Shown here: positions 1 through 64,000 of the stretch, one piece after another
Layout of the letters: each line of letters opens with the position of its first letter
Numbering within the stretch: position 1 is the first letter of the stretch
Source of the DNA: Candidatus Bathyarchaeia archaeon
Lineage (GTDB): Archaea; Thermoproteota; CALKCG01; B24
DNA length: 64,000 nt
Direction of reading: 5' to 3'
NCBI GenBank assembly: GCA_038870975.1
Contig: JAVZJD010000001.1
Span: forward strand, 416,001-480,000
Program-made: the position numbers and the translations under genes
The notes under the pieces: generated by a model
Databases searched by the model: none
What the model saw: only the letters and a program-made list of their open reading frames with translations
Told to the model about the DNA's origin: nothing

Positions 1-2
1 AT

Positions 3-1178
3 AAGTATCCCTATAAGCTTTTATCATGGGGGTCTTGTCAGATACCTACACTCTGGTTTATATACAAACGTGAAATGGAAATTAGAAACTTTAAACCTGA
101 AACATACTATGAATTGAAAGCAATCTTAGATGTTAAAGGCGTCAAAGTAGAAGTCTTTTCAAAACCCGTGAAGGATAGATCTCAAGCATTGGCGCTCTAC
201 GATAAAGTTAAAGATGTTAAAGAGTCTACCGTTTCTTCTTTTGAATCTGAACTTTTCTCAGAGCATAGACCACTGCCTACCGATACTGATGTTATGCTCC
301 AGGAACTTACTAGAATACTTGGAATCAGCAGTGCTAAAATAATGGCTCTCGCAGAAGAATTGTATGCAGACGGCTTTATAAGCTATCCTAGGACTCAGAC
401 AAACATGTGGATTAGAATGGATCATAGATACGTCCTAGATATGCTTTCAAACACCTCCCTTGGTGAATATGTTAGAGGCGGGATTTTCCAGCCTAAGGAT
501 GGCAGGAAAAACGATAATGCTCACCCTCCAATATATCCGATAAAACCCTATCCATATAATGATATCAAAGGCAAAATATGGTCGTATATAGCTAGGAGAT
601 ACATTGCCAATGTAGCTTCTAAAGATGCGATGTTGAAACGTTGGAGGTTAGACGTACTTCTGAAAGAAGTAGCTATGAATACTGCGGGCAAGTACATAAT
701 CGACAGTGGTTTCTACGAGGTCTTTCCCTTCTTTAAACCCAAAGACCTCAGTCGAATTCCTGAAGTTAAACCTGGAGAGGTTCTACCAGTGTTAAAGGTT
801 GAGCTTTTGGAGAAGAAGACCAAACCCCCACCTAGGTTGACTGAATCCGAACTTCTAAAGTTAATGGAGAAAAACGGAATTGGTACTGATGCAACAAGAC
901 ACGAATATCCTTCAAAAATAATAAGTCGTGGATATGCAGATAAGAAGAGTAAAACTTTCGTCATTACACAATTGGGTGAGAGATTAATCCGACTGTTGGA
1001 AAATGTAAATGCGCAGTTAGTGACGCCCGACACTAGACGTTTTGTTGAACAGATTATGGGTGAAGTTGAGCTTGGAAAAAGAACAGTAGATGAAGCTTTA
1101 AACTATGCTTTAAGTATTTACAGCAGCCTATATGAAAAGTTGGAGGCTTACATAGAGAGTACAAAGCTAATACTCTGA
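3..1178 (+). CDS. topA: Type IA DNA topoisomerase (TopA/topo III type), 5' end outside window
   Basis: Catalytic ISYPRT motif, AHPPIYP, GIGTDATR. The frame is open back to the window edge (KYPYKLLSWGSCQIPTL...). Confidence 0.93.
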   Translation, partial: KYPYKLLSWGSCQIPTLWFIYKREMEIRNFKPETYYELKAILDVKGVKVEVFSKPVKDRSQALALYDKVKDVKESTVSSFESELFSEHRPLPTDTDVMLQELTRILGISSAKIMALAEELYADGFISYPRTQTNMWIRMDHRYVLDMLSNTSLGEYVRGGIFQPKDGRKNDNAHPPIYPIKPYPYNDIKGKIWSYIARRYIANVASKDAMLKRWRLDVLLKEVAMNTAGKYIIDSGFYEVFPFFKPKDLSRIPEVKPGEVLPVLKVELLEKKTKPPPRLTESELLKLMEKNGIGTDATRHEYPSKIISRGYADKKSKTFVITQLGERLIRLLENVNAQLVTPDTRRFVEQIMGEVELGKRTVDEALNYALSIYSSLYEKLEAYIESTKLIL

Positions 1179-1306
1179 TATAAACGGTGAATTGTAACCA
1201 AGTAAATTTGGACAATGGACTTACCCAATAGTTTCCCAGAAATGCTTACACTCCCAAGAAATATTACAATTCTCAATACGCGAGCTAGGTTGAGCACCTC
1301 CTACGG

Positions 1307-2668
1307 TCACGGAATTTCATACTTACCTTGTATCCCCTTAATGGTGCGTTGTTCAATCCTCCGGAAAATGCCTCCAAAAGCCTTGGCCAGTCTCTTCGCC
1401 TCCTCAGGATATTCATCTATTAGATTTCTACTCTCTCTAGGATCATCTTTAATATTGTATAACTCATCTGGTTGCCCCTCAGGTCTTTGAATTAAAGACC
1501 ACTCTTCATCCCTTATACATCTGTCTACACCCTCATAGTATCCAGATATTGCATAATGTCTATGGTCGTTTAATTCGCCCATTAAAACAGGTAGAAAACT
1601 TCTTCCGTGCATGGGGAACATATCCCATTTAAAGTCTAGTAAGTCTAAAAGTGTTGGTAATAAGTCTGGGAATTGAATTATGGCATTCGTCCTTTTAGCT
1701 TTTTCACCACCCGGTAGTCTGATCATAAATGGAATCTTAAGAAGCTCGTTATATAATCTATCTACACCTTTGAGAAATTTCCCATGATCTGCAAGTGGAT
1801 GCCCATGATCGGCTGTAAGAACGATAACTGAATCGTCATAGTATCCTAAATCCTCGAGCTCTTTAAAGAGATACCCAAGCCAATAGTCTACAAATGTTAC
1901 TTCCCCTGCGTATAGACCTCTTATGTAACGTATCTCCTCGGATGTTGCCCATTCAGAAGCATAGCCTCCCATTGGCAGTATGAGTCTAGCCCCCTTATAG
2001 TCGGGGTCGGTGTAAGTGTCAAATCTTGGAGGCGGGTCCCAAGGCTCATGTGGGTCGAAGCAGTCTATCCAAAGGAAAATCTTGTTATATCTAGCGGCTC
2101 TAGCCCTCCTAAGCCATTTTAAAGACTCCATAACAACTTTAGCGGGAAACCAATCTTCTTCTCTTGAAAAGTCTTCGGTATTAGCTAGAAACCTTGCCAC
2201 TAGATTCTTCCATTTATCTGTGTAATTTTTGTTTACGTAATCTTCCACCCTCTTCTTGAGGGGTGGTGGAGGAATGTAGGAATCGTATTCTTGACCTCTA
2301 ATCCAGATGAAGCTGTGAAAGCTCTTATGGAAATTCATACCTGGTCTAGCAAGGTGATACGTATCTGAAATCAAACCGCATACATATCCCTCTCTAGTTA
2401 AAATATCGGCTAGTGTTATATCTTCACTTTCCATTGGACTCCAAGGTCTGTAAGGCAACGTATAATGCCCAGTCATAAGCTCCGTTCTCACAGGTATTGT
2501 CGGTAAACCACATGGATAAGCGTTTTCAAAAACCACACATTCATCTGCAAACTTATCTATATGGGGCGTCTTACAGGCTGGAACTTTTTCGAAAACAGGT
2601 CTCCCCCTATTGTAGAAGCTCACATGATCTTGCCTTAAACTATCTACAACTATTACTATGATATTCAA
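1307..2668 (-). CDS. Sulfatase-like hydrolase (alkaline phosphatase superfamily)
   Basis: VIVVDSLRQDH, DPHEPWDPP and TADHG motifs. The nucleophile motif reads TIPVR instead of (C/S)xPxR. Confidence 0.88.
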   Translation of the reverse strand: MNIIVIVVDSLRQDHVSFYNRGRPVFEKVPACKTPHIDKFADECVVFENAYPCGLPTIPVRTELMTGHYTLPYRPWSPMESEDITLADILTREGYVCGLISDTYHLARPGMNFHKSFHSFIWIRGQEYDSYIPPPPLKKRVEDYVNKNYTDKWKNLVARFLANTEDFSREEDWFPAKVVMESLKWLRRARAARYNKIFLWIDCFDPHEPWDPPPRFDTYTDPDYKGARLILPMGGYASEWATSEEIRYIRGLYAGEVTFVDYWLGYLFKELEDLGYYDDSVIVLTADHGHPLADHGKFLKGVDRLYNELLKIPFMIRLPGGEKAKRTNAIIQFPDLLPTLLDLLDFKWDMFPMHGRSFLPVLMGELNDHRHYAISGYYEGVDRCIRDEEWSLIQRPEGQPDELYNIKDDPRESRNLIDEYPEEAKRLAKAFGGIFRRIEQRTIKGIQGKYEIP

Positions 2669-2815
2669 CTGAACACACTCCTTTAAACTGTTTAACAGCT
2701 TCAGCGTTTAATCTTTAAAAGAATTACCACGTGGATGGTAGGAGTCAAATACATGACAGCTTCCAATGTAGCAATACTCTTCAGAAAGAGGTAGATTAAG
2801 GCTTTAGAATATGAA

Positions 2816-3991
2816 TTATACAGTTTTAAGACTCAAGGTCTTATATTTTTCAAAGAGGTTTTTAACGCCTCTATCTTGAACCACTACAACATCTTCCAAC
2901 CTTATTCCGAAATTATCTTTGTAAACTCCAGGTTCAACAGTATGAGTAGTGTTTCTTCTAATGATATCTCTTGACGCTGGATGTAGAGCTGGTGGTTCAT
3001 GTATCCTCAAACCAATTCCATGGCCTAACCTATGTGGGAAAAATTTAGAAAACCCCCTCCTAGCTATAAGGCTTCTAGCAACTCCATCAACACTAGAAGC
3101 TTCTACTCCATCGTATTCAAACTTGTAGACTTCCTCTTGCGCTTCTAATAACGTATAGTAGATGGTCTCCTGCTCGCTTGAAGGTCTACCTAGAACCCAC
3201 GTTCTAGTGACGTCTATCCAATATCCATCGGCACACACGTTAAGTTCTAAAAGTATGACATCACCTCTTCTAATTCTTCTGTCGGTTGAAATATTAAACG
3301 GATACCACGCTTTCGAAGTATTTTCGCCAGACATTACAAATGCAAAACCTCTAGCTCTTCTAACCTTGTTTTCAAATCCAACTCCTTCGCTATACACTGT
3401 TGCTTCAACAATTGAGGCGAGTGTGCTCTCCTTAATCCCCTCCGAAATACTTTTAAGGAGTTTTTCAACGGCTAGGGATGCAAGTTTAACTGAAAGTCTC
3501 ATCTTTTCGATTTCATACTCTGATTTAACAGACCTGAGCTTTGCAATAACTCTAGAGGCATCAACTAACTCCGCTTCGAATACCTTTTGAAGCATTTTAA
3601 AGGTCGGAATACTAGCATAGTTCACCTCACCTACAATACTATTAGTGGCAACTGTTTCAAAGTTAAGCTCACAACCAATTTTAACATATCTACGATGTTT
3701 AAGCTCTTCCAAAATTTTAGAGATGATCTTATATGGATTCCAAACTTCATTTAAACCCTCAACCTCGTATGTTCTTATATCCTTAATCCATCCATCTTTA
3801 GCATACTCAAACTCGGAAACTGGAACTATTAAAACTGGCTCCCCCTCCAATGGTAGAACCACTAAAGACCATCCTGTAATAGGCCAATAGCCCGACAAAT
3901 ATAGAACATTTTCAGGGTTTCTACATATAAGAAGCTCCAGCCCCTCCTTCTCCATGGCTTGTTTAATATTAGTCAATCTAGTTAAATCCAT
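2816..3991 (-). CDS. Xaa-Pro aminopeptidase / M24 family peptidase
   Basis: Creatinase N-domain, DVTRT, HRLGHGIGLRIHEPP, TVEPGVY, GIRLED. Confidence 0.92.
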   Translation of the reverse strand: MDLTRLTNIKQAMEKEGLELLICRNPENVLYLSGYWPITGWSLVVLPLEGEPVLIVPVSEFEYAKDGWIKDIRTYEVEGLNEVWNPYKIISKILEELKHRRYVKIGCELNFETVATNSIVGEVNYASIPTFKMLQKVFEAELVDASRVIAKLRSVKSEYEIEKMRLSVKLASLAVEKLLKSISEGIKESTLASIVEATVYSEGVGFENKVRRARGFAFVMSGENTSKAWYPFNISTDRRIRRGDVILLELNVCADGYWIDVTRTWVLGRPSSEQETIYYTLLEAQEEVYKFEYDGVEASSVDGVARSLIARRGFSKFFPHRLGHGIGLRIHEPPALHPASRDIIRRNTTHTVEPGVYKDNFGIRLEDVVVVQDRGVKNLFEKYKTLSLKTV

Positions 3992-4103
3992 GTTCTAATT
4001 TAAAATTCGCTGCACCCTTATATATTGTTTTTAAAATTTTAACAAGCCTATAGTTCAGCTACCCTAGTTGCAACGACTACATTAGATAAAAAGTTGAGGA
4101 GAC

Positions 4104-4901
4104 TTAGTATCCTTTTGCTTCGCCAGCAATCTTCCTTCCAAATTTACTTAGAAGTTCACTGAACCCAGACATTAGAATCTTCATATCGCTCATTAAAGCT
4201 ACAAATCTGAAACCATCTTTTATCATTCTCTCAGCCATTTCAATGCTGAATGTATGAATACCTGGGACTACGTCATACTTTTCACAAGCCTCTTTAACCT
4301 TCCTCAGAGCATCCTTAAACTTTGGATGATCATATCCAGTAGGTATGCCTAGGTTTACGGAAAGATCCATGGGGCCTACATAAGCTACATCTATTCCATC
4401 AACTGAAAGTATCTCTTCCAAGTTTTCAAGAGATTTCGCTGTTTCAATCTGAACTATAACTACAAGTTCTTCCACCTCAAATTTCTCATAATACTCTATA
4501 AAATCCCGTCTGCCGAATCTAATACATCTTCTAGGTCCAACCCCTCTAATCCCCCTAGGAGGGTATCTAGAGGCTACTACAGCCGCCTCGGCTTCAGCTC
4601 TACTATTAACCCACGGTATTAAAACACCCTGCATACCGACGTCTAAAACCCGTTTAACCATGACAAGGTCATTCCATGGAACTCTTGCAAGTGGAGCGAT
4701 ATTAACCCCTCTTAGAGGCATTGCAAGGAGTTCAAGGTCTCTAACATCTATGGGTGCATGTTCCATGTCGAAGACAAACCAATCGAAAGGCAGTTCAGAT
4801 AGAGCATCTACAACATCTGGATGATTTATAGTGATCCATGTTCCAAGTGCTACATTCCCGTCTTTAAGAAGTTTTTTTAAACCACTCATAACAGGCACCA
4901 A
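4104..4901 (-). CDS. HpcH/HpaI family class II aldolase
   Basis: FDMEHAP, RYPPRGIRG, QIETA, VGPMDLS. Confidence 0.92.
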   Translation of the reverse strand: MVPVMSGLKKLLKDGNVALGTWITINHPDVVDALSELPFDWFVFDMEHAPIDVRDLELLAMPLRGVNIAPLARVPWNDLVMVKRVLDVGMQGVLIPWVNSRAEAEAAVVASRYPPRGIRGVGPRRCIRFGRRDFIEYYEKFEVEELVVIVQIETAKSLENLEEILSVDGIDVAYVGPMDLSVNLGIPTGYDHPKFKDALRKVKEACEKYDVVPGIHTFSIEMAERMIKDGFRFVALMSDMKILMSGFSELLSKFGRKIAGEAKGY

Positions 4902-4987
4902 CGGGAGTAATACGTTATAGTATGATTTAAGTTAAACTATTTCCCAGAGAGACTTTAGCCTTTTAAATACCTTTACGTTAACCATAA

Positions 4988-6091
4988 GTGGTGGTCTTTC
5001 TGAAGACTCTCCTATATAAGGAAGACTGGGAAAGAGTTTCTGAAACCTATGAAGCTTGGTGGGAAGGTGAGCTGACCAGACCAATCATATTTTTGACACA
5101 TGTATCGCCTAATGTAGACGTTATCGACTACTCTTTAACTTTGAGCTGGGCTTTTATGAGATTTCATCCAGAGAAGGCTCTAGAAGCCCTCTTTGAGTGT
5201 TTCTCTAAAACAGTATTCATGTGTGAAGCCTATCCTAACGTTTTTGTAAACATCGGTCCTGGTGCATTATCGGCTTTTCTAGGTGCGGATATAGATTTCA
5301 ATCTGAAGGCAGGAACATCTTGGTTTAAGGGATCTTTTTCTTTAGACGACCTTCTTAGTGTTGAATTAAACCCTGAGAATAAGTGGTGGCGTTATGTGAT
5401 CGAATGCACTAGAAAAGCTTCAGCCATGTGTAAGAATAAAGCTATAGTCGCTTTCACAGACATTTTAGACGTAGCTACAAGTTTAGTGCATCTTAGAGGT
5501 GGAGCGTCAAAATTGGTTAAAGACGTATTTCTTGAACCCATCAAACTGAAGAAGGTTTTAAATAATCTACATCAAATCTGGTTCTACTGTTTTGAGAAAA
5601 TCTCAGAAGTAATCGATACGAGTATTTACGGTTTTTCAAATTGGGCCACACTATGGAGCAAGCGGAAATCTTTCATACTTCAATGCGACTTCAGCGTATA
5701 TCTTTCCCCTAGATTATTCGAAGAATTCATACTTCCCCTTGTAGTTGAAGAGTGTAAATTCTTTGAGAGAAGTTTCTGGCATTTAGATGGCCCTCTCGAA
5801 ATCCCCCACCTTGACAAACTCTTAAACATAAGTGAACTTAACGGTATACAGTGGATCCCTGGGGCTGGAAATCCAGATCCAGGTGATAGCTGTTGGATTC
5901 CACTGTATAGGAAAATACAGAGTGCTGGGAAGCTCCTCCAACTTCCTGGGATTCCCATATCTAAAGTAATTCCAGTTTTAGATCAAATATCACCTAAAGG
6001 CGTTTTCATTCAAACTTCAACCTTAAATCTTGAGAACGCTGAAGCTTTCTGCAGAAAAATGTCTGAGAAATACGGTGTTCAACTTAAGTGA
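4988..6091 (+). CDS. Uroporphyrinogen decarboxylase / MtaA-CmuA (URO-D-like) superfamily protein
   Basis: LQCDFS, SPRLFEEFILP, WHLDGP and IQWIPGAG are typical of URO-D-like proteins. Substrate unknown. Confidence 0.7.
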   Translation: MVVFLKTLLYKEDWERVSETYEAWWEGELTRPIIFLTHVSPNVDVIDYSLTLSWAFMRFHPEKALEALFECFSKTVFMCEAYPNVFVNIGPGALSAFLGADIDFNLKAGTSWFKGSFSLDDLLSVELNPENKWWRYVIECTRKASAMCKNKAIVAFTDILDVATSLVHLRGGASKLVKDVFLEPIKLKKVLNNLHQIWFYCFEKISEVIDTSIYGFSNWATLWSKRKSFILQCDFSVYLSPRLFEEFILPLVVEECKFFERSFWHLDGPLEIPHLDKLLNISELNGIQWIPGAGNPDPGDSCWIPLYRKIQSAGKLLQLPGIPISKVIPVLDQISPKGVFIQTSTLNLENAEAFCRKMSEKYGVQLK

Positions 6092-6165
6092 CGATGACAT
6101 CATACTTTCAAACTTCTAAAGATTTCATACCTTTATCTATGAATAGCCCTTAAAGTATGTCGTGA

Positions 6166-6951
6166 TTAAACTACCAGGCTAAGCCAATTTAACGTCTTGT
6201 TTATAACCTCCAGCGTATGTTCTCTCTTGGAAAACGTATGATCTCCACCTTTAACTATGTAGAGCTCATTTTTATCGTTTAAACCTCTAATAATCTCATA
6301 TCCCTTTTCAGCTTCTTCTAAAGGTACGAGAAGATCCCGATCTCCATGTATGATCAACACCGGGATTTTAATCTTACCCATAACTTCGAAGGGGACCACA
6401 TAGTCAACTGTATCAAAGAAACTTTTCCTTAAATACCAGCCATCTGAAACTTCAATTGCTTCACCAGCATTAAGCCTCTCCAATGCATCCTTACTCATAT
6501 GGCTGAGGAGCCTATCCCGCAGAGGGCCAAGAGCCGCTGAGTACAATATTGCAAATTTTACACGTTCGTCTTTCGACGCCAGTATGGTTGCAACCCTTCC
6601 ACCCATACTTAAACCTATGACTCCAACCCTTCTTTTATCGACCCTCCTTTGCTTTATTAGAAAAGTTAAAGCAGCTTCTGCATCATCTACTTCGCCAGGC
6701 AAAGTCATATCTTCAAACTCACCATCGCTATCACCTGACCCTCTAAAGTCAAACCTGAAAACTGTGAAACCTGATTTGCAAAGTTTTCTCGCTACTTGGA
6801 CAAAAAGTCTATGAGCCTCCGTTTTGTTTCCAGTAAAACCGTGGAACATGACTACTCCCGGGGTTTTTTCCTCTGGTTTCAAATCATCAGGTAAATGGAG
6901 TATTCCAACTAATTCTTGGTTTTGGTTTTTAAAAACCACAGGTTTAATCAT
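6166..6951 (-). CDS. Alpha/beta hydrolase (S9/esterase-like)
   Basis: HGFTG, GLSMGG nucleophile elbow, HGDRD, GGDH. Confidence 0.92.
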   Translation of the reverse strand: MIKPVVFKNQNQELVGILHLPDDLKPEEKTPGVVMFHGFTGNKTEAHRLFVQVARKLCKSGFTVFRFDFRGSGDSDGEFEDMTLPGEVDDAEAALTFLIKQRRVDKRRVGVIGLSMGGRVATILASKDERVKFAILYSAALGPLRDRLLSHMSKDALERLNAGEAIEVSDGWYLRKSFFDTVDYVVPFEVMGKIKIPVLIIHGDRDLLVPLEEAEKGYEIIRGLNDKNELYIVKGGDHTFSKREHTLEVINKTLNWLSLVV

Positions 6952-7114
6952 TTTTAATAACCTCCAACGTATAGACTCAAGGTTATAGGTAATAAGCTTT
7001 AGTCTTCTGTACGTGTTTCATGGTTAATGTAGCTCCATACAATGACATTCTAAATAGCATCGATTTAAAGATAAGTATAGACGAAGTAGCATAAGGTATT
7101 ACTTAGAGGTATGG

Positions 7115-7325
7115 ATGACTGGCAAGAAAGTAAGTGTAAGCCTTCTAGAAGAACTTCTAAAAAGCATAGACGAGTTATCTCGAAAGCTAATGTGGTAAGA
7201 AGTGAATTTATAGCTAGAATACTAGAGGGGAACCTGTGAACGTTAACAGTCAGAACTGATCATAAATATCAACGGTACTCTGGAAATTAAGTACAATCGG
7301 TTATCTGAGAATAATCAAAAGATAG
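7115..7325 (+). pseudogene. Frameshifted ribbon-helix-helix (CopG-like) regulator remnant
   Basis: Manual translation. SD-like GAGGT, then ATG 7115 MTGKKVSVSLLEELLKSIDELSRK, continuing in another frame as ...VVRSEFIARILEG, which fits the RHH pattern. 3' end approximate. Confidence 0.6.
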
Positions 7326-7394
7326 CTTTAAATAAATGAATTTTCATAAAAATGAGAGGACATTAATCATTTAATTTAAATTTTATCTCTCAGA

Positions 7395-8702
7395 TCAACA
7401 AGAAAAACCTTTAAGATATTTTTCTTCGGCTTTAAACATTTCATCAACCATGTTTTTTATCTCATCTATAGTAAGTATTGCACTAGTTAATGGATCTACT
7501 AGTACTGCTTGAAATACCAATTCTTTACTCTTCTCTAAGATGGCTTTAGTTGCGAGTTCTTGAACATTTATATTCATTCTATTTAAAGCTGCACACTGCG
7601 GAGGTAGCATACCAACGTAGCAAGGATGTACCCCGGTCTTATCCACAACGCAGGGGACTTCGACGCAGCAACCATATGGAAGATTTGTGATCAGTCCAGT
7701 ATTCCTAACGTTTCCGTAGATTAAACTCGGTATACCTGTTTCCATCGAATGTATTACTGAGGAACAGTATTCTGCACTTCTACGTATAGGTATTTTCTCA
7801 GGGCTCTCGATCAGCTTTCTAAACGCTTCATCCTCTTTACCTCTATCTCCCATAGATTGGATACGCCTTAAAGTCCCAACTAATTTAAACTTCTCCATTA
7901 TATCCTGTCTTTTTCTGAAATAGGGTAGGTACTCGGACAGATGGTGGCTCGACTCACTTGGATAGTAGCCTATAGCTTTGAAAACTTCTATCCTCACGAG
8001 GTCTCTTCCAGCAGGACCTTTGTAGAACTCAGGGTCTTCAATCCTCTTCCTTAAAATGGGATAGGCGTCTTCTTCATGCCATTTAAACTCTAAAAACCAG
8101 GACATGTGATTTATCCCGGCTGAGAGATATGATATTTCCGTTGGAGGAACATTTATGTAGTTTGCGAGGGTATGCGCAGTACTTTGAACACTATGGCATA
8201 ATCCAATCACGTTTACTTTAGTGCCTTCATACACGCTCCAACATACTATAGCCATGGGATTTGTATAGTTCATTAGAAGAGCATCAGGACATAATTCCTC
8301 CATATCATAGCATATGTCTAGTATAGCTGAAGCATTTTTCAAACCGTAGAATACACCTCCAGGTCCAACGGTATCCCCTACAGCCTGATCTACTCCATAT
8401 TTTAGAGGTATCTCTAGGTCAAGCTTAGTAGCTTCAAGACCGCCTGCTCTAATAGATGTTACAACATAATCTGCTCCTTCTAAAGCTTCTCTACGATTAG
8501 CCGTAGCCTCTATCTTAGTTTTAAAACCCCACTGATCTACGAGTTTCCTTGCGAAAGCTTCAGTGAGACTTAGCCTATCTTTATCTATATCTACAAGGCT
8601 AATTGTGCAATCTCTAAGCTCAGGGTAGGATAGTATATCTGTTATGAGATTTTGACCGAACACGTGGCTCCCAGCACCTATGAGAACGACTTTAAACGTC
8701 AT
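7395..8702 (-). CDS. Family 4 glycoside hydrolase (NAD+-dependent alpha-galactosidase/glucosidase, MelA-like)
   Basis: LIGAGS, GDTVGPGG, NYTNP, GLCHS, AGINHM. Start moved to ATG 8702 (MTFKVVLIGAGS). Confidence 0.93.
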   Translation of the reverse strand: MTFKVVLIGAGSHVFGQNLITDILSYPELRDCTISLVDIDKDRLSLTEAFARKLVDQWGFKTKIEATANRREALEGADYVVTSIRAGGLEATKLDLEIPLKYGVDQAVGDTVGPGGVFYGLKNASAILDICYDMEELCPDALLMNYTNPMAIVCWSVYEGTKVNVIGLCHSVQSTAHTLANYINVPPTEISYLSAGINHMSWFLEFKWHEEDAYPILRKRIEDPEFYKGPAGRDLVRIEVFKAIGYYPSESSHHLSEYLPYFRKRQDIMEKFKLVGTLRRIQSMGDRGKEDEAFRKLIESPEKIPIRRSAEYCSSVIHSMETGIPSLIYGNVRNTGLITNLPYGCCVEVPCVVDKTGVHPCYVGMLPPQCAALNRMNINVQELATKAILEKSKELVFQAVLVDPLTSAILTIDEIKNMVDEMFKAEEKYLKGFSC

Positions 8703-8782
8703 GTCAACCCCATTAGATATGTGAAGGGCTTTAGATATAAATACTTGGACTGTAATTGTATCGGTCTGGAGGTGTTGATTGA

Positions 8783-10150
8783 TTGGAGAGTACAATATGG
8801 CGGGTTTTGAATGAGATCCCGGACTTCAAAGAGTTTATGACTGTTGATGAACTTAACATGAGCACCAGAGAACTAGCGTTTAAATATCCAGATAGAGTTT
8901 CCATGTTTGAGATAGGCGAGGCGAGGAATGGAGAACCGATCAATTGTCTTAGAATAGGGTCTGGGAAGTTGACGGCTCTGCTCTTCGCTTTTCCACATCC
9001 CAATGAGCCAATTGGAAGTATGACGTTGGAGTATCTTTCTTGGAAGTTGTGTATGGATGATGCTTTTAGAAGTATGATGAATACGACGTGGTATATTGTA
9101 AAGTGCGCAGACCCTTTTGGAGCTAGATTAAACGAGGGTTGGTTCAAAGGAGACTGGTCTCCAAGAAAGTATGCTTTAAACTACTATAGGCCTCCTGGAT
9201 ATAAACAGATTGAATGGACTTTTCCAATAGAATATAAAACATTGAAGTTTAATAAGCCTACTCCTGAGACCCGTGCTTTAATGAATTTAATCGAAGAGAT
9301 TAAGCCTGACTATGTGAGTTCTCTTCATAACGCTGGTTTCTGCGGAGCTTATTTCTATCTTTCAGATCCAATTCCAAATGTATACGATAAACTCCATATG
9401 GTTGCATCTAAGTTTAATATCCCGCTTCATCTAGGTGAGCCTGAAGTACCTTATGCCAGTAAGTTTGCCGACGCTATCTTCAAAATGCCGACAGTAGTTG
9501 AGGAATATGAGTATTTAGCTACACATCTTAAGAAAGACCCATCTGAAGTGATAAGAAACGGTGCTAGTAGCGATGAGTACGTGAAGAGAGTTAACAAAGA
9601 TGCTTTAACACTGGTATGCGAGGTCCCCTACATATATGATGAGAGGATCGCTAATACTACACCAGTTGGTGTAAAACGTAGAGATGTCATACTTTTAGAA
9701 GCTGAAAAAACCAGACGGCAACTTGTAGAGCTTAAAAAGAGACTAGGAATTATCGAGCATTACGTTAATGAATCTTCTCCATTCTACGAGGCTTTATCGG
9801 AGTTTATAAGGATAGGACTTGAATCTGTAAAGGCTAGGAAGAACTGGGCGAAGAGAGACCCATCTACTGCTCGTCAGGCTACGGTTTCAGAGCTATTCGA
9901 TAATATGGTTGCTAGGGTCTATTTCTATGGAATTCTTAGGCTCGGATTATTCTATAGATTAACATGCGAAAAACCTGAGGAGCCCGCACTCAAGAAGCAT
10001 ACCGAGTGGAGCCTTAAAAAGATAGAGTATATGTGTAAAGAGTTTATGAATCTATCGAATTACTCAGTGATACCCATTAGAAACTTAGTAGGTGTTCAAT
10101 TAGGGTCAATACTCTATACATTAACAGCTAAATTATCATCTCTCAATTGA
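8783..10150 (+). CDS. M14 zinc carboxypeptidase family protein
   Basis: HPNEP (HxxE), SLHN, C-terminal CEVP. Confidence 0.85.
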   Translation: MESTIWRVLNEIPDFKEFMTVDELNMSTRELAFKYPDRVSMFEIGEARNGEPINCLRIGSGKLTALLFAFPHPNEPIGSMTLEYLSWKLCMDDAFRSMMNTTWYIVKCADPFGARLNEGWFKGDWSPRKYALNYYRPPGYKQIEWTFPIEYKTLKFNKPTPETRALMNLIEEIKPDYVSSLHNAGFCGAYFYLSDPIPNVYDKLHMVASKFNIPLHLGEPEVPYASKFADAIFKMPTVVEEYEYLATHLKKDPSEVIRNGASSDEYVKRVNKDALTLVCEVPYIYDERIANTTPVGVKRRDVILLEAEKTRRQLVELKKRLGIIEHYVNESSPFYEALSEFIRIGLESVKARKNWAKRDPSTARQATVSELFDNMVARVYFYGILRLGLFYRLTCEKPEEPALKKHTEWSLKKIEYMCKEFMNLSNYSVIPIRNLVGVQLGSILYTLTAKLSSLN

Positions 10151-10152
10151 CT

Positions 10153-12099
10153 TCAATCTTCAATTTTAAATGCATCTTCTGCACCTAGTACATCATATAC
10201 TTTGATTGTAAAATCGAAAAGCTTTCTCGCATTGTCAGCGTTTAATATGACGCCAGAACTATCAACTGGTCTTTTAATCCGCATCTTCCTAGGCGCTACG
10301 AGGGCGGCAACTTCAGGTATATCAGCGTAGAGTAGTATCCATGGTGGATATAGGCTTGGAGGCTGAGCTAGAGACTTCTCTATTCTATATGATGCTAAAA
10401 GCCTTTCGACTTCTAGTTCATCTATTCTACTGTCTAAAGCCGTTGCAAATAACGCTATTAACCCGGCGTCTGAGAAGCCATGGACTACAAGCTTCTTACG
10501 TAGGAACCCCCTAAATGCTAAATAATCTACAGTCCTTAAGACGTCGAACACCCTCATCCCAAGTATGTGTCTTCCTAAGACTAGACTATTCTTGGCTGCC
10601 ACACTTTCATCGTAATCGGTTTCCCCAACACCTCTGTAGTCGATTAAAACGGCAAGTCCCTTGTTTTCAACGACTTCTCTAACTCTTATATCGGCGAATA
10701 TCGAGGATTTACCTGAAGGTGTCAAGAAGATATGTGCTTCTTCAAACTCCCCCCTTCTTAAGAGGATAGTGGGGATCACTATATCCCATTCGCTTCTAAA
10801 GCTTGCATATTCCACTTCTATACCATCTATATATTCAACTCTATAGGTCCTAGCGTCTAAATCCGCCCTCCTTGGAAAACCTCCAAAGACATCATCAGTT
10901 ATGTGTTTCTTAAGCTCCTCTCTACGCTTGAGATATTCCTCTGGATTTAACTTTGCAAACCTGTTTAAAGAATCATACTTCGCATTATAAATTGAAAAGA
11001 TTGTTTCAGCTTTCTCTGGGATAATATTACAAAAGCATTTAAGCACGTTTGAATCAGGCGGCTCAACCACTATGACAGGTTCATGATAGTCTCTTTCAAC
11101 TCCCATAAGCCACCTATCAAACCAGCGATATACAATTTCTCTCATATCCTTATTATATCCGTGTGGTGCATAACTCTCATACATCGCTATTTTATCTTCA
11201 CAACCCATAAGACCGTATATGCTTTTTACGCGTGAGAAGGCTTTTCTCGCCGATGTTATTGGGAAAGTATCATCCAATACGCCGCTAACGATCAGTAGTG
11301 GACGTGGAGCTATACATGCCAATATATCGGGTATATTAGCAAATTTAAGCATACCAGGAATGCACTCGCAGAAGCATCTACCGGATGCAACTTGGTCTTC
11401 AAAAACCTCAGCTGAACATACTGGAGCTGCGACTTTAACTCTTTCATCTAACGCAGCTAGATACATTGTTTGATTTCCGCCTCCAGAGGCGCCAGTTACA
11501 CCTATGCGTTCTGGATCAACCTCCCTTCTAGATTGGAGATAGTCTATGGCACACATATTGTCGAAGACTTCAATGGCCTGTAGGGTTAAACCTACAGTGG
11601 GGAGTATGTAGCCTTCCCAATGGCCTTGATACCTTCTTTCACCATAACCTACTTTATCAATAGCCAGAGCTACATAACCTCTTAAGGCGAAGCCTATGCA
11701 ACTAGCCTGTATAGCATCTTGATGTTTAGCGTGAGGCCAGTGGCCATGTACTCTGAGAACGGCTGGTACTGGTTTTTCAAGCTTTGAAGGTATATATAGG
11801 TTGGCTGAAACGTAGAAACCCGGTATCGTCTCAAGAATAATCTTTTCTAAGACGTAGCCTTTCTTCTCAACTCTACCGACTAGATTAGCCTTAACGCTTC
11901 TCTCCGGTAGATTATCAACTCCCATAGCTTTCCTTAACATCGTCAAAATTCTGCTCCTCATTTCAAGCCAACTCGAATAATCGCTAGGTTTACACCTACT
12001 TCTTTCAAGTTCGTCACAAAGTCTTGCAAAATGTTCTCTAAGCATAGAACCATATCCATTGTAGAAAACGTTTAGATCACCCCATACATCTCTACTCAT
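10153..12099 (-). CDS. Two-domain alpha/beta hydrolase (acetylxylan esterase / dienelactone hydrolase-like)
   Basis: HGH, GASGGG elbow, IAPRPLL. The second repeat domain has DYRGVGE and VAPR but a degenerate elbow (HGFSDAG). Likely start ATG 12099. Confidence 0.8.
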   Translation of the reverse strand: MSRDVWGDLNVFYNGYGSMLREHFARLCDELERSRCKPSDYSSWLEMRSRILTMLRKAMGVDNLPERSVKANLVGRVEKKGYVLEKIILETIPGFYVSANLYIPSKLEKPVPAVLRVHGHWPHAKHQDAIQASCIGFALRGYVALAIDKVGYGERRYQGHWEGYILPTVGLTLQAIEVFDNMCAIDYLQSRREVDPERIGVTGASGGGNQTMYLAALDERVKVAAPVCSAEVFEDQVASGRCFCECIPGMLKFANIPDILACIAPRPLLIVSGVLDDTFPITSARKAFSRVKSIYGLMGCEDKIAMYESYAPHGYNKDMREIVYRWFDRWLMGVERDYHEPVIVVEPPDSNVLKCFCNIIPEKAETIFSIYNAKYDSLNRFAKLNPEEYLKRREELKKHITDDVFGGFPRRADLDARTYRVEYIDGIEVEYASFRSEWDIVIPTILLRRGEFEEAHIFLTPSGKSSIFADIRVREVVENKGLAVLIDYRGVGETDYDESVAAKNSLVLGRHILGMRVFDVLRTVDYLAFRGFLRKKLVVHGFSDAGLIALFATALDSRIDELEVERLLASYRIEKSLAQPPSLYPPWILLYADIPEVAALVAPRKMRIKRPVDSSGVILNADNARKLFDFTIKVYDVLGAEDAFKIED

Positions 12100-12181
12100 A
12101 CTCACGCCCCCTACTTTAACCAATTCTCTTAAAATACTTATATAATACTTGGTTTTTTAAGAGAAATTTGAGGCGAGGGAG

Positions 12182-14185
12182 ATGTCTGAGGGAAGCCAAG
12201 AGCGAATGCCATGGGCTCTCGTGATAGTTCTAACGGTTTTACTAGGCTCTATTGGAACGCTTTGGATTTCTACTCTTCCAGGAAGCCTTATCTCGGCATA
12301 CGACCTTGGGATAGTCGTCTGCGGCATGGAGTTAACATCAGCCCCCTTCATATTGGTGCTGATTACTGGCTTAGGTAGATTCTTTAAAGGGTTTAGAGCG
12401 AAAATAAACTCTACTGTTCTAACCTACGTATATACTGTAGCGATAGTAAGTTCTTACTTCATTTCAACCCACTGGCCGTGGAATATACCTATGCGCTTCT
12501 GGCTAGATAGATTTATGTATCCTGAAGATTCACAGGCCTTCGTACCATCATTTATGGCTCCCCCGGCTGAAATAACAAGACAATTGACTTTTGGAAAAGT
12601 ACCATTTCCAATGGTCGAGTGGCTTCCATCACTACTCTACTGGTGGCTTTGTCAAGTGTTATTCGGTTTATTTATGTTATCCATCGCCAATATATTACGT
12701 AGGCGATATATAGACATTGAAAAAGTGCCGTTTCCACACGCTATGGCTACCTATGAGTCAATAAGACACGTTTCCACGGATATTAAAGTTCCCGAGAAAA
12801 TTGTCAAATTTTTCCTGATAGGTTTGATCGTCGGCATTGGTCTTCAACTGCCTATATATTTGCAGGCTGCCTTTCCGTGGTTTCCAGACATATTCTCCTG
12901 GCGTGTTAACACATGCCCATCTGGTCAACAGTACGTGGGTTGGGGTGAAACAATACTTGGCTTGGTCTCTTTAACGGCTTGGAATAAACAACCTTTAGCA
13001 TACGCCATAGCTTACATGATGCCACTATCAGTTTTATTTAACGGCTGGTTCTGGTACGTCGTCCTCCTACTATTAACACAGGTAGCATATACCGCTGGAT
13101 ATTACACGGGTATACAAAACATAGGTGGATGCGGTAGGGCATGGTGTCATCCATCGCCGTTAAACGACCCACCTTTTAAATTCCACGTAATGACTTTTGT
13201 TGGGGGAAACCTTGGAATAGCAGTCTTGTATCTCTACCTAAGCAGAGACTATATAGTTGAAACGTTAAGAGCAGCGTTCAGTTCGAGAAGTAGCTCCTTT
13301 AAAGGTGTTGAAGCCACTGAGCCAACATCATACAAAACATCGTGGCTGATGCTCCTAGTGTCCTTGATACTCTGCATAGTATTCCTGCTGGTAACGGGGT
13401 TGAGTTTGACATCATCTCTAATATTCATGTTTACGATATTCATATTTTGGATCGCTTTTTCCAGAGTTTTCGGTCTAGCTGGACTACATACTAGAAGCGA
13501 TAGCTACGGTATGATCTTCTGGAAACCCATATGGCCTGTGGTTCCTGAAACTAGGACGAAGGATTTTGTCCTCTCAGTATGCTTAGTGAGGACGATGGGT
13601 ATTGATACACCATCATACGGATGGGGTGGAACACTTTTCGGAGCCTTCTGTAGTTATAGAGTTGCCAGTTTAACGGGTGTAAGTAGTAAGAATATATTCA
13701 AGACGTTGATTGTTACGATAGTATTGCTACCAATCGTGACACTTTCTACAGTGCTAACCATGAGTTATACGGTTGGCCTTAGCAGGTTTACTACGTACAA
13801 CTGGGGTTACGGTGATGGAATAATTCACCATCTAGCGAGCGAGTGGTATTACAATGAACAGCCTGCCGCCGGGTCGATGTTTGAATATATTCTAGTAGGA
13901 TTTATAATAGCAGGAGTTCTTTCAGCGCTTCACGCAAGGTTTATATGGTTCCCGTTTGAACCTATTGGATGGATTGTAGGCTGGAGCTATCTATCGATTC
14001 TATGGGGATTCTGGCTTCCATTCTTAGTAGCTTGGGTTCTAAAGTTCATAACCCTGAGGATAGGCGGAAGCAAGGGATATGAAGAAGTCGGTCTACCATT
14101 CTTCGGTGGAGTTGCCGCTGGATGTATGTTAGCAATATTCATAGGGGGATTGATAAGCATTATAAGGTTTTTCGTGCCATTTTAA
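12182..14185 (+). CDS. Large polytopic membrane protein, OPT-like / DUF6785-DUF6784-type putative transporter
   Basis: Many hydrophobic segments; RRRYIDIEKVPFP; C-terminal WFPFEPIG...LKFITLRIGG. Confidence 0.7.
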   Translation: MSEGSQERMPWALVIVLTVLLGSIGTLWISTLPGSLISAYDLGIVVCGMELTSAPFILVLITGLGRFFKGFRAKINSTVLTYVYTVAIVSSYFISTHWPWNIPMRFWLDRFMYPEDSQAFVPSFMAPPAEITRQLTFGKVPFPMVEWLPSLLYWWLCQVLFGLFMLSIANILRRRYIDIEKVPFPHAMATYESIRHVSTDIKVPEKIVKFFLIGLIVGIGLQLPIYLQAAFPWFPDIFSWRVNTCPSGQQYVGWGETILGLVSLTAWNKQPLAYAIAYMMPLSVLFNGWFWYVVLLLLTQVAYTAGYYTGIQNIGGCGRAWCHPSPLNDPPFKFHVMTFVGGNLGIAVLYLYLSRDYIVETLRAAFSSRSSSFKGVEATEPTSYKTSWLMLLVSLILCIVFLLVTGLSLTSSLIFMFTIFIFWIAFSRVFGLAGLHTRSDSYGMIFWKPIWPVVPETRTKDFVLSVCLVRTMGIDTPSYGWGGTLFGAFCSYRVASLTGVSSKNIFKTLIVTIVLLPIVTLSTVLTMSYTVGLSRFTTYNWGYGDGIIHHLASEWYYNEQPAAGSMFEYILVGFIIAGVLSALHARFIWFPFEPIGWIVGWSYLSILWGFWLPFLVAWVLKFITLRIGGSKGYEEVGLPFFGGVAAGCMLAIFIGGLISIIRFFVPF

Positions 14186-14241
14186 ATCCCCATATTTTTT
14201 ATAAGGTAAAAATGCGTTAAATAGATTCGGGATTTTACGCC

Positions 14242-15069
14242 ATGAATATTGGTAAGAGGTTAAGGTTTAGGAGGCTATTCACCCATGGGAGAAGCGTGAT
14301 AGTTGCAATAGACCACGGATCCTACTGGGGTTATATAACTGGGCTTGAGAATCCGAAACGTGTAGTTGAAAAATTGAGTGAAACCTGTGCTGATGCTATA
14401 GCTGCAACACCCTTTACGTTGGAGAGGGTGTGTAGTTCTATGGGAAATCTAGCGGCTGTAGCTAGAATTGATAGTAGCGTTACCGTGTACGATGATATGG
14501 AGAACGATATGCCGATTACAACCGTAGAGCATTTAGTAGCTATGGGGGCTGATGCTGCTATGACCATGTGCTATTTCGGAGGAGCAAGGTCATCCGAGCA
14601 GCAGAGGAAGCTAGGTATGCTTGCAACGGAATGTGAAAAACTCGGTCTTCCGCTGATAGTTGAAGCTCTTCCAGCTAAATTGATCGATTACCATTTCAGT
14701 CGGGAAAAAGCCCGTGGAAAAGCTTTAACAGATTTCATAGCCATCGAAGATCTACTCGTTGTAAGTAGAGTTAGCGCAGAACTTGGAGCGGATGCTATTA
14801 AAACATACTACCTGGGATCTGTAGAGGAGTATAAGAAGGTTGTTGAAAATGCTAATGTACCCATATTAGTTCTTGGAGGACCTAAAGTTAAAACCTTTGA
14901 AGAATACTTAGGACTTGTTAAAAACGCTATGGATGCTGGAGCTAAGGGAGTTGTAGTCGGTAGAAACGTATGGCAGAGGGAAGATATTAAAAGCACTATG
15001 AAGGCTATATGTGCAATAGTGCATGAAGATAAGGATGTTGAATATGCTCGAAGATTTCTAGTGTTGTAA
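14242..15069 (+). CDS. DhnA/LsrF-type class I aldolase
   Basis: AIDHG, ELGADAIKTYY (Schiff-base Lys), LGGPK, VGRNVWQ. Confidence 0.9.
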   Translation: MNIGKRLRFRRLFTHGRSVIVAIDHGSYWGYITGLENPKRVVEKLSETCADAIAATPFTLERVCSSMGNLAAVARIDSSVTVYDDMENDMPITTVEHLVAMGADAAMTMCYFGGARSSEQQRKLGMLATECEKLGLPLIVEALPAKLIDYHFSREKARGKALTDFIAIEDLLVVSRVSAELGADAIKTYYLGSVEEYKKVVENANVPILVLGGPKVKTFEEYLGLVKNAMDAGAKGVVVGRNVWQREDIKSTMKAICAIVHEDKDVEYARRFLVL

Positions 15070-15093
15070 TAGTCATCCCACTTCTTTTACATT

Positions 15094-15807
15094 CTACTCA
15101 AAAATCATAGCTAAAGCCCTACATGGACCGCCGTCGGCATCTTTAAAAGCTACTGGTGCATAGATAAAGTAAGCCCTTCGGTGTTTCCTGCCATCAAGGA
15201 CTAAGTCGAGATTTCTTAGGGACTCTATTAGGATTATACCTGCACCGAGTAGAATACGATGAGTTCTGGCCGGCGACCCCTTAGCTGTGACTGGCCCATG
15301 TCCAGGCAACTGTCCATCCCAGCCACCAACGCTTAATGTATCAACCCCAAGGGCTTTTATCTTTTTCTCGACCAAGTACTCAGCAGTTTCTTCGATTACA
15401 TACGGCCATTCGAAAAGGTACTCTGGGTTAAACCCAAACTTCTTATCCCAGCCAGTGTAGAGCATTAAGACATCTCCAGGCTTAATTTCATTCTCATAGA
15501 CTTTAAGATCATCAATAGTGATGGCTTCTCTAGGCTTTTTATACGAAAGGTCCACCGTTAAGCCTTCGCCAACGAAATTATCTATTGGCAATTGATCGAC
15601 AGACTTCCCATCAACGATAAAGTGTAGCGGTACGTCGACGTGCGTACCACTGTGCGTAGTCATCTGTCGAATTATATGCATAGTACTTCCATCGCGTGGA
15701 ACATTGCTCAACATTTCATACAGGAGATTCGGTTGAGTGGGCCATAAAGGCATACAATTATACAACACTTGGCTTAAATCAACTATTTTAACTGGCCTCA
15801 TATACAC
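15094..15807 (-). CDS. Cyclase family metal hydrolase (kynurenine formamidase-like)
   Basis: HSGTHVDVPLH, LGVDTLS, IIES, DGGPCRA. Confidence 0.92.
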   Translation of the reverse strand: MYMRPVKIVDLSQVLYNCMPLWPTQPNLLYEMLSNVPRDGSTMHIIRQMTTHSGTHVDVPLHFIVDGKSVDQLPIDNFVGEGLTVDLSYKKPREAITIDDLKVYENEIKPGDVLMLYTGWDKKFGFNPEYLFEWPYVIEETAEYLVEKKIKALGVDTLSVGGWDGQLPGHGPVTAKGSPARTHRILLGAGIILIESLRNLDLVLDGRKHRRAYFIYAPVAFKDADGGPCRALAMIFE

Positions 15808-15859
15808 CTCTTAAATAGTCTCAATCAAACCAAATTATACTTTTCCGCGGACAGATGAT

Positions 15860-16180
15860 TTAATAAGCTGAAGACAATAAGAACGGCTGAACTAACGACT
15901 GAGACATCCCATCTGGTCTTCCACCTTCATCATTAAAGATGCTCAAATCCATAAGTCCGAATTACGACTATGTTCTAGAGATAAACAATTGGCTTGTAAG
16001 AGTTTTAAAAACGCCTACCTTTTCGAGAAGGAATTCATCAAAAAGTATGGGAAGAAGCGCGTCTCCCTAGCGGAGGCCTGGATTGAAGGCCTCAACTACT
16101 CGCTACGTTCACTAATACTAAAGGCAGAAGAGCTACTACAGCTCATACGGAATATGAAATCTATGACACAAAGCATTTAG
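15860..16180 (+). pseudogene. Degraded gene fragment, copy 1 of a dispersed pair (homologous to 61610-61936)
   Basis: With two 1-nt frameshifts it reads ...SPSGLPP...INNWLVRV...KYGK...LAEAWIEG.NY...AEELLQLI. 26 nt at 15979-16004 are identical to 61731-61756. Confidence 0.75.
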
Positions 16181-16231
16181 AGGCTTAACATAGCAACTAC
16201 GTTAGCTTAGTAGAATAAGCGACTCTAATTT

Positions 16232-16900
16232 TCATGTAAGTCCACTTCTTGATAAAGCCTCAAGTAGATATTTCAAGTTCTCCACAATCATGTCAGGACG
16301 CGAATTCTCAAGTTTCTCTCTAGATGCAGCCCCTGTTAAAACGGCGACTGTGAATACACCAGCAGCTTTACCAGCTTCAACGTCGTAGATAGTATCACCT
16401 ACATATATCGCTTCGAAGGGCTTTACACCTAGCCTTTTAACCGCTTCTTCTATTATATCTGGATGTGGCTTTCCCCTCTTAACATCCTCAGCGCCTATTA
16501 CAACGTCTACGTAATTGAGTAATCCAGTTAAGTCCAAGACCCTAATTATAAGCTTCCTTGGGTTTGAAGAAGCCACAGCGGTCTTCAAATTCATCGCCTT
16601 GAATCCTTTGATGGCATCCGCAACTCCCATGATCGGTTTAACCAAGTTTAAACAACTCTCCATAAATATCTCATCTTTAAGCTCGGCAAATCGAATGAAA
16701 TCTCCAACTCTATTGTAAGGTAAGAAAGCCTTAGCCATATCGTAACTCGACTTGCCGAATTCGGATCTTATTTTGTCTTCTGAGATATACACGCCTAATA
16801 TCTCAGCCGCTTTAGACCAAGCTTTTAAATGTGCCTCTGAAGAATCTACGAGCGTGCCATCCATATCTAACACTACAGCCTTAAACTTCAAGGTCGACAT
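16232..16900 (-). CDS. HAD-superfamily phosphatase (beta-PGM/Gph-like)
   Basis: DMDGTLVDS, ASS, GKPHPD, VGDTIYDVEAG. Likely start near 16900. Confidence 0.92.
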   Translation of the reverse strand: MSTLKFKAVVLDMDGTLVDSSEAHLKAWSKAAEILGVYISEDKIRSEFGKSSYDMAKAFLPYNRVGDFIRFAELKDEIFMESCLNLVKPIMGVADAIKGFKAMNLKTAVASSNPRKLIIRVLDLTGLLNYVDVVIGAEDVKRGKPHPDIIEEAVKRLGVKPFEAIYVGDTIYDVEAGKAAGVFTVAVLTGAASREKLENSRPDMIVENLKYLLEALSRSGLT

Positions 16901-17177
16901 CCAAATCATATAGACAGTATAAATGCTGATATAAAAATCCATTGGAATCAATAATTTAAAAATACTTATGTGTAAATGTGAGATAAAACTGAAGTGAACT
17001 TAGACTTTAACATCACTTAGATGTATAATTTACTATAGACCTGAGATTGAAGTCAGAAGGATATTGATTTAAACCATGAGAGATGGATAAGGCTTAGAGA
17101 TAATTGTAATCGATGTAGCGTAGATTTTAGGGGGTAAATCTTTCTCAGAGAAAAAAGATTATATAGGCGTCTTCTGG

Positions 17178-17675
17178 ATGAAACTTTTCGATTTAGCTTT
17201 GATTCCAAAAAGATTCTTTGTGACGACTGGCAGAGGTTTAAGCAGAGTCTCGAAGCTTAATGCTTTCGATAGGGCTTTAATAGATGCAGGTATTGGGAAT
17301 TGTAACCTAGTGCCTGTAAGCTCTATCCTACCAAGTGGAGCCGAAGAATGTGAATTATGTGACATCCCAGCTGGTTCTATAGTTTTCGTCGTTATGGCTA
17401 GAATGGACGGATCAGAGGGTGAAACACTAGGTGCTGGCATAGCGTGGGCTTGGGAGGAAAACGGTAAGTTTGGCGTGGTTGTTGAAGCACACGACAACAT
17501 GGACCATGAGAAGCTTAAAATGACTTTAAACGATAGGCTTAATGAAATGGCTATTATGAGGAGTATTAAGCTTAAAAACATTAAGTATAGGGTTGAAAGT
17601 CTAAGCGTCCCCAAGGGTTTTTACGGCTCGGTTATAGCAGCTTTAGTTTTCCTTCCACAGAATATGGAATATTAG
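17178..17675 (+). CDS. pdaD: Pyruvoyl-dependent arginine decarboxylase
   Basis: NAFDRALIDAGIGNCNLVPVSSILP, containing the Ser-Ser self-cleavage site. Confidence 0.92.
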   Translation: MKLFDLALIPKRFFVTTGRGLSRVSKLNAFDRALIDAGIGNCNLVPVSSILPSGAEECELCDIPAGSIVFVVMARMDGSEGETLGAGIAWAWEENGKFGVVVEAHDNMDHEKLKMTLNDRLNEMAIMRSIKLKNIKYRVESLSVPKGFYGSVIAALVFLPQNMEY

Positions 17676-17733
17676 ACCTGGAAGCAGGAGTAAAACCTAT
17701 TTTACCCCTGTTATTTTGAAGGTTTAACGTTAA

Positions 17734-18816
17734 ATGAGTTTTATGTTTAAATGGAGAGTCTTAGCGTTTATACTTATAGCGGTATTGATTGTAGTTTTAA
17801 TGATGATCGTCATGCTTCTAAGAGACCCATTTATACTGCATCCTGAGCTTAGAAACGTTAAAAAGCCTACGTTAAAGCTGGATGAGCTCCCAAAGTACGT
17901 ATTGGCATTTTATTATCCATGGTATGGCACTCCTGAAGGGCCTACAGGTTTTTGGAGGCATTGGGATGAGGGGGGACATAATCCCGACGTATTTATCGAT
18001 TGTAGGAGAGATTTAGGTACGACAGATTACCCTGTTAATGGGCCTTACGATTCTAAAGACGAAGATGTTATAGCTTGGCATTTCAAACTTGCTGAAGAAG
18101 CATGTATAGATGGCTTCATAGTTAGCTGGTGGGGTTTTGAAACGTTTGAAGATGAGGTTTTCCGTTTGATGTTGAAAGTTGCTGAAGAAGTAAACACTTC
18201 TATAAAGCTATCCGTGTACTATGAAGTTATCCACGGAGGAAGAGATGAAGCCGTTAAAGATATTGAGCGGATTCTTAGAGACTACGGAGGTCAAAAGGCT
18301 TTCCTTAAAGTACAAGGGTATCCAGTCATCTTCATATATTCGAGAGCCCTACATCAGCTTGACTATAGGGATTGGGATTACGTGATCAGGAAGATACGCT
18401 ACGATGGTTTTAAAGTCCTACTAATAGCCGACGGCTTTGACGAACGCGTAGCTGAGATATTCGACGGGTTGCACACTTATAACCCGGTTGGAATACTGCA
18501 TGAGGGCAGAGACTTGAAGGGCGTCTACGCTAACGTTAAGAGAATAGCTGAAGATCATGGTGTCATATTCTCAGCTACAGTACTACCCGGTTATGATGAT
18601 ACACATATAAGAGAGCCTGGACTCACCTATCCTCGGAAAAATGGAGATACCTACAGAGAAGCTTGGAAGGCCGCTTATGAGTCTCGTGCAGACTGGGTGT
18701 TGATATGTTCGTGGAACGAGTGGCATGAGGGTAGTGAAATAGAGCCTAGCTTAGAGTATGGAAGCTTATACTTGAAAATTACGGCTGAAAATGCGGAGAG
18801 GTTTAAAGGCTCCTGA
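17734..18816 (+). CDS. Membrane-anchored GH99-like glycoside hydrolase (endo-alpha-mannosidase/mannanase family)
   Basis: N-terminal TM anchor; FYYPWYGTP, GPYDS, PGYDD, SWNEWHEGSEIEP (catalytic ExxE). Confidence 0.85.
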   Translation: MSFMFKWRVLAFILIAVLIVVLMMIVMLLRDPFILHPELRNVKKPTLKLDELPKYVLAFYYPWYGTPEGPTGFWRHWDEGGHNPDVFIDCRRDLGTTDYPVNGPYDSKDEDVIAWHFKLAEEACIDGFIVSWWGFETFEDEVFRLMLKVAEEVNTSIKLSVYYEVIHGGRDEAVKDIERILRDYGGQKAFLKVQGYPVIFIYSRALHQLDYRDWDYVIRKIRYDGFKVLLIADGFDERVAEIFDGLHTYNPVGILHEGRDLKGVYANVKRIAEDHGVIFSATVLPGYDDTHIREPGLTYPRKNGDTYREAWKAAYESRADWVLICSWNEWHEGSEIEPSLEYGSLYLKITAENAERFKGS

Positions 18817-18818
18817 AG

Positions 18819-19592
18819 CTAGCTTATGTATGTTATGCTCTCTCCCTTCATCCTCTCTATCGTCTTCTCAAGACTCTTCATCTCAGCTTCCACTTCTGAA
18901 ATAACTTCACCTATTTCTTTAAGAATATCCCTCTTAAGACCTTCCAATGGTATTTCCACGTTGAGAAGCCTACTTAAAACTTTAAGAACTTCACCAGTAG
19001 ATTTGGTATCTACCACATATCCAGACGTCTCTCCGAGGAGACATATACCTTTTAAATCGTAGAATTCAGCTAAACCGACGATTATCCCGGCTAATCCAAC
19101 TATCGGATTCCCCCATCCACCTACTTTAGCGCCTACGGTTTTAAGCTGTTCAAGTATTTCACGGTCTGTTGAAGCACCTATAACCATGGGAGTCGGGTTT
19201 TTAGAGAAACTCTGATAGCCTCCTAAGGCTATGACTACGTCAACACCCTTCTCTTTAACGTAGTTTAAAAGCTCGGAGACTATCACATAACCGCCTTCGA
19301 CACTCTGAGGCTGAGCATCACCAGTTAAAAGTATAAGGTCTCTACCTTTTTCATCCGGGTTGTCCCAGTAGTATATTTCAAGTCTTAGAAGTCTAACAAT
19401 ACCATTCTCATCAGACAGAACATGGTATGGGAAGTATGGTGAATATACTTCTGCGATTTTCTCAGCCCTCAAAACGTTAACCATGTGCATAACAGCTAGT
19501 TTGCCTATATAACCTAAACCTGGAAAACCAGCTATAAGCACTGGTTTTCTAGGCTTTATTTGTCTAAATTCTCTGATTTCAACGTTTTTCAA
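18819..19592 (-). CDS. PAC2 family proteasome assembly chaperone
   Basis: GFPGLGYIGKLA, TGDAQP, ALGG, CLLGET; conserved position after nop10. Confidence 0.92.
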   Translation of the reverse strand: MKNVEIREFRQIKPRKPVLIAGFPGLGYIGKLAVMHMVNVLRAEKIAEVYSPYFPYHVLSDENGIVRLLRLEIYYWDNPDEKGRDLILLTGDAQPQSVEGGYVIVSELLNYVKEKGVDVVIALGGYQSFSKNPTPMVIGASTDREILEQLKTVGAKVGGWGNPIVGLAGIIVGLAEFYDLKGICLLGETSGYVVDTKSTGEVLKVLSRLLNVEIPLEGLKRDILKEIGEVISEVEAEMKSLEKTIERMKGESITYIS

Positions 19593-19750
19593 GATGATCT
19601 CCTAGCCTTTATCCTGTAAACTTCAAACTTATTTTGAAGTGAAAATTTTGCAGGATGGGGGACTCTAACTTCTCCTCCACAGTATGGGCAGGCATCCTGC
19701 CTAAGAGTGTAAGAAGAACATTTTACACATTTCCTTAGAAGCCAAACCAT
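19589..19750 (-). CDS. nop10: H/ACA RNP protein Nop10 (53 aa, absent from ORF track)
   Basis: Manual translation [53 protein letters not shown]; canonical position between aIF2alpha and PAC2. Confidence 0.95.
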   Translation of the reverse strand: MVWLLRKCVKCSSYTLRQDACPYCGGEVRVPHPAKFSLQNKFEVYRIKARRSS

Positions 19751-20535
19751 TAATGCTCCTCCTTAAATGAAACGGTTCCGCCTCTACTTTTCATAGTTTT
19801 CTCTATCAACTCAAATGCTTCTCTAAGAGTGCTTTGTGCTTTCTTATAGTTTCCAGCTGAAATTTCAATTGCGTATCTAGGGGCTCCTATAGAATATGCT
19901 TCAACTGTAACTTCTTCATTGCTCAACCTCTCAGCTTTCATCAAAGCCTCTTTGATATCTTCTATTCCATCAGGCTTAAGAGTGGTTATTTCAACTGTTC
20001 CTCGGATTTTAACCGGTTTTTGTTTGATTTTTTCAGTAGCGACTTCGTAAAAGACTTGAGCTAAATCTTCAGGAATTCCAATAGTTGTCAGAATCTTCGG
20101 CCCTCTTGTGGAAAGTCTATGGAAAACCTCGTATAAATCTCCGAAATGCGCCTCAAGTCTTCTACCGTAGTTGGCGTAAAGTTCATCATATGTTTTGCCG
20201 ATCCTATCCGCTACAAGTTTAAGCATGCTCCTGCCCTTAACCCTTCTCTTCCAATAGTATAGCTCTTCTTCCTTCTCTTTCTCTGAAACCCTCCTAAGGG
20301 ATAGATCTATCAGATTTTTAGATGGGTTGACTCTAAGCACCCTTAAGACGAGCTTCATGTCTTCCTTTATATGTTCTCTGATGTTTCTAACCCAACTTGA
20401 AGATATTTCAGATACGTGTAAAAATCCTTTTTTACCGCCATACTCATCTAGCCTAACATATGCCCCATACTCGGTGATTGTTTCAACTGTGCCTATTACT
20501 AGTTCATTTAATCCAGGCCACTCTTCTTCACTCAA
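19750..20535 (-). CDS. eif2a: Translation initiation factor 2 alpha subunit
   Basis: S1 domain ([32 protein letters not shown]) and GAPRY. Confidence 0.97.
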
Positions 20536-20729
20536 CCTAGAACCTCCAATATTTCGCAGTTAAACTTACCCTTACCACCTGTGGGTTCAACTAAGACTTC
20601 GCCACATATGTGACATTTCACCTGCGTCCCAGGATGACTAAAGACAACTTGCTCATCACCACATGATGGACATTTAACTCTAATGAAGGCGCTTCTAGGC
20701 TGTGGAATGAGCTCTTTTTTCCTTTTCAA
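20532..20729 (-). CDS. rps27e: 30S ribosomal protein S27e
   Basis: [14 protein letters not shown]...CHICG...PTGGK. Confidence 0.97.
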
Positions 20730-20783
20730 TGAGTCCCTCCCTCCTCTACGTAGAGGGGTATTCTACTGCTTTTAACTTTTCGG

Positions 20784-21590
20784 TTAAAGCCTTAAAAGCT
20801 CCAATATTTCAAATGCTAGTTCCACCGTGGAGGTAGCTATTAGAGCTAACCTCGTGTCGACTGCCAGTTTGAAGCTCAATTCTCCTCCAAATTCGTCGGT
20901 TATAACCCCTCCAGCCTCTCTAACAATCAGTACTCCGGCTGAAGCATCTACCGCTCTTAAGACCCCTCTCAAATCTATGAATACGTCGAAGACTCCGGAA
21001 GCAACCATACAGAAGTGTAGAGCATTGGAGCCTAAAGACCTTACACTGTATGCTCTCTCTACGACCGGTAAAAGTAGGGATAGGTATTTAAAAGCTCTAC
21101 CTTTAGCACTAACATCTAGCGATATGATACTCTCACTGAGGCTTTTGACTTTCGAAACCGTTATCCGCCTGTCGTTTAAAAACGCACCTACTCCTCTGGC
21201 CGCGTAGTAAATAGCTCCTCTAGAGAAGTCTACAACCCCTCCGACAACTATATCACTTGAACTGTATCCTTCGGCTAAGGCAAGCGATGTTGAGAATATT
21301 GGAAAACCCCTTGAGGCATTGGTAGAGCCGTCTATCGGGTCTAGTACGGCTATTATACCACCTCCTCCATGTACTTTCACAACGCCAGCATCTTCAGAGA
21401 CTAGTGTAAACCCTCCGATCTTCTCCGAAAGCGCATCAACTACTATTTTCTCAGCCAACTTATCTATGAGCAGAGTCCTCCCAGAGACTGGTTTAAAGGC
21501 CTCTGGGCTTTCAAGAGCTTTAACTATTCTAGACTTCGATTCCTCTAAAACTTCCTTTAAGACCTTTAAGTAGTCCATTGGACTGCTCAT
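20784..21590 (-). CDS. Inositol monophosphatase / FBPase (SuhB-like)
   Basis: SED, LDPIDGSTN, RSLGS, DASAG...EAGG. Confidence 0.92.
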   Translation of the reverse strand: MSSPMDYLKVLKEVLEESKSRIVKALESPEAFKPVSGRTLLIDKLAEKIVVDALSEKIGGFTLVSEDAGVVKVHGGGGIIAVLDPIDGSTNASRGFPIFSTSLALAEGYSSSDIVVGGVVDFSRGAIYYAARGVGAFLNDRRITVSKVKSLSESIISLDVSAKGRAFKYLSLLLPVVERAYSVRSLGSNALHFCMVASGVFDVFIDLRGVLRAVDASAGVLIVREAGGVITDEFGGELSFKLAVDTRLALIATSTVELAFEILELLRL

Positions 21591-21952
21591 CCTCTACGGC
21601 TTTTAAGGATCACTAGTGCACTTGCAAGGTTTCCACCGGATTCTTCTAAGGCCTTCCTAGCCTCTTCAACCGTTACACCCGTTTGAGAAGCTAGAAGCAT
21701 TACATCGTCTTCGGATATCTCAGGTTTTTCTACAACCTCTTCAGTCTTCTCGACAGCCTTCTCAGAAATTCTCCCAGTTATTTGGAAGACTTTCTGACCT
21801 CCAACCTCCATAACCATTACATTGGGTTCTTCAATTAGAAGCTCCTTCTCATCCATATATATGACTACTCTCTCAACACCGTCGAGAGCCTCCATTTTAA
21901 CACCCATACGGCTCATAAGTCTCCTAGCTTCCCTAGGGCTTATCTTCCTCAA
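21587..21952 (-). CDS. nac: Nascent polypeptide-associated complex protein
   Basis: NAC domain plus C-terminal UBA-like region (EDDVMLLASQTGV...GNLA). Confidence 0.95.
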   Translation of the reverse strand: MRKISPREARRLMSRMGVKMEALDGVERVVIYMDEKELLIEEPNVMVMEVGGQKVFQITGRISEKAVEKTEEVVEKPEISEDDVMLLASQTGVTVEEARKALEESGGNLASALVILKSRRG

Positions 21953-22330
21953 CTAGGTCTCCACATAACTTTCACACTTGGACGTTTAAAACCGTTACTA
22001 ATGACTCCGTCACAATCTCTCCCACTTCTGAAGAAGGTAGGTCTCCTCACGACAGATTAGTGAATTTCTCTGAATTTAAAGAAGCCCAGTAGTAGTCCTA
22101 TATAGACATGCGTTAAACTCTTAGGGGATACCTTCTGTCTTAGAAAACCCGAGTTGTAAAGAACCCCCTGGTTAAGATTATTAGTATAAATGGTAAAAAG
22201 TCATCCAATGATGGATTTAAACTGCTACTTCCTTTGACATTTCTTCTACCTGAGAAATATTTCCCAAAAAGGCATGTAACTTTTTGCGGTAAAATTTCCA
22301 TTAAGCTAAAATTCCTCTTCTGATTAGGCT

Positions 22331-23821
22331 CTACCTGTAGTAGTTTTTCAAAGCGTTTAAGGCTTTGATGTATTGCTCATAAAGGTTTATGTAGATTTCC
22401 CTGTTTTGGCTTGGGATGTATGTTTCACTTATACGTACTGACGATAGGGCTTCTTCAAAGCTACTGTAGACACCTATTCCTTTAAAGGCTGTTAAAGCGG
22501 CTCCGAATACCGTGGCTTCCCTTATGGTGTTTACGTAGATGGGCATAGCCGTTACGTCTGCTCTCAACTGATTCCAAAGTTTGTTCTTGGACCCCCCGCC
22601 TACAACTCTGACAGCGTTTATCTGGAAGCTTATAGATTTGATTAGAGCATTTACAGCGAGTTTAAGCTGGTAGCTTAAACCCTCAAGCGCAGCTCGATAT
22701 ACGTGGGCTCTAGAAGTCCCAAGCGTTAAACCGAGCAGTGTACCCTCTGTTTTAAATCTTCTAGTTGGACCAGAGTCTTTAACGAAGCTTGGTATGAATA
22801 GTAATCCTCCTGAACCGGGTGGTATGTCAGAGGCTTCTTTAACCAACGCATTGTAATCGCCTTCCGAAAGCTCAGGGTATAGCTTCTCCCTAACCCATTC
22901 CAAAACTGCTGAAGCTATCATCAGAAGCTGAGGATTCCAAAGGCCTGGCTCAACGTCAGCCTCGGTTATAACACCCCATTCAAACCCCTCCCTAGAAGGG
23001 TTAAAAACACTACTTCTAACCGCCAGGATTTCCCAAGTGCCACTTGACAGTACAGCCTCACCGTGTTTAACACCAGCTCCCAATATTGCGAATTGAGTAT
23101 CATGGCCGCCTACGACAACAGGAGTACCCTCGGCTAAGCCGGTTTCCTCAGAAGCTTTAGCCGTAACGTAGCCTACTATTTCGCCAGGTTCAAACCAGTC
23201 AGGGAAGAACCCCGCGTCTAACTTGGCCAGTTTAAGCATATCAGGAGACCAATCCCTCTTGGCGAGGTCCATAGCCATCATAGTGGAGGCGCTGGTAGGT
23301 TCTACGTGGAATACGTTTGTAAGCCTATGCGTTATTAAACCAGGCATCATAAGCCATGTATAGGCTTCATCCAAAGCCTTAGGCTCATTCTCCCTAAGCC
23401 AGATGAGCTTCAAAAGCGTATTGAAGGATATTATCTGGTAGCCTGTTATTCTGTATATCTCCCAAGGGTCCATAATCGATGGTAATTGCTCAGCGAGCCG
23501 AATAGTCCTGGGGCATTGCCAACATATGGGTGGATAGGTCAATTCACCGTTTCTCTTAACTGGAGCACCATCAGCCCCCCAAGTGGTAACGATCACAGCG
23601 TCAACTCTACTGACCTTGGATAATACGCTTCTAAGAACAACACGTATCCTATTCCACAGTTCATCCATATCCCATATGAGCCAACCAGTTCTACCGGGTT
23701 GAGGCGAAGGCCTATTCGACACGGTAGATTGAGCTGTAAAAGCACCGTTTGAATCTACAATAACAGCTCTAACATTCGTAGAGCCGCAGTCTATAACTGC
23801 CACACGCCTATCAGTCTTCAT
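22331..23821 (-). CDS. FGGY carbohydrate kinase, L-fuculokinase-like
   Basis: IDCGSTNVRA, WQCPRT, GGHDTQFA, SSGTWEIL, GGGSKN. Confidence 0.88.
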   Translation of the reverse strand: MKTDRRVAVIDCGSTNVRAVIVDSNGAFTAQSTVSNRPSPQPGRTGWLIWDMDELWNRIRVVLRSVLSKVSRVDAVIVTTWGADGAPVKRNGELTYPPICWQCPRTIRLAEQLPSIMDPWEIYRITGYQIISFNTLLKLIWLRENEPKALDEAYTWLMMPGLITHRLTNVFHVEPTSASTMMAMDLAKRDWSPDMLKLAKLDAGFFPDWFEPGEIVGYVTAKASEETGLAEGTPVVVGGHDTQFAILGAGVKHGEAVLSSGTWEILAVRSSVFNPSREGFEWGVITEADVEPGLWNPQLLMIASAVLEWVREKLYPELSEGDYNALVKEASDIPPGSGGLLFIPSFVKDSGPTRRFKTEGTLLGLTLGTSRAHVYRAALEGLSYQLKLAVNALIKSISFQINAVRVVGGGSKNKLWNQLRADVTAMPIYVNTIREATVFGAALTAFKGIGVYSSFEEALSSVRISETYIPSQNREIYINLYEQYIKALNALKNYYR

Positions 23822-23955
23822 ACAAAGAAGACTACTATCGCTGGAAACTTAAGTTTTCAGATATTATATTCTATATAAAGAGTAAGTATAGGGAGTGATG
23901 GATGATTTAAAACCATCTTAAAACTTAAGTTTCAAGAGCGGAGTAGTAAGCTTCG

Positions 23956-24723
23956 GTGGTTATTCTGAAGGTTGTAGATGCACATGTCCATCCTCCAACT
24001 GATGGAAACATTAGAAAGTTTGTAGAAACGTGTGAAAAAGCTGGAATTGTGAAAAGCTTTATATGCGGCCTTCCAGAGGGTTTTGGAAAAATGGGCAATG
24101 ATGCCGTTGAGAAGGCTTTCAGAGAATACCCAGATTTGATTAAAGGATTTGGATACGTAGACTTGGGGAGAGACAGTATTCAAGTAGTAGACAATTTATA
24201 CGCTAGAGGGTTCACAGGGCTTAAGTTTATAGGTCCCCCGAAGCCCTACGACGTAGACGAATATTTCCCATACTATGAACGCGCAGAACAATATGGCATG
24301 ATTACGCTGTTCCACACAGGTATAGTAGCTAGAAGCGAAACCGACAAGATTAGAAGAGTTTCATCTAGAAACATGCGCCCAGTCTACTTGGAGACTATAG
24401 CTAGAAGCTTTCCAAAGCTTAAAATAATTGGAGCCCACCTTGGCCACCCATGGTGTGAAGAAGCCACAGTAGTATCGTTTCATAATCCGAACGTCTACTT
24501 CGACGTTTCAGGAGGACATACGTTTTACATAGCCTTAACTCTTAGAAGCCGCCTATTCTTTGATATTAAGACTTCTAAGCTCCTCTTTGGTTCAGACTCA
24601 CAGCCGGAGGAATTTCAAAAATACATACACTTCTGGCTGACTGTACTCCCCCAGCTTGGAGCTACTAGAGAACAAATAGAGGAGATATTCTATAAGAACG
24701 CTGAATCTCTCCTTAAGAGATGA
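23956..24723 (+). CDS. Amidohydrolase_2 family protein
   Basis: DAHVH, FHTG, GAHLGHP, FGSD. Confidence 0.9.
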   Translation: MVILKVVDAHVHPPTDGNIRKFVETCEKAGIVKSFICGLPEGFGKMGNDAVEKAFREYPDLIKGFGYVDLGRDSIQVVDNLYARGFTGLKFIGPPKPYDVDEYFPYYERAEQYGMITLFHTGIVARSETDKIRRVSSRNMRPVYLETIARSFPKLKIIGAHLGHPWCEEATVVSFHNPNVYFDVSGGHTFYIALTLRSRLFFDIKTSKLLFGSDSQPEEFQKYIHFWLTVLPQLGATREQIEEIFYKNAESLLKR

Positions 24724-26033
24724 GTTTTATGTTGGATTTTAAGGTTGAAATGCCGATGTTGAAGACACCAATATCGCTTATAGTAGACGACCCTGCGCCG
24801 TATGTAAACCACTTATACTATCTCAAGAAATTCCTAAATCCCAACTACCCAGAATACTATGAGGAATTTAAAACAATTCCGAACGAATTCTTGGAAAGCT
24901 TCATAGCAGTCGTAAAGAGGCAAAATATCAAGGGAAAGTTTAGCGTTATTCCAAACCCAGCAGGCCAAGGGTACATAGATAGTGGAGTCGAAGGGTACCC
25001 GAAGGAGGGGGTGGAGTGGTGGATTAGAAAGGTTAGAGAAGATGTAGCCCCTCTATTCGACATAACACCTGAGATGCTAACCCATACGAATGCTCTAGAT
25101 CTTAAAACAGGTAAACTCCTACCTATGCATGAGCAGACCTGGGCCAGTAGTCAAACAGTTGAAACTTTGACAGACTACATAGCTAAAGCCTTGGAGACCC
25201 TGAAGAACGTAGGCTTTGAAACGAACGGTGTAACATCCCCAGGGGCCTTCGGCATAGACGTAGAGTCTAAGTATGCGAAGGCTGTTTTAAACGCCGTTAA
25301 GAGGGTTTACGGAGTTAAATTGGCATGGTACTTTCTTAAAGTCGATCCAAGATCATACGTGGTCTATCCAAAGCTTGCCTACCTTGATAAATACGATGGG
25401 GAAGCCGTGGTAAGCATTGTAAGCGGCAATGATGATGTAATATGGGAAACTATGACGCCTGAGAGTAGGAGGACGTGGTGTAGAGGTAGAGCATTAGAGT
25501 ATGCAGACTACTACATAACCAGCGACGGTAAAAGGGGGAGGCTAGTGGAACTGTTAAACTCTGGAAGCTACGTAATCTTCCATACGCATTGGAATAGCCT
25601 ATGGTCTAACGGTGCTGAGCATGGTTTAGAGGTTATGGATGAAGTCTTTGAAAGGTTGAACAGTCTACTTAAAGATAGAATAATATGGATGAAGCTTAGT
25701 GAAATAGCATCACATTACGCCGCTTCGAAGACGCTGGACATTCATGTGGATAGGAGGAGTAGATTTTTAAGGTTACTTGTTGAGAATATGTTTCCATGCA
25801 GGGATTTAACGGTGAGTTTTAGAGTAGACTTTAAAGTTGGGAAAGTTCAACTGGCTAGAGGCCAGTATAGAAGCGGATGGGATGAAGCAAAGGTTTCCGA
25901 GACTGTGGCAGAGTTAAATAGATGCGAAAATGAATTGCAGTCTAACGGTTGGATTCAGAAGCAGGATAAAATATACGTATGCTTCGACAACACTATTGGA
26001 AACGTGCTAGAGCTAACGGAGGCATCTACTTGA
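24720..26033 (+). CDS. Conserved hypothetical protein, possibly NodB/polysaccharide-deacetylase-like fold
   Basis: Long ORF overlapping the amidohydrolase stop (ATGA). LIVDD, EMLTH, GVTSPG and FHTHW resemble CE4-like motifs (inference). Confidence 0.55.
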   Translation: MSFMLDFKVEMPMLKTPISLIVDDPAPYVNHLYYLKKFLNPNYPEYYEEFKTIPNEFLESFIAVVKRQNIKGKFSVIPNPAGQGYIDSGVEGYPKEGVEWWIRKVREDVAPLFDITPEMLTHTNALDLKTGKLLPMHEQTWASSQTVETLTDYIAKALETLKNVGFETNGVTSPGAFGIDVESKYAKAVLNAVKRVYGVKLAWYFLKVDPRSYVVYPKLAYLDKYDGEAVVSIVSGNDDVIWETMTPESRRTWCRGRALEYADYYITSDGKRGRLVELLNSGSYVIFHTHWNSLWSNGAEHGLEVMDEVFERLNSLLKDRIIWMKLSEIASHYAASKTLDIHVDRRSRFLRLLVENMFPCRDLTVSFRVDFKVGKVQLARGQYRSGWDEAKVSETVAELNRCENELQSNGWIQKQDKIYVCFDNTIGNVLELTEAST

Positions 26034-26367
26034 GGTCTATTGAAACTTCTCCACGCCTTACTACAACCGTAACCTCGTCGCCTATATCAGGCTTAAACTC
26101 GAGCGAATCCCACTCTCTCTTAGTCAGCCAAAGCGTAAACCTAGGTGTTCTAACCATGCCCCTCTGAGTGAAAGGCATACTTTGAATAACCTGTTGAATT
26201 ATTGGAGCAACTTCTCTAACTATCCCGGATTCATCGGTCGAAGTTATTATTGGAGGAGGGATAGGCTTATACTCTGAGAAATCCAATTTGACGCATTCGC
26301 CTTCAACAGGATCCTGCGTAAGAACCTTACTCGTAAGAACGGCTTTAAAAACTATATCCGCTTTCAT
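26026..26367 (-). CDS. Arcadin-1-like protein
   Basis: SKVLTQDP...VKLD...PPP...QQVIQSMPF...PRFTLWLT...DIGDEV closely follows Pyrobaculum arcadin-1 as I recall it. Confidence 0.8.
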   Translation of the reverse strand: MKADIVFKAVLTSKVLTQDPVEGECVKLDFSEYKPIPPPIITSTDESGIVREVAPIIQQVIQSMPFTQRGMVRTPRFTLWLTKREWDSLEFKPDIGDEVTVVVRRGEVSIDLK

Positions 26368-26953
26368 TTAGAGACCAAGTAAATTTAAGCATAGACTCTG
26401 CTTTAAAGTCTTTGTTTTAACGTGTAGACTTTACTTTCACACTAACGTATCATTCAGAACCTAAAGCTTTTTCAAGCTAACTCTCTTTAAAGGCTGAGGA
26501 CAACTTTTCAAGTTAAAAATAAGCCGTATAGAGACAGCCATTGAAGAGCTTGAACATGCAAGAGTTGAAAGAGAGGCTCTAGGCAAATCCATACTACTAA
26601 AGTCGAAAGCCTAAGCTTAACGCTAATATTCGAAGGAATATTGACGACTAGAAAAAAGCTCATACGAAATAGAAGTAGACGACGGATTAATATTAGTGGA
26701 CTATATAAATGGCGAGCCCCTGTTCAGACTTACACATGAGCACGCTACAACCTCCCAAAGTCTACAAGGTAGCACTCTAACTGGGGAAGAGAAGATAGAG
26801 AATAATGAGAGGGTTTAAACCATATGTAAAAATTAAGCTATTGGATATCATAGAGTTATCAATGTGAAAGCCGATACTATTATACACGTCCTCGGTAAGT
26901 TCGGCGGGTAAACTTTATTAAGGTAAACCTTAATAAGGAGACGTAGAGGTTCC

Positions 26954-27181
26954 ATGAGTGGATATGTCGTAGTGGCTGCAAAAGTCCCTAAGAAGGTTAA
27001 GGAGCTGATGGATACTCTAGGGATAAAACCAGGTCCTGTTATAAGAAAGGCTTTGGAGGAGGAGATTAAGAGGGTTCTTCTTGAGAAGTTGGAGGATGAC
27101 GCTAAAAGGCTTAGCTTAAAGCTTAAAGATATAACTGACGATGAGATTGCCGAGTTGATTAGAGAGGATCGGGAGCGTTGA
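26954..27181 (+). CDS. vapB: VapB-type antitoxin (RHH/CcdA-like)
   Basis: VAAKVPKKVKE...IRKALEEEI...LIREDRER; 4-nt overlap with the PIN gene. Confidence 0.8.
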   Translation: MSGYVVVAAKVPKKVKELMDTLGIKPGPVIRKALEEEIKRVLLEKLEDDAKRLSLKLKDITDDEIAELIREDRER

Positions 27182-27570
27182 AGTATCTTTTAGACGCTAG
27201 TGCCTTAGTGAATATCGTCAAAAGAGGAGAGCTATTTAAGCTGTATGATGCTGTAACCCTCGACTTAGCCTTGTATGAAGCTTTAAATGCTATTTGGAAG
27301 GAGCATTTTCAACTTAGAAAGATAGATAGGGACACAGCTATAGAGTTTATTACGATTTTCCAGAGAATTTTTAATGTAATAGATAAGATATCGATAGAGG
27401 GGTTGGAGAGGGAAGTGTTTGAAACTTCATGTAAATATGGACTAACAATTTACGATGCTTCATATATAACCATTGCCATGAAAAATGACTATATTCTAAT
27501 TACCGATGACGAAAAGCTTACAGGAAAGATTGGCGGAGTGCTAAAAGTGAAATCTAGTAGAGAAATATGA
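27178..27570 (+). CDS. vapC: VapC PIN-domain toxin
   Basis: YLLDASAL, YEALNAIWK, TIYDASYI, LITDD. Confidence 0.93.
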   Translation: MKYLLDASALVNIVKRGELFKLYDAVTLDLALYEALNAIWKEHFQLRKIDRDTAIEFITIFQRIFNVIDKISIEGLEREVFETSCKYGLTIYDASYITIAMKNDYILITDDEKLTGKIGGVLKVKSSREI

Positions 27571-27599
27571 CCATGCTCAACCATAAGTGGTCTACTATG

Positions 27600-27864
27600 T
27601 GTAAAATCCACGATTATTAAGGGATGGACGTCGAGACTGCTCAGAGTCCTTTTGACTGCCTCGTAAATTCCATTACGAGTACTTTCTCATAATCTAGTGT
27701 TTCACCCTCCACGGTCATCTCCCTGACTATAGCCACCTCATCCTTAAGCCTATGTCCAGTGGCACTCGTAAGAAAACTCTCCCTACCCGTGTACATAACG
27801 TCCAATACTTCGCCAAGCTTTTGTCAATAACGGTCATGGTAGCTCCAGTATCAACTAAAGCCTT
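27600..27864 (-). pseudogene. Retropepsin-like (clan AA) aspartyl protease remnant
   Basis: Manual translation KALVDTGATMTVIDKSLA, then a frameshift to EVLDVMYTGRESFLTSATGHRLKDEVAIVREMTVEGETLDYEKVLV. No start codon; ends approximate. Confidence 0.75.
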
Positions 27865-28070
27865 ACAATTTAGTAAAGAGCAAGTGAATAGACAAGTTTG
27901 TAGAACAATAATTTTATATGATTATGAGCACCCATAAACATCTATGATTGAAACAGCTAGAGAATAATAGTATCGACCCATATTTCGTGGAGAGCCTATG
28001 TAAATTCTCCGTAGAGAAATCGTAGTAAAGGTAGATGGGAGAAGGTCTGCCATACTGGGTATTTTTGACT

Positions 28071-28772
28071 TTAGATTACGTATGCTTCTACGTATTTATC
28101 GAAACCACGTTTTTCACAGACGTTAAGAAAGCTTTTCACATCGTCATATGATTTCTCATATATATGGGCTGAGTTTGAAAAATCGACGTAAGGTCCCGGT
28201 TCAACACCTATAGTTGACGCCACGGTTTTCATAAGCTCTGTTAAAGCTAGCATATTCATATGGGCTGCTCTAAATAGGTCGCGACTTCTCCACTCACTCT
28301 GCATGACAAGTTTACCGTTGTATATCTTAAACCAGAGCCTTTGAAGACATGGTGGAGAATCTAAATTCACATCTTTAACCGGTATCCATGTTATGGCTTG
28401 AGCTCTACGTGTATAGGGGATGTTTTTAAGTTTCCTAATTACGTAGTCCATCTGATTAAAGCCATCAACGCCGTATTTGAAAAGCCTCTCGTGGTAAGTA
28501 TAGGGGAGTTTACCTTCTTGAACAAGCCTATCTTTAGAGCCGTTTAAAACCTCTTCCATGTAATTCTTCAAGCCAACTACTGCTAAGACGTCCCCCCTGT
28601 GAACCCTAGGCTCTTTAAACGGATCCTCAACAACCATTAGAAGTGTGGCTTCTTTAGCCTTTTCACCATACTCTGTTGGGACTTCAACACCGTGTCTCCA
28701 AACCTCTAAAACTGCGTGCTCCCAGACCGAGGCTATTGAAGAGCCTCTAACAACTACTATTGGTGCTCTCAT
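28071..28772 (-). CDS. thyA: Thymidylate synthase, archaeal ThyA type
   Basis: YTYHERL, TRRAQAITW, PPCLQ (catalytic Cys), WRSRD, SAHIY. Confidence 0.9.
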   Translation of the reverse strand: MRAPIVVVRGSSIASVWEHAVLEVWRHGVEVPTEYGEKAKEATLLMVVEDPFKEPRVHRGDVLAVVGLKNYMEEVLNGSKDRLVQEGKLPYTYHERLFKYGVDGFNQMDYVIRKLKNIPYTRRAQAITWIPVKDVNLDSPPCLQRLWFKIYNGKLVMQSEWRSRDLFRAAHMNMLALTELMKTVASTIGVEPGPYVDFSNSAHIYEKSYDDVKSFLNVCEKRGFDKYVEAYVI

Positions 28773-28936
28773 GCCAAATAATAGTTTGGCTAAAAACTTC
28801 AATAAGTGTTTTTAACAGAGTTCAAACAATCGTCCACTATATGGAGGAGTCTAATACTGCTAATGTTAACATTTTCATGTAGACTAAACATGGAGAGTTA
28901 GCTTTATATTGGTTTTTACGAATTTAACATCAGCTA

Positions 28937-29581
28937 ATGGATAAAAACTGGGGTTTAAACGTTTTAAATGCTTTAACAGCTTTCTTCGGACCGGTTGAAC
29001 TAATCGAAAGAAGCCCTTTCAAAGTCCTCATAGCAACTATATTATCTCAGCATACTACAGACGTTAAAGCATATGAAGCCTACATCCGTCTGAATGAAAA
29101 GTTCAAAATTACTCCTGAGGCTTTAGCTTCAGCATCGCCTAGAGAAGTAGCAGAAGCCATAAGAATTGCAGGGCTTCAATGGAATAGAGCCAAGAAGATG
29201 ATTGAACTTTCAAAGTTTCTAACGGGAAGACCGGAGTTTTTCAAAGAAATTGGAAGACTAGATGTAGATGAGGCTAGGAGGAGGCTTATGGAACTGCCGG
29301 GTGTAGGAGAGAAGACTGCGGATATTGTACTATTATTCAGCTATGGTAAGCCTACATTTCCAATAGATACGCACATATTTAGAGTTTCAAAGAGGATGGG
29401 TCTTAGAAGCGATAGAAACGGCTATGAGAAGCTTAGGAAGCGCCTCTTAGAGGTCTTTCCTGAAGACCGCTATTTTGAAGCACATATACTTCTGATAAGA
29501 CTTGGCAGAGGATTCTGTAAGCCTAAAAAACCAAAGTGTGGAGAATGCCCAGTAAACACCCTATGCCCTAAAATCGTTTAG
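28937..29581 (+). CDS. nth: Endonuclease III (HhH-GPD, 4Fe-4S)
   Basis: ILSQHTTD, LPGVGEKTA, PIDTH, C-X6-C-X2-C-X5-C. Confidence 0.95.
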   Translation: MDKNWGLNVLNALTAFFGPVELIERSPFKVLIATILSQHTTDVKAYEAYIRLNEKFKITPEALASASPREVAEAIRIAGLQWNRAKKMIELSKFLTGRPEFFKEIGRLDVDEARRRLMELPGVGEKTADIVLLFSYGKPTFPIDTHIFRVSKRMGLRSDRNGYEKLRKRLLEVFPEDRYFEAHILLIRLGRGFCKPKKPKCGECPVNTLCPKIV

Positions 29582-29591
29582 AGTGTTGATT

Positions 29592-31331
29592 TTAGTATTG
29601 TATACGTTGACCACAGTATGGGCAGTATACCGCGCCCCTGGGTAGTCGACCCCCACAGTATGGACAGAAGAGTAACTCAGGCTTTGCAGGCTTGGGTTTA
29701 ATCTTCCGTTTATAGGCTAGTCTAACTACGAGGAAGACTATGAATCCATATGTGATTACGCATAGTATTGGTGCATTTGTAGCAACGGTCGTAGCGCTAT
29801 TTGCATACAATATAGCTCTTGAATAGTAGCCTTTACTATAGGCTTCTACAGCCATAGATATTAGGATTTGAGCTATAAGTTTGAAAGGCTGTAGAAGTAT
29901 ACTCAGATTTTCTACAGCCTTCTTAGCATTTTCAACTATTATAGCGATCTCTTCAATAGCCGAGATACCTGTAAAGCCCCATTTCCTAAATGTTTCAAAA
30001 ACCTCTACGATATTGTCAGCGGCTCGTCCTAGGGCTGTTATTATCGACGAGTCGTCGTTTACGGAACCCATATCTTTGACTATTTTGAAGAAGCGTTTAT
30101 AGTATTCAAACCCCCCATATTTATCGCCAAGTGTCTTGAAGATTTTGTAAGACGCTGCATAGTATGCTATTACATTCGATGGGATTGAGCCCATAGACCA
30201 CGACTGTACAAATCCATACCTATCGCCTACAGCTGTGAGAACACTTTCAATTTCACTTCTATGCGTAGAAACAGCCTCCTGATAACCCAAGATCCAACCT
30301 ATCTCCATGCTGAAGTACTCAGCCATACCTTCATGAACCCAGAGTCTTGAAGGGCCTACACCTGCGTACCAGACCATGTGGTGAGTAAGCTCATGTAGCG
30401 CTATCAATTCTATGGAGCCGCTTATCGTCCTCATGTAGAATATGTTTAAGTGTATGTCTCCAGGTTGTCCTCCAGTGAAGGGAACGTATCCTCCTAAGCC
30501 TGATAGAAGCTCATTCCTACTTGGTAGGAAGAACGTCACGTGTATATCGTCGACATTTACACCGAAGACATCTAGAAAAATCGGTAGACTTCTATTGTAG
30601 AGGTTTAGAATTCTTCTAGCGTACTCTGCATATCTTGATGGCGCGTGGAAGGTGAAAATCCCCAATCTATATTCCTCCTCTTTAAGAGGCGTATTCCTAA
30701 GGGTGAAGTAAACCATGATGCGGCTGTTTGACTCTGTTGAACAGCTTATTAAAACGCGATTTTTTGGGAAACGTGTTATTAGGAGGTTTGACGGCTTTTT
30801 AATCGTAGAGCCTGCTATGATGCTTACGTCTTCTGAATTCACTGTCGAATTGGGTGGAAGTATTATCTCGGCTTTCCCCTCCAGATTTCCATCATATTCT
30901 ATATGAGATGAGTAGAATAGCCCATTAGGCTCGAATATGAAGGTGTAAAGCGGAACATCGTAGGTTATAGTTAGATTTGCGAATTTAGAGGTTGAAGTGA
31001 AACTGAAGGTGAAGTTTTCCCAGAATGGGTCTTTAGACTCGCCTCGAAAAATACTTTTGACGTTTACATTATTTAAAACGGCATCTGAGACAACGTAGCT
31101 CCAGTTCAAATAAGATGGAACTGTTACCCATGATGAGCCATGAGATAAACCACTGTATATCAAGTTGATGGATATGAACGTGTTTCCATTCTCATCTATA
31201 TCATACAGGTATAGTATTTGACCGCGAACGGCTGGAGCCGCTTGAACGCCCTCGGCGTATAGAAAGAAGTTTATGAAGACTGTTAAGATCAGAATAGACA
31301 GTATGAGTTTAGCGTTTAATTTGATTTTCAC
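29592..31331 (-). CDS. Secreted/membrane-anchored gluzincin (MA clan) metallopeptidase with C-terminal double zinc ribbon
   Basis: Signal peptide, HELTH...WVHEGMAEY, C-terminal TM helix, CPYCG...CPYCG. Confidence 0.82.
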   Translation of the reverse strand: MKIKLNAKLILSILILTVFINFFLYAEGVQAAPAVRGQILYLYDIDENGNTFISINLIYSGLSHGSSWVTVPSYLNWSYVVSDAVLNNVNVKSIFRGESKDPFWENFTFSFTSTSKFANLTITYDVPLYTFIFEPNGLFYSSHIEYDGNLEGKAEIILPPNSTVNSEDVSIIAGSTIKKPSNLLITRFPKNRVLISCSTESNSRIMVYFTLRNTPLKEEEYRLGIFTFHAPSRYAEYARRILNLYNRSLPIFLDVFGVNVDDIHVTFFLPSRNELLSGLGGYVPFTGGQPGDIHLNIFYMRTISGSIELIALHELTHHMVWYAGVGPSRLWVHEGMAEYFSMEIGWILGYQEAVSTHRSEIESVLTAVGDRYGFVQSWSMGSIPSNVIAYYAASYKIFKTLGDKYGGFEYYKRFFKIVKDMGSVNDDSSIITALGRAADNIVEVFETFRKWGFTGISAIEEIAIIVENAKKAVENLSILLQPFKLIAQILISMAVEAYSKGYYSRAILYANSATTVATNAPILCVITYGFIVFLVVRLAYKRKIKPKPAKPELLFCPYCGGRLPRGAVYCPYCGQRIQY

Positions 31332-31486
31332 GTTAAACCCCGACCTGCTTGTCCGTTTATCGCTTTAAAATGCGAAAATCTACATAGATAAACATATCTT
31401 TTCACGGTTTTTAATGGCAAACGTATTTAAATGAAAAGTTTACGCTTTTTTAAATGATTCACACTCATTAAAACTTTTCCTCTATT

Positions 31487-31672
31487 TTAAGTGACCTTAC
31501 TCTCCCATTTACAGTAGCGTAATTCTAAAAGCCCAAGATGAGTTTCACACAACGCGATTTCGCGCGCATGACGAGGGAGGATTAAACGAAATTTGCCACC
31601 ATACCAACATTCTAAGTATAGTCCTGTACGTCTAAGCCATTTACAGTCAAGACAGGACCTCCTACTACTCAT
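31487..31672 (-). CDS. Small Cys-rich hypothetical protein
   Basis: Strong SD (GAGGTG) before ATG; CxxC plus three more Cys and two His in 61 aa. Confidence 0.55.
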   Translation of the reverse strand: MSSRRSCLDCKWLRRTGLYLECWYGGKFRLILPRHAREIALCETHLGLLELRYCKWESKVT

Positions 31673-32031
31673 ACCCCCACCTCTTAACGGAGAATTCCAA
31701 CACTTTTATTCAAAAGGTTGTATTCCGCTAGAAGGCGGATTTGTTATTATCAAAAAATATAAAATTTCCCCTTAAAAAATTTTAACAAATTAACTTAAAA
31801 ATGTATATCGAGGAAAAGACCATAGGAGAACCACGTCATTAAGCGTCATTGCCCTTAGATGTACGCCTAGCGGAGTGAAGCTCATGACCTTACGTTTACT
31901 ATCAGGTTTTTAATATTCTAATGCCCATGTAGAGTAAAAAATACGTACTGAAGCCCTTGGTCTTGATCGAACTCAAGAGTTTCCAGGGAAACGTTTATTT
32001 TACACCGCCCTCGTTTTTATGGTTGCAAGCC

Positions 32032-33006
32032 ATGATAATATTAACACACGGAGACTGCGATGGCGTCTGTTCAGCCGCTATAGTTAAAATGCTATATCCA
32101 CATGCAGATGTCTACTTTACAAACCCTTCCAAGCTTTTACCAGATTTGAAGAAGTTTAACACTCCAGATGCCCTTGTAGTATGCGATATAGCTTTAAATG
32201 AGGGGGAGTGGCTTTCAGTTGAAGGAGAACTTAGAAGAATATCGCAAGGCTTTGAGGCAGTTTACATAGACCATCATCAATTGCCAGTAGATTTTCCAAG
32301 AGAGGTAAAGTCTGGGGTTAAAATCTACCATAGGGAGGATATGTGCGCTTCTCAAATAGTCTACGCTGTGTACAGCGATAGGATGGAAGAACGCACGAGG
32401 AGGTGGGCAGCGGTATTAGCTACTTATGGGGCAATATCAGATTACACTGAGGATACTCCGCCTGCATCAGAACTCTTAAACATGGTCGATAAGAGGGTAT
32501 TATATCTTGAATCTGGGGTATTGAGTGAAGCATTGGCTGTAAAACATGATGACAGCTTTAAGAAAGCTATAATTGAAGATTTAACTAAAGGAATTAAACC
32601 GAGTCAGATACCTAAATTAGTCGACTATGCTGTCGAAGCGTTGAAGCTAGAGTATGAAGTGTATAGTTACGTTGAAGGATATACGCGTAGAGTAGGAGAT
32701 GTCGCAGTGGTTATGAATTTACCGCATAAGGGGTTTCTAGGTAAAGCAGCCATCTACTCGATATATGTCTCTGGCGCTAGCATTGGATGCGCCATTGCTT
32801 TAAAAGAAAAGACTGCTGAATTGAGTTTAAGAACAAGAGACCCTAAGATAAATCTAGGTAGTATTGTGAGAAAAGTTGCAAAGACTTTGGGAGGCAGAGG
32901 TGGAGGACACAATCAAGCCTGTGGTGCTGAAATCCCAGAAGATGCTGTTGAAGACTTCATACGTATGGTTAACTCTCTAGTCTCCAGAGGCTCTGGAAGT
33001 CTCTGA
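32032..33006 (+). CDS. DHH/DHHA1 family phosphoesterase (RecJ/NrnA-like)
   Basis: THGDCDG, VCD, IDHH, SLRT, GGGH. Likely start ATG 32032. Confidence 0.9.
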   Translation: MIILTHGDCDGVCSAAIVKMLYPHADVYFTNPSKLLPDLKKFNTPDALVVCDIALNEGEWLSVEGELRRISQGFEAVYIDHHQLPVDFPREVKSGVKIYHREDMCASQIVYAVYSDRMEERTRRWAAVLATYGAISDYTEDTPPASELLNMVDKRVLYLESGVLSEALAVKHDDSFKKAIIEDLTKGIKPSQIPKLVDYAVEALKLEYEVYSYVEGYTRRVGDVAVVMNLPHKGFLGKAAIYSIYVSGASIGCAIALKEKTAELSLRTRDPKINLGSIVRKVAKTLGGRGGGHNQACGAEIPEDAVEDFIRMVNSLVSRGSGSL

Positions 33007-34936
33007 CGGCTTTAGCTAAATTTTCAATTTTCCTGAAAGCCTGTATGTTCCTACGCCAATCTTCGGGAAGTTTTTCCGCTATATGTCCAATCATTCGACT
33101 GTCCATGATCACTATTATCCCCTTATCCTCTGGTTTTCTGATTAAGCGTCCAGCTGCTTGAGCCAGAGCATTAATACAGGGATTTACATTGGCATACTCG
33201 TAGCCCTTCTCACCAAACTTCTCGACGAAATACTTGGTTAATGCTTCCTGAAGTTCCGTTTTCTTAGGATAAGGTAAACCGACTATTACAACGGCTGATA
33301 ATAGGGAACCTAATTCATCTGAGAAGTCTACACCTTCACTGACTTTTCCTCTTGCAACAGCCATTACTGTTGGCTTACTATTAGTCTTTAGAAACTTGTA
33401 AACGTCTTCAAAAGACGTATCTTCATTTTCATATAAAACTGGTGTTTCAAAGTCTTTTGAGTACTGTTTAACTGCGTTCATCACTTCATATGATGGAAAG
33501 TATAAAGCCATAGCCCCATCGATAGAGTCCCTTAAAACCTTAATGTGCTCAGCTATTTTAACCCATTCTTCTTCACACCTCCTGGTAAACTTTGTAGTTA
33601 CACCTAAGTCTACGAAAATAGCCCTATTCTCCTCTGGAAATGGATATGGAAGGTCAAGTTTACTGACGCGATTCTTATTTAAGCCTAAGACTTCAATGTA
33701 GTAGTCCATATCCCAAAGCGTTCCAGACATAAGTGTAACCGCATAAATGTCATTGAGTACAGACGCTACGGGAGATGGGTCTAAAAGCCTTAATCCAATC
33801 CTATAATTTAGGGAGCCATCTCTAAAGGTGAAACCTTCTATATACTTTACAAAATTAGACTCTTCAGATTCGACAAAATGCTCGAGAAAAACCCCAACTC
33901 TAGATGTGTATGAAATAGGCGGTAGACCTTCAGAAATCTTCATAGACCTTATAACCTCACCTTCCTCTTGAAAGAACTTGGCGACCTCTAAAAGCCCACC
34001 ATACTGGTCTGCGTTTAAAGTAGTACTCAAAAGTTCCTCAATGTACGCATCTTCTAGAAGTCTAACCTCGTCCTGCTGAATTTGGAGGTTGTCTCCCAGT
34101 CTTTTTACGGCAGTTAAAATATTTTTCAAGTATTCGGTTGCATTTGAACTGTAACGCTCACATTCTCTGAGGGCCCTCTCTAGAGTAACCGTTGAAATAG
34201 TCTCCGTAGTTAGTTCTGTTAAATAGCTTGGTAGCGAGTGCGCTTCATCAACGACGCATATGGTGTCTTCAAGGTGTATGGAGGCTTTCGTAAAGGTGCT
34301 CTCTCTCACAGCGTCCATAAAGAGGTAGTTGTAGCTCCCAACGATGACGTCCGCCTTCTTGAGTAGGAGCTTGGAAACCTCGTAGGGGCATAGCTCCAGG
34401 TCTATACATAGGTTGAAAACCTCATGTGGAGTTGAAGCTCCAACTTCTCCGAGTTTATCCAGAGCTTTTAAAGCCTTCCATGATGGTCGTTTACCTGAGA
34501 AGGTAGACTCATAGAAGGCGCATTTCTCATTTAGAGAGCGACTTCTGAGGCTTTTACAATACTTTAAGAAGTCTCCATATGGTATGTTTTTAATATCGTC
34601 TAAAGAAGCCTTAGGGCACATGTGTTTCCGACTCGTAAGTGGGACTACTGTAAACTTCTCCGATGAAAACTGGGATATTCTCCTAGCCTCCCTACAGTAG
34701 ATTTCAAGCTGGTTTCTAGTCCTAGTTAGGACAAGAAGCCTCTTGGATAATCCGAGGCTTCTAACAGCCATGTAAGCCGTTAAAACGGATATACTTTTAC
34801 CCGTCCCACATGGACTTGAAAGAAGTGCAATTCTACCGTTTTTGAAAGCTTCAAATAGGAAGCGTATGGCTTTAAGCTGACCAGCCCTGTAAGATTTATA
34901 CGGGAAGAACTTGGCGAAAAGTTCTTTATACTCCAC
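32969..34936 (-). CDS. xpd: XPD/Rad3-family Fe-S DNA helicase
   Basis: SPCGTGKS, four Fe-S Cys, VDEAH, SGTL, SEGVDF, QAAGRLIR. Confidence 0.92.
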   Translation of the reverse strand: MEYKELFAKFFPYKSYRAGQLKAIRFLFEAFKNGRIALLSSPCGTGKSISVLTAYMAVRSLGLSKRLLVLTRTRNQLEIYCREARRISQFSSEKFTVVPLTSRKHMCPKASLDDIKNIPYGDFLKYCKSLRSRSLNEKCAFYESTFSGKRPSWKALKALDKLGEVGASTPHEVFNLCIDLELCPYEVSKLLLKKADVIVGSYNYLFMDAVRESTFTKASIHLEDTICVVDEAHSLPSYLTELTTETISTVTLERALRECERYSSNATEYLKNILTAVKRLGDNLQIQQDEVRLLEDAYIEELLSTTLNADQYGGLLEVAKFFQEEGEVIRSMKISEGLPPISYTSRVGVFLEHFVESEESNFVKYIEGFTFRDGSLNYRIGLRLLDPSPVASVLNDIYAVTLMSGTLWDMDYYIEVLGLNKNRVSKLDLPYPFPEENRAIFVDLGVTTKFTRRCEEEWVKIAEHIKVLRDSIDGAMALYFPSYEVMNAVKQYSKDFETPVLYENEDTSFEDVYKFLKTNSKPTVMAVARGKVSEGVDFSDELGSLLSAVVIVGLPYPKKTELQEALTKYFVEKFGEKGYEYANVNPCINALAQAAGRLIRKPEDKGIIVIMDSRMIGHIAEKLPEDWRRNIQAFRKIENLAKAVRDFQSLWRLES

Positions 34937-35007
34937 AAAGCTATAACTGGAAACTCTAAAGCTTAAGCTTTTTAGAATCTTAGATATATATTTCCCCAGG
35001 AGGGTTA

Positions 35008-35493
35008 GTGGTTTTGAAGATTCTCTGGGCGCCTTGGAGGGCGAAATACGTAGAGAAGCCTGCGGAGAACTGTATATTCTGCGATAAAATCCGTGAAAAT
35101 AAGGATGAAGAAAACTTGATAGTTTTAAGAGGCCGAAGGGTGTTTATAATGCTTAACAGATATCCTTATAATACTGGACATCTCATGGTGGCACCCTATA
35201 GACACATTGCAGATATGGAGGAGCTTAGTGAAGACGAAGCTATGGAGATTTTCAAGCTTTTGACGGAATCTATTAAAGCGCTTAAAAACACCTTTAAACC
35301 AGATGGATTTAACATAGGTGTAAACCTTGGCAGAGCCGCTGGAGCCGGCGTAGAGGGGCATATACATTTTCATGTTGTCCCAAGATGGCTTGGCGATACA
35401 AACTTCATGCCTGTCATTTCTCATACGAAAGTCATGCCTATTTCTCTAGAAGAAGTCTATACGAAGATTAAAAAAAGCATAAAATCCTTTTGA
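35008..35493 (+). CDS. HIT family hydrolase (Ap4A phosphorylase/hydrolase type)
   Basis: WAPWR, CIFC, NRYPYNTGH, HIHFHVVPRW. Confidence 0.94.
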   Translation: MVLKILWAPWRAKYVEKPAENCIFCDKIRENKDEENLIVLRGRRVFIMLNRYPYNTGHLMVAPYRHIADMEELSEDEAMEIFKLLTESIKALKNTFKPDGFNIGVNLGRAAGAGVEGHIHFHVVPRWLGDTNFMPVISHTKVMPISLEEVYTKIKKSIKSF

Positions 35494-35509
35494 AGACTAT
35501 TCATATAGG

Positions 35510-36187
35510 CTAATCACATATTAACGTTCCTATTTTAACACCTTTAACGGCTAATTCAATATTCTCAGGTTTAAAACCGTTTAAAACTATGGTTTTGATT
35601 TTATGTCTAGCTATTAATCTGGCCGCTTTTGGATCTATTATCGTTTTTAAACCTGCTTCATAATGTACACGTCCAAACATATTTTTAAGCTCTTTGAAGC
35701 TTAGATTGTCGATTTTAAAGGCGTCGGGATATCGTGACGGGTCTTTGTTATAGATGCCGTCTCTATTGGTAGCTTTAATCAGCAGATTAAAGCCAAGTTT
35801 AATTGCTGCAAGAACTGCTACAGTATCAGTAGTCATACCTGGCTTAATGCCACCCATAACTACGATGCTGTGTTTTTTAAACAGTTTAGAGACTTCTCCT
35901 ATTCTCTTAGGGATTGTCACGGGAGTTGTTGGTCTTAGTGCTTCAGCTAGCAGTTGGGCGATTACTCGTGATGCTTGTATGGCTATTCTATCTTGACTTT
36001 CTTGGGACATGTTCATCATCTTTGCATTTTCTATCAGTATTCTAGCCAGTTCTCCTCCCCCGGTTACGACGAGTAGTTTAAAACCGTTTTGAGAAAGTTT
36101 ACCTAAAATTTTAGAGTATTCTAGTATAAGAAGTGGATTTAACGGAGAGGCTATGACAGAACCGCCTATTCTAAGCACTATTTTCAT
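35510..36187 (-). CDS. pyrH: UMP kinase
   Basis: IGGSV, VTGGG, PGMTTDTVA, DGIYNKDP. Likely start ATG 36187 after GGTGGTG. Confidence 0.93.
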   Translation of the reverse strand: MKIVLRIGGSVIASPLNPLLILEYSKILGKLSQNGFKLLVVTGGGELARILIENAKMMNMSQESQDRIAIQASRVIAQLLAEALRPTTPVTIPKRIGEVSKLFKKHSIVVMGGIKPGMTTDTVAVLAAIKLGFNLLIKATNRDGIYNKDPSRYPDAFKIDNLSFKELKNMFGRVHYEAGLKTIIDPKAARLIARHKIKTIVLNGFKPENIELAVKGVKIGTLICD

Positions 36188-36208
36188 TGGAAACACCACC
36201 TAAATTTA

Positions 36209-36235
36209 TTTAAACTGACTTCGTCATAGTTTAAA
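36209..36235. promoter_or_regulatory. Inverted repeat TTTAAACT-N11-AGTTTAAA in the pyrH / wHTH-NrdD divergent intergenic region
   Basis: Read directly; the inner TGAC-ttc-GTCA is also palindromic. Could be back-to-back TATA boxes and/or an operator. Confidence 0.45.
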
Positions 36236-36261
36236 ATACTATCTATTGAGAGGAGAGATTT

Positions 36262-38532
36262 TTGAGCAGAATTAGAAGGGGCTTTTCAAATCAAGTTTTT
36301 CAGGTTCTTTCTTCACCGATTAGGTTTGAAGTCCTTAGACTTCTAAGGCTAAACCGTACTTTAACCTATAGTGAAATTATGGATATGCTAGGTTTAGAGC
36401 CAGCTAAACATGCTGGTAAGTTTGCATATCACCTCAGAAGCCTTGTAAAGGCTAGACTTATTGAAAAGACGGATGACGGTAAGACTTATCGGCTTACAGA
36501 CCTTGGGGTTAGAGTTTTAGAGTTCGCTCAAGAGCTTAATGAATATCTTATGAAGAAAGCGGGTAAACTTCTGGTTAGAAGTTCTAGAATGGCTATAGAA
36601 GAGTTTGACAGGCTTAGAATAGTGAATAGTCTTATTAAAGAAGCGCAGGTTCCTTTAGACTTGGCCGAATCTATTTCGCTTGAAGTTGAAAGAAGACTTG
36701 TAAACCTTCAGGTTAAATATTTAACTGCTCCACTTATACGAGAAATAGTTAATGCAATTCTCATAGAGAAGGGGCTTGAGGAGTATAGGCATAGACTTAC
36801 AAGACTCGGCCTTCCAGTTTACGACGTCGTTAAAACATTTGAAAAAGCTAGTACGATGAAAATGCACGTCGAAGAAGTTAGAGAAATAGCTGGTGAAGCA
36901 GTTTTAAGAGAATATACTCTTTTAAACGTTCTACCTAGAGACGTTGCCGACGCATACTTAAGTGGAGACATACATTTAGAACTCCCAGGGTCTTGGATAC
37001 TTAGACCCGACGTCATCCAACATGACATACGGCTGATTCTGACGGGTAAGTTTCCAAACATGCCCAGTAAAAGCCCAACGACGTTAACTTCAGCATTAAA
37101 CAGGCTTAGGGTTGCCGCCTACAACAGCAGTTTTGAGGTTAATTTAGACCAGGGATTTGACATGTTCAACGTCTTCTTAGCGCCTTTCACCAGAGGAAGA
37201 AGGCTTGTGGAAGTTAAACGGGCGCTTCAAGTATTCATAGAATCTATGAGAATCTCCTCAAATCTCAACGTCAACTTTGGATTAGAAGTGGGTTTAAATC
37301 GGAAGATTGAAAACCTTAAAACTATACCTGGTGGAGAAGTTTATGGAGACTATCGAGATGAAGTTTTAACGTTTACACAAGCTCTTATAGATGTCTTAAA
37401 GAAGGAGTATTCGAGGAGCCCACTCTACAATTTCAATTTGACAATCAAGATTAGAGAATGGCCTCTGAAAGACGAGTGGATAGAAGTAATGAAGAGCATA
37501 CACGATGCTGCGAAGTTTGGCATACCCATTGTAATAGCTAATCTAACGGATGTAGATGATAACACCAGCTTCTCAAGCTATGGATTTAGATTTGAGCCTC
37601 TTTCAGACTGGGAAGTGGATACGCTAGCAGTACCTATGATTGTAGACGTTTCCATAAACATGCCTAGGCTCGCTCAAATATCTAAAGGAAGCGATGAACG
37701 CCTCTGGGAGAATTTACAGAAGATAATGGACAAGGCTATTGAAGCAATACATATTAGGAGGGGGGCTTTGGAGAGCCGGATTAAAGAGGGGCTTCTACCG
37801 AATATTTCTCAACCAGACGATCCATATGTGAGGTTTAAAGCCATGTTTTCAGCTCTTGGACTATTTGGACTTAATGAAGCCACTGTTCTACACACAGGCT
37901 CAGACCTTACGAGCACTACATCACAAGCTGCTATGCTTAGAGTTTTAAGGCGTATACGCGCATACTTAGATGCAAGTAGAGATAGAATTGGATTGACGAG
38001 TATATGCGGTGAAGAGGGCGCATCTAGGCTTGTAAATCTAGACCTCAATAACTACGGTAAATCCATCTTAAACAGTCAAGGTTTCAGGAGAGAGCCATAC
38101 TACACCGATGTATGCGTAGTGCCTTTAGAATACGGCATACCGCTTTCTAAAAGGCTTGAAATAGAGGAGAAAGTGGGTTCTATAATGAATTATGGAACTC
38201 TTCCAGTCATAGAGGTGAATTCGAACGAAGTTGATGGTGAAACTCTCTTTAAGACGACATCATACATAGTGTCCAAGTATAAGCAACTCAGATGCTTCAC
38301 ATACTCGACCTTCACAACGTACTGTAAACGATGCTCTAAACTGTTTGAAGGCTATTGGGATAGATGCCCGAAGTGTAGCAACATAGCTACCGTAGTTCAA
38401 TACGGCAGAACTCCAACCCTAGTTAAACCAATATACAGGTGGACTTCTGAAAAAAGAGCAAATATGTTTCTAAGAAAAGCTTACGGTGTTAAAGACATCG
38501 AATCCTTAACCCCTATTTTAAGCCCGGCTTAG
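36262..38532 (+). CDS. wHTH (ArsR-like) + ATP-cone + degenerate class III ribonucleotide reductase (NrdD-like), predicted catalytically inactive
   Basis: N-terminal wHTH ([11 protein letters not shown]...FAYHLRSL...YRLT), ATP cone (VRSS...FDRLRI), NrdD core (GDIHL, INMPRLA, GLNEA, YYT) and Zn CxxC/CxxC. Catalytic Cys residues and the RxxGY Gly are absent. Confidence 0.88.
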
Positions 38533-38993
38533 AATTGATTTATAATATCTTCTCTAGTCATAACTATTCTGCAGTAGTGGCATCTAAGCCTTAGAGGTTC
38601 TACGCTTTCAACGATAAACGTAGGTTGAACGGGTTCTCCGCTGTTTGTTATACAGGATGCATTCGCACATTTGATCACGCCCTTTATGATTTTTGGAAGT
38701 TTAACTTTATTCTTTTCAACTACCTCATAGTTCCGTATAATGTTTATGGTGGCGTTTGGAGCTATTAGAGCTATTTTATGGACTTCATCTTCTCTAAGCT
38801 CTCGATTCTCAACCTTCACAATATCTTTTCTGCCGAGCTTTTGACTTGGGACATTCATAAGAATACTTATAATATTGCCCTCTTTACCGGTTAATCCTAT
38901 TATCCTGAGAACCGCTAAAGCATATCCAGCAGTTATGTGGTCTATGACGGTTCCATCTTCAATCTTGCTAACTCTCAGCTCTTTTTCAACCAT
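38529..38993 (-). CDS. pyrI: Aspartate carbamoyltransferase regulatory subunit
   Basis: [26 protein letters not shown]4-C...CxxC. Confidence 0.97.
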
Positions 38994-39114
38994 AAAGCCA
39001 CCCTTTTAAGTGTACTAAACTAAATCTAAAATAGATTTACTTTAAAAAGCTTACAGCTTCCATAATTCCGCTGGATTTCTCGATAAGTTAGATAAACTCA
39101 GGTAGTTTTCAAAT

Positions 39115-39429
39115 TCAGTGGATTCTCCTAAAGTTTATGATGTATACATATGTTTCAGGGGTTAAACTAGGATAGTGCCTTTTAAGAGCTTTGATAAGCT
39201 CCATTCTATTTTTAAACCCATCTTTTCTAGCGTCTTCATCGTTTAGCTCTAAGAGTTTCTTCCGAGTAACACTTCTTACTATAGCATATCCGCAGCTTAC
39301 ACCGCCAGCTATTAATTCAACTAAGTCTCCAGGTTTAACGTGTGCATTCACTCTTATGGTCGTCGTTTTCCGTCCATCCTTCAAAGCCTCTCTATACTCT
39401 TTTTTGAAGTTCAACTGTTTATACTCCAT
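39115..39429 (-). CDS. ASCH domain protein (YqfB-like)
   Basis: GRKTTTIR, EDARKDGF, LKRHYP, YIINF; overlaps the tmcA stop by 11 nt. Confidence 0.9.
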   Translation of the reverse strand: MEYKQLNFKKEYREALKDGRKTTTIRVNAHVKPGDLVELIAGGVSCGYAIVRSVTRKKLLELNDEDARKDGFKNRMELIKALKRHYPSLTPETYVYIINFRRIH

Positions 39430-41695
39430 AGAAGTCCACCATTTCAGCGAGAATCTTCCTTAAATCCATCTTTAAATTCGACTGAGGAACCTGGAAGATT
39501 TTCGTAATATGCCTCCACGGTTTGGCCTGTAAGCATTTAGCTATAAGTTTAGCTTCAACATCCATACTGAGACCCATCCTACAGCTTCCAGAGTTGAGGA
39601 AGTGGGATTTTACAAACTGCTTAATAGCATCGCATGCGGCTTCATAAGCCAGTTTGCCTGAAACGTACTGCAATAGTCGGCTTTTCTGCGAACTTGTTAG
39701 AGATGGCTCTTCTCTATTATCCCAATTTTGAGACTTTAAAAGTCTTACTGTTATCTGCGGTTCAAGGTCGAAGTATATGTCTGGAAGAGATTCTACGAGC
39801 CTCAGTTTGAATTCCCTGTGGACTCCTTTTACTATTTCAACTGCTTTTCCAGTCAGAGGTCTGATAAATATTACGCTGAATTCACCTGAGACCGTGTTTC
39901 TCATAGGGCTTATATGCACAGGTGTGAAGCTGTTTTTAAGCCAAAAATCGATTAACTTTACGTCTGCTCCGAAACTAGCACCAACCCATTCAAAACCATT
40001 AGCTTCAACTTCCTTACACAACTCTTCTATAGCTAGACTGCCCAATCCTCTCCCCGTGAATTTGGGATGCGTTGCAATTCTGACCACTCTTAAGCCTTTA
40101 AGCCTGGAAAACTCAGCATAATCAGGGTAGTATTTAATTATACACGACGGTATAAGGTGCCCTTGAGGTGGAGAACCAGCTAAAACTTCCTCTACAAGCC
40201 CATCGTAGCCTTCTTCACTTATCTGTAGGGCTACTAAAACTTTACCTGACGCTGACAGAATGGCTCTAGTTGAATGGTGGGGGGCATCTCCCAAGATGAG
40301 GAGGTCGTCCGGTCTATTCCTATAGTGGGCTAAAACATATATACCTATGAACTGCCTCAGGTGTTCTTCATCTTCCCCAAACCATAAGTCTAAATCAGGC
40401 TTCATATATGCGCATTCGCCGAGTTTAAATTCACTTTCTTCGACATCCGCAGGCTCAGCATTAAGTAGCAGGGTATTGTAAAGCCATTTTTCAACTGGAT
40501 CATCTAAAGCATATCTAATTGGCTCTTTGAGCTCAACCTTATAAAGCGTTATTTTCTCGAGTTTTTCGAGACGTTTTAAGAATCTTAAAGAGAAGCCTCT
40601 ACCAGCACCCTCATATCCGTGGACTGTAGAGGCGAATACAACTTTTGGAAATTTCTCAGCTATTTCAAATAGGAGTGGCACTTGGATCCCAGCCGCTTCA
40701 TCAACAAACACTACTTCAGCTTTCTCCTTTAACAACCTATATGGCTGTACGAATTCTACAACCCCTTTATTACAACTCAGTTTAAATGTTAAATTTTCAA
40801 CGTATTCCCTCTCAACATCTTCACCTATAGTTTTAAGCCCCTTCTCAGCCATATCGAAAATAACCTGGGTTTCTTCACAGGCTGGAGCTGTAACTAATAT
40901 TCTCCTACAGCCGAAAAGCATGAGGGGAGCTACCGCTAGACCCAGTAGAGCGGACTTACCTCTACCCCTATTAGAAGTCATAATTATTATGCTTCTACTT
41001 TTCTTGGCAAATTTTTCAACGTATTTTAGAGCCTCTACCTGCTCTTGCGTCAATGCCAAGTCGTAGATGGCTCTTGGGATTCGACTTTTATTCGGAGGAG
41101 ACGGCTTCTCTCTAGTTGAGGTTGGAGGATTTAGCATGTTCCCCCTGATTATGTTCCAACCGTCCAATATCCAGATACTCTGGTCCTCTAGAATTTTCCT
41201 AGTAAAGTATTTTTCAAACCGCGCCTTCATATCGGATTCACCATAGGGCGGTGAGATAAGCTTCTTATGCAGGCTTGTACTCCATGGTTTTTCAGCGTTT
41301 AAATCTAGGTTGTAGAATATTACTAAGCCTCCTCCTCTGACCGTCTCAATAAGCCTCCCCATGTCGTTTGGTCTAGCTCCTACGCTCATGTCGAGGATTA
41401 AGATGTCGTTTGTAGTACCCATGAGTCTATGGGTTTCTTTATAGGTGTAGAGTTTAACATTGCCTATAGGGTAGGATTTTTCTTCGAGCCGTTTGATGAA
41501 GACGTTGTAGTTTGAGGTGTCGTCTGAGCTAACGTAGACGACTTTTTCTTCTCCCCCGGCTTTAAGAGTGAAGTGTTTAAAGACTATGTAGGCGAGGACT
41601 TCTTCAGATTCTCTACCGTAAACTACGAGGAGCCTCCTATGGAAGGACCTCAAGGCTTCCTCCATCATGCCGATGAGAAGTTGTTCGACTTTCAA
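39419..41695 (-). CDS. tmcA: RNA cytidine acetyltransferase TmcA/NAT10 (ac4C writer)
   Basis: ETVRGGG, RGRGKSA, DEAA, STVHGYEGAGRGF, AHYRNRPDD, GNAT motif RIATHP...GRGLGS. Confidence 0.95.
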   Translation of the reverse strand: MKVEQLLIGMMEEALRSFHRRLLVVYGRESEEVLAYIVFKHFTLKAGGEEKVVYVSSDDTSNYNVFIKRLEEKSYPIGNVKLYTYKETHRLMGTTNDILILDMSVGARPNDMGRLIETVRGGGLVIFYNLDLNAEKPWSTSLHKKLISPPYGESDMKARFEKYFTRKILEDQSIWILDGWNIIRGNMLNPPTSTREKPSPPNKSRIPRAIYDLALTQEQVEALKYVEKFAKKSRSIIIMTSNRGRGKSALLGLAVAPLMLFGCRRILVTAPACEETQVIFDMAEKGLKTIGEDVEREYVENLTFKLSCNKGVVEFVQPYRLLKEKAEVVFVDEAAGIQVPLLFEIAEKFPKVVFASTVHGYEGAGRGFSLRFLKRLEKLEKITLYKVELKEPIRYALDDPVEKWLYNTLLLNAEPADVEESEFKLGECAYMKPDLDLWFGEDEEHLRQFIGIYVLAHYRNRPDDLLILGDAPHHSTRAILSASGKVLVALQISEEGYDGLVEEVLAGSPPQGHLIPSCIIKYYPDYAEFSRLKGLRVVRIATHPKFTGRGLGSLAIEELCKEVEANGFEWVGASFGADVKLIDFWLKNSFTPVHISPMRNTVSGEFSVIFIRPLTGKAVEIVKGVHREFKLRLVESLPDIYFDLEPQITVRLLKSQNWDNREEPSLTSSQKSRLLQYVSGKLAYEAACDAIKQFVKSHFLNSGSCRMGLSMDVEAKLIAKCLQAKPWRHITKIFQVPQSNLKMDLRKILAEMVDFYGV

Positions 41696-41815
41696 CTGGT
41701 CTTCGGTTTTAAAGGTGTAGGAAGACAGTAAAAACGTTTAGCTTGTTCTTCCAGAAACTAACGGTGATAATATTAATATACATGATACTTATATATGTAT
41801 TATGGAGGACTTACT

Positions 41816-42235
41816 ATGAGCGTGAAACAGCAGAGGTTTAAGATTTCTCCGACTGGCAGAGGCGCAATATTTAAACTAAAAAGGTGGTTCTACTTAGCGT
41901 TTTATACAAAAAACGTACCTGAGGATATTAAGGAGCAGAATCGAAAAGTGTGGCTTGAGCTTTCAAGAAGACTCATAGAAGAAATGAATAAGCGAGGTGC
42001 CTCAGAAAAACCTACGAGAATAACTTTAGAATACGAAGCCAGTCCGAACAACGAGTTTAAACCGATATCTGTAGCTGTTGAAGTAATGGAGATGAAGCCT
42101 GTAGAAAGCTTCAAAATTTCTTTCAGAGAAGGAGCGGTAGAAGAAAGAGAGAAGTTGAAGGCTCAACTCGCTGAAATACTTAGAAAAGCCAGAGAGCTGG
42201 GTATAAGCCCGGAAAACCTCATAGAGAAAAAGTAG
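41816..42235 (+). CDS. Putative ThermoDBP-related (DUF2258-like) nucleic-acid-binding protein with C-terminal coiled coil
   Basis: KLKRWF...KNVPE...ELSRRLIEEM...TRITLEYE...ISVAVEV plus a leucine-zipper-like tail. SD GGAGGA before ATG 41816. Family call from pattern memory only. Confidence 0.5.
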   Translation: MSVKQQRFKISPTGRGAIFKLKRWFYLAFYTKNVPEDIKEQNRKVWLELSRRLIEEMNKRGASEKPTRITLEYEASPNNEFKPISVAVEVMEMKPVESFKISFREGAVEEREKLKAQLAEILRKARELGISPENLIEKK

Positions 42236-42276
42236 CATAGTAGACAATGCTGTTTAAAACCCAAGCCTTAGGGGCG

Positions 42277-45200
42277 TTAAGCGTAGTCTATAAGCTTTTT
42301 CCCAGTTTTCTTCATCCAGTCTTCTATTGGCTGTTTAAATTTCTCTTCGAACGCAGTCCTATGGATTGAATTGAACGTACAGAAGGATATTATTTTTCCA
42401 TCTGGAGTTGCATAGTGTATGCCACATCTATTCACTCTATCTAAGTCTAGATTCCATACGTCTTGGAAGTGCATTATCCCAACCATTACTACATTATACA
42501 TAAGTCTCCCTAGGGCTTCATAGCTCCCTTTAGTTATAATGTCTTTGAGGAGGTTTCTGATGAGCTCGCTCTTTACCATCGGTAGAAGCTTAAGTGCTTC
42601 TAATTTGGCTCTTCTACTATGACCTCCAACCCCTAGGTAGTACATCCCCCAGAATACTTGGGCAAAGTTATCAACGTCTACAAGCTCAGTTATAGGTGTG
42701 AAAGACCCATCTTCTTTAGCCACTAGGAACGTGGCTGCACCGCAGTGGGGATGTAGCGTGAACTCTGGATACGTTCTATTCTTGACTACTTCCATCCCCT
42801 TGGCAATAGGTAGGGGCCAGTTTACAGGCCTCCAGCTCCATTTTGAGACTGCTCCATTAGTCTGCTCTTCGATGAGTTTTACGGCGTCTGGTATTGTTAT
42901 CCTCATCTTCCTCATTTCCTCTTTCCTAGCTCTACCTGCCATCGATATGGGCTGTATGTTTACACATCGGATTACGTCTCTATTGTTAATGGCATATCTT
43001 ACTATATCTCCCAAGTCGCCATCGTTAACACCCTTGGCAAGAGTAACCACTAATACTATAGACTTATGTCCAATCTTCCTAGCGTTTTCAATAACTCTGT
43101 TCTTAACGTCGACAAGTCCACCTCTGCCTCTAAGCTTCAGGTATATCTCCTCCCTCAATCCGTCGAATTGTAAATATATCGTATCCATACCAGCGTCCAG
43201 CAACCGACTGTAATAGTCCAAGTCTTCAGCAAGCCTAATTCCGTTAGTATTAACCTCTACATGTCTAATACCAGCCCGTTTAGCTTCTCTAACAAGGTCG
43301 GGAAGGTCGTTTCGAAGCGTAGGTTCTCCTCCGCTGAACTGTAGAGCATTCGCAGCCCACGGTCTGCTAGACCTGAAAAGTTTAATCATTCCGACTATCT
43401 GCTCATACGTTGGCTCGTAGACGTAGTTTACAGCACCCGCGTAGGCGAAGCATATAGGGCATGCCATATTGCAATTTGAGACGTAGATGAGGCCGTTTGC
43501 TGCAAATAAGTGGTTTTTATCTACTGTTATATCATAAACGTACTCGTCTTTTGAGGCAACTACCTCAAGCATCTTAACCTCGTCTAAGAAGAAGTCTTCA
43601 GACGAATATCTCCAAGCTATCTGAACAATACTTTTACATTTTTCACACAGCTCAAGATCGCGTAAACGGCTAAGAATCTTCCTTAAAGTTGTTTTTGTTG
43701 TGTTTCTCTTTCCCGTTAAAACCTTGGAGAGATAACTTGGGTCTTCTGGATATAGCGTTACCCTACTAAGCCTATGATGATTAATTACTTCAGCCAAGAG
43801 TTTTATACAAATCCTGGGGGCAATCTCTCGTCTAGATTTCCCAATTTTTCTCACACGTCCTTCAACAGCCAACTGTTTAAGTTTCTCAAACTTCTTGGGG
43901 TGATTGCTTCCAATAACCTTCACGAATGTAGATACGTCTTTAAACCCTGAAATCACAACAACATAGTAACTTGACTTTGAGAAACCACTTCCCTGCCTCT
44001 CATGCATAGAGGCGAGGATTCCACATCTCCTTAAGAGCTGAACAATTCTTACAGCCCTCTTTCTACTAGATGTAACATAGTACACTGAGTTCGAAGCTAA
44101 GCTTACCGCTCCATCGCCATCAAAATATCCCCTTAAAAACGCAGTTATACATTTATCAGGTAGCTTAAATATCTCCTTTAACTCTCCTTCGATTACAACC
44201 TTCTCAATCAGATCATAAACCAATAAATTGTTAAATGATAGCCTTAAACAGCCCCTTCCATCTGTGTAAACATGACATTTTGTACCTGGAAACAAAGCCT
44301 CAACAATATGTTTCGCTTTCTTTACTAGCTCTGGTTCTGTACTATGGAAGTTAGTCGTGTATACCCCACGGCTTCTACTAGTAGATAGAGACCCATCTGA
44401 AGCTATAAGCCCTATAAGGTATGCTAAATCTTCGTCAAAATACTTTGCCTTTAGTTCGACCGTTTTCTTACGCCAAGAAACCTTTTCAATATGAGTTAGA
44501 GAGAACTCCTGATCAATCCCAAGTTTCTCACATAGTCTTTTGAAATCTCTAAAGTTTATTCCGACGCTTAAGTCGTAAAGGTTCCAGTATTTAAGTTGTA
44601 ATTGACTTATGGCCCTTCTTAGAGACCCGTATGCTTCCCTGGCTTTACGGCGTATTAGCTCCATAAGCACATCATCTGGATAAACGTAAAGCCTATAATC
44701 GTCTATCAACTCTAAGACTGGTAGGTTTTTAACATTTACGTTTATCCTAGCAGGTGCATATATAAGGTCTCCCACCCTCAGCTGATCAGCTCTGACAAGT
44801 TGAGCCCCATATTCACCATCAATCAATATCTCATGGTCGGGAGTTACTTTAAGCTCAACTCCCGAAACCGTACAGATTCTTACTAAGCTGTTCGGAGCCT
44901 TCAACCTATGGACAGCTATGACATCAGGATACGTAGGCTTAGGTGGATTGCAACTTAATACACGTATTGGTTTAGCGATTATCCCAGAACCGCTTCCATC
45001 TAAGGGAAGGTTCTCATCCACAAATCTTCCTATTTCCACGATAGAACCATCCTCGAGGATAAGCTCACAGTCGTATGTCACACATCTATTGGTGACGTCT
45101 ATTATGCCTAGTATTGTGTGCGTTTTATGCTGGGGGCATATCCCACAGTCGTAGGGACAACCTCTATCTATTTGAGAATGGGGGTTTTCAAGACCACTTC

Positions 45201-45408
45201 CTATATATTTTGCCGTATTCCAGTTTTTCTCAAACCACTTATAGTATTCTGCATCTCCCCAGTAGATGTCTTCGAATTTTCCGTGTTCTGGACATGTTTT
45301 CTCCAAGTATATGACGTTGTTTTCTTCGTAGACCCTCATTGGTACTCTTCTGAAGCACAGTGGGCATATGCTCACCGACCATTTTTCAAAAGGTCTTCCG
45401 TTTGACAT
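42277..45408 (-). CDS. tes: Tetraether lipid synthase (Tes / GDGT-MAS radical SAM enzyme), intein-containing
   Basis: N-terminal CPLC...CPEHG, GCPYDCGICPQH, DVTNR|CNMACPICFA after splicing, QFSGGEPT, HPHCG, MHFQD...RCGIHY...FC. Spliced length 506 aa. Confidence 0.9.
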   Translation of the reverse strand: MSNGRPFEKWSVSICPLCFRRVPMRVYEENNVIYLEKTCPEHGKFEDIYWGDAEYYKWFEKNWNTAKYIGSGLENPHSQIDRGCPYDCGICPQHKTHTILGIIDVTNRCVTYDCELILEDGSIVEIGRFVDENLPLDGSGSGIIAKPIRVLSCNPPKPTYPDVIAVHRLKAPNSLVRICTVSGVELKVTPDHEILIDGEYGAQLVRADQLRVGDLIYAPARINVNVKNLPVLELIDDYRLYVYPDDVLMELIRRKAREAYGSLRRAISQLQLKYWNLYDLSVGINFRDFKRLCEKLGIDQEFSLTHIEKVSWRKKTVELKAKYFDEDLAYLIGLIASDGSLSTSRSRGVYTTNFHSTEPELVKKAKHIVEALFPGTKCHVYTDGRGCLRLSFNNLLVYDLIEKVVIEGELKEIFKLPDKCITAFLRGYFDGDGAVSLASNSVYYVTSSRKRAVRIVQLLRRCGILASMHERQGSGFSKSSYYVVVISGFKDVSTFVKVIGSNHPKKFEKLKQLAVEGRVRKIGKSRREIAPRICIKLLAEVINHHRLSRVTLYPEDPSYLSKVLTGKRNTTKTTLRKILSRLRDLELCEKCKSIVQIAWRYSSEDFFLDEVKMLEVVASKDEYVYDITVDKNHLFAANGLIYVSNCNMACPICFAYAGAVNYVYEPTYEQIVGMIKLFRSSRPWAANALQFSGGEPTLRNDLPDLVREAKRAGIRHVEVNTNGIRLAEDLDYYSRLLDAGMDTIYLQFDGLREEIYLKLRGRGGLVDVKNRVIENARKIGHKSIVLVVTLAKGVNDGDLGDIVRYAINNRDVIRCVNIQPISMAGRARKEEMRKMRITIPDAVKLIEEQTNGAVSKWSWRPVNWPLPIAKGMEVVKNRTYPEFTLHPHCGAATFLVAKEDGSFTPITELVDVDNFAQVFWGMYYLGVGGHSRRAKLEALKLLPMVKSELIRNLLKDIITKGSYEALGRLMYNVVMVGIMHFQDVWNLDLDRVNRCGIHYATPDGKIISFCTFNSIHRTAFEEKFKQPIEDWMKKTGKKLIDYA
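43474..45084 (-). mobile_element. Intein (537 aa) with LAGLIDADG homing endonuclease
   Basis: Starts CVTYDCELILEDG, has block B VTPDHEI, LAGLIDADG motifs YLIGLIASDGS and FLRGYFDGDG, and ends VYDITV...YVSN|C. Confidence 0.95.
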
Positions 45409-45455
45409 GACATTGAAATTTCTAGCTTGATTAAATATATAATGATTTTCTCGGT

Positions 45456-46172
45456 CTAAATGGTTTTCCTGAGGTCTAATATTAAGTCAGGCTTATTCGT
45501 CGTTATCGAGTCGACCTTTTTTCCGACCAATTCTCTAGCTGTTTTCAAGTCGTCTACAGTCCAGACGTTGACTTTAAGGTTAAGCCTATGGGCAAATTCA
45601 ACTGTTTCAAGGGAGGCTAGTCTATAGTTTGGCATAACGGCTATACATCCGATGTTTTTAGCTTTTGAGATGAAATCGCCGGGCTTTGCGTATATTAAAC
45701 CCATATAGGCTTTGGGATTTCCTTGGGCGACGTTTTTTAGAGCTTCCTCGTGGAAAGATATGAACATGACCTGGTTTAACATCCTTCTGCTTTCTACGAG
45801 GTTTAAAGCGTAATTAGAAGCTTCGACTTCTTTAAGCTCCAATAGTAGACATATGCGTCCACACACCACATCTAAGACTTCTGAGAGCAGTGGAATTTTC
45901 TCACCCTTACCAGCGTCGAAGTTTTTAAGCTGTTTAGCTGTGTAACTGTCAACTCTACCTGAGCCGTTTGTAGTCCGATCTATGGTTTCATCGTGTATCA
46001 CTACTGGCACTTTATCTTTTGAAAGTCTAACGTCAACTTCCACTGCATCTGCTCCCATATCTATGGCTTTTTCAACCGCTCTGATGGTATTCTCAGGCTC
46101 ATAGCCTGAAGCCCCTCTATGTGCGACTACCGCTACCGGCTTTATGGAGAGGAACTCTGAGATTTCTACCAA
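45456..46172 (-). CDS. Glycerophosphodiester phosphodiesterase
   Basis: AHRGASG, PENT, EVDV, IHD, ELK, WTVD, ITTNKP. Confidence 0.94.
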   Translation of the reverse strand: MVEISEFLSIKPVAVVAHRGASGYEPENTIRAVEKAIDMGADAVEVDVRLSKDKVPVVIHDETIDRTTNGSGRVDSYTAKQLKNFDAGKGEKIPLLSEVLDVVCGRICLLLELKEVEASNYALNLVESRRMLNQVMFISFHEEALKNVAQGNPKAYMGLIYAKPGDFISKAKNIGCIAVMPNYRLASLETVEFAHRLNLKVNVWTVDDLKTARELVGKKVDSITTNKPDLILDLRKTI

Positions 46173-46320
46173 TGCTGTTACCCACCGTTAGCTTAATTGT
46201 AGCGTTAGACTATATATATGTTAAACATGGTCTTTAAAAAGCCTAAGCCAACCTAAGGAGAGGTTTACACGTGTATGTTGGATAATCTTTAACAGGAGGA
46301 TTGATTAAGTAGTGTGAAGT

Positions 46321-48000
46321 TTGAAAGGTTCCTTCATAAGATTGTGTGAAGTTTACGAGTCCATAGAGAAGCTTAGCTCTAGAAGTGAGATCGTAGAGCT
46401 TATGGCTGGATATTTCAAGGATTTAAACGCTTCAGAGGTTAAAATAGCTGTTAAACTTTCTACGTCGGATTTTAGAGAAGCTTTAAACGTAAGCTGGGCT
46501 ACGCTTTTAAAGACTTTGAAAGAACTGTATAGGTTTAACGATGAAGACTTCTACAGGGCTTTCAATGATACTGGCGACGTGGGAAGCGCTGTTAAATCGA
46601 TCTTAGAAGCTAAAAGGCTTAGCCGTCAAACACTGTTGATGGTGAAGCCTCTTACACTCGAAGAGTTAGACATGCTTCTCAGAGAGGTTTCAGAAATCAA
46701 AGGCCCAGGCTCTAAGTATAAGAAGGTTAGAGTTTTAAAGGGCTTGTTTAGCAAGGTTTCACCGCTTGAAGCTAAGTACTTGGTTAGGATAATCTTAGGA
46801 GACCTGAGGATAGGTGTTAAAGAGGGGATAATTGTTAAAGCCCTCTCTGAAGCTTTCCACATTCCCTATGATGCTTTAGAGAGAGCTTTAATGCTTAGTG
46901 GAGATTTAGCTATGACCGCTGCTGTTGCTAAAACACAAGGCCTCCATGGTATTCTGAACATGAGGTATGTTCCGTTTAACCCTATAAAGCCTATGCTCGC
47001 AGGTATGGCCTACAACGTGAGGGAGATTTTAGACGAGTTTAAAGGCAAAGCTGCTTTTGAGTATAAGCTCGACGGTGCTAGAGTTCAAATACATGCATTT
47101 AATGGGGGTGTGAGGGTTTTTTCAAGGGGGCTTAAAGACGTAACTTCTAGTCTGCCTGAAGTAGTCGATGCTATTAGAGGAGAGGATAAGCTGAAGAACT
47201 GTGTAGTTGAAGGTGAAGTTATAGCAGTTAACTTCAACGGTAAACCTCTCCCTTTCCAGGAGCTTATGCATAGGTTTAAACGGATAAGAAGCGTTGAAGA
47301 AGAAGCTAAGAGGCTTCCGATTAAACTATACTTATTCGACATATTGGTTGACGAAGGCTCTTTGACTATAGGTGAACCTTACATTGAGAGAAGAAAGCGT
47401 TTAACCAGGAAGGTGGAGTCTATACCCCTGGTAGACAGCCTGATGACTCAAGATTTGGAAGAGGCTGAGGAATTCTACAGGAAGGCTTTAGAATATGGAC
47501 ATGAAGGTGTAGTAGCAAAAAAGCCTGATAGCATATACCACCCTGGTGTACGTGGTAGAGATTGGCTGAAAGTAAAAGAGACACTTGACACTTTAGACCT
47601 GGTTATAGTTGGAGGAGAATATGGATATGGACGTAGATACAGATGGATAAGCGACTACTTCTTAGCCGCTTTAGACAATTCAACTGGTGGCTTCACAATA
47701 ATTGGCAAGACTTTCAAAGGTCTAGTAGATGAAGAGTTTGAAAACCTAACGAAAACACTTGAAAACGACGTAGTTAAAAGAGAAGGACGTAGAGTATGGG
47801 TAAACCCTAGAATAGTAGTTGAAGTAGCTTACAACGAAATACAGAAAAGCCAGAAATACCCATCCGGATTCGCACTACGATTCGCAAGAATAGTAAGAAT
47901 ACGCTGGGATAAAAAAGTCGAAGAAGCAGATACAATAGACAAAGTCAGAGAAATATACATAAAACAATTCGAAAGGAAAGCTTCAAACCACCAGCGGTAA
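46321..48000 (+). CDS. lig: ATP-dependent DNA ligase
   Basis: EYKLDGAR, EGEV, FDIL, EGVVAK, WLKVK, ALRFAR. Confidence 0.97.
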   Translation: MKGSFIRLCEVYESIEKLSSRSEIVELMAGYFKDLNASEVKIAVKLSTSDFREALNVSWATLLKTLKELYRFNDEDFYRAFNDTGDVGSAVKSILEAKRLSRQTLLMVKPLTLEELDMLLREVSEIKGPGSKYKKVRVLKGLFSKVSPLEAKYLVRIILGDLRIGVKEGIIVKALSEAFHIPYDALERALMLSGDLAMTAAVAKTQGLHGILNMRYVPFNPIKPMLAGMAYNVREILDEFKGKAAFEYKLDGARVQIHAFNGGVRVFSRGLKDVTSSLPEVVDAIRGEDKLKNCVVEGEVIAVNFNGKPLPFQELMHRFKRIRSVEEEAKRLPIKLYLFDILVDEGSLTIGEPYIERRKRLTRKVESIPLVDSLMTQDLEEAEEFYRKALEYGHEGVVAKKPDSIYHPGVRGRDWLKVKETLDTLDLVIVGGEYGYGRRYRWISDYFLAALDNSTGGFTIIGKTFKGLVDEEFENLTKTLENDVVKREGRRVWVNPRIVVEVAYNEIQKSQKYPSGFALRFARIVRIRWDKKVEEADTIDKVREIYIKQFERKASNHQR

Positions 48001-48023
48001 TTTAGATTATTTTTAAAATAGAT

Positions 48024-48350
48024 TTAATGGGTACATTTTAGAGGATATTTACCGTAGTTTCTCGCAGTTTCAACCATCGGAAATATGTTTTCACCTGGCG
48101 TATCTCTTCCAACTTGGTCTCCCGTAGATAAGACGAACCCACCGTTTTCCCCAGCCACGTCTATGCACTGCTTAGCTTTCTCTTCAACTTCCTTAGGTTT
48201 AGCCGTGAATAGCCAGCTGGTTTGAATATTACCTTTGAGCGCAAGCCTATACCTGAAGCGGCGTTTAACATCAGCTAGATTGCAGTCTCCATTAGGTGGT
48301 TCTTCAAGAGGCTCTATGGAGTATAAATCCGTTTCACTAGCAGCAACTTC
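48024..48350 (-). pseudogene. 5'-truncated URO-D/MtaA-like gene (C-terminal ~108 codons)
   Basis: Manual translation ...IEPLEEPPNGDCNLADVKRRF...LKGNIQT...AGENGGFVLSTGDQVGRDTPGENI...YGKY. No start codon; abuts the PfkB stop. Confidence 0.8.
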
Positions 48351-48351
48351 T

Positions 48352-49260
48352 TTAAAAAGATAGTTTTTTAATTTTATCTATCAATGTTTCAGCTCTTTCG
48401 TAGACTTCGTTTTTTAAGCCAAATCTTGAGGGGCCATATCCTTCAGTAACGAAAGATGAAGCTGCTGATGCTACTGCAAGACTCCAGTCTAAATCGCCAC
48501 TACGGAAAAACTCTACGGTAAATCCAGCTGTGAAGCTATCTCCTGCTCCAGTTGGATCGACGAATTTAGGAGGCTTATAAGGTGGGCTTCGTAAGATTCT
48601 ACAGGTTGTTGTACATAGGGAGCCTAATTCCCCTAGGGTTAAAAGCACTACACCACGATGCATCTTTCCAAGCTTTTTAACTGCCTCCATAGGGTCACTT
48701 GCACCTGTTAAAGCCTCCGCCTCTTTCATGCTAAGCTTGACGATGTCTGCATTTGACAATATTTCAGGGTTTAATGGTCCCTCTTCGTAAACTTCACCAT
48801 CTACTTTAAACTTTCTTATGAAGCCTTGGACGTCTATTGAAAGCATCTGGGCCTTGATTCTTAGAGCTTTTAAAGTGTCTAGCCCAACTTCACCCGCTAC
48901 AGAGCCTACATGAGCTAATTCAACCTTTGGAAGATTTACAAGCTCATTAGGGGCGATGGGGCTACATAAGCTTAGAAGCTTCAGGGTTCTACCACTATTC
49001 CCATATACGAGTTTAAACCGCGTAGTCTTAGAGTTTAAATCTCTAACGTAGAAGTTTGTGTTTAACTGCGATTTTGAAAGCCAAACCATGAATTCTTCTG
49101 GAAAGTCATATCCGACTTTTGAAACGGGCATGGACTCACATCCAAGCCTTAGAGCTGTCATAGAAGCATAGACCGATGGACCACCGGGGGTTGGTCGAGT
49201 GGGATGCTTAGCCACGTATATTAAATCTACAGTTGTATGTCCTACTACTGTGAACTTCAT
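48352..49260 (-). CDS. PfkB/ribokinase family kinase
   Basis: PGGP, DVQG, TLGELGS, DPTGAGDSF. Confidence 0.92.
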   Translation of the reverse strand: MKFTVVGHTTVDLIYVAKHPTRPTPGGPSVYASMTALRLGCESMPVSKVGYDFPEEFMVWLSKSQLNTNFYVRDLNSKTTRFKLVYGNSGRTLKLLSLCSPIAPNELVNLPKVELAHVGSVAGEVGLDTLKALRIKAQMLSIDVQGFIRKFKVDGEVYEEGPLNPEILSNADIVKLSMKEAEALTGASDPMEAVKKLGKMHRGVVLLTLGELGSLCTTTCRILRSPPYKPPKFVDPTGAGDSFTAGFTVEFFRSGDLDWSLAVASAASSFVTEGYGPSRFGLKNEVYERAETLIDKIKKLSF

Positions 49261-49287
49261 GTGAAAGCCTATCCTCAACTTAACGCT

Positions 49288-50022
49288 TCATCCTATGAAC
49301 TGTTCAGGTATTTCAACACCTCGGTTGAATACTTCGACTTTCTCACCTATGCCAACGTACACTGCGTCAGCCATGTCTAAGAAAAGCCCGGTTTCAACAA
49401 CACCTGGTATTTCTTTAAACTCTCGATCCAATTCTCCAAAATCTACATCGACTTGTCTAAACCATACTTCAGCTATGAAGTTCCCACGCTCGGTCATGAG
49501 GGGGACTTCTTCACCGTTTATCTTGTACGCTCTAAGCTTAACCTCCCCTCCGAGTTTTGAAATCCTTCTGAAGACAAGCTCTCTAGCTTCTCTTATAACC
49601 TCAACGGGTATTGGAAACTTCGTATGAAGCCTCTTAACAAGCTTAGTGTGGTCAACTATCACGAGAAATCTCTTAGAAGAAGCTGCGAGCACCTTCTCAT
49701 TTGTAAAAACACCGTAGGAGCCGCCTTTAAGCAGATTAAGCCTCCTATCGACTTCATCAGCACCATCAATGTCAACATCTACAACTGGGTATTCGTCCAG
49801 AGAGGCCACAGACATTTTTAAACTCAAAGCAAGAAGTTTCATCGGTATGCTTGAAGGAATCACTATGACTTTAAGACCTTCACTTTCAATCCTCTTAGCC
49901 AGTTCTCTAGCGAACATAGCTGCAGTAGTTCCACTGCCAAGTCCAACAACTTCACCATCTCTAATCAAAGAGCTTGCGTACCTTGCTACAAGCTGTTTTT
50001 CTCTTTTAACTTCTAAACTCAT
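49288..50022 (-). CDS. rpiA: Ribose-5-phosphate isomerase A
   Basis: GLGSGTT, DGADEVD, LKGG, EK, PGVVETGLF. Confidence 0.96.
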   Translation of the reverse strand: MSLEVKREKQLVARYASSLIRDGEVVGLGSGTTAAMFARELAKRIESEGLKVIVIPSSIPMKLLALSLKMSVASLDEYPVVDVDIDGADEVDRRLNLLKGGSYGVFTNEKVLAASSKRFLVIVDHTKLVKRLHTKFPIPVEVIREARELVFRRISKLGGEVKLRAYKINGEEVPLMTERGNFIAEVWFRQVDVDFGELDREFKEIPGVVETGLFLDMADAVYVGIGEKVEVFNRGVEIPEQFIG

Positions 50023-50091
50023 CCTATAGATTAAAGTTGTCTAGATACTGATAAGATTTATGGAAAAAAGAGGGGGAAAGAAGCATAGCCA

Positions 50092-50292
50092 CTATTCTTC
50101 TATAATTATCGCAGCTGCTGGACACTGATTAGCAACCTCTCTACAATCACATCCGTCACATCCATTAGGGTTGACGACTCTAGACTTCCCTTCATCATCC
50201 AATTCGAAGACTTCCGGGCATAGTGAGGCGCATAAGCCACAACCTATACAAGCATCTCTATCTACTTTGACTTTCAATTTTTCAACCCCCAA
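50092..50292 (-). CDS. Single-cluster ferredoxin
   Basis: CIGCGLC...CP...CP. Confidence 0.92.
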   Translation of the reverse strand: MGVEKLKVKVDRDACIGCGLCASLCPEVFELDDEGKSRVVNPNGCDGCDCREVANQCPAAAIIIEE

Positions 50293-50313
50293 TTCCTTAG
50301 AGAAGACGATCTA

Positions 50314-50679
50314 TCATTTAACTTTAACGCAGCTTTTAAGCAAACCCATATCTGAGAGCTGTTTAATAATTGCTTCATATTGGGTTTCATCGTTAATAGC
50401 ACTGTTGATAGCATCTTCACTTACATGAGTCCCAGGTTTAACCAAAACCTCGACTTTAACGTTTAAAGTCTTTTCCAAAGCATACTTCATTAGAACGCCT
50501 ATTAAACCTCCCATTGGACAGAAAGGCGTAGTCGGTTTAAACGTTACTCGAACCTTCCCATCTCCGATTATTTCAATAGAGTCTTCATCAACGATCCCCA
50601 TTTCTACTACTGAAACTGGATATTCTGGGTCGTAAACCCCTCTAAGGACGGTCATGATGGTCTTCTTATCGAGAGACAT
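50314..50679 (-). CDS. DUF59 / SufT-like Fe-S assembly protein
   Basis: VYDPE, SVVEMGIV, TTPFCPM. Confidence 0.9.
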   Translation of the reverse strand: MSLDKKTIMTVLRGVYDPEYPVSVVEMGIVDEDSIEIIGDGKVRVTFKPTTPFCPMGGLIGVLMKYALEKTLNVKVEVLVKPGTHVSEDAINSAINDETQYEAIIKQLSDMGLLKSCVKVK

Positions 50680-50711
50680 TCAATATAATGGTGCTTCTTC
50701 ATCTATATAAG

Positions 50712-51251
50712 CTAGTCTAAAACAGCTTTAAGCTTACCCATACAGGAAGAACATGGAAGCTTAGATTTAAAGTCCGTATCCAATATGCTGTTTGAAAAAT
50801 GCATCACACATCTCGGGTTTGGACAGTGACGTAGTCCATATGTGTGACATACCTCGTGAACCGCTTCTTTAACGGCTCTATCCATGAAAAGTCTCTCGTT
50901 GAAAACAGCTCCATAGAAACGCGTATCCAGTCTGGCTAGAGATATTATTGCCAGTAGGCCCGGGCTCTCAGCCTGTCCAAATATAAAGTTGAGATGGGGC
51001 ACGTAAAGGTCAATCCAAGTTACGAGTAGAGTCCTGTTTTTAAGAGACCTAGCGTAGTACGCCATTATCACGTCAGAGTTATACTGTCTCCTACTGGTGT
51101 TGTAAGCCTCCATGGGGATGCTAAGCCGTTCAGTCGAAACCTTAAATTCGATGAAGGAGATGGTTTCCATAAGCTCTGAAGAAAGCCTCTCTAAAAGACT
51201 TAATTCTACATCTCCTAAAGCCACTAGGAAAACTCTCTCTTTAAATCTCAT
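50712..51251 (-). CDS. amzA: Archaemetzincin (M54 zinc protease)
   Basis: RRQY, DLYVP.LNFIFG, HEVCHTYGLRHC...CVMHFS...C..C. Confidence 0.93.
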   Translation of the reverse strand: MRFKERVFLVALGDVELSLLERLSSELMETISFIEFKVSTERLSIPMEAYNTSRRQYNSDVIMAYYARSLKNRTLLVTWIDLYVPHLNFIFGQAESPGLLAIISLARLDTRFYGAVFNERLFMDRAVKEAVHEVCHTYGLRHCPNPRCVMHFSNSILDTDFKSKLPCSSCMGKLKAVLD

Positions 51252-52494
51252 ACACGTCCCCTATCTTAGGAGCATAAGCATCGAAGCCTAAGTCTTTAGC
51301 ATACTTGCAGAGTGCTTGACACTTCTCAACCTCTCCATGGACTGCGTAAATAACGGGATTCCCATCAAGTTCGCTTAGAAACTTTTTCAACCCGCTCATA
51401 CCTATATGCGAGGAAAAGTCAAACCTTTTAACATTTGCTTTGACTTTTCTAACCTTACCACCTATGACGAATCTACCTTTCTCGAGAAGCTCGCTTCCAG
51501 GCGTTCCAGGTATCTGGTAGCTGACGAGATATATTGCATTATTGCTTGACTTAGCAACTTTTTCAGCGTAAAATACTGCTGTACCACCTTTGAGCATACC
51601 AGCTGGAGCTATTATAACCCCACTCTTCTTAAGTAGGAGACGTCTATCTCTCCAACCTGAGACCCAATTAGCCTTTTCAATAGCCTTCTTAAACAATTCA
51701 GGGTCTCTAAGCCAATCTATATACTTAAGGAAGATCTGCGTAGCATCTACAGCCATGCCGTCTAGAGATATGGGATATGGAAAATTCCACTTAGAGAGAA
51801 CTGTGAGAATTTCCTGAGATCTTCCAACACTGAAGGCCGGTATTAAAACAAGACCTCCACCTTCAACAACATCTAAGACGTTTTCTACGAATTCTCTCTC
51901 AAGCTCAGAACGCTCCGGGTGGTCTTCATCAGCATAAGTGCTCTCGACTATAATAGCGTCTAAAGGACCATAATTTTTAGAAAGCTTTTCCAAGAGACAC
52001 GTATCCACATCGTTTATATCACTCGTGTAGAGTATTCTCTTACCTTCCGCTTCAACGAGCACTTGAGCAGACCCGAGGATGTGCCCAGCATTCAAAAGTG
52101 TAAACTGGATGTCTTTAATTGAAAATTTCTCACCATATTTTAGAGTCTTGGAATATTCAAACATGGTATTCATATCCAGATACTCGTATGGGAGGTAGTA
52201 TCCTGAAAGCCTAATGAAGTCTTTGATCAAAATTTTCATCAAATCTATTGTAGGCGCAGTGGCGTAGAGTGGAATAGGCTTACTTACGTAGAATAGTGGT
52301 GTAGCTCCACTATGGTCTAAGTGTGCATGAGTAACCACTACGAAGTCTACAGATTTAGGGGAGATATGCATCGGAAAGCTTGGAATGCTGTCTACAGCCA
52401 CACCGTAGTCTAAAATAGCCGTAGTCTCCCCCGCTTTAACGGCTATCGCAGATTTCCCTATACTACGCGTCCCACCTAGAAAGGCGATTTTCAA
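51241..52494 (-). CDS. Metallo-beta-lactamase beta-CASP ribonuclease (aCPSF-like, no KH domains)
   Basis: THAHLDHSG, AGHILGSA, ESTY, PAFSVGRSQE, FSSH, VHGE. Confidence 0.92.
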   Translation of the reverse strand: MKIAFLGGTRSIGKSAIAVKAGETTAILDYGVAVDSIPSFPMHISPKSVDFVVVTHAHLDHSGATPLFYVSKPIPLYATAPTIDLMKILIKDFIRLSGYYLPYEYLDMNTMFEYSKTLKYGEKFSIKDIQFTLLNAGHILGSAQVLVEAEGKRILYTSDINDVDTCLLEKLSKNYGPLDAIIVESTYADEDHPERSELEREFVENVLDVVEGGGLVLIPAFSVGRSQEILTVLSKWNFPYPISLDGMAVDATQIFLKYIDWLRDPELFKKAIEKANWVSGWRDRRLLLKKSGVIIAPAGMLKGGTAVFYAEKVAKSSNNAIYLVSYQIPGTPGSELLEKGRFVIGGKVRKVKANVKRFDFSSHIGMSGLKKFLSELDGNPVIYAVHGEVEKCQALCKYAKDLGFDAYAPKIGDVYEI

Positions 52495-52632
52495 AAACTC
52501 TAAACACCCTTCCTCAAGTTCATCTGGCTCAGTTGATTACGAGATTATAGTGATTCAACGTTTAAAATCTTTACGCTTCTACATGGTTTAAAAGCTTATT
52601 AAGATTGAAGGATTTAATTTTTAAAGTCCTCC

Positions 52633-53640
52633 ATGAGCGCGAAATTTGGTGTCTACCTTCCAACATTTAGCAGAGTTAAAACAGAGAGAGAACTTTGGAA
52701 TATGTGTTTAGAGTCTGCTTTAACGGCCGATAAACTGAATTTCACATCCATATTGGCTCCGGACCATCTGCTAGGATTCGACTCCGTCGAAAGATTAGGA
52801 GAACCCAGTATAGACATGCTTGAAAGCTTTACCACAATAGCTGCTCTAGCCCAAGCAACTAAAAAAGTTAAAATAGGCTTTTCCGTGCTCTGTCTACCAT
52901 TTAGAAACCCGGCTTTAACGGCTAAAATGGCCGCTACATTAGATGTAATATCTAACGGAAGACTCATATTCGGCTTAGGAGCTGGATGGCGTGAGGACGA
53001 ATTTAAAAGCTACGGCTACACCTGGAGAACCCTTAAAGAGAGGTTAGAAGAAAGTATAGAAGCCGCTGAAATCATCAAGAAGTGTTGGACTATGGATAAA
53101 GTCTACTTTAAAGGCAGGTACTATAATATTGAAGGTTGCGAGGTTAAACCTAAGCCTCTTCAAAAACCCACTCCTCCAATATGGTTCGGAGGGGTTGGAC
53201 CTAAGGCAATAGAGGGACTTATGCGTATAAACCCAAATGGATGGCTTTCTCCACCGTTAAGACTTGAAGACTTAAAGTATAGAGTTGAAAGATTTCACAT
53301 GGTTGAAAGAGGCTTAACGATAGCTATGGAAATGTACACAAGTATAGACGTGACGTCGGATGGGGCCTTAGAAAAGGCTAGGAAAGCTGTTGAAAAATGG
53401 TTCGGCGACCCGGCTGAAAAAGTAGCTGAATACAATACTTCTGTTCAACTACCGGGTGGAATAACAGTACGCTATGGTGCGACTATAGGCTCACCGGAAG
53501 ATTGTATCGACGTTATAGCTCGATATGCTGAAGCGGGTGTAAACCACTTTATACTCCACTTTATGCCTTTAGAAGATACAGTTGAAGGTTTGAAAATGTA
53601 TGCTAAGAAAGTAGTTCCATACTTTTCAGAAGGATGTTAG
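52633..53640 (+). CDS. LLM-class flavin/F420-dependent oxidoreductase
   Basis: PDH, FRNPALTAKMAATLD, GLGAGW, PKPLQKPTPPIWFGG. Confidence 0.92.
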   Translation: MSAKFGVYLPTFSRVKTERELWNMCLESALTADKLNFTSILAPDHLLGFDSVERLGEPSIDMLESFTTIAALAQATKKVKIGFSVLCLPFRNPALTAKMAATLDVISNGRLIFGLGAGWREDEFKSYGYTWRTLKERLEESIEAAEIIKKCWTMDKVYFKGRYYNIEGCEVKPKPLQKPTPPIWFGGVGPKAIEGLMRINPNGWLSPPLRLEDLKYRVERFHMVERGLTIAMEMYTSIDVTSDGALEKARKAVEKWFGDPAEKVAEYNTSVQLPGGITVRYGATIGSPEDCIDVIARYAEAGVNHFILHFMPLEDTVEGLKMYAKKVVPYFSEGC

Positions 53641-54488
53641 CCTCTGATGAGCTTCTCGGCATTCTTATACAAGATATTTTCCAATACTTCCTCGGGTAGA
53701 TTCAATCCTTCTAGAAGCTTCAAGTGTATGTTTTCAGGGCTAAAGAACCACTCCATGTCTGTACCGTATAGAAGCCTACGGTTAAACTTCTCAAGGAAGA
53801 CTTTTGCGAAGCCAAGGTCTCTGGCCAGAGCATTGTAGCCTGAGAAAGCCGATAAATCGCCGTAAACGTTTTCATAGTTTTCAAGTATGTAAACTGTCCT
53901 ACCTGGATGTTCTATCGGACCTTTGGGATATGAATCTTCTAAATTGAAACTTTCATCCATACACCTCCACCAACCAGGGCCGTGCATTATGAAGTTAACG
54001 TTACTATACTCTTTGACGATTTTCTCAATCCCTTTCAAATCAGGCGTATCCAATATGCCATATGTATCGGAACTTAAGGCGGCAATGTGCATAAGTATTG
54101 GCAATTCAAGCTTTCCACAAACCTTGTAAAGTCTAATGTTGCAGTCATGGTCTATCGGTATTTTAGATGTATGCTCGCCAAAACCTCTACAGCCCATATC
54201 CACGTAACGTGTTATCCTTTCACTTAAACAGACTTCTCTAACTTCAACGACACAGAAGGGGATGAACTTATCAGGATGCCTCCTACAAATGTCCAATACA
54301 TACTCCGTAGGCATTATAAACCCGCTATTCCAACTATAGACCGGCAGGACTATGGCACTTGCTTTATCGTAAGACTCAACATAATTGGCAAGGGTTTCAA
54401 CGGTCACTTTACACCATGGATCGTTTACATTTGCTATGTCTCCATAGCAACCCACATGCGTGTGAACATCAAGAAAGCGGGAAATCAA
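53637..54488 (-). CDS. Amidohydrolase_2 family protein
   Basis: DVHTH, GFGEH, LMH, MHGPGWW, DLSAFSG, YGTD. Confidence 0.88.
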   Translation of the reverse strand: MISRFLDVHTHVGCYGDIANVNDPWCKVTVETLANYVESYDKASAIVLPVYSWNSGFIMPTEYVLDICRRHPDKFIPFCVVEVREVCLSERITRYVDMGCRGFGEHTSKIPIDHDCNIRLYKVCGKLELPILMHIAALSSDTYGILDTPDLKGIEKIVKEYSNVNFIMHGPGWWRCMDESFNLEDSYPKGPIEHPGRTVYILENYENVYGDLSAFSGYNALARDLGFAKVFLEKFNRRLLYGTDMEWFFSPENIHLKLLEGLNLPEEVLENILYKNAEKLIRG

Positions 54489-54540
54489 ACCACCACGCTC
54501 AAACGATACTAGAATCTATAGATATTTCTAAGCGTTTCTT

Positions 54541-55134
54541 CTAAATGTTTCCTAAGATTTTAGGAACTCTTTTTAGAGCCTCTTCTCTAACCATACTGTA
54601 AATATTAGCACCGTGCGAATCTATGGTGACAACCATTGGACCAAGCCTATAGACCTCTAAAATCCATACAGCCTCTGGAGGCCCAAGGTCTAGCCAATAG
54701 GCTTCTGAAACTCTTCTGACAGACTTAGACAGGAGTGCTGAAGCACCTCCCGGAGGACTGCAATATACGGCTTTAAACCGTTTAAAAACGTCAGTAGATT
54801 TCTCCGAGAAGCCTCCTTTACCTATGACAATTTTAACCCCTGACACCTCTAGAAAAGACTCCAGCAGGTCCTCCATCCTCATACTAGTAGTTGGACCTAG
54901 AGCTTCTACTCTCCAACCTCCATCTATGCGTCTAACCACAGGACCACAGTGAAAGACCGGTATTCCATAGAGGTTGAATGGGGGTTTAACATTACTCTGA
55001 AAACACGCTATAAGTCTCTTGGTAGCTTGATCTCTCATGGTGACTACTAGACCTGTAATGTAGACTATGTTGCCGACTCTAAGAGAGGAAACGTCTTCTA
55101 CTGGTACAGTAATATCTAAGCTCATATATATCAC
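54541..55134 (-). CDS. Class I fumarate hydratase / tartrate dehydratase beta subunit
   Basis: RDQA, HCGPV, GPTTSMRME, IGKGG, IDSHG. Confidence 0.93.
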   Translation of the reverse strand: MIYMSLDITVPVEDVSSLRVGNIVYITGLVVTMRDQATKRLIACFQSNVKPPFNLYGIPVFHCGPVVRRIDGGWRVEALGPTTSMRMEDLLESFLEVSGVKIVIGKGGFSEKSTDVFKRFKAVYCSPPGGASALLSKSVRRVSEAYWLDLGPPEAVWILEVYRLGPMVVTIDSHGANIYSMVREEALKRVPKILGNI

Positions 55135-56007
55135 CTACAAAACCTCATAGTAACCGTTAGGCTTAACTATGGCTGACGCCCTCCGTGCAGCCCAACACTG
55201 GAAGTTTATCGCCAGAGGAAGACTCGCAGTATGGCAGTAGGCGTACTCGATCTTAACGTCTAAACACGTCCATCTTCCACCAAGCCCCATTGGACCTATT
55301 CCAGTCTTATTAACCGCTTCGAACAGTTCAGATTCAAGCTTAGCGATTTCAGGATTCGCATTTCTTTCTCCCACTGGTCTTAGTAGTACCCTCTTAGCCA
55401 TAAGCATAGCTTCTTCGGCCGTACCACCTAAACCAACTCCAAGGATTGTCGGAGGACATGGCATGCCTCCAGCTTCTACAACTCTAGATAGTATTACGTT
55501 TTTTATTGCTTCTACAGATTTAACTGGCGTGAGCATGTGAAAACTGCTCACGTTTTCAGAACCAGCACCCTTAGGCATAAAGTGGATTTTAATGTCGCTT
55601 CCATCGGTTTTCACAACGTGCAATACTGGAATTCCAACCCCAGTATTATCTCCAGTATTAACTCGCGTCAGCGGATGGACTACATTGGGTCTGAGGGGGA
55701 TTCTTACAGTAGCCTTGGACACGGCTTCTGTAAAAACCCTGTGGTAATCTATTCTCCAGGGCGTTTCCAACCCCTCTTCAACTATGAAGACAGGTATGCC
55801 AGTATCTTGACATATAAGTCCACCCTCCTCTCTAGCTATTTTAATGTTTTCAACGATTGCTTCAAGCATCTTCACTCCTATTTCAGAAGTCTCAGTTTCA
55901 TACGCTTCAATTAGAGCCTTCTCCACGTCTATAGGGACCGTTTTTACAGCTTTATCTATGAGCTTGAACACAACATCTAGAAGAACTTCTTCAAAATCCA
56001 ACTCCAT
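55135..56007 (-). CDS. Class I fumarate hydratase / tartrate dehydratase alpha subunit
   Basis: CQDTG, LRPN, KGAGSEN, PCPP, GPMGLGG, CHTASLP, CWA. Confidence 0.94.
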   Translation of the reverse strand: MELDFEEVLLDVVFKLIDKAVKTVPIDVEKALIEAYETETSEIGVKMLEAIVENIKIAREEGGLICQDTGIPVFIVEEGLETPWRIDYHRVFTEAVSKATVRIPLRPNVVHPLTRVNTGDNTGVGIPVLHVVKTDGSDIKIHFMPKGAGSENVSSFHMLTPVKSVEAIKNVILSRVVEAGGMPCPPTILGVGLGGTAEEAMLMAKRVLLRPVGERNANPEIAKLESELFEAVNKTGIGPMGLGGRWTCLDVKIEYAYCHTASLPLAINFQCWAARRASAIVKPNGYYEVL

Positions 56008-56133
56008 AATAGAATATTAAATCTTAAGTTTAAACTTTTCATGTTTAAACTTCAACAGATGGTCTTAAATCCTTCCTTTACGAGTGTATATCCTTTAAAT
56101 ATAGGATTCTTCAAAGTTTATTTCAGATAGAAA

Positions 56134-57126
56134 ATGGACCTCGAAGAAGAAACACCTAAGAAACGTTTCGAAAACATCGAGGATATTCCTGGAATAGGAC
56201 CTTCTACAGCTTCTAAGCTTAGAGAGCTTGGATACCATACAATTGAATCGCTCGCCACGGCTACTATTAAAGAGCTTATGCTGGCTGGGCTGGGTGAAAA
56301 ACAGGCGGCTAAGATAATTGCTTTAGCTAGAGACTCTATTTCCGTTCAATTCGTCACAGCGGACATCCTTCTCCAAGAGAGGATTAACGTCAGAAAGCTC
56401 ACCACGGGGAGTAAAATCCTCGATATGCTTATCGGAGGAGGTTTGGAAACGCAAACGATCACAGAGTTCTTTGGAGCCTATGGCAGTGGTAAGAGCCAAC
56501 TATGCCACCAGTTATGTGTAAACGTCCAGCTTCCATATGAAAGGGGGGGACTTGAGGGCTCTGCACTTTATATAGATACTGAGCACACTTTCAGTCCAGA
56601 GAGGATTGTTCAAATGGCTAGGTTTAGAGGTTTAGACCCTGAGAAGGTCGTCAAAAGGATAATCTATGCTGAAGCCTTCAACTCCGACCACCAAATGCTC
56701 TTGTTAGATAAATGTGACAAACTAGTTAAAGAAAACAACGTTAAACTTATAGTTGTAGATTCTCTTACAGCACACTTTAGGAGTGAATACCTCGGAAGGG
56801 AGATGCTGGCTGAAAGACAGCAGAAGCTCAATAAACACATGCATAAACTATTTAGATTAGCTAGAGCTTTCAACCTTGTGGCTGTCGTTACAAATCAAGT
56901 CATGGCTAAACCAGACGTATTCTTCGGAGAATCTGTGCAAGCCGTTGGAGGCCACATTGTTGGACATACGAGCCACACGCGTATATATCTTAAGAAGTCT
57001 ACGAAGGGAAATGTTAGGATAGCTAGATTAGTTTCAAGTCCATATCTTCCAGAGGGTGAAGCAGTATTTAAAATTACTGAAAACGGGGTTGAAGATGCTG
57101 AAGAAGAGACTGTAAAAGAGGAGTAG
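56134..57126 (+). CDS. radA: DNA repair and recombination protein RadA
   Basis: N-terminal Hh[26 protein letters not shown]...RQQKL, TNQV. Confidence 0.98.
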
Positions 57127-57129
57127 CAC

Positions 57130-57468
57130 ATGTCTCTAAACGAGACGATTTTAAGAGAATTCTTTGAATATGTGCTTAAGGGAGATTATGTTAAAGCTAA
57201 GTCTTTAATTGAAAAATTTGAGGGAAGTAGCTTTTCAGAGTATGAAATGGGCTATTTAAACGCTATGAGGGGGATAGCTTCAACGATAAGGGAAGGTAAT
57301 TCCAACGTTAACCATCAACTAGATGAAAACTTCATCAGAATTCGAATTTTAAAGTTTAAAGAAATTCTTGAGCTTGGAAACCCAATGATAGACGACTACG
57401 ACAAAGGTTTTTTCGAATGCTGGATGAAATTTCTAAGAAAGGCCCTAGAATACTTGGAAAAAAGTTAA
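57130..57468 (+). CDS. Hypothetical helical protein co-oriented with radA
   Basis: 3-nt gap after radA; two similar helices EYEMGYLNAM / DYDKGFFECW. Confidence 0.7.
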   Translation: MSLNETILREFFEYVLKGDYVKAKSLIEKFEGSSFSEYEMGYLNAMRGIASTIREGNSNVNHQLDENFIRIRILKFKEILELGNPMIDDYDKGFFECWMKFLRKALEYLEKS

Positions 57469-57486
57469 TGTTTTTCAAAATATAGC

Positions 57487-57738
57487 CTATTTGAGGAAAT
57501 TGTATAAGATTGTCCATGCGGTTAGCCATACGAGGAAGTAAGTACCCATCCCCTCAAGAAGGAGTTTCTTCGAGTCGACCTCTTCACCAACCCTACTTCT
57601 AAAGATGTAATGTGTTAACACATATATACATATGGCGAGTAATAGGCCTCCAATTCCCCATATTTTAAGGAAGCCTGACAGTAGGGCTACGGCTAAAGCT
57701 AAGCTGAAGCGTATCCAATATACATATTTGAAGTTCAT
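57487..57738 (-). CDS. Small three-TM protein, EMC6/Rab5ip-like
   Basis: YWIR...SGFL...GGLL...EGMGTYFLVWLTAWTILYN resembles the EMC6 C-terminal signature. Likely start ATG 57738. Confidence 0.65.
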   Translation of the reverse strand: MNFKYVYWIRFSLALAVALLSGFLKIWGIGGLLLAICIYVLTHYIFRSRVGEEVDSKKLLLEGMGTYFLVWLTAWTILYNFLK

Positions 57739-57802
57739 ATAGGCTTCCCTATTCTCTAGGGAATAGAAACCTTTAAGCATTACTTTAAATTAGCATCAAC
57801 CG

Positions 57803-59755
57803 ATGCCTAGAAGCCGAATGAATGGCATTGACATAGCTGTAGTACTGTCTGAGATTAAAAGCCTAGTTGAGGGGCTGTATGTAGATAGCATATATCTAGT
57901 AGATAGAGCTTTGATTTTAAAGCTAAGAGGTGGAGGAATATCTAGAGAGCTCGTAGTAGATATCGACAGAGCAGTCTACTTGACAACGTTTGAAAAAATC
58001 AAGCCTATTAAGCCCCACCAGTTTGCAATGTTTCTAAGAAAGTACCTATCCGGCTCGAGGATTTCAAACGTTTCACAAAGAGGGTTAGAGAAGATTGTAG
58101 AAATTTTGTTCGAGGGTGGACGGGGGAAATACACGCTAGTAGCCGAATTGTTTGCCAATGGTAATGTGGTTTTTCTAGATGAAGACCGCGTAGTTAAAGC
58201 TGTTCTACGAAGAACGTATTCGAAAACCAGGGTTTTCAAAGTTGGATCTGTCTACCAGTATCCTCCGACATTAGAGGACCCGAGAGAAGCTACTCTTGAA
58301 AGGCTTATAAACATAAAGAAGTCTGGATTCAAAAACCTTCAGTCCGCCCTGTCAAAGACGACCGGACTTCCATCCCCTTACTCTGAGGAGGTCATCACAA
58401 GAGCTGGATTTACTCCGTCTACATCTGTAGAAGAGCTAAATGAAGAATCTATTGAGAAGATATACAACGAATTGAAAGCGTTTCTTGATGAAGTATTTGC
58501 TAAACCTACAAAGCCAGTTGTCTATACAGATGAGAAGGGGGTTTTAGTAGATTTCTCACCAGTGCCCTTGACGATATACAGAGGCTTAAACGCTAAATTC
58601 TACGGGTCTTTCGCCGAGGCAGTTGATGTATATTTTTCAGGACTCTACGAGTATGAGAAGAAAATAGAGGAGGAGCAGAAACTTAAAGCTGAAGCCGAAA
58701 GACGTAGAGTGTCGTTGGATCAGCAGATGAAGGCACTCTCTAAATTTATCGAAGAGTCTAAAAACTATCGGTCTATAGGCGTACTTCTAATGAATAAGCT
58801 TCACGTCCTGCAAGCGGTATTCCTAACGTTTAAAGAGCTTATTCAAAGTCGAGGTATTAAGGAGGCTGAAGACGCTCTAAGACGTGAATTAGCTCAAGAA
58901 GGATTAAACTTATTAAACGTTGAAATGGACGGTAGATTTGTCGAATTAGATGGCTTTGGATTACGTTTTAAACTCAACACAGAGCTCAGCATAGCCGAAA
59001 ACGCTTCAAGATTTTTCACGCTAGCTAAAGAGGCTGAGGAAAAAGCTAAGAGAATTGAAGAAGCCATGGATATTGTCGGTAAGCAGGTTAAGGCTAGCGA
59101 AGAAGAACGATTATACGTTAAAAAATCTGGAGCTTGGTATGAACAGTTTAGGTATACTTTTACGGGGGATGGTTTTTTAATAGTTGGAGGAAAAGACGCA
59201 TCTACAAATGAACTACTGCTAGACAAATATGTTGAGCCGAAAGACGTTATCTTCCACGCAGAATATGCGGGTTCACCATTCGTAGTGCTTAAGACAAGTG
59301 GTAAAGAGCCTACTCCAGAGGCTATCTGGGAAGCCTCCGTTATTACAGCATGTTATAGTAGAGCTTGGAACGACGGTCTTGCAAACTTAGACGTCTTCTA
59401 CGTAAGGCCTACTCAAGTGTCTAAAAGTCCTCCCTCTGGGGAGTATATTAAACGTGGAGGGTTTATGATTAGAGGTAGTAAAAACTACATTCGTAAGGTG
59501 CCTCTAAAGCTCTGTATAGGTGTTAAAGTAGAAGAAGACGGTTTAACGGTTTTACCTTGTTCGGAGGAGAACGCTAGGAAAATGTTCGACGCTTACGTTT
59601 CTATAAGACCGGGTAATGTCGATAAGCGTAGGTTGGCTGAGGAGATCGTTGAAAAACTTAAGAGTAGACTAGGAAAGGTTTTAAAACGTATACAGCTACC
59701 TATTGATTGTATTTACAGACTTATACCTGGAAGCGGGGGTGTTTTGGAGGATTAA
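57803..59755 (+). CDS. rqcH: Ribosome quality control factor Rqc2/RqcH (NEMF, NFACT)
   Basis: FAMFLRKYL, ELFANGN, coiled coil, WYEQFR, GGKDASTNE, FHAE..GSP, GGFMIRG. Confidence 0.93.
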   Translation: MPRSRMNGIDIAVVLSEIKSLVEGLYVDSIYLVDRALILKLRGGGISRELVVDIDRAVYLTTFEKIKPIKPHQFAMFLRKYLSGSRISNVSQRGLEKIVEILFEGGRGKYTLVAELFANGNVVFLDEDRVVKAVLRRTYSKTRVFKVGSVYQYPPTLEDPREATLERLINIKKSGFKNLQSALSKTTGLPSPYSEEVITRAGFTPSTSVEELNEESIEKIYNELKAFLDEVFAKPTKPVVYTDEKGVLVDFSPVPLTIYRGLNAKFYGSFAEAVDVYFSGLYEYEKKIEEEQKLKAEAERRRVSLDQQMKALSKFIEESKNYRSIGVLLMNKLHVLQAVFLTFKELIQSRGIKEAEDALRRELAQEGLNLLNVEMDGRFVELDGFGLRFKLNTELSIAENASRFFTLAKEAEEKAKRIEEAMDIVGKQVKASEEERLYVKKSGAWYEQFRYTFTGDGFLIVGGKDASTNELLLDKYVEPKDVIFHAEYAGSPFVVLKTSGKEPTPEAIWEASVITACYSRAWNDGLANLDVFYVRPTQVSKSPPSGEYIKRGGFMIRGSKNYIRKVPLKLCIGVKVEEDGLTVLPCSEENARKMFDAYVSIRPGNVDKRRLAEEIVEKLKSRLGKVLKRIQLPIDCIYRLIPGSGGVLED

Positions 59756-59759
59756 ACAT

Positions 59760-60320
59760 ATGAGTGAAAGAATAAGTCTTAAGGTTAAAGTTAAATCGAT
59801 AATGTCAAGCCCAGCCATAATAGCTAAAGCAGACGATAAAGTGTCAGATATCGCCAAGATCATGGATTTCCACGATATAGGAAGCGTTATTATCACAGAT
59901 GCAGAGGGTAAACCCATAGGTATAATAACAGATATGGATATAATTAAACGCGTAATAGCTAAAAACCTAAACCCGTATGAGGTTAAAGCTAAAGACGTAA
60001 TGAGCCAACCGTTGATAACAGTAGACCCAGATACAGATATTACCGACGCTGCGAAGCTAATGAGCTACTACCACGTCAAGAGGCTTGGAGTCATGTATAA
60101 GGGTAAGCTTGTAGGAGTCATATCATCGAAAGATATAACGGCAATTATGCCAGAACTCATAGAGATAATATATGAGAAGGCTCGTATTGAAGGGCTCATA
60201 GTAACACCTGGATCTGAAGAAGTAGCTGTTGGATACTGTGAAATTTGCGGTCAGTGGAGCGACTTATTAACATTCAAAAATGGAAAGTTCTTATGTAAAG
60301 ATTGCGTAGAAGAAAGCTGA
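59760..60320 (+). CDS. Tandem CBS-domain protein with C-terminal zinc ribbon
   Basis: Two CBS repeats and CEICG...CKDC. Likely start ATG 59760 after GGAGG. Confidence 0.9.
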   Translation: MSERISLKVKVKSIMSSPAIIAKADDKVSDIAKIMDFHDIGSVIITDAEGKPIGIITDMDIIKRVIAKNLNPYEVKAKDVMSQPLITVDPDTDITDAAKLMSYYHVKRLGVMYKGKLVGVISSKDITAIMPELIEIIYEKARIEGLIVTPGSEEVAVGYCEICGQWSDLLTFKNGKFLCKDCVEES

Positions 60321-60371
60321 GAAGTTTAAACCCATTTTACCGTGTGAATAGATCTCAAATGGAAGTTTAAT

Positions 60372-61532
60372 CTACTGTTGGAGAACCCTACCGTAGTACA
60401 TCAAGTCCCATAGTCGTTTTGGAAGTACGTACTTGGTTTTTAAATGTTGCGGATTCAATTCCAACGGGTCTAGGCCGTAGACCTTGGCAAACTCCTCATG
60501 AACAGTTTTCTCGTAGGTCGTAATTCCCTTCAGAGGAAGATCAACTCTAACGCCATTCAGCATCTCAGATTCTCTAATAGCCATTAAAACTTCTAAATCC
60601 CTTTTCGCGTTTTCAAACCCATAGTTGAGTGGTTTACCGTAAACTATGGCATTGTAGAGACTTATCCACGCATCAGCGATAGCGACTTCATCGTAATCGG
60701 TCAGCGGATATATACTTAGAGGCGTCTGGAGAAATAACTCAGGTTTGGTGGAGACTTTCGCCCCCACCACTCTTAAACAACCGTCAACTACAGAGGTCTC
60801 AATGGAGATTTTGAAAGTTTGACCGTTTCTAAAACACAATTCACTACCTTTTAAAGAAGCTTCTGTCCCATTTATCTCCCAGTAGTTACCCCGGTTACGG
60901 TTAAACTCATAGACCCCAGTTATACCGTTGAGAAGATTTATCTCAGCTTTTTCAAGAATAGAGTCTAAAGGTGGGAAGACCCCTACGACACTTTTTACTT
61001 CAGATTTAAGTATACTTCTTATCGCTGCAATACCGTGGTATGAACCAGATACATATGATAGATAGAAACTTTTAACTTCGCCTAAAAATCCATCCGCCAC
61101 AATCTTCTGCTTTAGACGCTCCTGAGGCCATCTGGGGACGTTCTCTGAAACCTCCAGGAGAATGCTATTCTCCCTTGCCGCCTTAATCATGTAGTCTGCA
61201 CATGCGGCAGTTATAGCAATCGGCGTTTCGGTGAGAATATGTATTCTCTTTTGAGCTAAAACATTCGCTACGACATGATGCCCTTCAGCTTGAACAGCTA
61301 TTAAACAAGCATCAAGCTTTTCCTCGCTAAGCATCTTCTCCAAATCGTCGTAAGCTTTAACCCCCACATTATCAGAAACGCTTTTCGCACGGAGCACGTC
61401 GACATCGCATACTGCGACTAGTCGATATTTATCTCTAAGCTTTAAGAGCACACTGATATGGCTTCTAGCCCTACTTCCAGCACCAACAATTCCCACATTC
61501 AATAGCCTCAAGGTAGACCTTAAGGATTTCAT
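60372..61532 (-). CDS. Gfo/Idh/MocA family oxidoreductase
   Basis: GIVGAGSR, VAVCD, ETP in place of EKP. Confidence 0.88.
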   Translation of the reverse strand: MKSLRSTLRLLNVGIVGAGSRARSHISVLLKLRDKYRLVAVCDVDVLRAKSVSDNVGVKAYDDLEKMLSEEKLDACLIAVQAEGHHVVANVLAQKRIHILTETPIAITAACADYMIKAARENSILLEVSENVPRWPQERLKQKIVADGFLGEVKSFYLSYVSGSYHGIAAIRSILKSEVKSVVGVFPPLDSILEKAEINLLNGITGVYEFNRNRGNYWEINGTEASLKGSELCFRNGQTFKISIETSVVDGCLRVVGAKVSTKPELFLQTPLSIYPLTDYDEVAIADAWISLYNAIVYGKPLNYGFENAKRDLEVLMAIRESEMLNGVRVDLPLKGITTYEKTVHEEFAKVYGLDPLELNPQHLKTKYVLPKRLWDLMYYGRVLQQ

Positions 61533-61609
61533 CCTTCCTTAGATAAATGGTTTTCGAGCGGCTCCTAACATTAGACCGTATTATAATTTAAACTAGAGAA
61601 CGTAACCGC

Positions 61610-61936
61610 TTAAGCAAGTTATCTACAGCTAAGAATCCTGAATTATGCATCGAGATATCTCCATCGGGTCTTCCACCGCTATCGTTGGAAGAGCTTAAGT
61701 CTATAAGCCCTGGTTACGAGTACGTCCTGAAGATAAACAATTGGCTTGTAAGAGTTGAAAAAGACGCCTACATTGGCTCAGAAGAGCTTAGAAGAAAATA
61801 TGGGAAGGACCGTGCACCTTTAGCAGAAGCTTGGATTGAGGGTTTTAACTACTTAATAGGTTCTCCCATATTAACTGCTGAAGAACTACTACAACTCATC
61901 CAAAACATGGAGTCAATAACGCAACCTCCGCCTTAG
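61610..61936 (+). pseudogene. 5'-truncated gene fragment, copy 2 of the dispersed pair (homologous to 15860-16180)
   Basis: Open frame LSKLSTAKNPELCIEISPSGLPPLSLEELK...EAWIEGFNY...QPPP. Similarity to copy 1 extends upstream of the TTG at 61685. Confidence 0.7.
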
Positions 61937-62131
61937 GAACTCAATGCAGGGTTTCAGACAATCCAAACAAAGTTTGAAAATCCATAGAAAAACTATGGAA
62001 ATTGAATGGAAGTCCGGACATAATCTGAGGTGGATTCAGATATTTAATTAAGACGATGGATGTGACAGAGAATTTAGGAATTTACACATATTTTTAAAGT
62101 GGGATCCGAGGATAATTTGTTAATTAACAAA

Positions 62132-63469
62132 TTATCCTCCAACTGTTTTGTATAATTTGCTAATCATTTTCAAAGCCGTTTCAACCATTATATCACCCGC
62201 ATCAGGAGCTAAGATATTTGGCCCTATGGTTGTTTCATAGCTTCCAGAAGTCGTTAAATTGCCTTCTTCTCTAAACGCTTTAATAGTTGGTATGTATCCT
62301 ACGTTATCATTGGCGAGTTCACATATAAATGTATATTTGAAAGGTGACTCTTTCTTTATCTTCAAACCGTGTTCTACGAATATCTCACCTGGAAGCCCAA
62401 CTATAACTGCTAGATCTCCTATCGCCAATGCTTGAACCCATGTTTTAACATGTTTAGGAGCGTTTAAAAATTCCTCTAACTTAGGGTAGAAAAAGTACTT
62501 TAGAGCGTAGTGTCTCATATTGACGGCTTTAACTTCTCCCTTTACTAGTTTCGACGCGAACTCTATTTCCTCATCTGTGGGGAATCGTCTTGAGATTGTG
62601 ACTTCCTCAATGGATGCTGCCAGCTTTAAATCATTTTCAAAACGCATTTGATTCCAAGCCCATATCACCCTGCTGGCTAAAAGTGATGCTATACGCTCAG
62701 CATGCCCGAAAAACTTATTTACCTCTTTATGAGGCTTCATAGCGTCGAACATTATAACGTCCCCACATGCACCGTTGGCGAGCATAGCTACAAACTCTTC
62801 ACCTCTAATACGCTGGATGAGGCTTGAGAATACGCCGAAATAGTCTGCTGAAATCGTATACATGTCCTCCCTTTTCTCGGTAGGGCTTAAACCAGCATAG
62901 TGCATAGCATAATTCGTCAACAATCCTATGGTATTACCATTTGGTTTTCTAACGCATAAAACATTAACTTCAGGATCTATCGGTCCGGCTGGTTTAACTA
63001 TATTCGGGTTTAAAATGCCTGGGTTTGTCCATACAGTCCCGTCTTTCATGTAGAAGCGCCTATTCCCCAGTGGTTTAGCCTCTTCCTCTCTCTCAACACC
63101 TAGCTCAGCATCTGTAAGCCTATTTACTGCTAGCTGTATGGCATCAGCAATCCTACGGATTAGATAACTTCCATAACCCATATCCTCTACATCAGGACCC
63201 GTATGAGTATGCGTGCAACAGATTAAAACGTTTGAAGGAGGTATATCAGTACACTCGCAGACCATACGCTTCGCCTCATCCAGATATTTACGTTCGACAC
63301 CAATCAAATCGCAGACTACAACAGCAAGCCTAGTTTCACCATCGTCTAAAACGAGAGCTTTCGCGAATAATGGATCGTGAATGTCTCTTGCAATCCTCTC
63401 TTCGAAATAGCCGGACATCTTAATACCCAAAGGAGGAGCAACGTCTACAACGGCAGCTCCAGCCTTCAA
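62132..63469 (-). CDS. Neutral/alkaline ceramidase-like amidohydrolase
   Basis: HDPLFAKALVL, THTHTGP, GPIDP, NYAMH, SADY, NGACGD, PGEIF, GYIPT. Confidence 0.8.
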   Translation of the reverse strand: MKAGAAVVDVAPPLGIKMSGYFEERIARDIHDPLFAKALVLDDGETRLAVVVCDLIGVERKYLDEAKRMVCECTDIPPSNVLICCTHTHTGPDVEDMGYGSYLIRRIADAIQLAVNRLTDAELGVEREEEAKPLGNRRFYMKDGTVWTNPGILNPNIVKPAGPIDPEVNVLCVRKPNGNTIGLLTNYAMHYAGLSPTEKREDMYTISADYFGVFSSLIQRIRGEEFVAMLANGACGDVIMFDAMKPHKEVNKFFGHAERIASLLASRVIWAWNQMRFENDLKLAASIEEVTISRRFPTDEEIEFASKLVKGEVKAVNMRHYALKYFFYPKLEEFLNAPKHVKTWVQALAIGDLAVIVGLPGEIFVEHGLKIKKESPFKYTFICELANDNVGYIPTIKAFREEGNLTTSGSYETTIGPNILAPDAGDIMVETALKMISKLYKTVGG

Positions 63470-63471
63470 AA

Positions 63472-63999
63472 TTAACCACCAACTTTTTCTATCAATGATA
63501 TCTTAACTTTAGCTTTTTGAGAAGAATCTGATGAAAGTTTACAATTGAAGCTTATCCGATTAATTCCTTTCCGTATAATTGGTATTTCACCTTCTACTTC
63601 TACGTCCTTCAAAACGAAACCATTAGCAGAATACAGTTTACAAGTATTCATTTCAGGTTTGAATATTAAGTATTGATCTGGTTGTAGTTCTACATTGAAA
63701 GTCGTAGTTTTTCCGTTTATTGTTACGCTTGGATTTCTTAAAGGTAGCAATTTTTCCTTTAGCGCCTTTATATCGCTTATGTACAGTGTGACGGTATCTT
63801 TGGGTGGTAGTTTCATCAATCTTATATTTATTGCTCCAACTTTTGAATAGTCAAATATATGTGCTGCTAGACTATAGTAATCTTCTGTGTATTTGAAGAA
63901 ATCGAAGATACGCTCTCCTTCGGGTTCAGGTATCTCAAGATACCTCCATCCTTTGAAATTTATAACAATATAATGGTCGCATACAGGGTCTATTGAAAA
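63472..63999 (-). CDS. C-terminal part of a larger protein (beta-rich, carbohydrate-binding-like), 5' end outside window
   Basis: The frame is open from 63819 to the window edge (FSIDPVCDHYIVINFKGWRYLEIPEPEG...). Confidence 0.65.
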   Translation of the reverse strand, partial: FSIDPVCDHYIVINFKGWRYLEIPEPEGERIFDFFKYTEDYYSLAAHIFDYSKVGAINIRLMKLPPKDTVTLYISDIKALKEKLLPLRNPSVTINGKTTTFNVELQPDQYLIFKPEMNTCKLYSANGFVLKDVEVEGEIPIIRKGINRISFNCKLSSDSSQKAKVKISLIEKVGG

Positions 64000-64000
64000 A

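Follow-up and report, generated by a model that had tools for sequence, protein, structure and literature searches.

A winged helix fused to a predicted catalytically dead class III ribonucleotide reductase: a candidate nucleotide-sensing regulator in archaea

The locus and the layout of the encoded protein

The gene of interest (the family gene below) lies within a 64-kb window, the whole stretch of 64,000 nucleotides of archaeal DNA that was analysed, between a pyrH-like gene and a pyrI gene (Table 1). The pyrH-like gene is divergent from it across a 62-nt intergenic region, and pyrI is convergent with it, with a 4-nt overlap at the stop codon. The reading frame of the family gene is intact, with no internal stop codon. 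A GAGGAG Shine-Dalgarno-like element was found 5' of position 36262, and the TTG start as well as the N-terminus are conserved in the orthologues L013-L017.

Table 1. Genes, domains and former catalytic sites at the locus (positions in the window)
Feature	Position	Strand	Basis or content
Amino-acid-kinase family protein, read as UMP kinase pyrH (inferred name)	35510..36199	-	Pfam AA_kinase 3.7e-28
Divergent promoter region shared with pyrH	36200..36261	.	Two inverted TATA-like boxes (TTTAAACT ... AGTTTAAA)
Inner TGACTTCGTCA palindrome of the divergent promoter	36216-36226		
Whole ORF, 756 aa/codons, TTG start	36262..38532	+	wHTH + ATP-cone + predicted dead NrdD barrel + Zn ribbon
ArsR-like winged helix-turn-helix (DUF7347), residues 10-87	36289..36522	+	Pfam DUF7347 2.4e-11
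ATP-cone, residues 105-175, non-canonical VRSS hairpin	36574..36786	+	Pfam
NrdD-like ten-stranded barrel, residues 198-741	36853..38484	+	Pfam NRDD 3.7e-51
V251, position of the βA catalytic Cys	37012..37014	+	Aligned to Cys of RPFC
Former finger (thiyl) loop, residues 436-446, F442 at the Cys position	37567..37599	+	Aligned to CCAYNF
Retained Zn ribbon, C688/C691/C702/C705 (CxxC...CxxC)	38323..38376	+	Alignment with canonical NrdD
Former glycyl-radical loop GRTPTLV, T719 at Gly, L720 at Tyr	38404..38424	+	Aligned to SRVTGYY
pyrI (aspartate carbamoyltransferase regulatory chain)	38529..38993	-	Pfam PyrI 7.1e-35, PyrI_C

An earlier note, made from the letters alone, had described an uninterrupted 756-codon ORF with a winged helix-turn-helix (wHTH), an ATP-cone, an NrdD fold and a C-terminal Zn site; Pfam searches and an AlphaFold (AF2) model searched with Foldseek agree with this layout. 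The N-terminal wHTH matched the DUF7347 model, which is related to ArsR, with 44.2 bits (cut-off 27.6), and stayed under the curated cut-offs of the ArsR models HTH_5 (20.9 bits vs 22, 3.3e-4), HTH_20 (24.8 bits vs 27, 2.1e-5) and NF033788 (32.2 bits vs 55). Matches to ArsR proteins of the PDB were weak (6j0e and 6j05, E 0.13-0.16); in these alignments the wHTH shows the pattern F.vL..P.R..IL / HL+.L.

The ATP-cone scored 25.6 bits by hmmscan, against a cut-off of 25.8, and 30.5 bits, over the cut-off, in a six-frame search. Its hairpin reads VRSS where the canonical one reads VKRDG, so that K-R-D-G is gone, while the Y-R-x-[RK]-x-x-R helix at the C-terminal side of the cone is retained. The VRSS variant is also present in the nearest canonical archaeal NrdDs. 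Support for intact effector sites, as expected in the earlier note, was not obtained: the cone is the best-conserved part of the protein but non-canonical.

The barrel matched the NRDD model (PF13597) with 174.9 bits (cut-off 26.2), and the score for the NCBIfam NrdD equivalog TIGR02487 was 167.7 bits, about half of the cut-off of 326.35; for the remaining NCBIfam NrdD equivalogs the protein fell far under every cut-off. A profile of the family matched PDB NrdDs with E from 2.6e-39 to 2.6e-23. The AF2 model of the 756-aa protein had a pLDDT of 89.5 and a pTM of 0.81, and its best Foldseek matches, with 9dca, 8p2s, 4u3e and 1hk8 at the top, were all class III ribonucleotide reductases (RNRs; TM 0.62-0.74, E 1e-24 to 1e-13).

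Catalytic residues, selection and phylogeny

Motifs were compared in a MAFFT alignment with the canonical NrdD from the same genome, in which they read RPFCQDWD, CCAYNF and RVTGYY. The family protein has RPDVIQHD (residues 248-255, nt 37003-37026), SSYGFR (residues 438-443, nt 37573-37590) and RTPTL (residues 716-720, nt 38407-38421), located where the earlier note had placed them. Its claim that both cysteines and the radical glycine are lost also stands, with V251, F442 and T719 at their positions; the archaeal motifs that it had used for comparison differ in detail from those of the canonical protein.

For the βA Cys we found no orthologue (0/81) that keeps it; this residue is 92.6% conserved in class III RNRs according to the passages available from an RNR phylogeny preprint (10.1101/2022.04.23.489257). 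No Cys occurs within residues 436-446, the loop aligned to CCAYNF; the F442 column is Cys in 22/22 canonical sequences, and a Cys at this column, as TGCR, survives in 10 of the 81 orthologues. The T719 column holds Gly in 2/81 orthologues, and R[IV]TGY was found in none of the 81 orthologous loci. Among longer representatives (at least 600 aa), R[IV][TSG]GY was present in 0/83 with the wHTH vs 22/40 without it. On the other hand, the Zn-ribbon cysteines C688, C691, C702 and C705 are present in 81, 81, 80 and 80 of the 81 orthologues.

The apparent decay extends to residues around the substrate. The roles of the NxN substrate flap and of the substrate-bridging Glu are taken from the available part of PMC11226230. 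All canonical NrdDs (100%) read N/A/N at the flap columns; the query has K195/A196/T198 there, and the family as a whole varies. Conservation of the Glu column is 100% in the canonical proteins and 29% in the family, with E584 retained in the query. At 65 positions, conservation reaches 85% or more across 22 canonical NrdDs and stays below 50% across 56 family members; the NxN flap, both Cys, the substrate Glu, the YTNS stretch and the Gly-Tyr pair are among them. Since these positions are free to vary in the family, the former active site looks decayed rather than maintained as a sensor. Barrel residues kept in both groups are N466/P468/R469, G536/E539, R589, D594 and G645. Just five conserved positions are family-specific and all of them lie within the cone or the linker, so that no new active-site signature is visible. 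The ammonia-oxidiser members terminate just past the Zn ribbon, and short members have lost much of the barrel signal and kept the wHTH and the cone. Judged by its residues, the family protein is a catalytically dead NrdD paralogue, i.e., a pseudoenzyme, as had been proposed.

The check for purifying selection that the earlier note had called for gave dN/dS of 0.07-0.09 for the complete ORF and of 0.02-0.11 for each of its domains (0.02-0.07 for the wHTH and 0.02-0.04 for the ATP-cone), next to 0.02-0.13 for the housekeeping neighbours XPD, pyrH, pyrI and HIT. The mean consensus frequency was highest in the cone with the linker (0.79), followed by the wHTH (0.64) and the barrel (0.53). Two readings were rejected: a decaying pseudogene, on these dN/dS values, and an active NrdD, on the lost motif residues, the relaxed positions and the absence of NrdG in the ammonia oxidisers.

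Relatives are encoded by 581 stretches of the species-genome collection, and the family gene is present as a single copy in 17/17 genomes of the window's class. The family spreads through Bathyarchaeia and ammonia-oxidising Nitrososphaeria, taxon names that rest on source names, locus titles and Atlas cluster labels; Asgard and DPANN relatives are leads only, from Atlas cluster labels. One branch separated all wHTH rows from all canonical NrdD rows with a FastTree support of 100 (135 rows), and the same split was obtained with the wHTH columns removed (IQ-TREE SH-aLRT 100, 58 rows). On these alignments, the dead wHTH-NrdD family is one large old clade, a sister branch to the archaeal NrdDs.

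Gene neighbourhoods, promoters and transcription

Outside the family locus, the host genome encodes a canonical nrdD with an intein, paired with nrdG, and also a class II RNR; the separate intact RNR that the earlier note had advised looking for is thus there. Its statement that the window holds no NrdG was confirmed: the only radical-SAM match in the 64 kb reached 39.5 bits vs a cut-off of 131, and the sole NrdG of the genome (194.5 bits) follows the canonical nrdD directly, about 235 kb from the family gene. A search of the host genome for NrdR (TIGR00244) gave at best 17 bits vs a cut-off of 124.65, in a match that sits away from the family locus and has stop codons inside; at the family locus itself this model had no match. 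In this genome the family gene adjoins no RNR gene, its neighbours being pyrH and pyrI.

In relatives the picture is different. In 20/81 Bathyarchaeia loci the family gene is immediately followed, in the same orientation, by a second ORF of the NrdD family, with R[IV]TGY in 13 of these 20; in 5/6 tandem pairs that were fetched, the downstream gene has RPFC, SQCCR and RITGYY. In the amoA-bearing ammonia-oxidiser family, 40/41 genomes encode the dead wHTH-NrdD protein, and in 37 of these 40 its gene adjoins the class II RNR gene (36 times upstream and co-oriented, once divergent). None of the 41 sampled genomes has NrdG (0/41) or a canonical NrdD (0/41), the sole NRDD matches being the family gene. 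The family gene is genomically linked to RNR genes, and its presence does not depend on NrdG or NrdD; such neighbourhoods are correlative, and related genomes are not independent observations.

Searches for an operator were made at several levels. The TATA-like boxes of the divergent pyrH/family-gene promoter are conserved in L013-L016. The inner TGACTTCGTCA palindrome was considered as an operator and rejected, as it is not conserved in the same loci. A census of inverted repeats in 77 upstream regions of the family gene gave no conserved palindrome or operator, just AT-rich repeats that resemble TATA boxes, in no more than 6 loci (maximum of 3 in shuffled sequences). The nrdD, nrdJ and family-gene promoters of the host genome had no common motif; they share one 8-mer, GACTTCGT, at about chance level.

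Two further elements were seen in relatives. A recurrent TTTATACA-N4-TGTCTAAAA-like element was noticed by eye, and not quantified, upstream of tandem nrdD genes. In ammonia oxidisers, a TATGAAnTTCATA palindrome occurs about 110-120 nt before the predicted nrdJ start.

Metatranscriptome contigs from two runs of one study covered parts of the family gene (36877-37286, 37455-37633 and 37616-37760) and of pyrH (35601-35853), with identities to the window of at least 99% and about 98%; stretches left uncovered carry no meaning. These matches give a weak hint that both genes are transcribed, as the contigs are short and DNA carry-over is possible.

Proposed role and comparison with known systems

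Taken together, we consider it rather probable that the family protein senses nucleotides and regulates transcription for the supply of dNTPs and pyrimidines, in analogy to NrdR of bacteria. The winged helix would bind promoter DNA, the conserved ATP-cone would read the adenine-nucleotide (ATP/dATP) state, and the dead barrel with the Zn ribbon would act chiefly as a scaffold for dimerisation, through which the nucleotide state is passed on to the DNA-binding part. Under its control would be the genes of dNTP supply (RNR) and perhaps also the pyrimidine genes pyrH and pyrBI. We only infer that the protein binds DNA and senses nucleotides, and likewise its target genes and its mode of action, repression or activation. 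An NrdR-like regulator had been suggested from the window alone, and the suggestion gained strong comparative support from the family genes that lie directly upstream of nrdD or of the class II RNR gene.

A wider version of this proposal is tentative. It makes the family an archaeal master regulator of dNTP supply, a winged-helix repressor derived from a duplicated RNR, whose ATP-cone, perhaps together with the former specificity site where two barrels meet in the dimer, would read the nucleotide pool. Its target would depend on the RNR class in use, being nrdD for anaerobic Bathyarchaeia and, for aerobic ammonia oxidisers, the class II RNR that requires B12, with pyrimidine genes also controlled in the hot-spring Bathyarchaeon of the window.

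The neighbours in the window could be read another way, with the protein as chiefly a regulator of pyrimidine synthesis (pyrH, pyrBI), at least in this lineage, that senses a nucleotide and controls the divergent pyrH promoter. Besides the divergent pyrH and the convergent pyrI of the window, pyrB or pyrI is found downstream in 31/81 loci and, among the 52 loci whose flank extends for 4.5 kb or more, in 26 (pyrI is near the family gene in 24/81), and in two further lineages, G032 and G025, the family gene and a carbamoyltransferase gene point away from each other. Still, most pyrI and pyrB genes are not co-oriented with the family gene but convergent with it or several kb off, pyrH is upstream in just 9/81 loci, and RNR genes make the tightest and most widespread linkage, which leaves this reading rather unlikely. 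The pyrB of the host genome is located elsewhere, away from the family gene. The neighbour argument of the earlier note is partly right: pyrI/pyrB and pyrH recur in relatives, and HIT is confined to the three closest of these. Regulation of RNR genes and of pyrimidine genes is not mutually exclusive.

Winged helices may also make protein contacts. The protein could thus have no action on DNA and be a pseudoenzyme partner that modulates an active RNR or another protein, e.g., in a heterodimer with NrdD, with the winged helix as a contact module. NrdD acts as a dimer, the barrel fold and the Zn ribbon are kept, and the tandem arrangement with nrdD would suit such a partner. However, nearly all the ammonia-oxidiser genomes have kept the family and encode no NrdD as a partner for it; the wHTH retains a recognition-helix pattern like that of ArsR and ranks second to the cone in constraint; and the short members retain the wHTH and the cone at the expense of the barrel. 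We regard this explanation as improbable.

Least credible is a barrel with a new, non-radical catalysis, or with ribonucleotide reduction via displaced residues: the intact ORF under purifying selection, the barrel residues shared with canonical NrdDs and the TGCR loops in a minority of relatives would fit it, but the βA Cys and R[IV]TGY are missing throughout, the family-specific positions give no active-site signature, the ammonia-oxidiser proteins stop shortly past the Zn ribbon and come from genomes without NrdG, and the NCBIfam NrdD scores are far under the cut-offs.

A search of the literature found no paper that describes the dead wHTH-NrdD family; supplements, which were outside this search, might list such sequences. 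The passages available from the preprint 10.1101/2022.04.23.489257 hold no discussion of dead wHTH fusions. Regulation of archaeal RNR genes is largely unknown according to the accessible part of PMC9110341, and the family offers a candidate regulator that is near-universal in two large, ecologically important archaeal groups (17/17 genomes of the window's class and 40/41 of the ammonia-oxidiser family). Because cultured ammonia oxidisers are among the carriers, the regulator idea is directly testable.

The findings also concern annotation. It had been predicted that pipelines would mislabel the gene, and they do name it 'anaerobic ribonucleoside-triphosphate reductase'. The label 'anaerobic ribonucleotide reductase' gives the false impression that dNTPs are made anaerobically, obligate aerobes included, and distorts metabolic reconstructions based on metagenomes. 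If the proposed role is true, the family would clearly illustrate how an essential enzyme with radical chemistry can be reused to regulate the pathway to which it belonged.

As a regulator, the family protein would be a functional analogue of NrdR, not homologous to it as a whole. Both pair a DNA-binding module, a predicted one in the family protein, with an ATP-cone, and the family gene, too, adjoins RNR genes in many genomes; the family would fill the regulator role where NrdR is absent, and NrdR is rare in archaea according to the part of PMC9110341 available. On the other hand, NrdR is a protein of about 150 aa with an N-terminal Zn ribbon and an ATP-cone, whereas the family protein has an ArsR-like winged helix instead and carries a dead NrdD barrel of about 550 residues. 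The cone hairpin is KRDG in NrdR and VRSS in the family protein, and no NrdR-box-like operator was found for the family.

With NrdD the family protein shares the fold, clear sequence homology and the same order of ATP-cone, barrel and Zn ribbon. It differs from NrdD by the loss of the βA Cys, the finger-loop Cys, the radical Gly-Tyr pair and the NxN flap, by having no NrdG partner of its own, and by the added wHTH. Similarity to the ArsR/SmtB proteins is confined to the N-terminal 95 residues, which align with the helix-turn-helix and wing pattern kept; this wHTH, however, is under the curated cut-offs, its best model is the uncharacterised DUF7347, and the sensor module would be the ATP-cone with the dead enzyme, not a metal site.

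Transcription regulators derived from enzymes, such as BirA, PutA and NadR, join a DNA-binding domain to an enzyme module, which senses a metabolite and remains catalytically active. The family protein would share with them the concept of a DNA-binding domain joined to an enzyme, or former enzyme, as metabolite reader; in contrast to them, its enzyme module appears to have lost catalysis, and its parent enzyme is an RNR.

Fold and catalytic positions of the window protein

The TTG start and N-terminus of the window gene are common to the orthologues L013-L017, and a Shine-Dalgarno-like GAGGAG was found 5' of the gene. Besides the domains listed in the table, HTH_20 and HTH_5 matched the winged helix at sub-threshold Pfam scores, and the protein scored 167.7 bits against the NCBIfam NrdD equivalog, below the cut-off of 326. 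The AlphaFold2 model, made from a 121-sequence alignment, was confident (mean pLDDT 89.5, pTM 0.81). In Foldseek, every one of its top matches was a class III RNR (S. thermophilus 9dca, P. copri 8p2s, T. maritima 4u3e/4coj and phage T4 1hk8), with E-values from 1e-24 to 1e-13, target-normalised TM of 0.62-0.74 and identity of 13-17%.

Features of the window gene and of NrdD-like genes compared with it
Feature	Position	Strand	Remarks
Family gene, 756 codons, TTG start	36262-38532	+	uninterrupted ORF
DUF7347, ArsR-like winged helix	residues 10-87		Pfam 2.4e-11
ATP-cone	residues 105-175		Pfam 25.6 bits vs 25.8 cut-off; 30.5 bits in six-frame search
NRDD domain	residues 198-741		Pfam 3.7e-51
Canonical nrdD with intein, SRVTGYY motif	G000 (window's own genome):C1:213983-217276		loci L002, L005; outside the window
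NrdD-like proteins without winged helix, lacking βA Cys and Gly motif	P0189, P0201, P0259, P0261, P0229, P0256, P0234 / L096 1677-3584		database representatives (P numbers)

We aligned the window protein with its own genome's canonical NrdD and 147 database representatives. V251 of RPD-V251-IQHD stood opposite the Cys of RPF-C-QDWD, SFSSYG-F442-RFEP, a loop with no Cys, faced the finger loop CCAYNF, and GRTP-T719-L720-V lay opposite SRVT-G-Y-Y, while the CxxC...CxxC Zn ribbon was retained. The earlier note had described an intact 756-codon frame coding for a winged helix, an ATP cone and an NrdD fold that had lost all three radical residues; it was right on each of these points and in the coordinates of the three motifs.

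Among 81 orthologous loci (the best 80 of at least 581 relatives plus the window), no family protein had a Cys in the βA column or the motif R[IV]TGY, and the radical column held Gly in two. The finger-loop Cys was retained, as TGCR, in 10 of these loci, and each of the four Zn Cys was present in 80-81. The reading of the protein as a dead enzyme is secure, with hardly any room for doubt. Moreover, 65 positions conserved at 85% or more in 22 canonical NrdDs fell below 50% in 56 family members, among them the NxN flap, the substrate-bridging Glu, the YTNS stretch and the Tyr after the radical Gly. PMC11226230 describes how the flap closes over the substrate and also covers what the Glu, the two Cys and the Gly-Tyr pair do. 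Because the same comparison yielded only five family-specific conserved positions, every one in the cone or linker, the old active site seems to have been freed from constraint and not remodelled.

Family size, selection and ancestry

A word-indexed search returned 1321 relatives out of 8000 scored candidates. Nearly all of the best 120 of the 1321 combined DUF7347, ATP-cone and NRDD in ~750 aa and came from metagenome-assembled genomes of Bathyarchaeia; they bear the name 'anaerobic ribonucleoside-triphosphate reductase' or else 'helix-turn-helix domain-containing protein'. With HMMER run exhaustively, 268 cluster representatives reached E <= 1e-30, and a one-genome-per-species scan gave at least 581 stretches coding for a relative. 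Each of the 17 genomes in the window's class carried exactly one family copy and a canonical NrdD. In a sample of the phylum, 330 of 401 genomes had an NrdD-like match of some kind, and in at least 116, counted among the matches listed, a match at E <= 1e-150 started within the winged helix. We also observed DNA near-identical to window positions 35400-39100 (at least half of sampled words) in 12 runs, ten labelled hot springs metagenome and two labelled with an organism code; the source sample may be among them. The population thus seems to be widespread in hot springs.

The whole-ORF dN/dS of the window gene (Nei-Gojobori) was 0.07-0.09 when compared with four orthologues that share 83-86% identity with it, at dS values that were high (0.9-1.3) yet unsaturated; the fifth, L017 (66% identity), was saturated and left outside the ratios. 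Such values indicate a maintained gene under purifying selection, for which the earlier note had proposed a check. By domain, the ratio was 0.02-0.07 for the winged helix, 0.02-0.04 for the cone, 0.08-0.11 for the barrel and 0.05-0.10 for the C-terminus; the neighbours XPD, pyrH, pyrI and HIT had 0.02-0.13. Mean consensus frequency was highest in the cone and linker (0.79), followed by the winged helix (0.64), barrel (0.53) and C-terminus (0.37). Instead of the V-[IK]-K-R-D-G hairpin of class II cones, the family cone has V-R-S-S, and it retains the terminal Y-R-x-[RK]-x-x-R helix. Since the nearest canonical archaeal NrdDs have the same V-R-S-S variant, the non-canonical family cone is probably functional.

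A single branch with support of 100 parted all winged-helix rows from the others, including all 22 canonical representatives, in a FastTree tree of 135 rows. The same split was recovered with SH-aLRT 100 by IQ-TREE from 58 rows (33 random winged-helix rows, the query and two chosen relatives, 36 in all, plus the 22 canonical ones) after removal of the winged-helix columns. Both trees are unrooted, so calling the family one clade assumes a root on the canonical side. None of the 83 winged-helix representatives of at least 600 aa had the Gly motif. The canonical branch also holds the NrdD-like proteins without a winged helix in the last table row, which may be independent pseudoenzymes or, in some cases, fragments.

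Gene neighbourhoods and linkage to RNR genes

An amino-acid-kinase gene (read as pyrH) is transcribed divergently from the window gene, and pyrI (38529-38993) converges on it with a 4-nt overlap; HIT, XPD, ASCH and TmcA genes lie nearby. The earlier note had drawn on pyrH, pyrI and HIT as neighbours, an argument that the wider family bears out in part. Among the 81 loci (best 80 of at least 581 relatives plus the window), pyrI occurred in 24 and pyrB in 24, one or the other being downstream in 31 (in 26 of the 52 whose flanks reached 4.5 kb or more); pyrH was upstream in nine, and HIT was confined to the three closest relatives. In these Bathyarchaeia (L013-L092), pyrB and pyrI are divergent from each other and do not form a pyrBI operon. 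In the window's genome, the pyrI next to the family gene is unaccompanied by pyrB, and both carbamoyltransferase genes map elsewhere (C2:533799-534269 and C1:181138-181587).

Linkage to RNR genes was a stronger signal than the pyr neighbours. A second NrdD-family ORF lay directly downstream on the same strand in 20 of the 81 loci; 13 of these ORFs had R[IV]TGY, three were cut by contig ends and four were without the exact motif. In tandem pairs fetched from other genomes, the downstream gene had RPFC, SQCCR and RITGYY in five of six. A small CPxC redoxin gene directly 3' of the family gene was found in seven of the 81 loci, mostly placed between that gene and the second NrdD-family ORF. Nine of the ten TGCR-keeping members (L035, L040, L047, L054, L058, L059, L074, L076, L079 and L081) have a second NrdD-family gene directly downstream, an overlap that may point to gene conversion or to a subgroup that has decayed less.

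Shorter proteins of 560-720 aa form a divergent branch whose source names are from Nitrososphaeraceae; some members bear JGI labels, among them 'DNA-binding transcriptional ArsR family regulator'. In the closed genome G017, which has amoA (389 bits), the gene immediately 5' of the class II RNR gene codes for a 699-aa protein with DUF7347, ATP-cone and NRDD. In a 41-genome sample of the taxonomic family of G017, 40 genomes had the protein and 40 a class II RNR. By coordinate comparison, the two genes were neighbours in 37 of 40: in 36 they were co-oriented with the family gene upstream, and in one they were divergent; in the other three they were on separate contigs. NrdG was found in none of the 41 genomes, at E <= 1e-18 or above cut-off, and the NRDD matches in 39 were all the family gene itself; the family is therefore kept there without any glycyl-radical RNR system. 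It follows whichever RNR each lineage uses. One ammonia-oxidiser copy (G414:C1:1756001-1758057) was broken by a TGA into open frames of 509 and 292 aa. Two genomes of two further lineages (G032 and G025, 98-99% complete) had members of 602 and 529 aa beside a carbamoyltransferase gene and no NrdG above cut-off.

A conserved operator for the window gene was looked for and not found. In the spacers between family gene and nrdJ, the class II RNR gene, of 20 ammonia-oxidiser loci (L118-L137), a TATGAAnTTCATA palindrome with at most two mismatches occurred in 13, a conservation that is in part inherited, since these genomes are related; for shuffled sequences the mean was 0.97 and the maximum 4. 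In 11 of the 13 the palindrome preceded the predicted nrdJ start by ~110-122 nt. Perfect copies were rare: each of four closed genomes had 1-2, one always at nrdJ. TATGAAnTTCATA is a candidate site for the family protein. By visual inspection, most of these spacers also contain a second element, GGTGTCAA-N6-TTGA.

Genomic context and the comparison with NrdR

The window's assembly (1.85 Mb, 92.9% complete) holds the separate RNR that the earlier note had proposed looking for, both as canonical nrdD, directly followed by nrdG (TIGR02495, 194.5 bits), and as a class II RNR with a cone of the textbook type (VIKRDG). The nrdD intein sits exactly at the finger-loop Cys (…CYQ/C…HN/CCAYNF). Lengths of 1100-1700 aa are common among canonical archaeal NrdD representatives, some of which carry a further insertion, at the βA Cys (RPF/…/C). 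A profile search of the genome found no NrdR (best 17 bits, cut-off 124.65).

Elsewhere in the genome, an 826-aa open frame (G000:C1:~753300-756500, locus L103) joins another DUF7347 winged helix, at 58.7 bits, to a large Fe-S/FAD protein that looks HdrA-like; it would be a second fusion of a winged helix with an enzyme module. Also outside the window, a 277-aa protein that starts with an ATP-cone (32 bits) and ends in an unidentified domain is coded directly after a thioredoxin reductase-like gene (G000:C2:413041-413874; L100 1495-2328).

Full-text literature searches, supplements aside, gave no published description of the family. Given the domain logic, the constraint pattern and the repeated linkage to RNR genes, we lean towards a nucleotide-sensing RNR regulator as the best explanation of the family. 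It would resemble NrdR in this proposed role and differ from it in its making: if the reading is true, an NrdR-like regulator was built here from a recycled RNR.

Follow-up and report, generated by a model that had tools for sequence, protein, structure and literature searches.

Overlapping tmcA and YqfB-type ASCH genes in a Bathyarchaeia genome: a probable pair for writing and hydrolyzing N4-acetylcytidine

Enzymes of the TmcA/NAT10 family install N4-acetylcytidine (ac4C), a mark that some thermophilic archaea contain in abundance and at levels that respond to temperature. To our knowledge, ac4C is the only RNA acetylation described. In a contig of Candidatus Bathyarchaeia archaeon (JAVZJD010000001.1, assembly GCA_038870975.1, positions 416,001–480,000 of the forward strand), the 3' end of a tmcA gene contains the start of a small gene coding for an ASCH-domain protein, which raises the question of what such a protein does next to an ac4C writer. 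This whole 64-kb stretch is referred to below as the window, and all coordinates are positions in it. A preliminary description of the locus had proposed a co-expressed pair that writes ac4C and removes, recycles or reads it, with pyrI, the next gene, as a link to pyrimidine pools. The pair itself is backed by the gene linkage, the invariant YqfB residues and the profile and fold matches reported here, whereas the pyrimidine-pool part found no support.

The ASCH gene (39115..39429, minus strand, ATG start, 104 aa) and tmcA (39419..41695, minus strand) share 11 nt, ATGGAGTATAA (39419..39429, minus strand), a segment with the start codon of the former and the stop codon of the latter. The two frames differ here: the ASCH gene begins with its ATG at 39429, and tmcA runs on to a TAA ending at 39419. 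The list of open reading frames and the junction sequence thus agree with the same-strand overlap originally described. A GGTGG motif lies within tmcA, 6–10 nt upstream of the ASCH ATG. The longest tmcA ORF codes for 758 aa from a TTG at 41695, but translation probably begins with the ATG at 41668, giving 749 aa, because a 100%-identical public gene call (P0005) has this length and because a TTTAAAA box is found at ~41706–41712. This box is on the minus strand of the divergent intergenic region (41696..41794) that separates tmcA from a 146-aa ORF, and may serve as an archaeal TATA box for a tmcA-ASCH transcript. From the 11-nt overlap, and because there is no room for a promoter between the genes, we infer that both would be carried on a single bicistronic transcript. 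An Rfam scan of the whole window gave no matches.

The long ORF matched Pfam families TmcA_N (7e-33), NAT10_TcmA_helicase (2e-55) and GNAT_acetyltr_2 (2e-34), and the domain order was that of TmcA/NAT10 proteins: PF08351 at residues 10–178, PF05127 (helicase-type ATPase) at 239–412 and PF13718 (GNAT) from 449. We detected 2079 homologues, the nearest of which are named Bathyarchaeia. In 22 aligned TmcA sequences, R243-G244-R245-G246-K247 and D332-E333-A334 were invariant and S248 was conserved in at least 90%; we take RGRGKS (243–248) to be the P-loop (GxGKS) and DEA (332–334) to be a DE-type Walker B motif. The NCBIfam TmcA model NF041296, which was built for Halobacteria, matched over its full length with 435 bits, under the equivalog cut-off of 700.

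The product of the smaller gene matched Pfam ASCH (PF04266) at residues 6–101 with an E-value of 7.5e-15 and 55.9 bits, well over the gathering score (21.2). Residues K21, T24 and R26 in GRKTTTIR and D70 in ARKDG, noted previously, are at these positions in the translation. GRKTTTIR aligns with GRKTITIR of E. coli YqfB, a single ASCH domain of 103 aa (structures 9KYF/9KYH and 1TE7) that can be aligned with the window protein from end to end; F8, K21, T24 and R26 have the same numbers in both proteins and D70 is opposite the catalytic E74. YqfB is an ac4C nucleoside amidohydrolase according to the accessible text of two papers (PMC6972931, PMC9599836). Among 43 aligned family sequences, F8, K21, T24 and R26 were invariant, and D70, G71 and F72 were conserved in at least 90%. 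Searches of PDB also led to YqfB: it was the best phmmer match (9kyf, residues 4–101 aligned to 4–101), it ranked first in a profile search (9.4e-11, the next ASCH protein having 5.5e-4), and hhalign gave 97.4% for the two proteins. An AlphaFold (AF2) model of the ASCH protein (pLDDT 94.3) again had 9kyf as its best Foldseek match (TM 0.81). The model is a PUA-like beta-barrel with flanking helices, and the top 11 PDB matches (E <= 1e-3) were all ASCH/DUF984 structures. PUA proteins were found among its weak Foldseek matches. We classify the gene as YqfB-type (G-K-T-R octapeptide) and its product as a predicted N4-acetylcytidine amidohydrolase.

There are, however, differences from E. coli YqfB. 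Sequence identity is ~24–26%, the pI is 9.8 instead of 4.7, and the E. coli gene is located between trhA and bglA, away from tmcA. The acid equivalent to E74 is Asp in the window protein, and it is replaced by Ala in 2 of 27 tmcA-linked proteins (L058 and L066). The sole NCBIfam match was the YqfB model NF003443, which covered residues 3–103 of 104 but, with 22.8 bits, fell short of its cut-off (93); thus, the window protein is not a YqfB orthologue by the NCBIfam equivalog standard.

An exhaustive profile search retrieved 1219 ASCH representatives at E <= 1e-3, whereas a word-based search gave 4 close proteins. No protein longer than 254 aa occurred among the best 150 of the 1219. A search for fused forms yielded one protein, P0275, in which the same type of ASCH domain is joined to GNAT and P-loop (ABC) ATPase domains; it yielded no TmcA-ASCH fusion, a blank that is weak evidence. 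Prediction of a TmcA-ASCH complex gave scores of 0.00 and 0.00, which speak neither for nor against binding.

To see how widely the pair occurs, we scanned genome contigs, which confirmed at least 590 tmcA stretches. The best 80 were used; all of these are archaeal, and 76 had enough sequence downstream of tmcA to be assessed. An ASCH ORF was located directly downstream of tmcA on the same strand in 27 of these 76 loci, and the arrangement first noticed in the window is therefore not unique to this genome. The reading frames overlapped in 25 of the 27, by 4–47 nt with the starts that we chose, and a Shine-Dalgarno-like tetramer was present within 20 nt upstream of the ASCH start in 22, a raw tally that carries little weight. 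The linked loci came from Bathyarchaeia, Hecatellales, Nezhaarchaeota, Methanomethylicota, Aenigmatarchaeota, Archaeoglobi, and unclassified Thermoproteota and Nitrososphaerota MAGs, and their TmcA proteins were 36–63% identical to that of the window. Three Archaeoglobi loci (L069, L072 and L074) had this short, tmcA-linked form of ASCH protein. A total of 31 ASCH ORFs were matched in the 80 best loci; besides the 27 linked ones, they were in L041, L061, L062 (a weak match) and the window itself. Two loci, L016 and L023, were cut off by the contig end.

The two genes are not neighbors by mere chance, since the same slot is filled in 27 of 80 archaeal tmcA loci besides that of the window. The linkage was also clustered on the TmcA tree, with a minimum of 8 changes against a mean of 23.1 after shuffling, and none of 500 shuffles was as low. 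Nine other window neighbors each recurred in at most 4 of the 80 loci (the best of 590 or more tmcA stretches). On the other hand, the coupling must be dispensable, since 49 of the 76 assessable loci in this sample had no ASCH neighbor, among them the 5 Thermococci and every locus sampled from Thermoprotei. The sister clade of the window (L001–L004) has a glutaredoxin-like gene in this position. We considered that a cryptic, divergent ASCH protein might occupy the slot in the 49 unlinked loci, but none of the 87 ORFs found there matched Pfam ASCH at E <= 1e-3.

The ASCH gene is followed on its strand by pyrI (38529..38993, minus strand), which codes for the aspartate carbamoyltransferase regulatory chain (Pfam PyrI 7e-35, PyrI_C 8e-18) and lies 121 nt beyond the ASCH stop. 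This spacer has its own TTTTTAAA box and a GGGTGG motif that resembles a ribosome-binding site. A PyrI homologue was near tmcA in 1 of the 80 best loci (L015), where it was upstream. We therefore rejected pyrI as a part of the module, and the proposed connection to pyrimidine pools found no support. In Pfam scans of the 64-kb window we saw neither pyrB nor a cytidine deaminase, nor any further gene of pyrimidine salvage.

Our preferred reading, to which we give a probability of about 70%, is that tmcA and the ASCH gene form an operon with coupled translation, in which TmcA would write ac4C and the YqfB-type protein would hydrolyze it. TmcA would use acetyl-CoA and ATP to place N4-acetyl groups on RNA cytidines, and translation of the ASCH protein would be coupled to the end of tmcA, so that the enzyme that removes or cleans up ac4C would be made in fixed proportion to its writer. 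The predicted amidohydrolase would convert N4-acetylcytidine to cytidine and acetate through Lys21, Thr24 and Arg26 of GRKTTTIR and through Asp70, which corresponds to Glu74 in YqfB.

The charge of the ASCH protein bears on where the hydrolyzed ac4C might reside. The window protein has a pI of 9.81 and a net charge of +9, whereas the values of E. coli YqfB are 4.68 and -7; the median pI of 26 proteins (the window protein and tmcA-linked archaeal ASCH proteins) was 9.8. Net charges of the linked proteins ranged from +1 to +19, several having Lys/Arg-rich C-terminal tails. As a baseline, window ORFs of at least 150 aa had a median pI of 6.5, and 4% of them exceeded 9.5. Small size or thermophily may account for part of the high pI. 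Mesophilic YqfB-type enzymes are described in the available parts of a preprint (bioRxiv 10.64898/2026.02.27.708502) as acidic and lacking nucleic acid binding, and the charge of the window protein does not match this profile. Its basic character is a hint that it may work on RNA or close to it, and leads us to lean toward RNA-borne ac4C or RNA fragments as the target, either in turnover or to trim acetylation at off-target sites, and possibly the free nucleoside as well. The same preprint, in the parts available, reports that all 19 ASCH proteins tested took ac4C off tRNA in vitro, including the archaeal GKTR-type proteins Afu2, Afu3, Pku2 and Pku4, which were also active on free ac4C. These four resemble the window protein in having a Thr-containing octapeptide and a pI near or above 9. 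Unlike the window protein, Afu3, Pku2 and Pku4 have an HTH domain at the C-terminus.

Several observations count against hydrolysis at the level of RNA. A writer and an RNA-level eraser kept in a fixed ratio would resemble a futile cycle. The score below the YqfB equivalog cut-off, Asp or Ala at the acid site and the 49 unlinked loci of 76 also weigh against the operon reading as a whole. In E. coli lacking yqfB, tRNA ac4C was unchanged according to the accessible text of bioRxiv 10.64898/2026.02.27.708502, and human EOLA1 is interpreted as a free-nucleoside salvage enzyme in that of bioRxiv 10.64898/2026.08.01.741249; by analogy, both may argue against action of the window protein on RNA. They fit instead with pure salvage, an explanation that we consider possible but distinctly less probable, in which the ASCH protein would act on free ac4C (or ac4CMP) released from degraded acetylated RNA and return cytidine to the pool, the role suggested for both E. 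coli YqfB and human EOLA1. Co-expression with TmcA would then scale the clean-up capacity to ac4C output; the chemistry is the same and the two readings differ only in substrate level. Salvage avoids the futile-cycle objection under fixed-ratio co-production, and it agrees with the nucleoside amidohydrolase activity described, in the text accessible, for YqfB (PMC6972931, PMC9599836), the closest characterized relative by sequence, profile and fold. However, removal of ac4C from tRNA by archaeal GKTR proteins in vitro (bioRxiv 10.64898/2026.02.27.708502, available parts) speaks against a limitation to nucleosides. Likewise, a nucleoside substrate has no need for net charges of +1 to +19 (+9 in the window, -7 in YqfB) or for Lys/Arg-rich tails, and no pyrimidine or salvage gene was a conserved neighbor in the best 80 of at least 590 tmcA stretches.

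NAT10 and Kre33 are assisted by the small RNA-binding adaptors THUMPD1 and Tan1. By analogy, a PUA-like ASCH protein might bind RNA or read ac4C and guide TmcA without any hydrolysis, although THUMPD1/Tan1, partners of the same writer family, have an unrelated THUMP fold and no catalytic residues. Subunits that are produced in a fixed ratio typically have translationally coupled genes, as would be the case in 25 of 27 linked loci, and the basic charge and the PUA-like fold, with PUA proteins among the weak Foldseek matches, also fit an adaptor. We nevertheless regard such a role as improbable: the invariant residues are exactly the catalytic K21, T24 and R26 of YqfB, which a mere binder need not keep, and 49 of the 76 assessable tmcA genes (among the best 80 of at least 590) do without an ASCH neighbor. 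In addition, all 19 ASCH proteins tested hydrolyzed tRNA ac4C, as stated in the available parts of bioRxiv 10.64898/2026.02.27.708502. Least probable, and in our view very unlikely, is a meaningless adjacency to tmcA of a protein with another substrate (another N-acyl nucleobase, or RNA in a ribonuclease), for although ASCH proteins are diverse, with ZmASCH reported as a ribonuclease (bioRxiv 10.64898/2026.02.27.708502, available parts) and YqfB cleaving several N4-acylcytosine derivatives (PMC6972931, accessible text), the slot is filled in 27 of 76 loci (best 80 of at least 590) across deep lineages with TmcA identities of only 36–63%, tmcA has no other conserved neighbor, and the linkage is clustered on the TmcA tree (8 versus 23.1 changes, 0 of 500 shuffles).

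The idea of a writer coupled to an ASCH protein is not new, since bioRxiv 10.64898/2026.08.01.741249, in its available parts, reports YqfB-clade ASCH genes and TmcA/Nat10 orthologues as a conserved operon in several prokaryotes. The pair is the same as in the window, and so is the idea that ac4C produced by the acetyltransferase is the target of the ASCH protein. That text gives it one sentence and a supplementary figure; what we add is a count, with 27 of 76 archaeal loci linked (from the best 80 of at least 590), the way in which the genes overlap, and the basic charge. Human EOLA1 and the ASCH domain of TRIP4 are reported as ac4C deacetylases in the portions available of this preprint and of bioRxiv 10.64898/2026.02.27.708502. 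They share the ASCH fold with the window protein but are of the GKER type, with Glu for Thr in the octapeptide, and match its model weakly (5y7d, E 0.046, TM 0.52). As ASCH deacetylation and the operon link are thus already present in two 2026 preprints, so far as their available parts go, the window adds an example from an uncultured lineage and numbers, and no new principle.

Whether ac4C is actively removed is a current question, and a conserved writer/deacetylase operon offers a natural system in which RNA can be set against its breakdown products as the substrate. The basic charge of the coupled archaeal ASCH proteins is a concrete and testable pointer to RNA. It is conceivable, though less likely than not, that much of Archaea (Bathyarchaeia, Nezha/Methanomethylicota, Kor-like lineages, Archaeoglobi and Aenigmatarchaeota) may combine the writer with a stoichiometrically co-translated, RNA-binding eraser, and that cycles of writing and erasing, beyond salvage, might continuously set the site selectivity of ac4C or its steady-state level in response to temperature. 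If the ASCH protein does act as an eraser at the level of RNA, the two genes would be the first writer and eraser of an RNA modification known to be encoded together in a natural operon.

The tmcA gene is located on the minus strand at 39419..41695, where the longest ORF, beginning with TTG, encodes 758 aa with the Pfam domains TmcA_N, NAT10_TcmA_helicase and GNAT_acetyltr_2. Translation probably begins instead at the ATG at 41668, because a public gene call that is 100% identical to this TmcA (P0005) is 749 aa long and a TTTAAAA box is present at ~41706-41712. The names of its homologs assign the organism to the Bathyarchaeia, and identity to TmcA of the nearest species representatives was only 62-63%. 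An ASCH gene (39115..39429, minus strand; 104 aa, ATG start; Pfam ASCH, 7.5e-15) begins inside tmcA. At the junction, ATGGAGTATAA, its ATG opens in a different frame, 11 nt ahead of the point where the TAA stop codon of tmcA ends, so that the 11-nt same-strand overlap noted in the preliminary description is correct. A GGTGG motif lies within tmcA, 6-10 nt 5' of the ASCH ATG.

To survey tmcA-ASCH linkage across archaea, as the preliminary description had proposed, an alignment of 22 TmcA sequences was used to scan contigs from one genome per species. Of at least 590 stretches confirmed, the 80 best, all of them archaeal, were retained. Their ORFs in all six frames, including flanks of up to 6 kb, were compared with an ASCH profile that combined the window family with 150 representative matches. 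An ASCH gene was found directly 3' of tmcA on the same strand at 27 of the 80 loci, or 27 of the 76 that could be assessed; at the other four (L021, L034, L039 and L053) the sequence stops within 65 nt after tmcA. With start codons chosen by us, the overlap of ASCH with the 3' end of tmcA measured 4-47 nt in 25 of the 27 linked loci, and spacers of 1 nt (L067) and 70 nt (L027) were present in the other two. Elsewhere in the flanks of the 80 loci, only three further ASCH matches were detected (L041, L061 and a weak one in L062). The L041 gene (5352-5912, minus; 186 aa, with a C-terminal extension or domain) is directly upstream of tmcA and head-to-head with it, and a THUMP-methyltransferase gene is found downstream at this locus (9066-10109, plus). 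The L061 gene (10296-10892, plus; 198 aa) is 2 kb downstream of tmcA. Both of these longer proteins are similar to the ASCH-HTH class in the accessible text of bioRxiv 10.64898/2026.02.27.708502.

Linked loci came from records of Bathyarchaeia, Hecatellales, Nezhaarchaeota, Methanomethylicota, Aenigmatarchaeota, Archaeoglobi (L069, L072 and L074) and unclassified Thermoproteota and Nitrososphaerota MAGs. The ASCH neighbor was missing in five of five Thermococci, in all sampled Thermoproteales, Desulfurococcales and Sulfolobales, and in L001-L004, the sister clade of the window's tmcA. No hidden ASCH domain emerged when 87 ORFs downstream of tmcA in the 49 unlinked loci were scanned with Pfam. 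When mapped on a TmcA FastTree, the linkage state required at least 8 changes versus a shuffled mean of 23.1, and none of 500 shuffles was as low; thus, the linkage is inherited within clades, with several losses or gains. In L001-L004 the ASCH slot is filled by a glutaredoxin/thioredoxin-like gene of 102-109 aa (L001:2946-3254, L002:2549-2878, L003:4462-4773 and L004:2526-2840), so that either these nearest tmcA relatives lost or moved ASCH, or the line leading to the window acquired it. In the Thermococci, four of the five loci have a pair of consecutive genes for NYN-domain proteins (predicted ribonucleases) after tmcA and on its strand, with no ASCH there (L033:8422-9463, L035:8466-9510, L048:2471-3540 and L050:5082-6161).

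The next same-strand gene after ASCH is pyrI (38529..38993, minus), across a 121-nt spacer that carries a TTTTTAAA box and a GGGTGG motif directly 5' of the pyrI ATG. The suggested tie of the pair to pyrimidine pools through this gene was not supported, as a PyrI homolog was present at one of the 80 tmcA loci (L015, upstream). The catalytic chain of aspartate carbamoyltransferase (pyrB) was not found in a Pfam scan of 58 ORFs of the 64-kb window, where pyrI stands alone. Other window neighbors were also not conserved near tmcA: homologs of the XPD-like helicase occurred at 2, of DNA ligase at 1 and of the radical-SAM protein at 4 of the 80 loci, and those of the HIT protein, amino-acid kinase, NrdD, the 146-aa ORF and GDPD at none. 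NrdD, the anaerobic ribonucleotide reductase (36262..38532, plus), has an N-terminal winged-helix region (DUF7347/HTH_20) and an ATP-cone, and its 3' end shares 4 nt (38529-38532) with that of pyrI, which is convergent to it. The 146-aa basic ORF (41795..42235, plus; pI 9.7; no Pfam or NCBIfam match) is divergent from tmcA. Beyond it, a 1043-aa radical-SAM protein (42277..45408, minus) scored 587.6 bits with the NCBIfam model of the tetraether lipid synthase Tes (rSAM_GDGT_ether; cut-off 450). It is split by an intein that carries a LAGLIDADG homing-endonuclease domain (Pfam Intein_splicing, LAGLIDADG_3). The intein or its insertion site may differ from that of the curated intein-containing Tes, since that model scored only 425 against a cut-off of 1700. 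Farther away (26954..27570, plus), a 75-aa small ORF overlapping a 130-aa PIN-domain gene resembles a toxin-antitoxin pair of the VapBC type. Across the whole 64-kb window, there was no Rfam match at or above the gathering score.

In a single-sequence search of PDB, YqfB, the E. coli ac4C amidohydrolase, was the sole ASCH structure matched (9kyf, E 0.0016); residues 4-101 of the two proteins align, with GRKTTTIR over GRKTITIR. K21, T24 and R26 in this octapeptide and D70 in ARKDG occupy the previously described positions in the ASCH translation. A 43-sequence alignment (the window protein, 3 close relatives, 23 tmcA-linked proteins and 16 representatives) showed F8, K21, T24, R26, L78, L82 and Y86 to be invariant and G19, G34, A49, A67, D70, G71, F72 and F100 to be conserved in at least 90%. 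D70 pairs with the catalytic E74 of YqfB, and Ala occurs there in the linked L058 and L066 proteins. The profile of this alignment matched YqfB at 9.4e-11 and the next solved ASCH protein, PF0469, at 5.5e-4 (others 0.39 or worse), and hhalign to E. coli YqfB gave 97.4% probability over 96 columns. An AlphaFold2 model (pLDDT 94.3) had YqfB crystal structures as its top PDB fold matches (TM 0.79-0.81, E 3e-7 to 5e-7). The only NCBIfam model matching was the YqfB equivalog, at 22.8 bits and below its cut-off of 93, so the protein is not a YqfB ortholog by that standard. It is a distant member of the YqfB-like branch with the Thr-type octapeptide.

YqfB-type enzymes are described as ac4C amidohydrolases in the accessible parts of PMC6972931 and PMC9599836. 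According to the accessible text of bioRxiv 10.64898/2026.02.27.708502, ASCH groups with Thr-type (GKTR) and Glu-type (GKER) octapeptides are both active on free ac4C, and archaeal members have a pI of about 9 or higher, some with a tRNA-binding C-terminal HTH domain; that text has no wording on neighboring or adjacent genes or genomic context and mentions 'operon' once. In the accessible text of bioRxiv 10.64898/2026.08.01.741249, YqfB-clade ASCH genes are reported in a conserved operon with TmcA/Nat10 orthologs, and further ASCH clades as being fused with, or linked to, acetyltransferases of the NAT10/Kre33 kind. The tmcA-ASCH module therefore belongs to a kind already described in these 2026 preprints and is a new example from an uncultured Bathyarchaeon. 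A search for longer ASCH relatives returned a single protein, P0275 (715 aa), with GNAT (185-246), ABC-type ATPase (415-536) and C-terminal ASCH (615-709) domains. Its ASCH domain is of the GLKTTTIR/DARKDGF type and 41% identical to the window ASCH; by Pfam the protein is outside the TmcA family, and it forms a cluster of one sequence. P0275 is an independent physical tie of an acetyltransferase and P-loop ATPase to this YqfB-type ASCH, combining writer-like and eraser-like parts in one polypeptide.

We consider it likely (probability of about 0.7) that the module comprises a TmcA writer and a co-translated ASCH N4-acetyl hydrolase. TmcA would acetylate RNA cytidines; ASCH would be translated from the tmcA message, probably coupled at the 11-nt overlap, which would fix the protein ratio, and would hydrolyze the N4-acetyl group with a YqfB-type Lys/Thr/Arg/acid set. 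Conservation, residues and fold support this writer-deacetylase part of the preliminary description, and its pyrI part is not supported. E. coli YqfB has a pI of 4.68 and a net charge of -7, whereas the window ASCH has a pI of 9.81 and a net charge of +9, and E. coli yqfB neighbors trhA and bglA rather than tmcA. Among 26 window and linked ASCH proteins longer than 95 aa, the median pI was 9.8 (range 7.9-11.3), and several linked proteins have Lys/Arg-rich C-terminal tails. This is not a proteome-wide bias, since the median pI was 6.5 among the 47 ORFs of the window that encode 150 aa or more, with 4% above 9.5. We lean, slightly and tentatively, toward RNA-borne ac4C or RNA fragments as the substrate: the charge and the tails are basic, and archaeal ASCH proteins of the Thr type have published activity on tRNA in vitro. 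Nucleoside salvage only, with ASCH acting on ac4C breakdown products, is a somewhat less probable reading; it would avoid the futile cycle of erasing RNA marks beside TmcA, and it agrees with the EOLA1 salvage model and with E. coli without yqfB showing no tRNA phenotype. The invariant ASCH residues are the catalytic ones, which makes an adaptor role without catalysis unlikely. With hydrolysis as the favored function, the module raises a testable question: does a coupled, basic archaeal ASCH protein erase ac4C on RNA?
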